From a virus (lineage: Duplodnaviria > Caudoviricetes): a stretch of 28,849 bases of DNA. The notes beneath the pieces were generated by a model that saw only the letters and a program-made list of their open reading frames with translations, was not told where the DNA came from and ran no database searches. The stretch spans positions 1-28,849 of the IMG/VR virus record IMGVR_UViG_3300033388_000633; one strand, given 5' to 3'. The position numbers and the translations under genes were made by a program. Shown here piece after piece: positions 1 through 28,849 of this stretch (positions within the stretch are counted from its first letter, which is position 1; each line of letters opens with the position of its first letter).

Positions 1-2
1 TT

Positions 3-1739
3 GGTTATGTAGACCCCGCTACTTTTGTGTGGAGCTACACAGAAGATCCTTTCTTTAAGGATTGTTTTTATTTTGGAGAAGTAAAGCAAGTTCCCTTAAC
101 TGAGTTATTGAAAATAAAGCCTGATTTAACTAGAGATGAATTAAAAGAAATTCAAGAACTGGGGTCTGCGTGGTTTAATTATTATGGAATGATTAGACCT
201 TACATGAATGATTTGTTTAATAAGGATGTGGTTACATTACTTTATTTTAATTACAAAACATTTACCAATGTAGTTCATAAGAAAAAGAAGAAAGAGAATG
301 GTGGCGACAGGGTTATATTAAGAGATGAAGGATTTAATCCGCCAGAAGAAACGGAAAACTTCTCTAAAATTCACCAAAAAGATGAGGTGTGGTATGAAGG
401 TATAATGGTAATGGGTAGTAGTTATTTACTTCAATGGGAAATAGCTGAAAACATGGTAAAACCTGATTCTGCCACTCAAAGAGTAAGACCAAACTATGTG
501 TTGTGTGCTCCAAGAATGTATAAAGGAGCTATTGATTCTTTAGTTAAAAGAATGATACCATTTGCGGATTTGATTCAAATGACACACCTGAAACTACAAC
601 AAGTAATTTCTCGAGTGGTGCCAGATGGTATATTCATAGATGCTGATGGATTAAATGAAGTAGATTTAGGAACGGGCGCTGCTTACAATCCAGAAGACGC
701 TCTTAAGTTGTATTTTCAAACGGGTAGTGTTATTGGTAGAAGTTTTACTCAAGATGGAGAGTTTAATCATGGGAAAATTCCTATTCAAGAACTAGGAACA
801 AGTAGTGGCCAACAAAAAATGGCCGCTTTAATTGGTAACTACAATCATTATCTAAATATGATAAGGGACGTGACCGGACTTAATGAAGCTAGGGACGCCT
901 CTACACCTGATCCTAATTCGTTAGTTGGTCTACAGAAATTAGCAGCCCTTAACTCAAACACTGCTACTAGGCATATATTGGACGCTAGTTTATTCATTAC
1001 TAGGACATTAGCTGAAGATTTATCTTGTCGTATTTCTGATATATTAGAATACGCTTCATTTAGAAATCAATTTGCTAACCAGATAGGTAAAAATAATGTA
1101 GCAATCTTAGAAGATATAAAAAATCTTTACCTACATGACTTTGGTATTTTCATTGAAGTGTCTCCAGATGAAGAACAAAAATCTCAACTTGAAGCTAACA
1201 TCCAAATGGCTCTTAGTAGAGATCAGATAGATTTAGAAGATGCAATTGATATTAGGGAGGTTAAAAACCTAAAAGTAGCTAATCAGTTACTTAAGTTGAA
1301 AAGAAAAAGAAAAGAAGAAAGGGATCAAGCAAGAGAAAATGAGAAAATGCAAATGCAAGGAGAGGTTAATCAACAATCTGCTCAAGCTGCGGCATCTGCT
1401 AAAATGGAACAAATTCAAGCTCAAGCTCAAGCTGATATTCAAGTTCAAGAAATGGAGGCTGCTTTTCAAATTAAAAAAATGCAAGGAGAGGCTCAATTGA
1501 AAAAAGATTTAATGAAGGTAGAGTTTGAGTATAATATGCAACTAAGAAAGGTAGACTCAGACAACATTAAAGGGAGAGAAGAGATGAAAGAAAAGGCAAA
1601 AGATAAAAGAATAAGCTTAAACAACTCTGAACAATCTCAACTTATTGAACAAAGACAAAATAAAGGACAGCCTAAGAATTTTGAATCTAATGAAGATAGT
1701 TTAGATGGTTTTGATTTTTCTGAATTTAATCCACGTTAA
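3..1739 (+). CDS. Portal protein, 5'-truncated (gene begins upstream of the window)
   Basis: Frame is open from base 3 (GYVDPATFVWSYTEDP), so the GTG at 27 is not the true start. Motifs IRDVTGLNEARD and LHDFGIFIE and a Q/E/K-rich C-terminal coiled coil resemble crAss-like/Bacteroidota phage portals. It lies directly upstream of scaffold and MCP. Confidence 0.85.
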   Translation, partial: GYVDPATFVWSYTEDPFFKDCFYFGEVKQVPLTELLKIKPDLTRDELKEIQELGSAWFNYYGMIRPYMNDLFNKDVVTLLYFNYKTFTNVVHKKKKKENGGDRVILRDEGFNPPEETENFSKIHQKDEVWYEGIMVMGSSYLLQWEIAENMVKPDSATQRVRPNYVLCAPRMYKGAIDSLVKRMIPFADLIQMTHLKLQQVISRVVPDGIFIDADGLNEVDLGTGAAYNPEDALKLYFQTGSVIGRSFTQDGEFNHGKIPIQELGTSSGQQKMAALIGNYNHYLNMIRDVTGLNEARDASTPDPNSLVGLQKLAALNSNTATRHILDASLFITRTLAEDLSCRISDILEYASFRNQFANQIGKNNVAILEDIKNLYLHDFGIFIEVSPDEEQKSQLEANIQMALSRDQIDLEDAIDIREVKNLKVANQLLKLKRKRKEERDQARENEKMQMQGEVNQQSAQAAASAKMEQIQAQAQADIQVQEMEAAFQIKKMQGEAQLKKDLMKVEFEYNMQLRKVDSDNIKGREEMKEKAKDKRISLNNSEQSQLIEQRQNKGQPKNFESNEDSLDGFDFSEFNPR

Positions 1740-1757
1740 TCTTAAAAAAAAGTTTAT

Positions 1758-1765
1758 TATCTTTG
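1758..1765 (+). promoter_or_regulatory. Bacteroidota-type -7 promoter element TATCTTTG (TAnnTTTG)
   Basis: Intergenic, 20 nt upstream of the ATG at 1786. The identical 8-mer occurs in three other intergenic gaps. Confidence 0.75.
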
Positions 1766-1785
1766 TATAACTTAAATATAATATA

Positions 1786-2862
1786 ATGGATAAAATACAA
1801 GTAAAAATAGTAGATGACACTATAGAAGATAAAGGGGTTCAGCAAATTGAACAAGAGTTGGTAGATAAACACAACAAAGAAGTTGCTGAAGCTAATGAAG
1901 AATTAAAAGAAGAAAACCCTGAAACGGAGGGTATAAATGACGTTGACGTTCTTTCATATATTAAAAATAGATACGATAGAGATATCAAATCTATTGATGA
2001 GTTGTTTGACGCGAGACAACAAAATGAAGAGTTACCAGAAGATGTGGCTAGTTTTTTTCAATTTAAAAAAGAAACAGGTCGAGGAATGGAGGACTTTTTA
2101 AAAGCGCAACAAGATGTAGAAGATATTTCAGATACTGATTTAATTTCTAATTATTGGAGCGACACTCAACCTCACTTAGACGGAGAAGATATAAAATTTG
2201 AATTTAATAATAAATTTGGATTTAATCCGGATGAAGATGATGAGTCTTTTGTAAGGGAGAGAAAAATCGCTAGAAAAGCAGAACTTGCTAAAGCTAAGAA
2301 ACACTTTAAAGAGCTTCAAGATAAATACAAAACACCTTTATTTGAGTCAAATACTGGTGAATTTACCTCGGAAGATCACAAAGAATTTCTAGCTTACAAG
2401 GAAGCTCAAAACCAAGCACGCACCCAGCAAGAAGAAAGAAGCCGGTATTTTACCGAAAAAACTAATGATGTTTTTAATGATGAGTTTGAAGGTTTCAACT
2501 TTACTATTAATGACAACACTTTTTCATATAAACCGGGGGATGCTAATAAAATGCGTGAATCACAATCTGATTTACAAAATTTTATGAAGCAACATTTAAC
2601 TGATGAAGGGTATATTGCAGACGCTAGAAAGTATCATAGAGCCTTAGCGGCAGCTATGAACCCAGATGCATTTGCAAGATATTTTTACGAGCAGGGTCAG
2701 TCGGATCAAGTTACCGAATCAGCTAAAAGATCAAAAAACATTAACATGGGAGATGATTTAAGGCGATCACCACAAGGAAAAATTTCTAGTGGTTTCAAGG
2801 TAGCAAGTGTTCCTACTAGTCACGGTAATGGGCTACGAATAAGAAGTAAAAATAAAAACTAA
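1786..2862 (+). CDS. Putative capsid scaffolding/assembly protein
   Basis: 358 aa, highly acidic and helical with a basic C-terminal tip (GLRIRSKNKN). It lies between portal and MCP, the usual scaffold position. Confidence 0.65.
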   Translation: MDKIQVKIVDDTIEDKGVQQIEQELVDKHNKEVAEANEELKEENPETEGINDVDVLSYIKNRYDRDIKSIDELFDARQQNEELPEDVASFFQFKKETGRGMEDFLKAQQDVEDISDTDLISNYWSDTQPHLDGEDIKFEFNNKFGFNPDEDDESFVRERKIARKAELAKAKKHFKELQDKYKTPLFESNTGEFTSEDHKEFLAYKEAQNQARTQQEERSRYFTEKTNDVFNDEFEGFNFTINDNTFSYKPGDANKMRESQSDLQNFMKQHLTDEGYIADARKYHRALAAAMNPDAFARYFYEQGQSDQVTESAKRSKNINMGDDLRRSPQGKISSGFKVASVPTSHGNGLRIRSKNKN

Positions 2863-2880
2863 AATTTAAAATTTAAAATT

Positions 2881-4302
2881 ATGGCATTAAATGTACCAGG
2901 GTTTCAATTAGAGCCCTCAGCGGAGAAAATCGCTACTGCCTCAAATTATATCACAGATTTTAATTTTATGAATCAGTATTTACCTGATACATACGAGAAA
3001 GAATTTGAGAGATATGGTAATAGAACGATTTCGTCCTTCCTTAGAATGGTTGGCGCTGAAATGCCTACTAACTCTGACCTTATTAAATGGGCGGAACAAG
3101 GTAGGTTACACACCAAATATGAAGGTTGCACTTTTGGCGCGTTTGCGGCAGGGCAACAAACTTTTACTGTAGCAGGTGGTGCAAATTGCAACTTTAGAGT
3201 TGGACAAACAGTAATGTTGTCTTCTGAGCAAGTAGCAAGTGAATCAGCAAAAGCACTAATCGTAACAGCAGCTTTAAATTCTTCAACTTTTACAGTGGCT
3301 TACTACGATGCTTTGGTAGCGAGTCCTTTTACAGGGGCTACATTAGGAGTTACTGCTTTCGTTTATGGTTCTGAGTTCCGACAAGGAACTGCCGGAATGG
3401 AAGATTCTTTAGAGGCTCAAGATGAGTTCTTTGACAACAAACCAATTATCATTAAGGACAAGTACATTGTATCTGGTTCTGACATGGCTCAAATTGGTTG
3501 GGTTGAAATTACAACAGAGAACGGAGCAAACGGATATCTATGGTATTTGAAATCAGAACACGAAACTAGACTTCGTTATGATGATTATCTAGAAATGTCA
3601 ATGATTGAAGGTATCCCTGCTGAAGCGGGATCTGGAGCAGCAACTGCATTAAATGCAACGACAGCATATCCTGCTGGTTCGGTATTGGATGTAGGCGCGG
3701 GTACGCAAGGTCTTTTTGACGCTGTAGAACAACGTGGAAACGTATGGACTGGAGCTGGACCTGTTGCTTTAGCTGACTGGGATACAATTGTAGACCGTTT
3801 AGATAAGCAAGGATCTATTCAAGAGAATGTAGTGTTTGTTAATAGAGATTTCGGTTTTGACATAGATGATATGTTAGCTGCTCAAAACTCTTATGGCGCA
3901 GGCGGTACTTCTTTTGGACTGTTTGATAATGATGAGGAAATGGCTCTTAATTTAGGTTTTACAGGGTTTAGAAGAGGTTACGACTTCTACAAAACTGACT
4001 GGAAATATCTAAATGATATTACTTTAAGAGGTGGTCTTGTTGGTGGTAAAGTTAATGGAATTATGGTTCCAGCTGGCTCTACAACTGTATACGATCAAGT
4101 TTTAGGTAAAAACGCTAAGAGACCATTCTTACACGTTAGATATAGAGCTTCAGAAACTGAAGACAGACGCTACAAAACTTGGTTGACTGGTTCTGCTGGT
4201 GGAGCAAGAACAAGCGATCTAGATGCGATGGAAGTTAACTTCCTATCTGAAAGAGCATTATGTACTTTAGGTGCAAATAACTTTGTGTTATTCAATGCTT
4301 AA
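2881..4302 (+). CDS. Major capsid protein (HK97-fold, crAss-like type)
   Basis: 473 aa. Motifs YLPDTYEKEFERYGNR, WAEQGRLH, VYGSEFRQG, GYDFYKTDWKYLND and LCTLGANNF are recognisable from this phage group. Followed by a hairpin. Confidence 0.88.
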   Translation: MALNVPGFQLEPSAEKIATASNYITDFNFMNQYLPDTYEKEFERYGNRTISSFLRMVGAEMPTNSDLIKWAEQGRLHTKYEGCTFGAFAAGQQTFTVAGGANCNFRVGQTVMLSSEQVASESAKALIVTAALNSSTFTVAYYDALVASPFTGATLGVTAFVYGSEFRQGTAGMEDSLEAQDEFFDNKPIIIKDKYIVSGSDMAQIGWVEITTENGANGYLWYLKSEHETRLRYDDYLEMSMIEGIPAEAGSGAATALNATTAYPAGSVLDVGAGTQGLFDAVEQRGNVWTGAGPVALADWDTIVDRLDKQGSIQENVVFVNRDFGFDIDDMLAAQNSYGAGGTSFGLFDNDEEMALNLGFTGFRRGYDFYKTDWKYLNDITLRGGLVGGKVNGIMVPAGSTTVYDQVLGKNAKRPFLHVRYRASETEDRRYKTWLTGSAGGARTSDLDAMEVNFLSERALCTLGANNFVLFNA

Positions 4303-4322
4303 TTAGATTTCTAATATAACCC

Positions 4323-4353
4323 AAAGCCCCATGTAATGTGGGGCTTTAATTTT
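4323..4353 (+). terminator. Probable intrinsic terminator/attenuator after MCP
   Basis: Inverted repeat AAAGCCCCAT...GTGGGGCTTT (one G-U pair) followed by AATTTT. Confidence 0.7.
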
Positions 4354-4374
4354 AATACAATAAAATATAATATA

Positions 4375-5124
4375 ATGAAACCAAAAAAATTTACACCTCA
4401 AGATAGGATTTATCGTCTTAAGACAAAACAAACTCCTTTAGCGCTATTAATCGACACAGGAAGCGCAAAAAAGAAACCCCTCATTGTGTGGGATGAAGAA
4501 AAACAAGAAAATAGAGCTATTCGTTACGCAGCTAATCAACGTACATGTTATGTAGATGAGCAAGATGGAAATGCTGTTTTATCACCTATTATTTTTGAAG
4601 ATGGTTTTTTAATGGTCCCTAAAACCAATCCAGTCTTACAACAGTTCTTGCAAATGCACCCAAGAAACAATTCATTGTTTGAAGAGGTTAATGAAGAAGC
4701 TAATGCTAGTGAGGAATTACACTATATGGATATGCAAGATGAGGCTAGGCAAATAGCTAAAGACTTGACTATAGATCAAACCGAAATGATTGCTAGAATT
4801 TTAATGGGAAGTGAAGTAGAAAACTTAAAAAGCTCAGAATTAAGGAGAGATGTTAGGTTGTACGCAACTCAAAATCCAGGAGAGTTTTTAGAACTTTTAG
4901 ATGATCCAGACATTAAATTAGAAAACGTAGTAGCTAAAGCATTAGATGGTAGATATATCGCTTATAGAAACAACAAAAGAGATATTCACTGGAACTTAAA
5001 AGAGAATAAAAAAAGACTCATAACGGTACCTAAAGATGTAGAGCCTAACAGAGCTTTAGTGTCTTATTTATTATCTGAAGAAGGGGAAGAAGCTTTAACT
5101 ATACTTGAAAAATTAGTTGAATAA
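4375..5124 (+). CDS. Conserved hypothetical protein downstream of MCP (head-associated/assembly)
   Basis: The ORF-track start at 4336 lies inside the terminator hairpin. The ATG at 4375 (MKPKKF) has an A-rich leader identical to that of the 1786 gene. RAIRYAANQ and IIFEDGFLMVPK resemble the conserved post-MCP gene of this group. Confidence 0.7.
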   Translation: MKPKKFTPQDRIYRLKTKQTPLALLIDTGSAKKKPLIVWDEEKQENRAIRYAANQRTCYVDEQDGNAVLSPIIFEDGFLMVPKTNPVLQQFLQMHPRNNSLFEEVNEEANASEELHYMDMQDEARQIAKDLTIDQTEMIARILMGSEVENLKSSELRRDVRLYATQNPGEFLELLDDPDIKLENVVAKALDGRYIAYRNNKRDIHWNLKENKKRLITVPKDVEPNRALVSYLLSEEGEEALTILEKLVE

Positions 5125-5130
5125 TTTTGT

Positions 5131-5138
5131 TATCTTTG
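5131..5138 (+). promoter_or_regulatory. Bacteroidota-type -7 promoter element TATCTTTG
   Basis: Intergenic copy of the repeated motif, 30 nt upstream of the ATG at 5169. Confidence 0.7.
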
Positions 5139-5168
5139 TTAAATATTAATAACTAAAAACTTTTAAAA

Positions 5169-5672
5169 ATGTCTAATTATATTTCAATACCTGTTGCCGC
5201 ATCACCAGCTTCTGGAACAACTTCAGGAACATCCGCTGATCAATTAGTTGATGCAGGGCAAGATTTTTTAACCTCAGTCACTGTAGGTGATGTAGTGTGG
5301 AACACCACTGATGAAACATCAGCTATTGTTACTAATGTAGTAGATGATGATACGCTAGATCTTTCTGATGATATTATAGTGAGTGGAAATACTTTTATCA
5401 TATTATCTCCTACCGAAGTGGCTTCTAGTCAACTTGTGAACGGTGAGTTAGTTGTTTTAGTGGTTGCGTCTAGCACTATTGAAACAGTTCTATCTCTAGG
5501 TACAGCAGCTAACAACACTGTAACTATTGCACACGCTCCTAACGCAAACGCAGCGGAACTTATTCAGGACGCTATTTTAGCTCCTAAACAAAACACTAGA
5601 CCTTACCAACCTAATGCTTCAGTAGAAGGTGGTTCAGATGGTCTATTAGTTGAATCTATAGCTGTAAGTTAA
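5169..5672 (+). CDS. Putative virion accessory/decoration protein (beta-rich)
   Basis: 167 aa, rich in S/T/V/D. LVDAGQDF...VTVGDVVWNTTD resembles a small beta-barrel module seen in phage structural proteins. Flanked by its own promoter-like motif and terminator. Confidence 0.55.
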   Translation: MSNYISIPVAASPASGTTSGTSADQLVDAGQDFLTSVTVGDVVWNTTDETSAIVTNVVDDDTLDLSDDIIVSGNTFIILSPTEVASSQLVNGELVVLVVASSTIETVLSLGTAANNTVTIAHAPNANAAELIQDAILAPKQNTRPYQPNASVEGGSDGLLVESIAVS

Positions 5673-5719
5673 TTGTTTGCCTGTATTTAATTAGGCATTT
5701 TGTAATGGCAATTCAAGAG

Positions 5720-5751
5720 AAGGGCACTCCAAAAAGAGTGCTCTTTTTTTT
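5720..5751 (+). terminator. Rho-independent terminator
   Basis: Stem AAGGGCACTC / GAGTGCTCTT with loop CAAAAA, running into an 8-nt T tract. Confidence 0.85.
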
Positions 5752-5753
5752 GT

Positions 5754-5761
5754 TATCTTTG
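5754..5761 (+). promoter_or_regulatory. Bacteroidota-type -7 promoter element TATCTTTG
   Basis: Immediately after the terminator T tract and 16 nt upstream of the ATG at 5778. Confidence 0.7.
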
Positions 5762-5777
5762 TAGGAAATGATTCCTA

Positions 5778-6575
5778 ATGATAAATGAAGTCCGTAATAC
5801 AGTCCTAGCTCTTCTTAATAAAAACAACAATGGATACTTAACTCCAGAAGAGTTTAATTTATTAGCCAAGCAAGCTCAGTTAGAGATATATGAAGCATAC
5901 TTCTATAACTATAACGATTGGTTAAATAAACGTAACGCTAGAGTTTCTAATAGTGAATCAGCAGATATTGCTAGAGGATACATAGAAGTAATAGATGGTT
6001 TCAGAGAACCTAATGTACAATTAACTAAAGGGCTTTTAGGTAACGGATACTTTGAACTACCTAATAACTGGTATACTGTAGATGATGTTTATTTAGACCC
6101 TACAGGATTAGGTGTTAATTTTGAATCTTTTGTTCAAGCTGATAGAGTGAGCGCTACTAAAGCTTCTAGACTGTTAAGGTCTAACCTAACTACTCCAACT
6201 GTTGAATACCCTATTTATTTTATGGCTGAGGACACTAACAATCCCCAACCAGGAAACACCACTGAAAGTGGAATTAAATTTTATCCTATTTTCTTAAGCG
6301 ATGGTGTAACACCAGTTGACACAGGAGATGTATATATAAACTATGTAAGATATCCTTTGGACCCTAAGTGGACTTATCAAAGTATAGGTGCGGATGGGGA
6401 TCCTATTTTTGATCCAAATCAACCTGATTATCAAGATTTTGAAATACCTCTTGCTGATTTCATAGGTTTGGTTATCAAGATTTTAGAATACTCAGGATTA
6501 GTTATTAGAGAGCAAGAAGTTATGGCTTTCGCTAACTCTGAGGATATGGAAATTACACAACAAGATAATAGCTAA
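5778..6575 (+). CDS. Putative tail ring / head-tail adaptor protein
   Basis: 265 aa. NKNNNGYLTPEEFNLLAKQAQLEI and NYVRYPLDPKWTY resemble crAss-like ring proteins. First gene of the tail block. Confidence 0.6.
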   Translation: MINEVRNTVLALLNKNNNGYLTPEEFNLLAKQAQLEIYEAYFYNYNDWLNKRNARVSNSESADIARGYIEVIDGFREPNVQLTKGLLGNGYFELPNNWYTVDDVYLDPTGLGVNFESFVQADRVSATKASRLLRSNLTTPTVEYPIYFMAEDTNNPQPGNTTESGIKFYPIFLSDGVTPVDTGDVYINYVRYPLDPKWTYQSIGADGDPIFDPNQPDYQDFEIPLADFIGLVIKILEYSGLVIREQEVMAFANSEDMEITQQDNS

Positions 6576-7382
6576 TGGCATATATAACCGCATATCAATA
6601 CTATACTAATGGAGGTGTAGCACCCACTAATGCAAATTGGGGGAGCTATCAGTACGTTTCACTTAAAGACATTGTAAACAATTTTATGTTAATGTACCAG
6701 GGTGATGACAAGCTTCTAAATAACGTAAGCAAACATTTAGTTTTATTTCACGCTAAACGAGGGATACAAGAATTAAATTATGATGCTTTAAGAAGTATTA
6801 AGGTTTTAGAATTAAGCGTCTGTCATGATTTGAAGTTTATTCTTCCTCCTGATTATGTTAATTATGTAAGAATATCTTTAGAAGTGGGTGGCATTTTATA
6901 TCCACTGCATGAAAATTCCCAAGTTAATTACGCTACAGCTTATTTACAAGACAACAATTGTGAGGTTCTTTTTGATATTGATGGAGATGTGTTAGAGGCT
7001 GAAGAATCTGAATTAGTCAAAGCTAGGATTAAATACAGCCGAAGCTAATGTTAACCCTTCTTTTAGAATAGATAAAGCTGGAGGAGTTATAAACTTTAGT
7101 TCCGGGGTTAGAGATAAATTAGTAGTCTTAGAATATATTTCAGACGGAATGGAAAATGGAGATAACGCTAGTGTCACTATTAATAAACTAGCTGAAGAAT
7201 TTTTGTATAGCTATATTAGATGGGCTATTTTAGACAATAAAATAGGCGTTCAAGAATATGTAGTGAGAAGGGCTAGGAAAGATAAATGGGCTACTTTAAG
7301 GAACGCAAAAATAAGATTGAGTAATATTCACCCTGGCAGATTATTAATGCCTTTACGAGCACGTGATAATTGGATTAAATGA
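6575..7382 (+). pseudogene. Second tail ring/tubular protein, broken into two frames (6575-7048 and 7017-7382)
   Basis: The N-part ends ...SELVKARIKYSRS*. The +1 frame is open from 7017 and reads GLNTAEANVNPSFRIDKAGGVINFSSG...LEYISDGM straight into the 77-aa ORF. The two parts read as one protein. Confidence 0.7.
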
Positions 7383-7660
7383 AATTAACTAGAGGATTTA
7401 TAGCCGGCATTATGAATAAAGACCTGGATGAGCGATTGCTCCCTCCTGGTCAATATAGAGATGCTTTAAATGTAGGAGTTTCAACGTCAGCAGAATCTGA
7501 CGTGGGAGCTATTGAAAACCAATTAGGCAACACTAACATGTCTAATTTAACGTTAGATCCTAGCGCTGTAACAATAGGAGCTGTATCTAACGATTCTGAT
7601 AAGAATATTTATTGGGTATTAATATCATTAATGATTTATTATTTTGGACCGACAACTTAA
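7379..7660 (+). CDS. N-terminal fragment of tail stabilisation/nozzle protein (P22 gp10-like)
   Basis: FIAGIMNKDLDERLLPPGQYRDALNV...VGAIENQLGN is the typical N-terminus of these proteins. After NIYW the reading degenerates and the coding sequence continues in the -1 frame. Confidence 0.75.
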   Translation: MKLTRGFIAGIMNKDLDERLLPPGQYRDALNVGVSTSAESDVGAIENQLGNTNMSNLTLDPSAVTIGAVSNDSDKNIYWVLISLMIYYFGPTT

Positions 7661-10600
7661 ACCCACCTAGAAAGCTAAATGTAACTAGAAACTATTTAGT
7701 AGACGGTTTTGAGGAAGACGACATCTCAGTAATTGTTAAACCTCCATTATTTGCTCCTATAATAAATATGGGAAGCACGTTGCCTGTAGGTGGAGCAGGG
7801 AATATAACCGGTCAAGAAAACAACTTAGAAGAAACGTTTGTTGAGTTTTCTTATAGGTATAAGTACCTAGATAATGAGTATAGCGCCATGGCTCCTTTTT
7901 CCTCAGCCGCTTTTAATGCCTCTGTTTATCAATATGATTATGCTAATTGGTATTTAAAATCTATGACGAATGCCAATAATTTGGTGAACATAACTTTTAG
8001 AGTAGGGGGTCCCCAAGTAAAAGAAATACAACTATTATTTAGAGAATCCCAAAGCACTAATGTATATGTAGTAGAGTCTTATGACTATAGCGCGCCATTT
8101 AATTGGGATTTCGGAGACAACGCGCAGGCGGGCGCCTACGCAGCCGCAGTAGCCTTAACTACTTCTTTCCCTGGAAATGTGGCATTTACAACCCAACCGG
8201 GGTTTGGCTTTGGTTTATCAGGAGAAGGTATCCCAGATAGTTATGAAGTTGGTGACACTGTTTTCATTGATCAAGATCCAGGTTTTACTCATGCTTCATA
8301 CAATGGAGAACACATTATTGTAGAGATTATAGATAGGTATACTATTGTTATTGATGTATTATTCGCAGGCGCTACACCTGTGGAGTCGGGTTCAGTAACC
8401 CTTGAAACAAAAACGATTGAATTTGTCAATAATAAAATATATACCGTTTTACCTTCAGATGAGTTGGGTAGGCTGTTTGATAACGTCCCATTAAAGGCTT
8501 TAGGTCAAGAATTGATAGGTAGTAGATTGGTGTATGGAAATTATGTGCAATTTTTTGATTTAGTGAATCAAAACAATGAAGCTATAGCTTTAGATTTTGA
8601 CCTATATTTAGAATCTAGAGCGGTAGGAGGTTTGCCGGAACGAACTTTTAGAAGCGATAGAGATTATGAAATAGGTATTTGTTATTTAGATAGTTATGGC
8701 AGAATGACTACTGTATTAACTGCTCGCGAAAACAATCTTTATATTTCTCCCGATAACTCTAATTCAGTTAATGATATTCAAGTATACATTAATAGTCCAG
8801 CTCCATCATTTGCTAGCCATTATAGATTATACATTAAACAAGCTAAAGGAGATTATCAAAACATTATACCTTCCTTTTTTGTACAAGAGGGTTTAAAAAG
8901 ATGGTTTCAAATTGGCCCCGGAGATATAAATAAAGTAAAAAAAGGGGAATATCTTATTTGTAAACACACTCCAGAAGGACCCACTTTTAGTAATACTCAA
9001 TATAAAGTTTTAGACATTGAGTCCAAGCCAAAGGATTTTTTAAACATACCTGGCACGCCTCAAACAGCGGGGGTTTATTTTTGCATTAATGACCCTTCGG
9101 GCTTATTTAATACCGCTAGTTTAGATATTTACGCAACTACAAATAGTAGTGTTGGTGGACCGGTAGGATTTGCGAATTTGGGTAATATTTTTTATAGTCA
9201 AATAGATAATCCCATATTTTACGGGCAATCTACCACGGCAGACCGCGTAAAAGTCGTTGCTGTCCCTGGAATTGCAGCTAGTACAGCTCATCAGTCAGCA
9301 CAATACAAAGCCTTCAGAATTAAACTTACTGTAGTTAATGGGGCGACTAATGAATTTAAGTATGAATTTATGTCTCAGGAGGGAGCTTACTCCAACCCCT
9401 TAATGGTAGATACTTCGCTTAGTTCTTTCACACTAACAATGTCTAATAATCCAGCCGCCCCTAATATTTTTTATAACATAACAGTAAATTCAGTAGGGGC
9501 AGTAATCTATGGTGATCCAGTTGCCGCGGTTGTGTGGCCAGATTTACCTAACTCTTATTTAACTAACGACTATTTTATCATTAACGTACACTCGGAAGAG
9601 GCTAAATATACTCTTGATAATAACCTAAATGAAACCCAAGGGAGTGTCCCTGTGCCAGCCACCACCTTTTCCAATGTAGGATACCCTAAAGACAAGGTAA
9701 TACAAGCGGGCGCGCAGATTACTTTTAAGTTAACACATCACAGGTCTACTGGAGAGAATTATGAGGATCCCGCCCAGGTGTTTATCTCTAGCAAAGAATA
9801 TCTAAATTTAGAAGAATGGTTTTGGGAAGATCAAATTTATAGTGCGTTTAATAATCTAACTCCAGAGGGAACCTCCGGTGGATTTGGAGGGAATCAAAGC
9901 AATACAGGTGCAAGTTTAATAAGTTTTGCTCGAGCGTGGGCGACAGGTGTGAACTCAAGTGGAAACACTTATGATGTGTGGCAAAGTAACACTTCTGGAC
10001 CCTTTAGTGGTTACGCTAATTGGAATGAACTTTTAGTATCTGAGGGAAGTATTTGCATGAGAATTGGGACTCCGATAAGTGCTCTAAACGCTGGTACTGG
10101 AGTTGGTTGGTCTTTAACTGTTACTTTTGAAGTTATACAAACCCCAGGGTTGACAGTATTTGAAACCCTACCAGCTGATAATGTACCAGAAATTTACTTT
10201 GAAACCAATAAAACTTTTGCTATATCTAACGGTGTGCATGAGGGGAACCTCCAGAATCAAGTCTTAGGACAATCCCCAGCTAAAGTAAGCTTAAATCCAG
10301 GTGTACTTACAGGGGCGACCACAGAAGATAAAGAGAATAGCAACTTTAACGCATGGGTCTTTTCTAATGCCTTAGAAAGTTATCGAATTAAAGACGCTTG
10401 GAATGGCTATCAACTTAAATACAGCCCTAGAGCAAGTACCGTAATAGATGACTATGAAGAACAAAGGGCTGCTGAAGCTCTTACCTACAGTGGTATATAT
10501 AGAGAAAACACAGGTGTTAATAATCTAAACGAGTTTAATCTTTCTATAGCTAACTTTCGATACTTAGATAAGTTCTTTGGGTCTATTCAAAAACTTCATG

Positions 10601-13110
10601 CTCGAGATACGGATGTAATTGTTTTTCAAGAGGATAAAATAACTAAAGTTTTATATGGTAAAAACTTATTAAATGACGCTATAGGTGGTGGAGATATTGT
10701 TTCAATTCCCGAGGTTTTAGGTACGCAAATTCCTTTTGAAGGTGAATATGGGATAAGTAGTAATCCTGAAAGTTTTGATTATTGGGGGCCAGACATGTTT
10801 TGTACTGATGCAAAAAGAGGTAGTGTGTTGAGTATAAACTCACAAGGCATATACCCTATTTCATCTTCAGGAATGATGGATTACTTTAAAGATGTTTTCA
10901 TATCTTCTCCTAACACTCGAAAAATAGGAGGTGTTGATCCTTTTAAACAGTTTTATACTTTATTTGAAAGCGATATAGAGTTTCCGTGTACTTTTAAATT
11001 ATCGGTTGGTAAAGAGCGTCCTTGGGTTAATCCATTTGATTTATCTTGGAGATCTAGAAACGTATGTGTAACCATCAGTTCTAATGCGACTTGGGGTATT
11101 ACTTTAGTGGATACAGGTGATGGTACCGCTTGGTGTCAAATAAATGGATTCCCGGGACCCACGTATTCCGGTCTAGGCAACGCACAAGTCTGTTTTAATT
11201 TTAATAACAATAACAGTGGAGCAACTAGGTCTCTCCAAATTATATTTCAAGGTTGTGATGAAAGTTATGTCTACAACGTTAATCAATCAGCGTGGAGACC
11301 TATTGAGGTTGATAGTTGGGTGATTGGAAGTCCGATATTAAAACCTCTTAACCCTGTGTGTGTGGTAGATGACGGTGAGTATGTTTCAGATGTGGAATAT
11401 GATTTTAGCTCTAACACTGGGGGTCCTATTGAATTCCCTTCCACTAGAATGAGAAATAAGCCTATTTCTTTTGTCAATAGATATAAAGGTATCGCTGGTC
11501 AACAGTCTGTACCTACACCTGGTGACACTGTTACGTTAAAAGCTTATACAGCGCAAACCCTTAGTAAACAAGGGTTTAATATTGATTTTGGAAACACACT
11601 AAGATACTTGGTTTCAGATGTTCCATACACTGAAGAACAAGTAGAGGATTTATTAGCTCTTTCTACTGCCGCACCATTAGTTCCAGGGGCTGGGTTTGTA
11701 GAAGGTAGTTTTACGTTTAATGTTCCCAATGATGAAGGGTTTTTATATTTAATTTGGGATTTTAGAAACATAAGAAATCCAGGTGTAAGTATTGTGTCTC
11801 CTTCAGGTTCAGAAGGCACAACCTATCATAGTATAAACTACAATGACACGGTAGGTGTTTCTAGAATAAACTATAATGCCAATGCTATAGCTAACAGGTT
11901 TAGGGTTAAATATGGAAACACAGAAGTATTTGATACTGGTTTTGTGGTAGGTGCTGGCTCTTTTAATATTCAGAAAAGTGTTAAAGAAATAGAGAGCGCT
12001 TGCTTGATTGTAGAAACTAGCGGTGTAGATGACGGATGGGACGTGGTTCCTGATCCAACCGCATTAACAAGTTTCTTAACCAATAACGCTGGCACTACTT
12101 TTCCACTTATATGTGCGGCTCCCGTCCCTGTGACTACTAGGTGGCACAACGGAATAAACCCTCTTCCTGTTTTAGGGGACACTATTTTTGAAAACCCTTT
12201 TGGTAGTTCAGTTTTACCTGGTGGTGACTTATATTGGAGAGTAGGGGTTGGTCCCGATGGAGATTATGTTTCATTTGGTGATGATGGAGTAGTGTTTATA
12301 GAAAATAATTGTGCTGCATGTACTGAGGTGGCGGTACCTGTTATAACGGTTCCTGATTTAAACCTCGAGTTAGGTCAAGAAATAAGTCTGCAACTTACAG
12401 CTACTAATAACCCTGAGTCATGGAATTTAGTTAGTTCTTGCGTTTCTTATTCCTTTTTAGGTGGAGAAACGGGTGGAATTTATGAATACACATCTTGTGA
12501 AGACGGTGTAATTAGAGAGGTTTCAGTTCCTCTTCAAGGAAGACAAGTTATATGCTCTTCGACTGTCCCTGTTTTAATTGACGGTTCAGATTCTAGTTTT
12601 ACTGTTGTAGATATTTGTGAGGCGGAGGTAATGCCTCCAACTTTACGATTAGATCAATTTAAAGGCGTGTTAAGCGGAACTATTACCGAAACAGGTGTTT
12701 ATCCAATTGTTATAGAAGCTACTAATTGTTTTGGTACTAGTGCTCCTACTACGTTTGTTGTAGATGTGATTAATGCTAGCGCTTACCGTAGATTCAACAT
12801 GAATACCAACAATCCTGAAACTAATGCCTTAGCCGCGTGTGGAGTTGCTGCAACTTACAGAATATACTACCATAGTGGATTAAGTCCTTATCCGGTAGTA
12901 AATGATTTTGTATACTTTAGATCGGACCGAACAGGTGAATATTTTCCATACAACGGTGGGTATTTATGGTATCTTACAGATGGTGGTGAAGCTATAAGAA
13001 TAGATAGCGTTGGACAAGTGGTAGATGTTAGCATTTGTGGCGTAACAAAAACCACAGAAGCTGGTGATGACAAAACAACAGAAAATGATTTAGACAAAAC
13101 AATAGAATAA
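7603..13110 (+). CDS. Tail stabilisation/nozzle protein (P22 gp10-like) main body with inserted adhesin-like domains
   Basis: Motifs LLFWTDNLNPPRKLN, FSYRYKYLDNEYSA, FDNVPLKA..QELIGSRLVYGNY, YSGIY....GVNNLNEF, GSIQKL and GEYGISSNPES. The TTG at 7612 is unlikely to be a real start; the frame is open from 7603. Confidence 0.78.
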   Translation, partial: EYLLGINIINDLLFWTDNLNPPRKLNVTRNYLVDGFEEDDISVIVKPPLFAPIINMGSTLPVGGAGNITGQENNLEETFVEFSYRYKYLDNEYSAMAPFSSAAFNASVYQYDYANWYLKSMTNANNLVNITFRVGGPQVKEIQLLFRESQSTNVYVVESYDYSAPFNWDFGDNAQAGAYAAAVALTTSFPGNVAFTTQPGFGFGLSGEGIPDSYEVGDTVFIDQDPGFTHASYNGEHIIVEIIDRYTIVIDVLFAGATPVESGSVTLETKTIEFVNNKIYTVLPSDELGRLFDNVPLKALGQELIGSRLVYGNYVQFFDLVNQNNEAIALDFDLYLESRAVGGLPERTFRSDRDYEIGICYLDSYGRMTTVLTARENNLYISPDNSNSVNDIQVYINSPAPSFASHYRLYIKQAKGDYQNIIPSFFVQEGLKRWFQIGPGDINKVKKGEYLICKHTPEGPTFSNTQYKVLDIESKPKDFLNIPGTPQTAGVYFCINDPSGLFNTASLDIYATTNSSVGGPVGFANLGNIFYSQIDNPIFYGQSTTADRVKVVAVPGIAASTAHQSAQYKAFRIKLTVVNGATNEFKYEFMSQEGAYSNPLMVDTSLSSFTLTMSNNPAAPNIFYNITVNSVGAVIYGDPVAAVVWPDLPNSYLTNDYFIINVHSEEAKYTLDNNLNETQGSVPVPATTFSNVGYPKDKVIQAGAQITFKLTHHRSTGENYEDPAQVFISSKEYLNLEEWFWEDQIYSAFNNLTPEGTSGGFGGNQSNTGASLISFARAWATGVNSSGNTYDVWQSNTSGPFSGYANWNELLVSEGSICMRIGTPISALNAGTGVGWSLTVTFEVIQTPGLTVFETLPADNVPEIYFETNKTFAISNGVHEGNLQNQVLGQSPAKVSLNPGVLTGATTEDKENSNFNAWVFSNALESYRIKDAWNGYQLKYSPRASTVIDDYEEQRAAEALTYSGIYRENTGVNNLNEFNLSIANFRYLDKFFGSIQKLHARDTDVIVFQEDKITKVLYGKNLLNDAIGGGDIVSIPEVLGTQIPFEGEYGISSNPESFDYWGPDMFCTDAKRGSVLSINSQGIYPISSSGMMDYFKDVFISSPNTRKIGGVDPFKQFYTLFESDIEFPCTFKLSVGKERPWVNPFDLSWRSRNVCVTISSNATWGITLVDTGDGTAWCQINGFPGPTYSGLGNAQVCFNFNNNNSGATRSLQIIFQGCDESYVYNVNQSAWRPIEVDSWVIGSPILKPLNPVCVVDDGEYVSDVEYDFSSNTGGPIEFPSTRMRNKPISFVNRYKGIAGQQSVPTPGDTVTLKAYTAQTLSKQGFNIDFGNTLRYLVSDVPYTEEQVEDLLALSTAAPLVPGAGFVEGSFTFNVPNDEGFLYLIWDFRNIRNPGVSIVSPSGSEGTTYHSINYNDTVGVSRINYNANAIANRFRVKYGNTEVFDTGFVVGAGSFNIQKSVKEIESACLIVETSGVDDGWDVVPDPTALTSFLTNNAGTTFPLICAAPVPVTTRWHNGINPLPVLGDTIFENPFGSSVLPGGDLYWRVGVGPDGDYVSFGDDGVVFIENNCAACTEVAVPVITVPDLNLELGQEISLQLTATNNPESWNLVSSCVSYSFLGGETGGIYEYTSCEDGVIREVSVPLQGRQVICSSTVPVLIDGSDSSFTVVDICEAEVMPPTLRLDQFKGVLSGTITETGVYPIVIEATNCFGTSAPTTFVVDVINASAYRRFNMNTNNPETNALAACGVAATYRIYYHSGLSPYPVVNDFVYFRSDRTGEYFPYNGGYLWYLTDGGEAIRIDSVGQVVDVSICGVTKTTEAGDDKTTENDLDKTIE
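11053..11286 (+). other. BACON-like domain within the nozzle protein
   Basis: VTISSNATW..(10)..TAW...G.GNAQV.F..NNN.GATR...I.....VNQ matches the W-W-N-R-Q pattern of BACON domains. Confidence 0.6.
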
Positions 13111-13128
13111 ATTTAATAACTTTACATT

Positions 13129-13554
13129 ATGGTTAAAATATCTCAATACACATCAATATCTACACTGGCTGATGAGGATTTATTTGACACTTCTCAATAT
13201 GATCCCGTAGCCTTAGATTATAATACTAGGTCCATTTCTTATGAAGACATGATAGAGTCTATTAAAACGGATATATATACAAGTACGACCGTAGATGCGG
13301 CAGCGTCTCCAGGTGTAGGAAACAATAGAACTGTATTTTATTCAGCTACAGCTCCAGGGAGTATGAGTTTGCCTCTTCCTATTGCGGGTCGAATGATTAC
13401 ATTTGTAAGAATTGCTAATGGTGGTACAGCAGCCACTATCGCAACGACAGGTCCAGGGGTTTTAATTAATGGGGCTGCTCTTTTTGCGACTGATACTACA
13501 TTGTATTCAATCCAAACCGCCCATTGTGACGGAACTAATTGGTTTATAGCATAA
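13129..13554 (+). CDS. Small tail fibre/spike-like protein
   Basis: 141 aa. N-terminal KISQY...TRSISYED motif and C-terminal LPLP..GR.ITF...DGTNWF beta-domain are typical of phage fibre subunits. Confidence 0.55.
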   Translation: MVKISQYTSISTLADEDLFDTSQYDPVALDYNTRSISYEDMIESIKTDIYTSTTVDAAASPGVGNNRTVFYSATAPGSMSLPLPIAGRMITFVRIANGGTAATIATTGPGVLINGAALFATDTTLYSIQTAHCDGTNWFIA

Positions 13555-14312
13555 TGGGAGATACGATAACATATTCGTCAACTGCTAACGGCACCGGTGG
13601 ATGGACATCCAGGTGGTCTTATGAGCCAGAGTGGATGATAGGAATGAATAGTATTTTTTATTCGTTTAAAAACGGAAACATATACAAGCATTGGAACAAC
13701 CCAAGTAGAAATCCATTCTATGGTGTTAATTACCCATCTACTGTAACGCCCATCTTTAACGACAATCCTATAGAGTCTAAAATGTTTTTAACGTTAGACT
13801 TGGAAGGAACAGACGCTTGGGACGTGGCGGTTACAACAGATTTAAGTGAAGGTTTTATTGATAAAGATTATTTCGTTAAAAAAGAAGGTGTTTATTACTC
13901 TAACATTAGACGATATTTTAACGATGACGACCTAAGTCAAACTTCAGCTCAAGGGATTGGTCAAGCTTCTAATGTTACAGGTGCGGCTCCAGTTGTTATT
14001 GAATTCACTCAACCCATTAGTGGTTTATTGAGTGTAGGCGATATGGCTTATATTGGAGCAGCTGGAGGAATTACTCAAATAGGAGAGGTGTCTAGTTATG
14101 TGAATGGCGTTTTTCCTTTACCCTCTTCAATTACTATTAACTTCCCTGTTAATTTACCTGTAATTGGTGATTTTATTATGTTCTTAAAGAATAGCGAAGT
14201 AGAATCTTACGGATCTCGCGGTTATTATGCTTCTGTCACATTAACCAATAACTTAACAACAGAATCAGAATTATTTGCGGTCAGCGCTGAAGTATTTAAA
14301 AGTTTCCCTTAA
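13554..14312 (+). CDS. Tail protein resembling the C-terminal part of the stabilisation/nozzle protein
   Basis: Likely start is the ATG at 13554, overlapping the upstream TAA (TAATG). Motifs GWTSRWSYEPEWMIGMNSIFYSFKNG, FVKKEGVYY, RGYYASVTL and ELFAVSAEVFKS. Confidence 0.7.
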   Translation: MGDTITYSSTANGTGGWTSRWSYEPEWMIGMNSIFYSFKNGNIYKHWNNPSRNPFYGVNYPSTVTPIFNDNPIESKMFLTLDLEGTDAWDVAVTTDLSEGFIDKDYFVKKEGVYYSNIRRYFNDDDLSQTSAQGIGQASNVTGAAPVVIEFTQPISGLLSVGDMAYIGAAGGITQIGEVSSYVNGVFPLPSSITINFPVNLPVIGDFIMFLKNSEVESYGSRGYYASVTLTNNLTTESELFAVSAEVFKSFP

Positions 14313-14317
14313 TTTAG

Positions 14318-14325
14318 TATCTTTG
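14318..14325 (+). promoter_or_regulatory. Bacteroidota-type -7 promoter element TATCTTTG
   Basis: Intergenic, 25 nt upstream of the ATG at 14351, at the head of the cargo-protein block. Confidence 0.7.
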
Positions 14326-14350
14326 TAAAACACCATTTTAATTTACTATT

Positions 14351-15145
14351 ATGATAGGAACAGCTATGGCAATTGCTCAAGTGGGGATGTCAGCAGTAAA
14401 ACTGATGAATGAAAAAAATGACCAAAGAGACTTGCGTATAAAATCCGCTAATTTAAAAAAAGAAGCTTACGCTTATTTAGACTCATTAACTAATGAGTTT
14501 GCAGCTTTTCAAGCTAGCGATACTAAAGAGCGATTAGCTATGGACCAACAGGCTCAAAATGTAGCTAATGCTATGGAGGTGGCGTCTTCTACAGCTGAAG
14601 GAGCGGCACAACTTAGTAACTTGGTAAGAGCTCAAGATAGAACCAATCTAGAATTAATGGCTGGATTAGATGAAAAAGAAATGAATGCTCAACAAGTGAG
14701 AATGCAAGGGGCGGAAAATCTGCGAGACACTCAAGCTAAATATAGAATGGACTTCAACAAGCAAGAGCTTATAGGAACTAATGAAGCGTTAGCTGCAAGT
14801 AAAGCGAATCAAGGTCAGTTAGAAGCTCAACTAATAGGTGGTATAGGTGATTTAGGGGGAGCAATAGTAGATGATTTTGTTGACCCCTTTGCTGGAACAG
14901 CTGGAGCTAAGTTAGGAGATGCAAAAGCTAAAGAAGCTAAAATCACCGATAAGATGGATAAGACCAATGAAAGGTATAACAAAAAGGGGGCAGATTGGTC
15001 TGATAAGAAGGTTAAGCGAGTGGGCAATAGACAAGCTAGGAGAAATACACGTCTTTCACAAAACGCAAGAAACATTGAAACTCTACAAGATATAATTAAA
15101 AATCATGGTCTTGGTTATATGGTAGGTAAGGACGAGTTGGAATAA
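14351..15145 (+). CDS. Putative ejection/internal virion protein (small)
   Basis: 264 aa with a hydrophobic G/A N-terminus, an A/Q-rich coiled coil, a GGIGDLGG segment and a basic C-terminus. Its position after the nozzle genes matches podovirus ejection proteins. Confidence 0.55.
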   Translation: MIGTAMAIAQVGMSAVKLMNEKNDQRDLRIKSANLKKEAYAYLDSLTNEFAAFQASDTKERLAMDQQAQNVANAMEVASSTAEGAAQLSNLVRAQDRTNLELMAGLDEKEMNAQQVRMQGAENLRDTQAKYRMDFNKQELIGTNEALAASKANQGQLEAQLIGGIGDLGGAIVDDFVDPFAGTAGAKLGDAKAKEAKITDKMDKTNERYNKKGADWSDKKVKRVGNRQARRNTRLSQNARNIETLQDIIKNHGLGYMVGKDELE

Positions 15146-15155
15146 ATTAATTATT

Positions 15156-17156
15156 ATGGCAAACGGAAGAACAAGCGGAAGTTATTATGGTTACAAAGCT
15201 CCACAGGGAAATGTTCCTGACTATGCAGGGGCTTTTAGGTCTGCGCGTAAAAGTGTAACAGACGCATTAGATAGAAAGAGAGCTGTAAGAGAAAAAGCAG
15301 ATAAAGAATATCAAGACTCCAAAAACGCCTTAAGTGAAGTTCAAAACGGAAAAGACAAAGAATTTAACGACCTTATTGGTGAGGGGTTAAACAACACCAG
15401 GGACGCTCTTTTTGAAAAACAAAAGCTTTTATATGCAGGGAAAATAAAACCATACGATTGGACCGCTTATAATAATAATTTAAAAAATAGTATGACCGCA
15501 CTTAGTGAGGTATCTACTAATTACAATGAAGTATTTGCTAGTTTCTTAGAAAGGCAACAAATAGATCCTGAGACAGGTAGAGCCCCTGCGGGGATTCAAG
15601 AGGATTTCGCAGCTACTGAATTGGGTGAGTTTGCTGATTTTTCTCATAGAAAACTAATGGCAGACCCTAGTGGTAACTTCTTTTTTGCTTATGAGAATGA
15701 TGACGGTAGTATAGATCCAGATAAGTCGGTTAATGTAAATTATGTTAATAGATTACAAAACCACCAAACTAACGCAGTCGATTTACCTAGCGCAGTTGCT
15801 TCTTATACGGAGCAATTTGGAGACTTTAAAAAAGTTATAGATGATGAAAACATTCAAACAACTGAAGGGTTAAATGCTTTAGAAGGTGCTGGTTTCTTAA
15901 ATGAAGCTTTAGAAAATTTATATGGCATGTACATAAATAGCCCAAGTAAATTGATGAGTGTGTTGGGAGATAATAGCGTGTATAGTGTAAGTGGCACAGC
16001 TGGAGATCAAGCTTATTTCACATATAAAACTACAGATTTAGTAGACCCTAAAGACCCTAGTAAGGGGTTTAAGGACGATTCTAAACATAAAGGCAAGCCT
16101 TTAAATCAAGGTATTTTAATGGAGTTAAATCCCGCTGGAGATTGGGAACCTAAATTAAATGAAGATCAAGTCACACAAGCTAAAAAGGTAATAAGGCAAC
16201 AATTTTATTTATCTATGGGGATTAAAGAAACAGCCAAGCCTCAATATAGCAACGACAGTAACAACTTAAGCGTAAGTCAACAAACCGAATTAAAAAAAGC
16301 AAAAAACCTCTACAACAACGCTATGAGTATTGCGACAGGTGAGGTTGCTCAGTTAAACGGTGTTGAGTACAACAATGGACGAATAGAAGGGGCGAGACCG
16401 CATAAAGGTGGTATTCAGTTTTATGTAGTTCAAAAAGATGGAAGTAAACAGCCTGTGGTAATAAAAAGACCACGTAACGCAAAAGGTGAAAATTTAACCG
16501 AAAATGAATTAGCTACTAAATTTGCTAGAAAAGTAATAGCTCCTATTTTACAAAACACTGACCCAACAACAGTAGATACAAGGTTTATGACTGGCTCTAA
16601 AAACTATAGCCAAAAATATAAAACAGATAACTATCTTAGGTATGATACGGACCCATGGGATTTAGAGTCTTATGGTCCATACATTGACTTAGATACAAGG
16701 GTAGGGAAAATTACTCCTCAAGCACCGGGAACTAAAGATAAGCAATCAGCTGGAACTACGATATATAGGATAATCCCTCAAACATCCTGGAAAGGAGCTG
16801 TTAAAACCTTATCTCAAGGTAATCCTAAAAATAAAGACGATCAATCTGGATATGCTTGGAATGACACCAATAAAACTAAAGCGTTTTTAATGGAAGACAT
16901 ACAATCGTTAACCGAAAAAGCTATGGGAGATTTTATGGGTCAAAAACTCGCTAAGTCAGATGTGGTAGTGACTCCACAAGGTAAAGATTCCGCGGTAGTA
17001 AGTATTACAGTTTTCAATGAATCTAATCCACTTCTCCCCCCTAAGAAAGTGCAGTATGTGTTTAAAAAAGGAAATGACGAAACTATTTATAATGAAAACT
17101 TACAAGCTCTTAATAAAGCGGGGAGAGAGGTTTACAGATTACATTACGGAAAATAA
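15156..17156 (+). CDS. Putative ejection/internal virion protein (medium)
   Basis: 666 aa with a helical N-terminus and no Cys. Second of three size-graded genes after the tail block. Confidence 0.5.
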   Translation: MANGRTSGSYYGYKAPQGNVPDYAGAFRSARKSVTDALDRKRAVREKADKEYQDSKNALSEVQNGKDKEFNDLIGEGLNNTRDALFEKQKLLYAGKIKPYDWTAYNNNLKNSMTALSEVSTNYNEVFASFLERQQIDPETGRAPAGIQEDFAATELGEFADFSHRKLMADPSGNFFFAYENDDGSIDPDKSVNVNYVNRLQNHQTNAVDLPSAVASYTEQFGDFKKVIDDENIQTTEGLNALEGAGFLNEALENLYGMYINSPSKLMSVLGDNSVYSVSGTAGDQAYFTYKTTDLVDPKDPSKGFKDDSKHKGKPLNQGILMELNPAGDWEPKLNEDQVTQAKKVIRQQFYLSMGIKETAKPQYSNDSNNLSVSQQTELKKAKNLYNNAMSIATGEVAQLNGVEYNNGRIEGARPHKGGIQFYVVQKDGSKQPVVIKRPRNAKGENLTENELATKFARKVIAPILQNTDPTTVDTRFMTGSKNYSQKYKTDNYLRYDTDPWDLESYGPYIDLDTRVGKITPQAPGTKDKQSAGTTIYRIIPQTSWKGAVKTLSQGNPKNKDDQSGYAWNDTNKTKAFLMEDIQSLTEKAMGDFMGQKLAKSDVVVTPQGKDSAVVSITVFNESNPLLPPKKVQYVFKKGNDETIYNENLQALNKAGREVYRLHYGK

Positions 17157-17167
17157 CAAGAAATACA

Positions 17168-20100
17168 ATGAACGATAAGACATTAGAATCATTATATAAA
17201 AAATTAGGCTTAGAAGCTAATAATGTAAGTTTTGAAGATTTTAAAGGAGCTTTAGAGGAGTACCCAGAATACAGGGATAATATATTTACAGCGCTTGTAG
17301 ACGCAAAAGAATATACTCAAGAAGAAAGGGGCGCATTTGATGACTTGTTAAAAAAAAAAGAAGAAACTTCGGAGTTGGTTGGAAATCAAGCTCCTACCAC
17401 TACTACATTGGCTACCGATCAGTCGGCTCAGGAAGCTGTTTCGGCTTCTTCCGATTTAGAAAGTAGTCAAGAACCTCAAAACCCTCAAGATGTAATTCAA
17501 GATGAGCAAGAGGTAGTTCAAGCTCAAGACGATACGGAATTACAAATTCAACAAGAGAACACTCAAGAAAATACACCTCCACCTGTTATGGCTAACGCTA
17601 CGGTAGACCAGCCTGAGATTACTAGCGCCACACCTATAATAGAAAACCAAACAGACATGACTCCTCCGGCAGAAATGCCAGATGAATTTGCGCCAATTAA
17701 TGCAGATGATTTAATGACTAGTAAAAGCGAAACTGGTCTGTATCCACAAACGCAAGTAGGCTTTGAAGCGGGTAATGAAGAAGATGGAAATTTAGCCAAC
17801 AAAAAAATGGATTATACTTTTTATCAGATTCCTGTTTCTGAAATGGAGCCCGACCAGGCTTCAAGAGTGGTTAATTATATGCAAGAAAATGGGCTAACTG
17901 AATTAGAGGCTAGAATAAAAAATCCTGACATCTTTATAAACCAAAAGCAATTAGACGCTTTAGAACAAGAGAGAGAAGAAACAAATGAATTTTTAGAAGA
18001 AGGGGTTGGGAATATAATAAACACTATAGGTGATGACATATACAACGATGGATTAGAAGTAACAGAAGGAGAAAATATACCATCGGATTGGAGTACAGAA
18101 TTATATACTGCACCTAATGGATCTACCTATGACAATAAATTAGAATTTATTAACTCCCCAGAGGGTAGGCAATTGATTATGGAAGAAAAAACTTCTATAG
18201 CTGGAGGTGATATAATGAATTTTGACATTAATCGTCACATTTTAGAAGATGCTTTTGTTTTCTCAGGAGCCGACCCAGAACCGTTCGGTTATTATAAAAA
18301 CGAAGACGGTGAATGGGGTGGACCCAGAAGGATGTTTGACTATAGAGGTCTTACTCAAGAATCCTCTGGTCCTGGATTACAGAATGTATTTGATTGGGGA
18401 AGTTTTATTAACCCCGAAACCAATAAACCTTACGACTTAACCAAGGTAAAAAGCTATGATGATTTATCCGTCTTGTGGGATAAGATGTCTCTACACATGA
18501 ACGATGATCAAGCTCAACGCATAATGCAAGAGGCTTATAATCAAAGTATAAATAGTGTTAATAATAAAATTTATGACTACGGTCAAAATTATTTAGATAG
18601 AGCCGACCAAGGGGTTTCTAGGTCTTATAAGCAATTAAGAAACGCTCAATACGACTTAAACTTAATAGTAAATAATCTTGCATACTATGAAGGTTTAGAT
18701 GATAAAATGAAATTTGCTTATGACTCTAAATACACAGAAGCAACAGGATTATCGTATGGCGCCTATTTAGCACAACAATGGGATTTCCAGCAGGCTAATG
18801 TAGAAACAGCTTTATTAGAATATGAACAACAACGTTCCTCTTGGTATAGTGATGAAACTGAACTGATAGATTTAAAAACAGGTAAGTTAATCAACTACGC
18901 AGACGCGGATCAAGAAACTTTAGACTATCATCAAAACATAGATGAAAGTGCGTTAAAATTAGTTAGAAGAAAAGGAAATAACCAAGGGTTTTTAGACGAA
19001 CACTTAAGACGTTCATATTATAATCTAATGGCAATTTCATCTACAATGCCTGATAATTTTGCCGAAGCTTGGTGGGAAGGAAATTCTTACTTTGATGTAG
19101 CTCAAGGAGCTTTATTAGAAGGAATGGTAGGGTTATCAGCAGAAGCTAATAAACTGTTTTTTGATGATGAAGAAATGTATAACAACATTAAAGAGATAGG
19201 AAATAGCTTTTCTAAATGGGGAGGGACTGACAAGCAGACCCTTATCAATTCATCTATGTATGATAAAAACGAAGCCCCTGAATTAAGAGATATGAGGATG
19301 AAAAAGCTTTGGTATTTAGATGGTAACTCACCTTGGATAAATACCTTTAATGAGGCTTTATATGATTTTCAATCAGCTAATAGAGCTGTAGTGTTAAATG
19401 AAGATTACATTCAAAAGGCTAAATTAAACCCTGAGAATAAATTTAATATGTACACCAGGGACTTGTTTATGTCCTTTGATTATCCTGACACACCAGGGAC
19501 TCCTGACGATCCAATGAGTTTTGGTAAATACGGACCAAAAGAGGCTGCCAATCATTGGTCTCAAGTTTTACAACAAAATGGAGTGCAAATATCAGATGAA
19601 GACATGGCTTTTATGGAACAAACTTTTGCAGAAAAGGGAATTCATATGAGTGCTCAAATGACTAATTTCCTATATAAATTTGCTTTAACTAGAGGTATGT
19701 TTAAAGGAGTAGTGGGAACCACGGGCGCTACAGCAGCAGCTCCTCAAGGAGTATATAGATGGGACGCTGTTACGGCAGGGTTGGCGGGCTTAGGTCAAAG
19801 TAAAGCGTATCAACAATCAGTGTTTCTTCTTTCATCTATGTTGCAAGAAGGGTTAATAATGGAGGCTTATCAAGAAGGTTTTGAAGGTGGAGAAGGAATG
19901 GGTTTTTTAGAGGGTGCCGCTCTCGCTGGAGGCTCTGGCGCAATGAATATGGCGTGGAAGGCTATTAATAAAATTCCATTTATGGCTAAAATGCCAGCTA
20001 CCATGGAGAAATTTCTCAATAGTCAATCTCAAGTCGTAGGGGGTATGGGAGGTATGTACACTTCTGAACTAGTTCACGAATTAGGTCATAATAAAGAGTG

Positions 20101-23100
20101 GGGAGAAATAGTAAATAATGTGTTTGCTGGTCCTGACAATAGCCCCGGAGAAAAAGCTTTGTTGCTTTATTTTATGACCGCTGGTATTCAGTATTCTAAA
20201 ACTGGGAAAGAAGATATTACACAGTTTAGAGATGCTATAAAAAAAGACATTCAAAACATATATAATCGAAGCTATAAAAGAGTGCCAGCTTCAATAGCGG
20301 CTAATTACAAAAAATTAGGAATACGTCCTGACGCAACTGACCAGGAAGTAGTAGACGCTTATTTAAAGGCTTCCGAAAAATATGAAGATAAAGGCGGTTA
20401 CAGAGATCCTAATAAAATGGAAGAGTTTATGGAGCTTCATGAGGCTTACACCACTGTTAAAAACCATAGAGGACAAAAATCCAACATAGAACAAGGGTTG
20501 GGGGAAATAGCTAAACAAGAACAACAAGATAAATCTAATCAAGAGCGATATGATCATTTAGATGATTTAGCAATTAAAACTACAGATCCTAGAACTGTAA
20601 TGTTGGGGATTCCAACCTCAACTGAAAATTTAACAACCCTACCTTCAGAACAAAGGATATTAGAAGAAATGCAACCCACGTTTAATGCGGAGGAAGCTAA
20701 CTTTTGGGCTAACAAGAGTGAAGTAGAGATTAAAGATTCTTATGGTTATATAAATAATTTAGTAAAACAAGGCGAAGTTACATCACTTCAAGGAGAACAC
20801 ATGAAGCAACAAATTTCTAATGTTCGTGAAATGATGAAAGGATTAGAGGTGATTGAAAACCCTGAAGCCAAGGCAGAGGCTTATGATTTATCTAATGAAT
20901 TAATTCAACAAGAAAGATTATTAAACCTATATCAATCATCAAAAGTGTCTCCATCTCAAAAAATCAAGCAAGTTGAAGCTAGAATAAAAGAGATTAATAG
21001 TCGATTAACCGAAATAGGAAATAACATTGAAGCACCCGCAAGTCCTATAGAAAAAGCGCAAAATGAATTCAACAGGCTTTTAGAAGAAAAAAGAATGATT
21101 GAAAGCCCAAGCTTTAGAAGTAGTAACTCTAAAGAATATGTAGAACAAATGTTGAGAGATATTAACGGTAAGATTAGTGCTCAAGAGGAAAAAATGATTA
21201 ACGAGTTTGGTGGTCAGTTTTCTGGGGGAGGTTCTAATAGAGTTTACGTAGAAGAAGTAGGTCCTTCTAAGTCTAAAACCGAAACGGAAAAGGGAGATAG
21301 AATAAAAGTAGGAGAGCAAGAGGTTATTGAGGAAGTTCCTGAAAACTTAGAAAGAGAAAATCCAGAGCTGTTAGACGCAGAGCAAAAATCATCTCGAGAC
21401 CAAAAGATAGAGGAAATGCAAGCAGAGGGAGAACAGGCTAGGATTACTCAACTCAAAGATTACATAAAAGAATTAAAAGAAAAAGGTGGAGATGAAAAGC
21501 GGGTACAGGAATTAGAAAAAGAATTAAACGATTTAGAGTCGAAACAAGTTGAACCATTAAAAACTGAAAAAGATGCCGATAGTGAGCCAGAACCAATGGA
21601 AGTACCTAGCGAAGAACAAGCCGAAAGTGTTCAAGAGACTGAAGAGATACAACCCGATGACGCGACTCCAGGACCTTCCGAAGTCAGCGCCCAACCGAAA
21701 GCCGACAAGACGACCCCACCGAAACGTTACAAGGACCTAAGAGATTCTGAAAACACCTCTGGAGACCCTCAATTAGAAAGAGTATATGGCGAGATTGAAA
21801 GTGAAATTGCTGAAAAAGTTGAAGCTAGAGATAGAAGAGATAGATACGTGAAAGACAGGTCAGCTATGACTACTAAACAACAAGAAGCTACAGACCGAAG
21901 GGTAAATGCGGAAACTAAAGAGGCTGCTTTAGAATACTTAATGAGGTCTAAATGGTATGAAAACGCCACAGACCTACAAAGAGATGCCGCCTTTAAAGAG
22001 GTGAGTTATCGATTTGGAGCGCCTAAGAAGCGATTAAACGCTCAAGACAGAGCTAACCAAGCTGTAGGGAATAAAGGACGTCAGAAGTTCGTAGATGAGC
22101 TCCAAATGCTTAAAGATCAATTTAAGATAGCTAATAAGGCTGGGAAAGATGTTAGGTATATAGTAGACAATATTCGTAAATATGTAGATCGAAACTTCAC
22201 TTCTAAAAAAGGAGGGGTAAAAATCAACTGGACTACCGGTGACGCTAAGAAGCTTTATAAAAACCTAACAGATGAAAGAGCTGTTCTAGAAAAAGCTTAC
22301 ACAAATAAAAACGGAGACAGGATTAAAAAGTCTATTGCTCGTTTAGAAGAAATAACGAAAGAGATAGACCAGCTTATAGAAAACAAAACTCGCCCTACTT
22401 ATGTAGCGTGGTTAAAAGAAAATACGGTAGTAGATAATTTAACTACTGAGTCTGGTAGTGCTCAAATCTCGGTGAATAAAATTAAAGAACTAAGACAGTA
22501 TGTGGATAATTTAAAAAAACCATTTGAGGAAATGACCACTACCGAACTAGAGCAAACTATTAGTGATGTTCAACAAATTATAAAAGAAGGTAAAGACGCT
22601 AAAACATTAGAGAGAAGTCGTAAGCAAAAATCTCAAATGGAAAATAAGGGTAAAATAGCAAAAGAGTTATATGTTGAAGGGGAAGATTTTAGCCAAGATG
22701 TAAACACCTACGAGGAGGCTGAGGCATATTTAGGATCTCAGAAAACTGACCTTAAACAACCCTTAAAAACTTTAGAATTAGACCAAGAAAAAACTTTTAA
22801 AAACGAACAAGGAGAAGAGGTGTCGTTAGAAAAAGGAATTAGCGACAAGCGATCAAAATTAAGAAAATTAAGAGAAGAGGCAGAAAATATTGAAGAGGAA
22901 GTAATTGCTGATGAGGTGGTTGCTGATGAGGTGGTTGCGGAAGAACCTGTCTCAGATGAGGTAATAGAATTAGAACCAATAGACCCAACAGAAGCTGACT
23001 TTTCATCTTATGATGTTAAAAACGCTGAAGAGAATCCAGCATTGGAGCCCTATATTAATTCAGAGGTGGAATCATCTAGAGATATGTTAGGGGGTCCAAA

Positions 23101-23290
23101 AGCTATTCAAGAAACGGCAGAATTAGGAAAAAAATTAGATGCAGACAATGCTAATGTGGTGTTTAAGAGAGATTTAGGGATTGTAGGTGGTCGAAGAATA
23201 TTTGAATTTGAAGTAGAAGGTACAGGAGAAAAATTCTTAATGTACAAATCTAAAGGAGAGGGAACTGGTCCTGAATCAAAAGGAAAATAG
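17168..23290 (+). CDS. Giant putative ejection/cargo protein, N-terminal part (to in-frame TAG)
   Basis: 2040-aa ORF with an acidic low-complexity N-region, G/A-rich hydrophobic helices (~19650-20190), a J-like domain and long coiled coils. Same frame as the next ORF. Confidence 0.7.
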   Translation: MNDKTLESLYKKLGLEANNVSFEDFKGALEEYPEYRDNIFTALVDAKEYTQEERGAFDDLLKKKEETSELVGNQAPTTTTLATDQSAQEAVSASSDLESSQEPQNPQDVIQDEQEVVQAQDDTELQIQQENTQENTPPPVMANATVDQPEITSATPIIENQTDMTPPAEMPDEFAPINADDLMTSKSETGLYPQTQVGFEAGNEEDGNLANKKMDYTFYQIPVSEMEPDQASRVVNYMQENGLTELEARIKNPDIFINQKQLDALEQEREETNEFLEEGVGNIINTIGDDIYNDGLEVTEGENIPSDWSTELYTAPNGSTYDNKLEFINSPEGRQLIMEEKTSIAGGDIMNFDINRHILEDAFVFSGADPEPFGYYKNEDGEWGGPRRMFDYRGLTQESSGPGLQNVFDWGSFINPETNKPYDLTKVKSYDDLSVLWDKMSLHMNDDQAQRIMQEAYNQSINSVNNKIYDYGQNYLDRADQGVSRSYKQLRNAQYDLNLIVNNLAYYEGLDDKMKFAYDSKYTEATGLSYGAYLAQQWDFQQANVETALLEYEQQRSSWYSDETELIDLKTGKLINYADADQETLDYHQNIDESALKLVRRKGNNQGFLDEHLRRSYYNLMAISSTMPDNFAEAWWEGNSYFDVAQGALLEGMVGLSAEANKLFFDDEEMYNNIKEIGNSFSKWGGTDKQTLINSSMYDKNEAPELRDMRMKKLWYLDGNSPWINTFNEALYDFQSANRAVVLNEDYIQKAKLNPENKFNMYTRDLFMSFDYPDTPGTPDDPMSFGKYGPKEAANHWSQVLQQNGVQISDEDMAFMEQTFAEKGIHMSAQMTNFLYKFALTRGMFKGVVGTTGATAAAPQGVYRWDAVTAGLAGLGQSKAYQQSVFLLSSMLQEGLIMEAYQEGFEGGEGMGFLEGAALAGGSGAMNMAWKAINKIPFMAKMPATMEKFLNSQSQVVGGMGGMYTSELVHELGHNKEWGEIVNNVFAGPDNSPGEKALLLYFMTAGIQYSKTGKEDITQFRDAIKKDIQNIYNRSYKRVPASIAANYKKLGIRPDATDQEVVDAYLKASEKYEDKGGYRDPNKMEEFMELHEAYTTVKNHRGQKSNIEQGLGEIAKQEQQDKSNQERYDHLDDLAIKTTDPRTVMLGIPTSTENLTTLPSEQRILEEMQPTFNAEEANFWANKSEVEIKDSYGYINNLVKQGEVTSLQGEHMKQQISNVREMMKGLEVIENPEAKAEAYDLSNELIQQERLLNLYQSSKVSPSQKIKQVEARIKEINSRLTEIGNNIEAPASPIEKAQNEFNRLLEEKRMIESPSFRSSNSKEYVEQMLRDINGKISAQEEKMINEFGGQFSGGGSNRVYVEEVGPSKSKTETEKGDRIKVGEQEVIEEVPENLERENPELLDAEQKSSRDQKIEEMQAEGEQARITQLKDYIKELKEKGGDEKRVQELEKELNDLESKQVEPLKTEKDADSEPEPMEVPSEEQAESVQETEEIQPDDATPGPSEVSAQPKADKTTPPKRYKDLRDSENTSGDPQLERVYGEIESEIAEKVEARDRRDRYVKDRSAMTTKQQEATDRRVNAETKEAALEYLMRSKWYENATDLQRDAAFKEVSYRFGAPKKRLNAQDRANQAVGNKGRQKFVDELQMLKDQFKIANKAGKDVRYIVDNIRKYVDRNFTSKKGGVKINWTTGDAKKLYKNLTDERAVLEKAYTNKNGDRIKKSIARLEEITKEIDQLIENKTRPTYVAWLKENTVVDNLTTESGSAQISVNKIKELRQYVDNLKKPFEEMTTTELEQTISDVQQIIKEGKDAKTLERSRKQKSQMENKGKIAKELYVEGEDFSQDVNTYEEAEAYLGSQKTDLKQPLKTLELDQEKTFKNEQGEEVSLEKGISDKRSKLRKLREEAENIEEEVIADEVVADEVVAEEPVSDEVIELEPIDPTEADFSSYDVKNAEENPALEPYINSEVESSRDMLGGPKAIQETAELGKKLDADNANVVFKRDLGIVGGRRIFEFEVEGTGEKFLMYKSKGEGTGPESKGK
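17350..17466 (+). other. A10 slippery tract with -1 frame extension (KKKRRNFGVGWKSSSYHYYIGYRSVGSGSCFGFFRFRK*)
   Basis: Ten consecutive A at 17350-17359. The -1 frame is open for 38 codons to TAG at 17464-17466. Confidence 0.5.
20303..20464 (+). other. DnaJ J-domain-like segment lacking HPD
   Basis: NYKKLGIRPDATDQEVVDAYLKASEKYEDKGG...EEFMELHEAYTTV aligns by eye to the J-domain consensus YxxLGVxxxAsxxEIKKAYRKLAxKYHPDK...EKFKEINEAYEVL. Confidence 0.7.
21573..21740 (+). CDS. Nested +1-frame small basic protein, 55 aa (MPIVSQNQWKYLAKNKPKVFKRLKRYNPMTRLQDLPKSAPNRKPTRRPHRNVTRT)
   Basis: ATG...TAA ORF inside the giant gene with an A-rich leader (TTAAAAACTGAAAAAG) and a locally raised GC content. Resembles small phage proteins starting MPFKSxxQxxYL. 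Not in the ORF track. Confidence 0.65.
   Translation: MPIVSQNQWKYLAKNKPKVFKRLKRYNPMTRLQDLPKSAPNRKPTRRPHRNVTRT
22905..22938 (+). repeat. 15-bp tandem repeat TTGCTGATGAGGTGG x2.3 (ADEVV repeats)
   Basis: Two exact copies (22905-22919, 22920-22934) plus TTGC, in an acidic linker. Confidence 0.9.
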
Positions 23291-26200
23291 GTTCCATTAA
23301 AATACTTCGCTAAAGACGGTTGGTTTGTTAAAGGAAGAGTAGATAACGAGGGTAACTTAAGTATGGAGCCACTTACTAACGAAAACAATCCGAAGTTTAA
23401 TAAATACGGAAGTGAGACCTTTAAAGAGTTAGCCAAAAAACTAGAAGCTGACGCAGAAGCTGTAAAAAATGAAAACACTACCGAAACTAAAGAAGAGGTT
23501 GCAACAGAAGAAGTGGCGGAAACTAAGAGAACTAAAGAAGATGTACAAAAAGAAATCGAAGCTACTGAAAATGAAATTGAACAATTAGAAGAGGTTTTAA
23601 ATGAACTACCTACTCAAGCAGAATTAGACGCTGCTAGAGACAGGTTGATTAATGAAGCTAGAGATTCAGACGCTATAGATAAAATTGAAAATGCATACGA
23701 AAAAGCTTCTAAACGTTTAAGACAGGAAGAGGCAAGTTCAAGTGTAACTTTTGATCCTAGGGACGGTTTTGTATTGGTTACAACGAAAGACGGAAAGACG
23801 TATCTCGTTAAAAGTAAATCAGACTTAAATAAAATTGACCCAGAGGAATTTGAGTCAGGAACTGGATATGTCAGTAAAGATGTTCAAATTAGTAGACAAC
23901 AACAACAAGCTATTCAAGGTGAAGAATTAAAGGATAAACTAAAAAGCGAAGCGGAAAAAGCTGTTAAAAAGATAGCAAAACCTTTCCATGGAGCCTCTAT
24001 TAAAACTATCAAAACTCTATTAGAAAGAGTGGGTCTAGGTAAGCCAGAACTAAAAGAAGCTACTGTTGATATTTATGAAGACATTGTAGCGGCTAGAAGA
24101 AATATTCAAAAACTTGCTGATGAGTTAACCACATCGCTAAATGAAGTGAAAAAAGAAAACAAAATCACTGATAAGTTTTTATTGAAAGCTAAATCAAAAG
24201 ATGGTAAATCAAGCACAAGAAATATTATAAAACACGAAACTCCAGAATCTTCTTATGAGATTACCAATGACACAGCCGTAGATTTATATATGCTTAAAAT
24301 AGCGGAAGGTAAATACAGGTTAGAGCAAACAGGTGTAGATGTAGCTGAATTGGACTCCTATATGGACGCCAATCCAGAGCTAAAAAAATACGCAGAAGAC
24401 ATGTTAGACTGGTATGAGTCTACAAGACCTTATTTTAAAGATGTGTTTGAAGATGTAACAGGTAGAACTTTTGAGGACTTCAATAGAAACCCTGACGGAG
24501 AAGAGTTGCGTTATATGCCTATTTGGGCAAAAGGCACAAGTGAGAGACCAGGGTCAGATCTTATAACAAGTGATAATTTTACTTTAGGTATAAAAGGCGG
24601 TAAAGATCAAAACTATTCTAGCAGTGTAATGACTGATCGTTTTAAACAAGTAATGAGTAAAGACGGTAGATGGGAGCGCCCTGAAGGTCCATATCAAATG
24701 ACAGGAGCTAACACAAAGGCATTAGATTACATTAAAGAGATGACTCATACTAATGAGATGTGGGATGTCAACCAAAAAATTAAAGGGCTAATTAACCCAC
24801 AAACAGAAGGGAAATTAATTGACATGATGGGAGAAGAGAACTATAGATCTCTTAAGTCTCAATTAGACGAAATAACGGGCGGAGAAAATAAATACCAAAC
24901 TCAAGTTGAGTCTGTTATAAATAAAGTTAATAAAGCTGGTGTGGTATATAGACTAGCATTTAACACCTTGAATATAGCCAAACAAGCAACTACCGCCACT
25001 CATTGGCTTGGAGCTGGAATAAAAGACGGGGTATACCCTTGGGATATGGTGGCGCAGTCCGGATTAAGCGTTACTGACCTGGTTGGTAAAAACGGGAAAG
25101 AAAAGGTAAATTTCATTTGGGATATAATAACAGATCCTCAAATAAAAAATAGATGGAAAAAAACCGCTATAGACCCTGCCTTTGAAGAGTTTATTAATAA
25201 AGCGTCTACCACTAAAGAATGGAGCGTTACCCAAAAGAGAAGAATGTTAGGTAAACTTTTAACTGACATAGGAATGAAGCCTACGCAAGTTGGGGATATG
25301 CTTGGAGTTTTAGGCGGAGGAATTCCTTACGCGTTAGCTTATAGGACGAAGTACATAAAAGACGGATACTCTAAAGCTCAAGCTTCAGAAATGGCTCTAG
25401 GTAAAATGACTAAGCTAATGAACGAGTTACAGCAATCTCAAGAAGGTTACGCTACTACACCACTACAAAGAAGTTTATTAGGTAGAACGTTTGTGACTCA
25501 ATATAAGAGTTCTCAAATTCAAGCTGTAAACAAACAAATGCAAGTAATTCAAGAAATAAGAGATTCTAAAAACGCTACCACTAATGAGAAGGCTCAAATG
25601 GCATACGATTTTATTTATTGGAGCATGTTTAACGCTGGCTTTAGTGCTTTCGCAACAGGATACGCAGCGGATGTATTAGGTCTTAGTGATTCTGACGATA
25701 AAGGTGAAGAACGAACACAACACAACTTTATAGAAGGTATGATGAGTTCACAACTTCAAGGTATGGGTATGTTAGGGTTAGTAGCTGAATTTGGAATGAA
25801 TGAATTTATTGGACAAGACTGGAAAAACAACAACCCAATGATTGACTTTATAAGTGATATTACTGGAGCTGTCTATGAGGCAAGCACAACAGGTATTGGG
25901 GATATGACTGAAAAGGTGGAGAAAGGAGATTTACTAAAAAGTGTAATTGACTTAGAAATAAAAAATAAAATAATTGAAGCCGCTGAAAATGATGGATGGA
26001 GTACGGCTATTGATATGTATGACGATTATATGTTTTCTACACATGGAGATAAATTAGAAGGAGAAGGAGAAGTAAGTAAATTGTGGGCAGAAAAATTTGA
26101 AAAAGAACGAAACGCTTTAATTAAATTTAGTGAAAAAGAAAGCTTTATAAAAGCTATAACCCCCAATGGTTTAGCTAAGATTTTTGATGCAATTTCAGGG

Positions 26201-26389
26201 GATGCAGAATTGTTAGACCTTGTTATTAAGCGAGTTCAAGGATATGATGAAATAAAAGAAAAAGAGAAAAGAAGAGTAGATAAATTATTTGAACTAACTA
26301 AAGGTAAAAAATACATTGAAGACGAACCAAAGAAACAGACTGAGAAAGCGAACGTGTTGAAGTATGAAGACGAAAACTCGGCTTATTGA
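23291..26389 (+). CDS. Giant putative ejection/cargo protein, C-terminal part (in frame with 17168-23290)
   Basis: Bases 23291-23362 are open in the same frame (VPLKYFAKDGWFVKGRVDNEGNLS) and lead into the 1008-aa ORF. LAFNTLNIAKQ and G/A-rich helices resemble the C-terminal helical region of large phage internal proteins. Confidence 0.7.
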   Translation, partial: VPLKYFAKDGWFVKGRVDNEGNLSMEPLTNENNPKFNKYGSETFKELAKKLEADAEAVKNENTTETKEEVATEEVAETKRTKEDVQKEIEATENEIEQLEEVLNELPTQAELDAARDRLINEARDSDAIDKIENAYEKASKRLRQEEASSSVTFDPRDGFVLVTTKDGKTYLVKSKSDLNKIDPEEFESGTGYVSKDVQISRQQQQAIQGEELKDKLKSEAEKAVKKIAKPFHGASIKTIKTLLERVGLGKPELKEATVDIYEDIVAARRNIQKLADELTTSLNEVKKENKITDKFLLKAKSKDGKSSTRNIIKHETPESSYEITNDTAVDLYMLKIAEGKYRLEQTGVDVAELDSYMDANPELKKYAEDMLDWYESTRPYFKDVFEDVTGRTFEDFNRNPDGEELRYMPIWAKGTSERPGSDLITSDNFTLGIKGGKDQNYSSSVMTDRFKQVMSKDGRWERPEGPYQMTGANTKALDYIKEMTHTNEMWDVNQKIKGLINPQTEGKLIDMMGEENYRSLKSQLDEITGGENKYQTQVESVINKVNKAGVVYRLAFNTLNIAKQATTATHWLGAGIKDGVYPWDMVAQSGLSVTDLVGKNGKEKVNFIWDIITDPQIKNRWKKTAIDPAFEEFINKASTTKEWSVTQKRRMLGKLLTDIGMKPTQVGDMLGVLGGGIPYALAYRTKYIKDGYSKAQASEMALGKMTKLMNELQQSQEGYATTPLQRSLLGRTFVTQYKSSQIQAVNKQMQVIQEIRDSKNATTNEKAQMAYDFIYWSMFNAGFSAFATGYAADVLGLSDSDDKGEERTQHNFIEGMMSSQLQGMGMLGLVAEFGMNEFIGQDWKNNNPMIDFISDITGAVYEASTTGIGDMTEKVEKGDLLKSVIDLEIKNKIIEAAENDGWSTAIDMYDDYMFSTHGDKLEGEGEVSKLWAEKFEKERNALIKFSEKESFIKAITPNGLAKIFDAISGDAELLDLVIKRVQGYDEIKEKEKRRVDKLFELTKGKKYIEDEPKKQTEKANVLKYEDENSAY

Positions 26390-26583
26390 TTTACTTTTTT
26401 AGGTTTGTCGTGAGATTTTAATACATCTTTAAGGGTTATAATTAAGGCGCCAACACTGTCGTGAAGCGCCTCAATATCTCTATCTACCAAGTCTTCGTAG
26501 ATATCATCTGTTAAGCCGTTTATTTCCCTCATTAAAGAGTTTATATAAACAAGCCGCCTTATGTCTTGTTGTGGGTCAGACAT
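26383..26583 (-). CDS. Hypothetical protein (66 aa, helical)
   Basis: Last gene of a tightly overlapping minus-strand chain. Its stop overlaps the end of the giant gene. Confidence 0.65.
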   Translation of the reverse strand: MSDPQQDIRRLVYINSLMREINGLTDDIYEDLVDRDIEALHDSVGALIITLKDVLKSHDKPKKVNQ

Positions 26584-26860
26584 CCGGGCAAGGATGATTT
26601 AGTATATTTTTTTCTTCCATAGTTATTTCATCCCACTTATATGTTGGGAGATTTCCGTAATCATCTTCATTGGTGTAATAAGGCTCATTCTTAGTGTTAA
26701 AGAATAAGGGTATCCTTAAACTTAATTCTTCTTGAAGCATAAAAGACATATAAACTTCTCTGTAAGATACTTTATACATTTCCGCTATTTCTTCCAAGGT
26801 TTTACCTTTTACAATATGTAAATGAATACGATCTGCTTGATATTTTGTTAGTGAACCCAT
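26576..26860 (-). CDS. Small helix-turn-helix DNA-binding protein
   Basis: LTKYQADRIHLHIVKGKTLEEIAEMYKVSYREVY fits a sigma-region-4/LuxR-like HTH pattern. Confidence 0.6.
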   Translation of the reverse strand: MGSLTKYQADRIHLHIVKGKTLEEIAEMYKVSYREVYMSFMLQEELSLRIPLFFNTKNEPYYTNEDDYGNLPTYKWDEITMEEKNILNHPCPDV

Positions 26861-27168
26861 CTTAGTTGATTTTTCCGTAGTTTTACTTTCCTGTTTTCTA
26901 AAATTAAATCTAAATATCGATCACACGATATTGTCTCCATGAAATCTACTAAATATTCGTTTCCAGGTCGCAGTTCAAAATAAAATTCTATAAACACTGG
27001 TTCGTTAGTATCTTCCAAATGAAAGACATGTCCTAGAGACATAGGTTCAGTAAGTATGTTATCCATTCGCTCTATCATTTGGATAATGTCTTCCCATTTT
27101 ATATCTTCATAGGTTTGGAGTTGATCGATAAAATCTATTGATAATGTTATTTTAGGTATTTTTACCAT
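26848..27168 (-). CDS. Hypothetical protein (106 aa)
   Basis: ATG-started ORF overlapping both neighbours, with no recognised motif. Confidence 0.65.
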   Translation of the reverse strand: MVKIPKITLSIDFIDQLQTYEDIKWEDIIQMIERMDNILTEPMSLGHVFHLEDTNEPVFIEFYFELRPGNEYLVDFMETISCDRYLDLILENRKVKLRKNQLRWVH

Positions 27169-27400
27169 TGTATATTTCTGTTTTACATCCGTGTTTTTGG
27201 AGTTCTTTCAGCCTGTATTTTTGAAGCTTAGAAAGTCTTCCGGTTGGTTTTTTAATTTCTGAAAACAATACACCTGAATCTGGCGGTATCGCTATAAGGT
27301 CAGGTATACCGTGTTTGTTTGTGGTGATTAATTTAATGACATAATAGCCCTCAGCTTCTAGTTGCTTTATTCTCTTAGCTTGTATGTCTTGTTCTTTCAT
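27152..27400 (-). CDS. VRR-NUC domain (PD-(D/E)XK) nuclease
   Basis: MKEQDIQ...GIPDLIAI...FSEIKKPTGRLSKLQKYR is the VRR-NUC signature. The likely start is the ATG at 27400, just after the upstream stop. Confidence 0.85.
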   Translation of the reverse strand: MKEQDIQAKRIKQLEAEGYYVIKLITTNKHGIPDLIAIPPDSGVLFSEIKKPTGRLSKLQKYRLKELQKHGCKTEIYNGKNT

Positions 27401-27401
27401 T

Positions 27402-28265
27402 TTATAATCCACAATAACCGCTATCACATTCTGTGAAGTCATCATCAAATAAAGACACTTGCTTTAAAGAGTCTTTAATCTGTTGATAAGACATGTCGGT
27501 TTTAAATAATCGTTTGCCTTTTCCGTATCCTACATCTTGTTCTTGTTTTACGAACCAATTGAATTTATTAGGATGTCTTTCGCTCATGTGTTTTAAAAGT
27601 ACAGCATTTCTGTGAAAACACCCAACGCAATTGTTCATGTACGCAAATGTTACTGGTTTTCCTTTCCAGTATTTTTCTATATCATCTTTATATAATCCGT
27701 CCGTAATTAAAGGGAAGTTAGGTTTTTGATACTTCATTCTTTCCCACCTGTTAGGTCTAATGGTCCCCTTAGACTTACCCACGATAAACTTGTCGTATAT
27801 AAACCCATCATCTTCACATCTTTCTAGCATAGATTTAGCCCTATTCATTTCATTAGCTCTAAATCCTATTCTAACCTCTATAGGAGTTCGTATGTTTGCA
27901 TACCAAAATACTTTAATAGGCTCTACTTTCATTAAGGAAGTGCAAAACCGTTGAACTTTGTTAGGTAGGTACTTATTTTTGCCTCGGGTAATAAGCTTAT
28001 CAAAAGACAGTCCAGCCACCCAATTTATTTCCTGTCCTATATATTGTTCAAGTTCTAGTATGGTTTGAATGATTACATCTTCTTCCAGGGTGCCAATAAA
28101 TTCTTTTCCGATTTTATCTGATACCATTTGCCTAATCTTAGGATCAGGATATAAACAATCCTTATCATCCGTAGTTACTAGTGCGAATACGTTATAGTCA
28201 GCTGGATAATTGGCTGCTATATAAGCTGAGGTTTTACCTCCCGATATACTATTAAGCGTTATCAT
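27402..28265 (-). CDS. PAPS-reductase-like (PP-loop adenine nucleotide alpha hydrolase) protein
   Basis: N-terminal SISGGKTS PP-loop, then RFCTSLMK, IGFRANE, NNCVGCF and terminal ECDSGYCGL Cys motifs. Confidence 0.82.
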   Translation of the reverse strand: MITLNSISGGKTSAYIAANYPADYNVFALVTTDDKDCLYPDPKIRQMVSDKIGKEFIGTLEEDVIIQTILELEQYIGQEINWVAGLSFDKLITRGKNKYLPNKVQRFCTSLMKVEPIKVFWYANIRTPIEVRIGFRANEMNRAKSMLERCEDDGFIYDKFIVGKSKGTIRPNRWERMKYQKPNFPLITDGLYKDDIEKYWKGKPVTFAYMNNCVGCFHRNAVLLKHMSERHPNKFNWFVKQEQDVGYGKGKRLFKTDMSYQQIKDSLKQVSLFDDDFTECDSGYCGL

Positions 28266-28632
28266 TTAATAATTTTTGTCTCAATTCTTTAAAATTAGTT
28301 GTTCTACTTAAATGTTTTTCGTGAGCTAAATCCCGATTAAGTTTTGCTAGTTGTAATTCTAATGTGTTTACTCTTTCTTCTAATTCACCTTTCTGCTTAT
28401 GTGATTCGTATAAATAGGGTATTACATCATGGAAGTATCTTAAATTAGTTAAATAGTTCCAGAGTTCAAAGGTTTTCTTTCCACATCCTTTAAATCTTCT
28501 CAGTTCTACATCTTTTAATTCGTGCATGTATACAACTCCCGACTTGTTTAAGATTTTTATTAACCGTGTTCCGGTTTTTCCCCTTAACGTGCCTAGTTTG
28601 ATGTGTGTGTTTATCCATTCTTGTATTTCCAT
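28252..28632 (-). CDS. RNA polymerase alpha-CTD-like (HhH) protein with C-terminal coiled coil
   Basis: TRLIKILNKSGVVYMHEL..VELRRFKGCGKKTFEL resembles alpha-CTD (vRxxNcLkxxgIxxixdL...eLlkxxnfGkKSlxEI). Confidence 0.55.
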   Translation of the reverse strand: MEIQEWINTHIKLGTLRGKTGTRLIKILNKSGVVYMHELKDVELRRFKGCGKKTFELWNYLTNLRYFHDVIPYLYESHKQKGELEERVNTLELQLAKLNRDLAHEKHLSRTTNFKELRQKLLNDNA

Positions 28633-28636
28633 TTTA

Positions 28637-28849
28637 TTATATATTAAAATCGTTTCTAAAGTGTTTTAACGTATAGTCTTTTTTGCTATTTACAGCTTTA
28701 TATATATTGTCCTCAATCCCATCTTCTGCAAAAATCCAATATATTTTATTGTGTGTTCTGTCTTTAGTTGTCATACGATCTCTACTTTGCCAATAGCTAG
28801 TGGCACTAAAGTCTATATTGTAATATACTAAATACTTAGCATTTCGTAA
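28637..28849 (-). CDS. SNF2-like/SF2 helicase, C-terminal 70 aa (5'-truncated by window end)
   Basis: Not in the ORF track. The reverse strand reads LRNAKYLVYYNIDFSATSYWQSRDRMTTKDRTHNKIYWIFAEDGIEDNIYKAVNSKKDYTLKHFRNDFNI*, with a motif VI-like QSRDR and the usual neighbourhood to VRR-NUC. Confidence 0.8.
   Translation of the reverse strand, partial: LRNAKYLVYYNIDFSATSYWQSRDRMTTKDRTHNKIYWIFAEDGIEDNIYKAVNSKKDYTLKHFRNDFNI

Follow-up and report, generated by a model that had tools for sequence, protein, structure and literature searches.

A run of ten adenines lies 61 codons into the giant third cargo-type gene of a marine, crAss-related podophage, and most distant relatives of this phage keep the homopolymer together with an overlapping -1 reading frame that is under selection. 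The best overall explanation, to which a probability of roughly two in three is assigned, is polymerase slippage yielding a predicted short second protein. Here, RNA polymerase would slip on the A10 run and most transcripts would encode the giant cargo protein. One extra A would lead to a 99-residue protein composed of the giant's N-terminal module and a conserved cationic three-stranded tail, and one A lost or two gained would lead to a third, probably functionless product of 96 residues. The polymerase that slips would probably be that of the host. There is high confidence that the site is a genuine recoding site kept across the family and that the ORF overlapping there is under selection.

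Virion module and phage affiliation

The window, i.e., the whole stretch of 28,849 nucleotides analyzed here, carries the virion module of a crAss-related podophage, in which portal, capsid, ring and muzzle genes were recognized by PHROG and Pfam matches. Next come three genes, whose products comprise 264 and 666 amino acids and, in near-identical genomes, 3,078 amino acids. Over the 28.8 kb compared, the portal, capsid, ring and muzzle proteins as well as the order of the three cargo genes are shared with Pachyviridae/Pervagoviridae-like flavobacterial podophages. All named tblastn matches of the muzzle C-terminal-domain gene (muzzle-C) are phages of Flavobacterium, Cellulophaga, Tenacibaculum, or Maribacter (28–39% among the matches listed), and its named relatives include Pachyviridae, Pervagoviridae, and Elemovirus. 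The phage itself appears to be a Pachyviridae/Pervagoviridae-like flavobacterial podophage. The features relevant for this study are:

13554–14312, plus strand: muzzle C-terminal-domain gene (PF25729 crAss_MUZ_C, E 1.5e-13), the independent marker for gathering relatives
14351–15145, plus strand: first cargo-type gene, 264 amino acids (synteny; putative function)
15156–17156, plus strand: second cargo-type gene (cargo 2), 666 amino acids, whose stop is the anchor of the comparison (synteny; putative function)
17168–26389, plus strand: giant third cargo/ejection-type gene, 3,078 amino acids in near-identical genomes
17168–17349, plus strand: N-terminal module, 61 codons, common to the giant and the predicted short products (from sequence)
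17350–17359, plus strand: A10 homopolymer, the putative slip site (sequence; run kept in relatives)
17359–17466, plus strand: overlapping ORF in the -1 frame, 35 codons plus TAG, encoding a cationic aromatic/Gly tail, predicted to be a three-stranded beta-meander (sequence, comparison and model)
17352–17459, plus strand: +1 frame with stop TAG at 17457–17459, which would be entered after one A lost or two gained; probably a by-product

Judged by their position, the three genes following the muzzle would encode cargo or ejection proteins, since they are syntenic with those of crAss001 (accessible part of PMC10172136) and an MS/MS note exists on the syntenic genes of phi18:3. In the phi18:3 record, the syntenic giant is noted as a virion structural protein by MS/MS, and the giant protein is probably carried in the virion. 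Searches of the three cargo genes against Pfam and PHROG profiles gave no sequence match to crAss001-type cargo or to the T7/P22 ejection families. In the giant protein P0001, neither a DxDGD-type RNA polymerase motif nor a family match was found that would place it among the packaged multisubunit RNA polymerases of Crassvirales.

At several positions the window deviates from related sequences. A TAG at 23288–23290 cuts the giant into ORFs of 2,040 and 1,008 amino acids, where L007, L008, P0001, P0003, P0004, and P0006 have TGG/Trp, and five residues of P0001 are missing from its C-terminal part; probably, these are assembly defects or signs of a defective genome. Furthermore, ~113 nt (about 7026–7030) and ~124 nt (7615) of L007/L008 are absent, so that a ring-protein gene and the muzzle gene are frameshifted. 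Residues 1047–1100 of the giant (about 20306–20467) show a weak match to a DnaJ domain (E 2.7e-5, below the Pfam cut-off), in which the HPD motif is absent. On the minus strand, a phosphoadenosine phosphosulfate reductase-like gene (phrog_424, 27402–28265) and a VRR-NUC nuclease (27152–27448) are located.

The A10 site and its frames in the window

From position 17348 the giant gene reads TTA AAA AAA AAA GAA, with A10 at 17350–17359, and the -1 peptide terminates at the TAG at 17464–17466. This matches exactly what had been described in an earlier reading of the letters (the sequence-only reading). With one extra A, the product computed from the sequence comprises 64 + 35 = 99 amino acids, and the +1 frame, reached by one A lost or two added, would give 96. 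The same reading had pointed out three TCG codons in the giant's frame as rare elsewhere; they are found at 17369, 17423, and 17441, and TCG accounts for 26 of the 559 Ser codons in the 14 large plus-strand ORFs of the window.

In these ORFs A10 is the sole run of at least eight As, where synonymous recoding predicts 3.0. Runs of at least ten As are expected 1.08 times by chance in the window, with a probability of 0.77 for at least one. A -1 frame that stays open for at least 36 codons at this place has P = 0.018 under synonymous recoding and is seen after 0.6% of codon positions. AAG is used in 17 of the 42 Lys-Lys pairs and in four of the five Lys-Lys-Lys triplets of the window's ORFs. By itself, the window is a weak case for recoding; it is the comparative data, as laid out below, that make the run and the hidden frame non-random.

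The same A10 is present in two near-identical IMG/VR contigs. Contigs from five of eight sequencing runs bridge it with zero indels (two runs had no coverage, and one fewer than 31 letters on one side), although contigs can conceal rare run-length variants. The run is therefore not an assembly slip. Two population variants fall into the overlap: the one at 17374 is silent in the giant and changes Val to Ile in the -1 frame, and the one at 17439 changes Val to Ala in the giant and is silent in the -1 frame.

Conservation of the run in related phages

The giant or its N-terminus as query matched only near-identical copies and one 69-amino-acid fragment. Since these queries were uninformative, relatives were gathered via muzzle-C, an unrelated upstream gene whose use as a marker avoids selecting loci on the feature itself. 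From at least 479 confirmed viral stretches and at least 551 metagenome stretches, the best 80 each were taken, which together with further records gave 173 sequences with the marker. Eight of these were excluded as near-copies of the window, and another 53 due to an incomplete cargo-2 ORF or less than 800 nt beyond cargo 2. The remaining 112 sequences formed 93 clusters at 85% nucleotide identity, here called loci, with a median marker protein identity of 44%.

Within 600 nt after the cargo-2 stop, a run of at least nine As is present in 86 of the 93 loci (A10 in 77, A11 in five, A9 in four), compared to 0/93, 0/93, 0/90, and 0/85 in four equal control windows. Two further loci (L043 and L064) have T9 in place of the A-run, followed by the same kind of tail, and encode Phe where the A-run encodes Lys, which brings the total to 88/93 loci with A or T runs of at least nine. 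These T9 loci sit on separate branches of a quick tree, one of them as sister to an A10 locus (SH-aLRT 100). Other A or T runs of at least nine are scarce in these loci, with only 23 in 1.41 Mb. The window's phase of the run is shared by 67 loci, the others being spread over at least five phases, and among the in-frame majority of loci no preference for A_AAA_AAG was seen.

The sequence-only reading had proposed programmed recoding at A10, had expected homologs to show a conserved poly-A stretch encoding Lys-Lys-Lys followed by a similar -1 peptide, and had named AAG codons within the run and early stops in the -1 frame as signs against it. Run and tail were indeed recovered in the relatives, AAG interrupts none of the 86 A-runs, and no -1 frame among the 88 loci is nine codons or shorter. 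In contrast, the Lys-Lys-Lys part of the expectation did not hold: since two lineages use T9, the conserved signal is the homopolymer and not the tripeptide. By inspection, neither run nor tail is present in L038, L041, L157, L136, and L137, which correspond to two changes on the quick tree. With five of 93 loci lacking the system and one A10 locus (L057) having a -1 frame of only 10 codons, the system is not indispensable.

Selection on the overlapping frame

The -1 frame is open for at least 23 codons in 83 of the 88 loci, compared to 11.4 expected; here, the cut-off of 23 codons was picked after the data had been seen, and the frame of the giant was set by hand for two loci. Its length ranges from 10 to 51 codons with a median of 35. 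Four of the five short frames are recognizable two-strand versions of the tail, and L057 is not.

Conservation is concentrated in this frame as well. The mean pairwise BLOSUM excess over shuffled sequences is 20.3 for the -1 peptide, compared to 5.6 for the giant frame, 6.7 for the +1 frame and 6.4 for the N-terminal modules. The low conservation of the giant frame in the overlap is expected, as a low-complexity linker is encoded there. Differences at positions 1/2/3 of the -1 frame amount to 113/104/167 (22 disjoint close pairs, 814 codons). The third positions of the -1 frame are the second positions of the giant, and the peak of differences falls there. For the same pairs, two control regions, one within cargo 2 and one deeper inside the giant, peak at the third codon position (356/253/643 and 283/221/508). 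The codon usage of the giant carries the same imprint, since its frame has to read TCG and TTG where the -1 frame encodes Phe-Gly and Ile-Gly: within the overlap, TCG accounts for 25% of Ser codons (147 of 577) compared to 3% downstream (73 of 2185), and TTG for 46% of Leu codons (67 of 145) compared to 11% (274 of 2542). This explains the rare TCG codons singled out in the sequence-only reading.

Upstream of the run, the -1 frame closes a median of three codons before it and has no ATG, GTG, or TTG in 83 of the 88 loci, and within the first six -1 codons past the run a start codon was found in 0/88. The run is thus the entry to the tail. Independent initiation of the tail was ruled out for those 83 loci, which lack an upstream start codon.

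The +1 frame is also unusually open, with at least 23 codons in 75 of the 88 loci compared to 31.7 expected, and openness alone therefore overstates the case for the -1 frame. A functional +1 product was considered and found unsupported, as this frame is cut to nine or fewer codons in seven loci and its peptide is conserved near the shuffled level. The +1 frame is probably a by-product.

Composition and predicted fold of the tail

The tails have a mean net charge of +6.2. In the sequence-only reading, a tail free of acidic residues and rich in R/K/F/Y/G had been emphasized. As a description this holds for the window, but not as a diagnostic sign: 15 of 30 open 36-residue -1 windows, which represent the generic shadow of this frame, lack Asp and Glu, compared to only 29 of 87 homologous tails. 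The acid-poor, R/F/Y-rich composition of the -1 peptide is largely a generic -1 shadow, and an acid-free composition was rejected as proof of coding, since half of the open -1 windows lack these residues too.

An AlphaFold2 prediction on 71 aligned tails gave three antiparallel strands (7–12, 16–25, and 28–37; pLDDT 83.8, pTM 0.49), although a 38-residue model is weak evidence for a real fold. The beta strands that had been proposed before are thus recovered in the model, with three strands instead of a hairpin. Each strand contains one near-invariant Gly (66/71, 71/71, and 57/58) with aromatic and aliphatic neighbors, and Arg/Lys are found at the turns and ends of the strands, so that the conserved positions are hydrophobic and Gly rather than basic. 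By eye, the number of strands in relatives is apparently two to four, and the tail alignment is too variable to define a pattern on DNA level. No significant match of the tail was obtained in Pfam (two single-member matches, E 0.06–0.08), PHROGs, PDB sequences (best E 6.7), the ESM Atlas, or Foldseek-PDB (0 at E ≤ 0.001).

The N-terminal module

In relatives, the modules upstream of the run comprise 24–95 amino acids, are highly diverse and poorly conserved. Internal repeats occur in the modules of 71 of 86 relatives; the module of the window is not significantly repeated (p 0.63). A distant look-alike of 69 amino acids (P0002, E 5e-5) ends with VKKK, and the ESM Atlas yielded leads only, at 0.84. 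The same module type recurs in distant loci (L009–L174). The modules of phi18:3 and phi13:2 are unrelated, yet past the run both continue into the same tail, and modules therefore appear to be exchanged at the run. A second break of the giant frame, away from any A or T run of nine, is found in L128 (~370 nt past the cargo-2 stop) and L019 (~750 nt), possibly due to assembly errors.

Cultured isolates

Nine records of cultured phages were inspected. In phi38:1, Calle_1, Gundel_1, and elemoF, A10 is present and the giant is in frame. In the other five (phi18:3, phi19:3, phi13:2, phi46:3, and Panino), the run is A9 and the start codon is out of the giant's frame. Due to this, the GenBank annotation of the four Cellulophaga phages phi18:3, phi19:3, phi13:2, and phi46:3 lists a short gene followed by a giant that lacks its N-terminal part. 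The five A9 records include four from a single collection, and the A9-out-of-frame state was seen in none of the uncultured loci. Among the 88 loci, the giant is in frame in 86 at any run length, the two exceptions being GenBank isolates, and at none of the loci does the start codon read directly into the -1 tail. The A9 in the isolates could be either real or a homopolymer miscall; if it is real, a gained A would give the giant and a lost A the beta tail.

Probable polymerase slippage and competing explanations

Bacterial RNA polymerase slips efficiently on nine As or Ts, and the hybrid within the T. thermophilus enzyme spans 9–10 bp, as described in the accessible part of PMC5009743. In the loci studied here, the run is at least nine letters long and kept as DNA regardless of residue and phase, and the shifted frame is selected, which are the sequence hallmarks of programmed transcriptional slippage. 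The sequence-only reading had left the choice between RNA polymerase slippage and a ribosomal shift on A_AAA_AAA. Slippage is favored over the ribosome by the length of 9–11 in any phase, the switches from A to T, the lack of a preference for A_AAA_AAG and the lack of a conserved stimulator, and the heptamer fits less well. Given that recoding takes place, the shift probably occurs in transcription, and probably by the host enzyme; the host RNA polymerase is presumed since the giant lacks the DxDGD motif. Alternatively, a -1 shift of the ribosome on A_AAA_AAA or U_UUU_UUU could produce the same short protein from unedited mRNA. A valid X_XXY_YYZ heptamer lies inside every run, as any A10 contains A_AAA_AAA, and dsDNA phages use -1 shifts in tail-chaperone and capsid genes (accessible parts of PMC5009743 and PMC9965538). 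In addition, the four A9-deposited Cellulophaga Pachyviridae read A_AAA_AAG from the N-terminal frame into the giant frame, and the window has a long hairpin, not general among relatives, that spans the 3′ half of the overlap (~17407–17470; z -2.3 when 17360–17480 is folded). However, seven bases would be enough for a ribosome, yet the run is fixed at 9–11 in any phase, and A_AAA_AAG, which shifts E. coli ribosomes far better than A_AAA_AAA or U_UUU_UUU (PMC5009743, accessible part), is unused by the in-frame majority. A conserved RNA stimulator was rejected, with folds in window and family near the control: at stimulator distance the window shows no structure (z 0.26), hairpin folding across the family gave a mean z of -0.3 to -0.6 compared to -0.1 for the control, with 6/88 loci below -2 as in the control, and an SD-like site upstream is present in only 9/88 loci and not conserved. 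Some phage ribosomal shifts proceed without stimulators. Overall, ribosomal frameshifting is regarded as an unlikely source of the short protein.

Two further explanations dispense with programmed recoding. If the length of the run changed during DNA replication, genomes would switch between giant, short protein and neither; the five of nine cultured records that have A9 and an out-of-frame giant as well as the occurrence of lengths from 9 to 11 would fit such phase variation. The nearly universal in-frame state described above, the lack of any locus with the tail in frame with the start, and the zero indels in bridging contigs of five sequencing runs, though contigs hide rare variants, speak against it. 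A virion giant detected by MS/MS in the A9-deposited phi18:3 would also be hard to switch off, and phase variation is judged very improbable. Less credible still is that no second protein exists and that a Lys-Lys-Lys motif in an AT-rich gene meets the shadow of a Ser/Thr-rich linker. The expectation of a chance A10 in the window and a composition typical of a -1 shadow are consistent with it, but AAG never breaks the run in 86 loci, and the T9 loci with Phe for Lys and the same tail, together with substitution positions and codon bias that track the -1 frame, largely refute it.

Proposed function of the short protein

Concerning its role, the short protein is predicted to enter the virion alongside the giant by means of the N-terminal module common to both, and the Gly/aromatic strands and basic flanks of the tail would enter or grip the host membrane during ejection. 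This reading as membrane-engaging virion cargo is based on the N-terminus shared with the giant and on the hydrophobic conserved face, and is put forward tentatively. It is the weakest step of the overall explanation, its membrane role being drawn from composition and pattern. Provided that recoding is real, it is about an even bet that the slippage product instead binds packaged DNA, acts as a ratio-set assembly chaperone of the kind that gpG/gpGT provide for lambda tails, or helps to breach the outer membrane at lysis, which would differ from the best explanation in function only. The tail charge of +6.2 would suit such a role, as would a possible likeness to cationic beta-hairpin antimicrobial peptides, and fixed-ratio products with a common N-terminus are a known use in lambda gpG/gpGT (PMC5009743, accessible part), whereas the hydrophobic and Gly nature of the conserved positions, rather than a basic one, speaks against it.

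Comparison with known systems

By analogy, the site would work like the slippage site of Thermus thermophilus dnaX, and its transframe tail would be like P3N-PIPO. In dnaX, which gives tau and gamma, the long product is likewise one ORF, and extra bases in a bare run of at least nine lead to shorter products with the same N-terminus (accessible part of PMC5009743). In contrast, the shifted dnaX frames stop at once, whereas here the site lies in a phage cargo gene, close to its 5′ end, and is followed by a selected tail of 10–51 residues (median 35). For potyvirus P3N-PIPO and filovirus GP editing, an added A also opens an overlapping ORF within a longer gene, and a minor +1-frame product is possible there as well (same source, accessible part). 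These are RNA viruses with their own polymerase, unlike the dsDNA podophage studied here, where the polymerase is presumably that of the host. The lambda gpG/gpGT and T7/T3 capsid 10A/10B pairs, as far as the accessible sources describe them, resemble the present case in that a single phage gene yields a pair of assembly or virion products that have the N-terminus in common. However, theirs are ribosomal, lie near the 3′ end and make the shifted product longer, whereas here the shift would occur at codon 64 of about 3,000 in the cargo gene of a short-tailed phage and the shifted product would be short. The crAss001 cargo (gp45, gp46, and the RNAP-associated gp47/49/50) and the T7/P22 ejection proteins are likewise encoded after ring and muzzle genes and are large; they are expected to be carried inside the virion and to build the membrane channel (accessible part of PMC10172136, in which no recoding is mentioned). 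Unlike for these, no family sequence match was found here and no RNAP motif in the giant.

In a literature search that covered few subscription journals, no description of the site was found. The word "frameshift" is absent from the main text of PMC8776804, and single mentions in the accessible parts of PMC7886860 and PMC10386132 concern other genes.

Implications

In a broader and speculative picture, which is considered rather unlikely to hold in full, a stutter of the host RNA polymerase at codon ~60 would set the ratio of a small virion protein in widespread aquatic Bacteroidota podophages. Its two to four hidden beta-strands would form an ejection pore, and some cultured A9 members would make the giant only via a slip.

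The site may explain the short gene and truncated giant annotated in phi18:3, phi19:3, phi13:2, and phi46:3. With phi38:1, a cultured phage with an in-frame A10 is at hand, for which infection RNA-seq has been published (PMC5335546, accessible part) as well as raw proteomes of virocells (PXD066074/MSV000098485; PMC13288928). The tail would represent an unannotated family of proteins, concealed within a core virion gene of flavobacterial phages that are abundant worldwide. The site also suggests that polymerase slippage can be productive in a dsDNA phage, where it would give access to a selected tail that overlaps an ejection gene.

Follow-up and report, generated by a model that had tools for sequence, protein, structure and literature searches.

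A small basic gene of the MPFKS family nested in the +1 frame of a giant virion-module gene of a Flavobacteriia-type podovirus

The stretch of DNA that was analysed in this work, a 28.8-kb virus record that is 47% complete (referred to below as the window), contains within the reading frame of a giant gene a second, complete gene (21573..21740, + strand), which encodes a 55 aa QW-type member of the MPFKS or phrog_1375-like family of small phage proteins. The explanation that best accounts for our results, to which we assign a probability of roughly 60%, is that this is a basic gene from an old family, which lies inside a giant virion gene in its +1 frame, is likely translated from an A-rich start of its own and specifies a predicted DNA-binding protein of the phage head. 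That the nested ORF is a real gene under selection is, taken by itself, almost certain. Embedded phage genes are already known from the spanins and from phiX174 E, and the MPFKS gene differs from them in occupying two unrelated host genes; to this the window adds a QW allele inside a giant gene and a selection signal at the strain level.

The window represents the virion module of a marine phage, a Flavobacteriia-type podovirus, and includes a portal gene, a scaffold-like gene, a capsid gene, muzzle-like genes and, at the end of the module, the giant gene (17168..26389, + strand). Based upon the capsid protein, the nearest isolates are Maribacter phage Panino (55%), Flavobacterium phage Elemo (48%) and Cellulophaga phi38:1 (40%). 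The giant gene is split in the window by a TAG (23288-23290), but both sister contigs have TGG at this position, indicating a single ORF of 3078 aa rather than one of 2040 aa, and for the same reason read-through of this TAG was rejected. The TAG is either a variant specific to this record or an assembly error, and one of the sisters also contains 15 additional bases near 24649. Two other virion genes appear to be split (6575-7048 and 7149-7382, both of which match phrog_13977, and 7379-7660 and 7612-13110, which are muzzle-like), and since both sister records contain extra bases (about 110 at 7026-7030 and about 120 at 7615), assembly deletions at these two places in the window are likely.

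From the position and size of the giant gene we infer a role in cargo or ejection. The only close homologues of its product that were found are those in the two sister contigs and in P0002. No homologues were detected among the loci of the QW comparison or in the five records searched, which are fragments and hence uninformative, and a search of 18 records (16 lacking a scaffold copy plus the two sisters) gave three matches, two of which are the sisters, the 15 blanks saying little because every record is a fragment. Residues 1548-1696 of the giant protein (21809..22255, + strand) exhibit weak homology (E 5e-8 to 7e-4) to seven other giant genes, and these seven also carry a nested gene at a variable distance upstream of the shared domain. 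A DnaJ-like J-domain is seen at residues 1047-1100 (about 20300-20470), with a Pfam E value of 2.7e-5 that is just under the cut-off. A further patch of the giant gene (22937-23260) is variable, with strains from the runs X1 and X4 differing strongly by many substitutions and small gaps between near-identical flanks.

The nested ORF begins with the ATG at 21573, inside host codon 1469, and ends with the TAA at 21738-21740; it lies on the + strand, one base ahead of the 17168-23290 frame, and is a complete +1-frame ORF as originally predicted. The same prediction had described a GC-richer patch, a product with one acidic residue and many Lys and Arg, an A-rich leader and an acidic linker in the host frame, and all of these descriptions hold. 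The GC content of the ORF is 0.52 as against 0.37 for the giant gene, which places it in the top 0.13% of 168-nt windows, and its 6.69 kDa product has a pI of about 12, with 16 K+R and a single acidic residue (Asp). The host frame across the nested gene (21572..21739, + strand; codons 1469-1524) reads DADSEPEPMEVPSEEQAESVQ and is an acidic, Pro-rich linker that tolerates radical changes.

Translation initiation in Flavobacterium is described, in the part of the work on this subject that bears on leader sequences, as requiring no Shine-Dalgarno sequence and as being raised by A at positions -3, -6, -12 and -13 (PMC6847099). All four of these are present in the putative initiation region of the nested ORF (21560..21572, + strand), a combination that occurs at 2 of the 111 +1-frame ATGs of the giant gene, and these A positions are kept in 82-100% of the nested relatives. 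In view of the presence of all four and of the weak predicted structure of the leader (-0.2 kcal/mol), internal initiation at the nested ATG is likely, and we infer that this region is used in the cell.

The length, open frame and basicity of the ORF, by contrast with its family match and substitution pattern, prove nothing. When the host protein was held fixed and its codons were redrawn (20,000 draws), the +1 frame remained open for 55 codons in 78% of the draws and had an ATG start in 66%; an acidic host linker is also expected to cast a basic shadow in its +1 frame, and five other +1-frame stop-free runs of equal or greater length are present in the window. These three features are hence at the chance level, which is exceeded by the family match and the substitution pattern alone. 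Openness, ATG and basicity all follow from the host sequence, and +1 ORFs of similar length are common, as they would be if the ORF were a chance shadow of the acidic linker or of a conserved motif in the host frame. However, the family score of the nested ORF in a position matrix was reached by none of the 20,000 synonymous recodings (and by 0.07% of them for residues 9-23 alone). In comparisons with 20 QW copies, 14-17 of 23 residues are conserved in the nested frame as against 7-12 of 23 in the host frame, and at loci with a closed host-side frame members of this family occur as stand-alone genes. Together with the entropy at nested positions and the strain-variant substitutions described below, these results refute a chance shadow, which retains only a negligible probability.

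The original prediction had pointed to a family of small phage proteins with an MPFKS-type start, and such a family does exist. A degenerate motif, which combined the predicted pattern with the window peptide, matched an estimated 2300 or so stored viral stretches. The 120 matches listed comprised 77 stand-alone genes, 15 N-terminal modules of longer proteins and 28 +1-nested copies, so that 92 of the 120 loci are free-standing or fused; for a pattern that included the C-terminal motif of the window peptide, all 120 of the matches listed were nested in long open frames. The family is found in Streptomyces, cyanobacterial, marine and Flavobacteriia phages, and its stand-alone members include proteins annotated as hypothetical (023Pt_psg01 URG13095.1 and Streptomyces phage FlowerPower gp48). 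An unannotated stand-alone member of 36 aa is present in Synechococcus phage S-CBS2 (L281:5001), between gp045 and gp046 and downstream of the major head gene. The MPFKS module also heads longer low-complexity proteins, including those at loci L011, L076, L165, L174, L191, L192, L199, L200 and L208, and in fused proteins a motif of the GG(I/R) type often comes after it.

Of 57 aligned family members, 28 match phrog_1375 and 29 are missed by it, while the nested peptide has no match in PHROGs up to E 10. Since half of the members also miss phrog_1375, the link of the nested ORF to the family runs through the QW subfamily, a fused protein of which (L152) matches phrog_1375 at E 1.6e-14; the window peptide is a divergent, nested QW variant lacking a direct match to it. 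A non-circular profile was constructed from 120 further loci (113 of them distinct), chosen only by MPFKSxxQ and by a host-side frame closed by TAA, of which the 109 of at least 25 aa were used, all of them non-nested. With this profile the nested ORF ranked first among 1002 six-frame segments (E 0.0035, 13.9 bits), the next segment having an E value of 0.52, and with a broader profile it gave E 0.027 among 34,715 segments. By the position matrix it was also first of 959 stop-free +1-frame windows, both over its whole length and on residues 9-23 alone. After removal of the first 8 columns of the profile, the nested ORF was absent from its 8 best matches, and the sequence match to the family should be regarded as modest. 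The core residues of the family (M1, P2, S5, Q8, [YF]11, [LM]12, N15, P17, [IV]19 and K21) are all present in the nested ORF, which begins at residue 1 of the family and has a basic tail; F3, K4, A20 and W23 of the family are replaced, and the tail is about 12 residues longer than in most members.

Homology searches had been proposed as a check on the original prediction, and the outcome depends upon the query: the peptide alone gave no real match in phmmer, PHROGs, Pfam or tblastn and no candidate in a set of 5.8 billion sequences, whereas the 109-member profile gave the match noted above. The sole phmmer match in 1.84 billion sequences (P0001) is a tandem-repeat artefact, tblastn against phages returned only rows at E 5-8, and a Pfam match to FOXO_KIX (E 0.044) is below the cut-off of that family. 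DUF3008 (PF11450), for which there is only an ESM Atlas feature score of 0.82, was rejected as it is matched by none of the 57 members, and the PDB sequence matches to designed repeat proteins owe their scores to the addition of 2.9-bit repeats. A search of the open-access literature found no account of the MPFKS or phrog_1375-like family or of its nesting.

The two sister assemblies carry the nested ORF without any difference, and a strain variant, represented by contigs from two studies, has 12 changes inside it but keeps the ATG and the stop, which agrees with the proposed conservation of the +1 start and frame. Of these 12 changes, seven affect the third and two the first position of nested codons, and the other three affect host position 3, in contrast to the flanking changes, 7 of 8 of which are at host position 3 (Fisher p=0.020, in a test that consists of one variant haplotype and 20 sites). 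The nested protein is altered by Y11F, K18E, V19I, R22K and N41S, the first four of which lead to residues common in the family, and the host protein by eight changes, among which E>K and P>S are each seen two times. A comparable pattern is seen in relatives. For 28 scaffold-nested copies (those that are distinct, ATG-started and ungapped among 44 profile-positive ones), entropy is 0.66/0.64/0.93 at nested positions 1/2/3, as compared to 0.87/0.63/1.27 at the host positions of the host core, and nested-silent changes number 215 as against 83 host-silent ones, with opportunities of 0.155 and 0.221, the pairs being non-independent. Entropy in 109 giant-type copies is 0.33/0.14/0.79, values which are partly forced by the search pattern and on which the main case for selection does not draw.

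These selection patterns in the strain variant and the relatives, together with the profile match, support the original prediction of a real hidden gene. Selection acts on the nested frame while the host linker drifts, and the host frame is a passenger. The description of the gene as overprinted, however, does not stand in its strict sense. As the family is old, is present in unrelated phages and is mostly free-standing or fused, and as selection is on its frame, this is not a new overprint, and a de novo origin was rejected; it is the host that reads through the gene. It may also be considered that the ORF is a decaying relic, i.e., a cassette that was captured as linker DNA and whose translation has been lost in this phage. 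The divergence of the ORF from the family consensus and its long tail are in accordance with this, as is the existence of broken copies (three contigs have a TAG at codon 13, and Elemo contains a second copy of 10 codons). However, the strain variant shows changes that are silent in the nested frame and changes directed toward the consensus, with ATG and stop intact, and the leader retains all four A positions, which makes a relic very improbable.

The same family is also nested in a second type of host gene. Of 80 loci for which the scaffold-like protein was the sole basis of selection, 48 contain a nested copy, including 44 at >=10 bits, one found by the broader profile, two divergent ones recognized by eye and one cut by a contig end. 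The remaining 32 loci have no visible copy (three of them are cut at the 5' end), and this, together with the TAG-bearing QW contigs, indicates that the gene can be lost. The ATG and leader are conserved in all 44 profile-positive scaffold copies, the ATG being at the first position of the profile in 42 and one codon earlier in two, and a product of ribosomal frameshifting is therefore unnecessary as an explanation. The window's own scaffold-like gene (1786..2862, + strand), which lies between the portal and capsid genes and is an orthologue of the genes that host nested ORFs elsewhere, contains no nested copy. A second +1-nested ORF, with the motif QEWxExxKxPxPH[KR]NKKKY, is found at host codons 80-142 in 5 of the 80 scaffold loci (L306, L319, L333, L350 and L356), three times beside an MPFKS copy and twice without one; it was not found in the window.

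In a midpoint-rooted tree of 99 scaffold cores, two clades with supports of 1.0 and 0.954 are observed. All of the scaffold-nested copies belong to one of these clades. The window branches within the second, which also contains Elemo, MW202828 and G008, and in each of these three phages the gene lies inside the giant gene, in its +1 frame. All 68 of 68 Elemo records match the giant-nested copy (100% over residues 1-29), and the annotation at the nested copy, in the Elemo rows listed (60 of 70), is that of the giant gene alone; the GenBank records of Elemo and MW202828 likewise leave the nested form unannotated. At codon 1097 of the Elemo giant gene (L363:31984), a truncated second copy of 10 codons is present 132 codons upstream of the intact one. 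No copy of the family was found in phi38:1 or in the examined parts of Panino and phi13:2. Every one of the nested copies that were observed lies inside a head or virion gene.

The closest relatives of the nested ORF are those of the QW subfamily (MPIQSQAQW...), which are nested at codons 45-67 of scaffold genes from the other clade. The QW copies share I3, N15, P17 and F20 (13/13 each) and V19 and L23 (12/13 each), which are positions unfixed by the search pattern. At the DNA level, codons 13-24 show an identity of 69% to 24 QW copies, as compared to 42% to 109 giant-type copies, and a tract of 99 nt (21545..21643, + strand), consisting of 28 nt of leader and codons 1-24, shows 72.7% identity to scaffold-nested copies (E 4e-9). 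Codons 25-37 (NPxxxLxxLPK; 21645..21683, + strand), unlike most QW copies, are in the ungapped register of the giant-nested copies; the giant-type match in this part consists of 6 residues fixed by the search pattern, though it was first seen in L069, L084 and L385. In a tree of the small proteins, based upon about 41 residues, the nested ORF joins the QW copies with a support of 0.79. Some QW copies (L126, L127 and L145, and also L020, L050 and L375) have a TAG at codon 13 with the downstream part still family-like, which indicates either a recent loss or read-through.

Based upon these sequence comparisons, we somewhat favour the view that a scaffold-nested QW allele of the other clade was the source from which the 5' part of the gene (codons 1-24) was imported by recombination, with 21545..21643 as the likely recombinant tract. 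A gene resident in the giant gene would have had its 5' half replaced from the scaffold-nested allele, and its site, which follows a coiled-coil-like stretch and precedes the conserved giant domain, would be the usual giant-gene site of the clade. Since the QW copy L140 keeps the long register, the residues matching the giant type are pattern-fixed and the support is 0.79, the gene may alternatively belong to an old QW lineage that is not mosaic, and the similarity of the A-rich leaders of the window and the QW copies could be due to convergence. A broader suggestion, which is somewhat less probable than not, is that the MPFKS gene is a portable cassette forming a near-universal head component of aquatic tailed phages, and that the window has caught an exchange between non-homologous host genes.

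The AlphaFold model of the nested product (pLDDT 85) consists of helices at residues 6-15 and 17-26 followed by an extended basic tail. Comparison with solved structures gave no match backing any function, with none found by Foldseek against PDB at E<=0.001 or by VIA-align at Z>=2, and the best Foldseek rows against viral models were small uncharacterised phage proteins (E 0.12-0.9). The product is small and strongly basic, as would be expected of a DNA-condensing virion core protein, and this putative role, which was part of the original prediction, is plausible; its basicity is also expected from the host linker. Our prediction that it is a DNA-binding head protein is a tentative one, with the balance close to even. 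The protein would be made by internal initiation on the late transcript and packaged into heads, where the two short helices and the basic tail would bind DNA and may offset its charge or order it during packaging or ejection. The confinement of the observed nested copies to head or virion genes, and the portal or terminase genes found near some stand-alone copies (see below), also speak for a role in the head. DNA is favoured as the ligand since portal families differ among the phages in which the MPFKS family occurs.

A role in which the protein docks through its helices on the portal, terminase or scaffold, either as a helper in head assembly or packaging or as a module for capsid targeting, with the tail being secondary, is in our judgment a good deal less probable. 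Conservation in the family is concentrated in residues 1-27 and at hydrophobic positions rather than in the tail, a portal or terminase gene is located within 1.5 kb at 14 of the 36 stand-alone loci tested (65 of 77 flanking ORFs submitted), and the module heads larger proteins at 15 of 120 loci, many of which continue as low-complexity, Gly-rich sequence, so that the module resembles a targeting tag, all of which would be expected for docking or targeting. However, the different portal families of the phages concerned would better suit a universal ligand such as DNA, and 23 of 26 fused proteins have no PHROG match. Small basic helical phage proteins can also act on host machines, and a non-virion protein that acts late in infection on nucleic acid, ribosomes or a host enzyme would be in accordance with the location of some stand-alone copies next to lysis, glycosyltransferase or DNA-metabolism genes. 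With all observed nested copies sitting in head or virion genes, and with hosts spanning several phyla, this is improbable.

A model for how a DNA-binding MPFKS protein may work is provided by protein J of phiX174, which acts in the capsid. The DNA-binding protein J is described, in an account that touches upon it, as very small, basic and mostly unfolded (PMC9865509). J is a protein of ssDNA phages in which the basic part precedes the hydrophobic one, the reverse of the MPFKS family, and no sequence or fold match was found between it and the nested product. With regard to nesting, phiX174 E lies inside D as an internal overlap, for which disorder in one of the frames has been proposed, in the part of the source concerned, to relieve constraint (PMC8227390); in that pair it is the nested frame, E, that is new, whereas the MPFKS gene is old and constrained although nested, and the free frame is that of its host linker. 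The genes for the large cargo proteins gp45-gp50 of crAss001, which are found in the virion, follow the muzzle gene, and the portion of the report that describes them mentions no nested gene (PMC10172136). The giant gene of the window is likewise downstream of muzzle-like genes, a likeness that is positional only.

The embedded spanins resemble the MPFKS gene in being complete small genes that lie within a larger phage gene, in its +1 frame. According to the relevant sections of one study, lambda Rz1 lies in the +1 frame of Rz, spanin genes may be embedded, overlapped or separated and are often missed in annotation, the nested forms are argued to derive from separated genes, and no spanin family mixes the embedded with other architectures (PMC6139136). 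Rz1 is an outer-membrane lipoprotein that binds the product of its host gene, and its position is tied to Rz; the MPFKS family, unlike the spanins, is nested in two unrelated genes and mixes all architectures. An embedded o-spanin was rejected for the window, as the 55 aa contain no Cys and no hydrophobic signal and the host is a 3078-aa virion-module gene.

Because the nested gene has been missed by annotation, as in Elemo and MW202828, it is absent from gene counts and from the databases used in virion mass spectrometry. Its arrangement is the reverse of textbook overprinting, the nested gene being old and constrained and the host linker being the free frame, and the same gene is found in two host genes that are unrelated, between which there is a sign of exchange. 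With Elemo and its Flavobacterium host, the function of this very large uncharacterised family is open to direct testing. Lys- and Arg-rich codons of the gene, when read one base earlier, are rich in Glu, Gln and Asp, and the host therefore reads the gene as a tolerable acidic linker. If the proposal of a portable cassette is true, this harmless reading would enable MPFKS codons to lodge in unrelated virion genes, and the shared MPFKS sequence would let alleles from the scaffold gene and the giant ejection gene recombine between clades.
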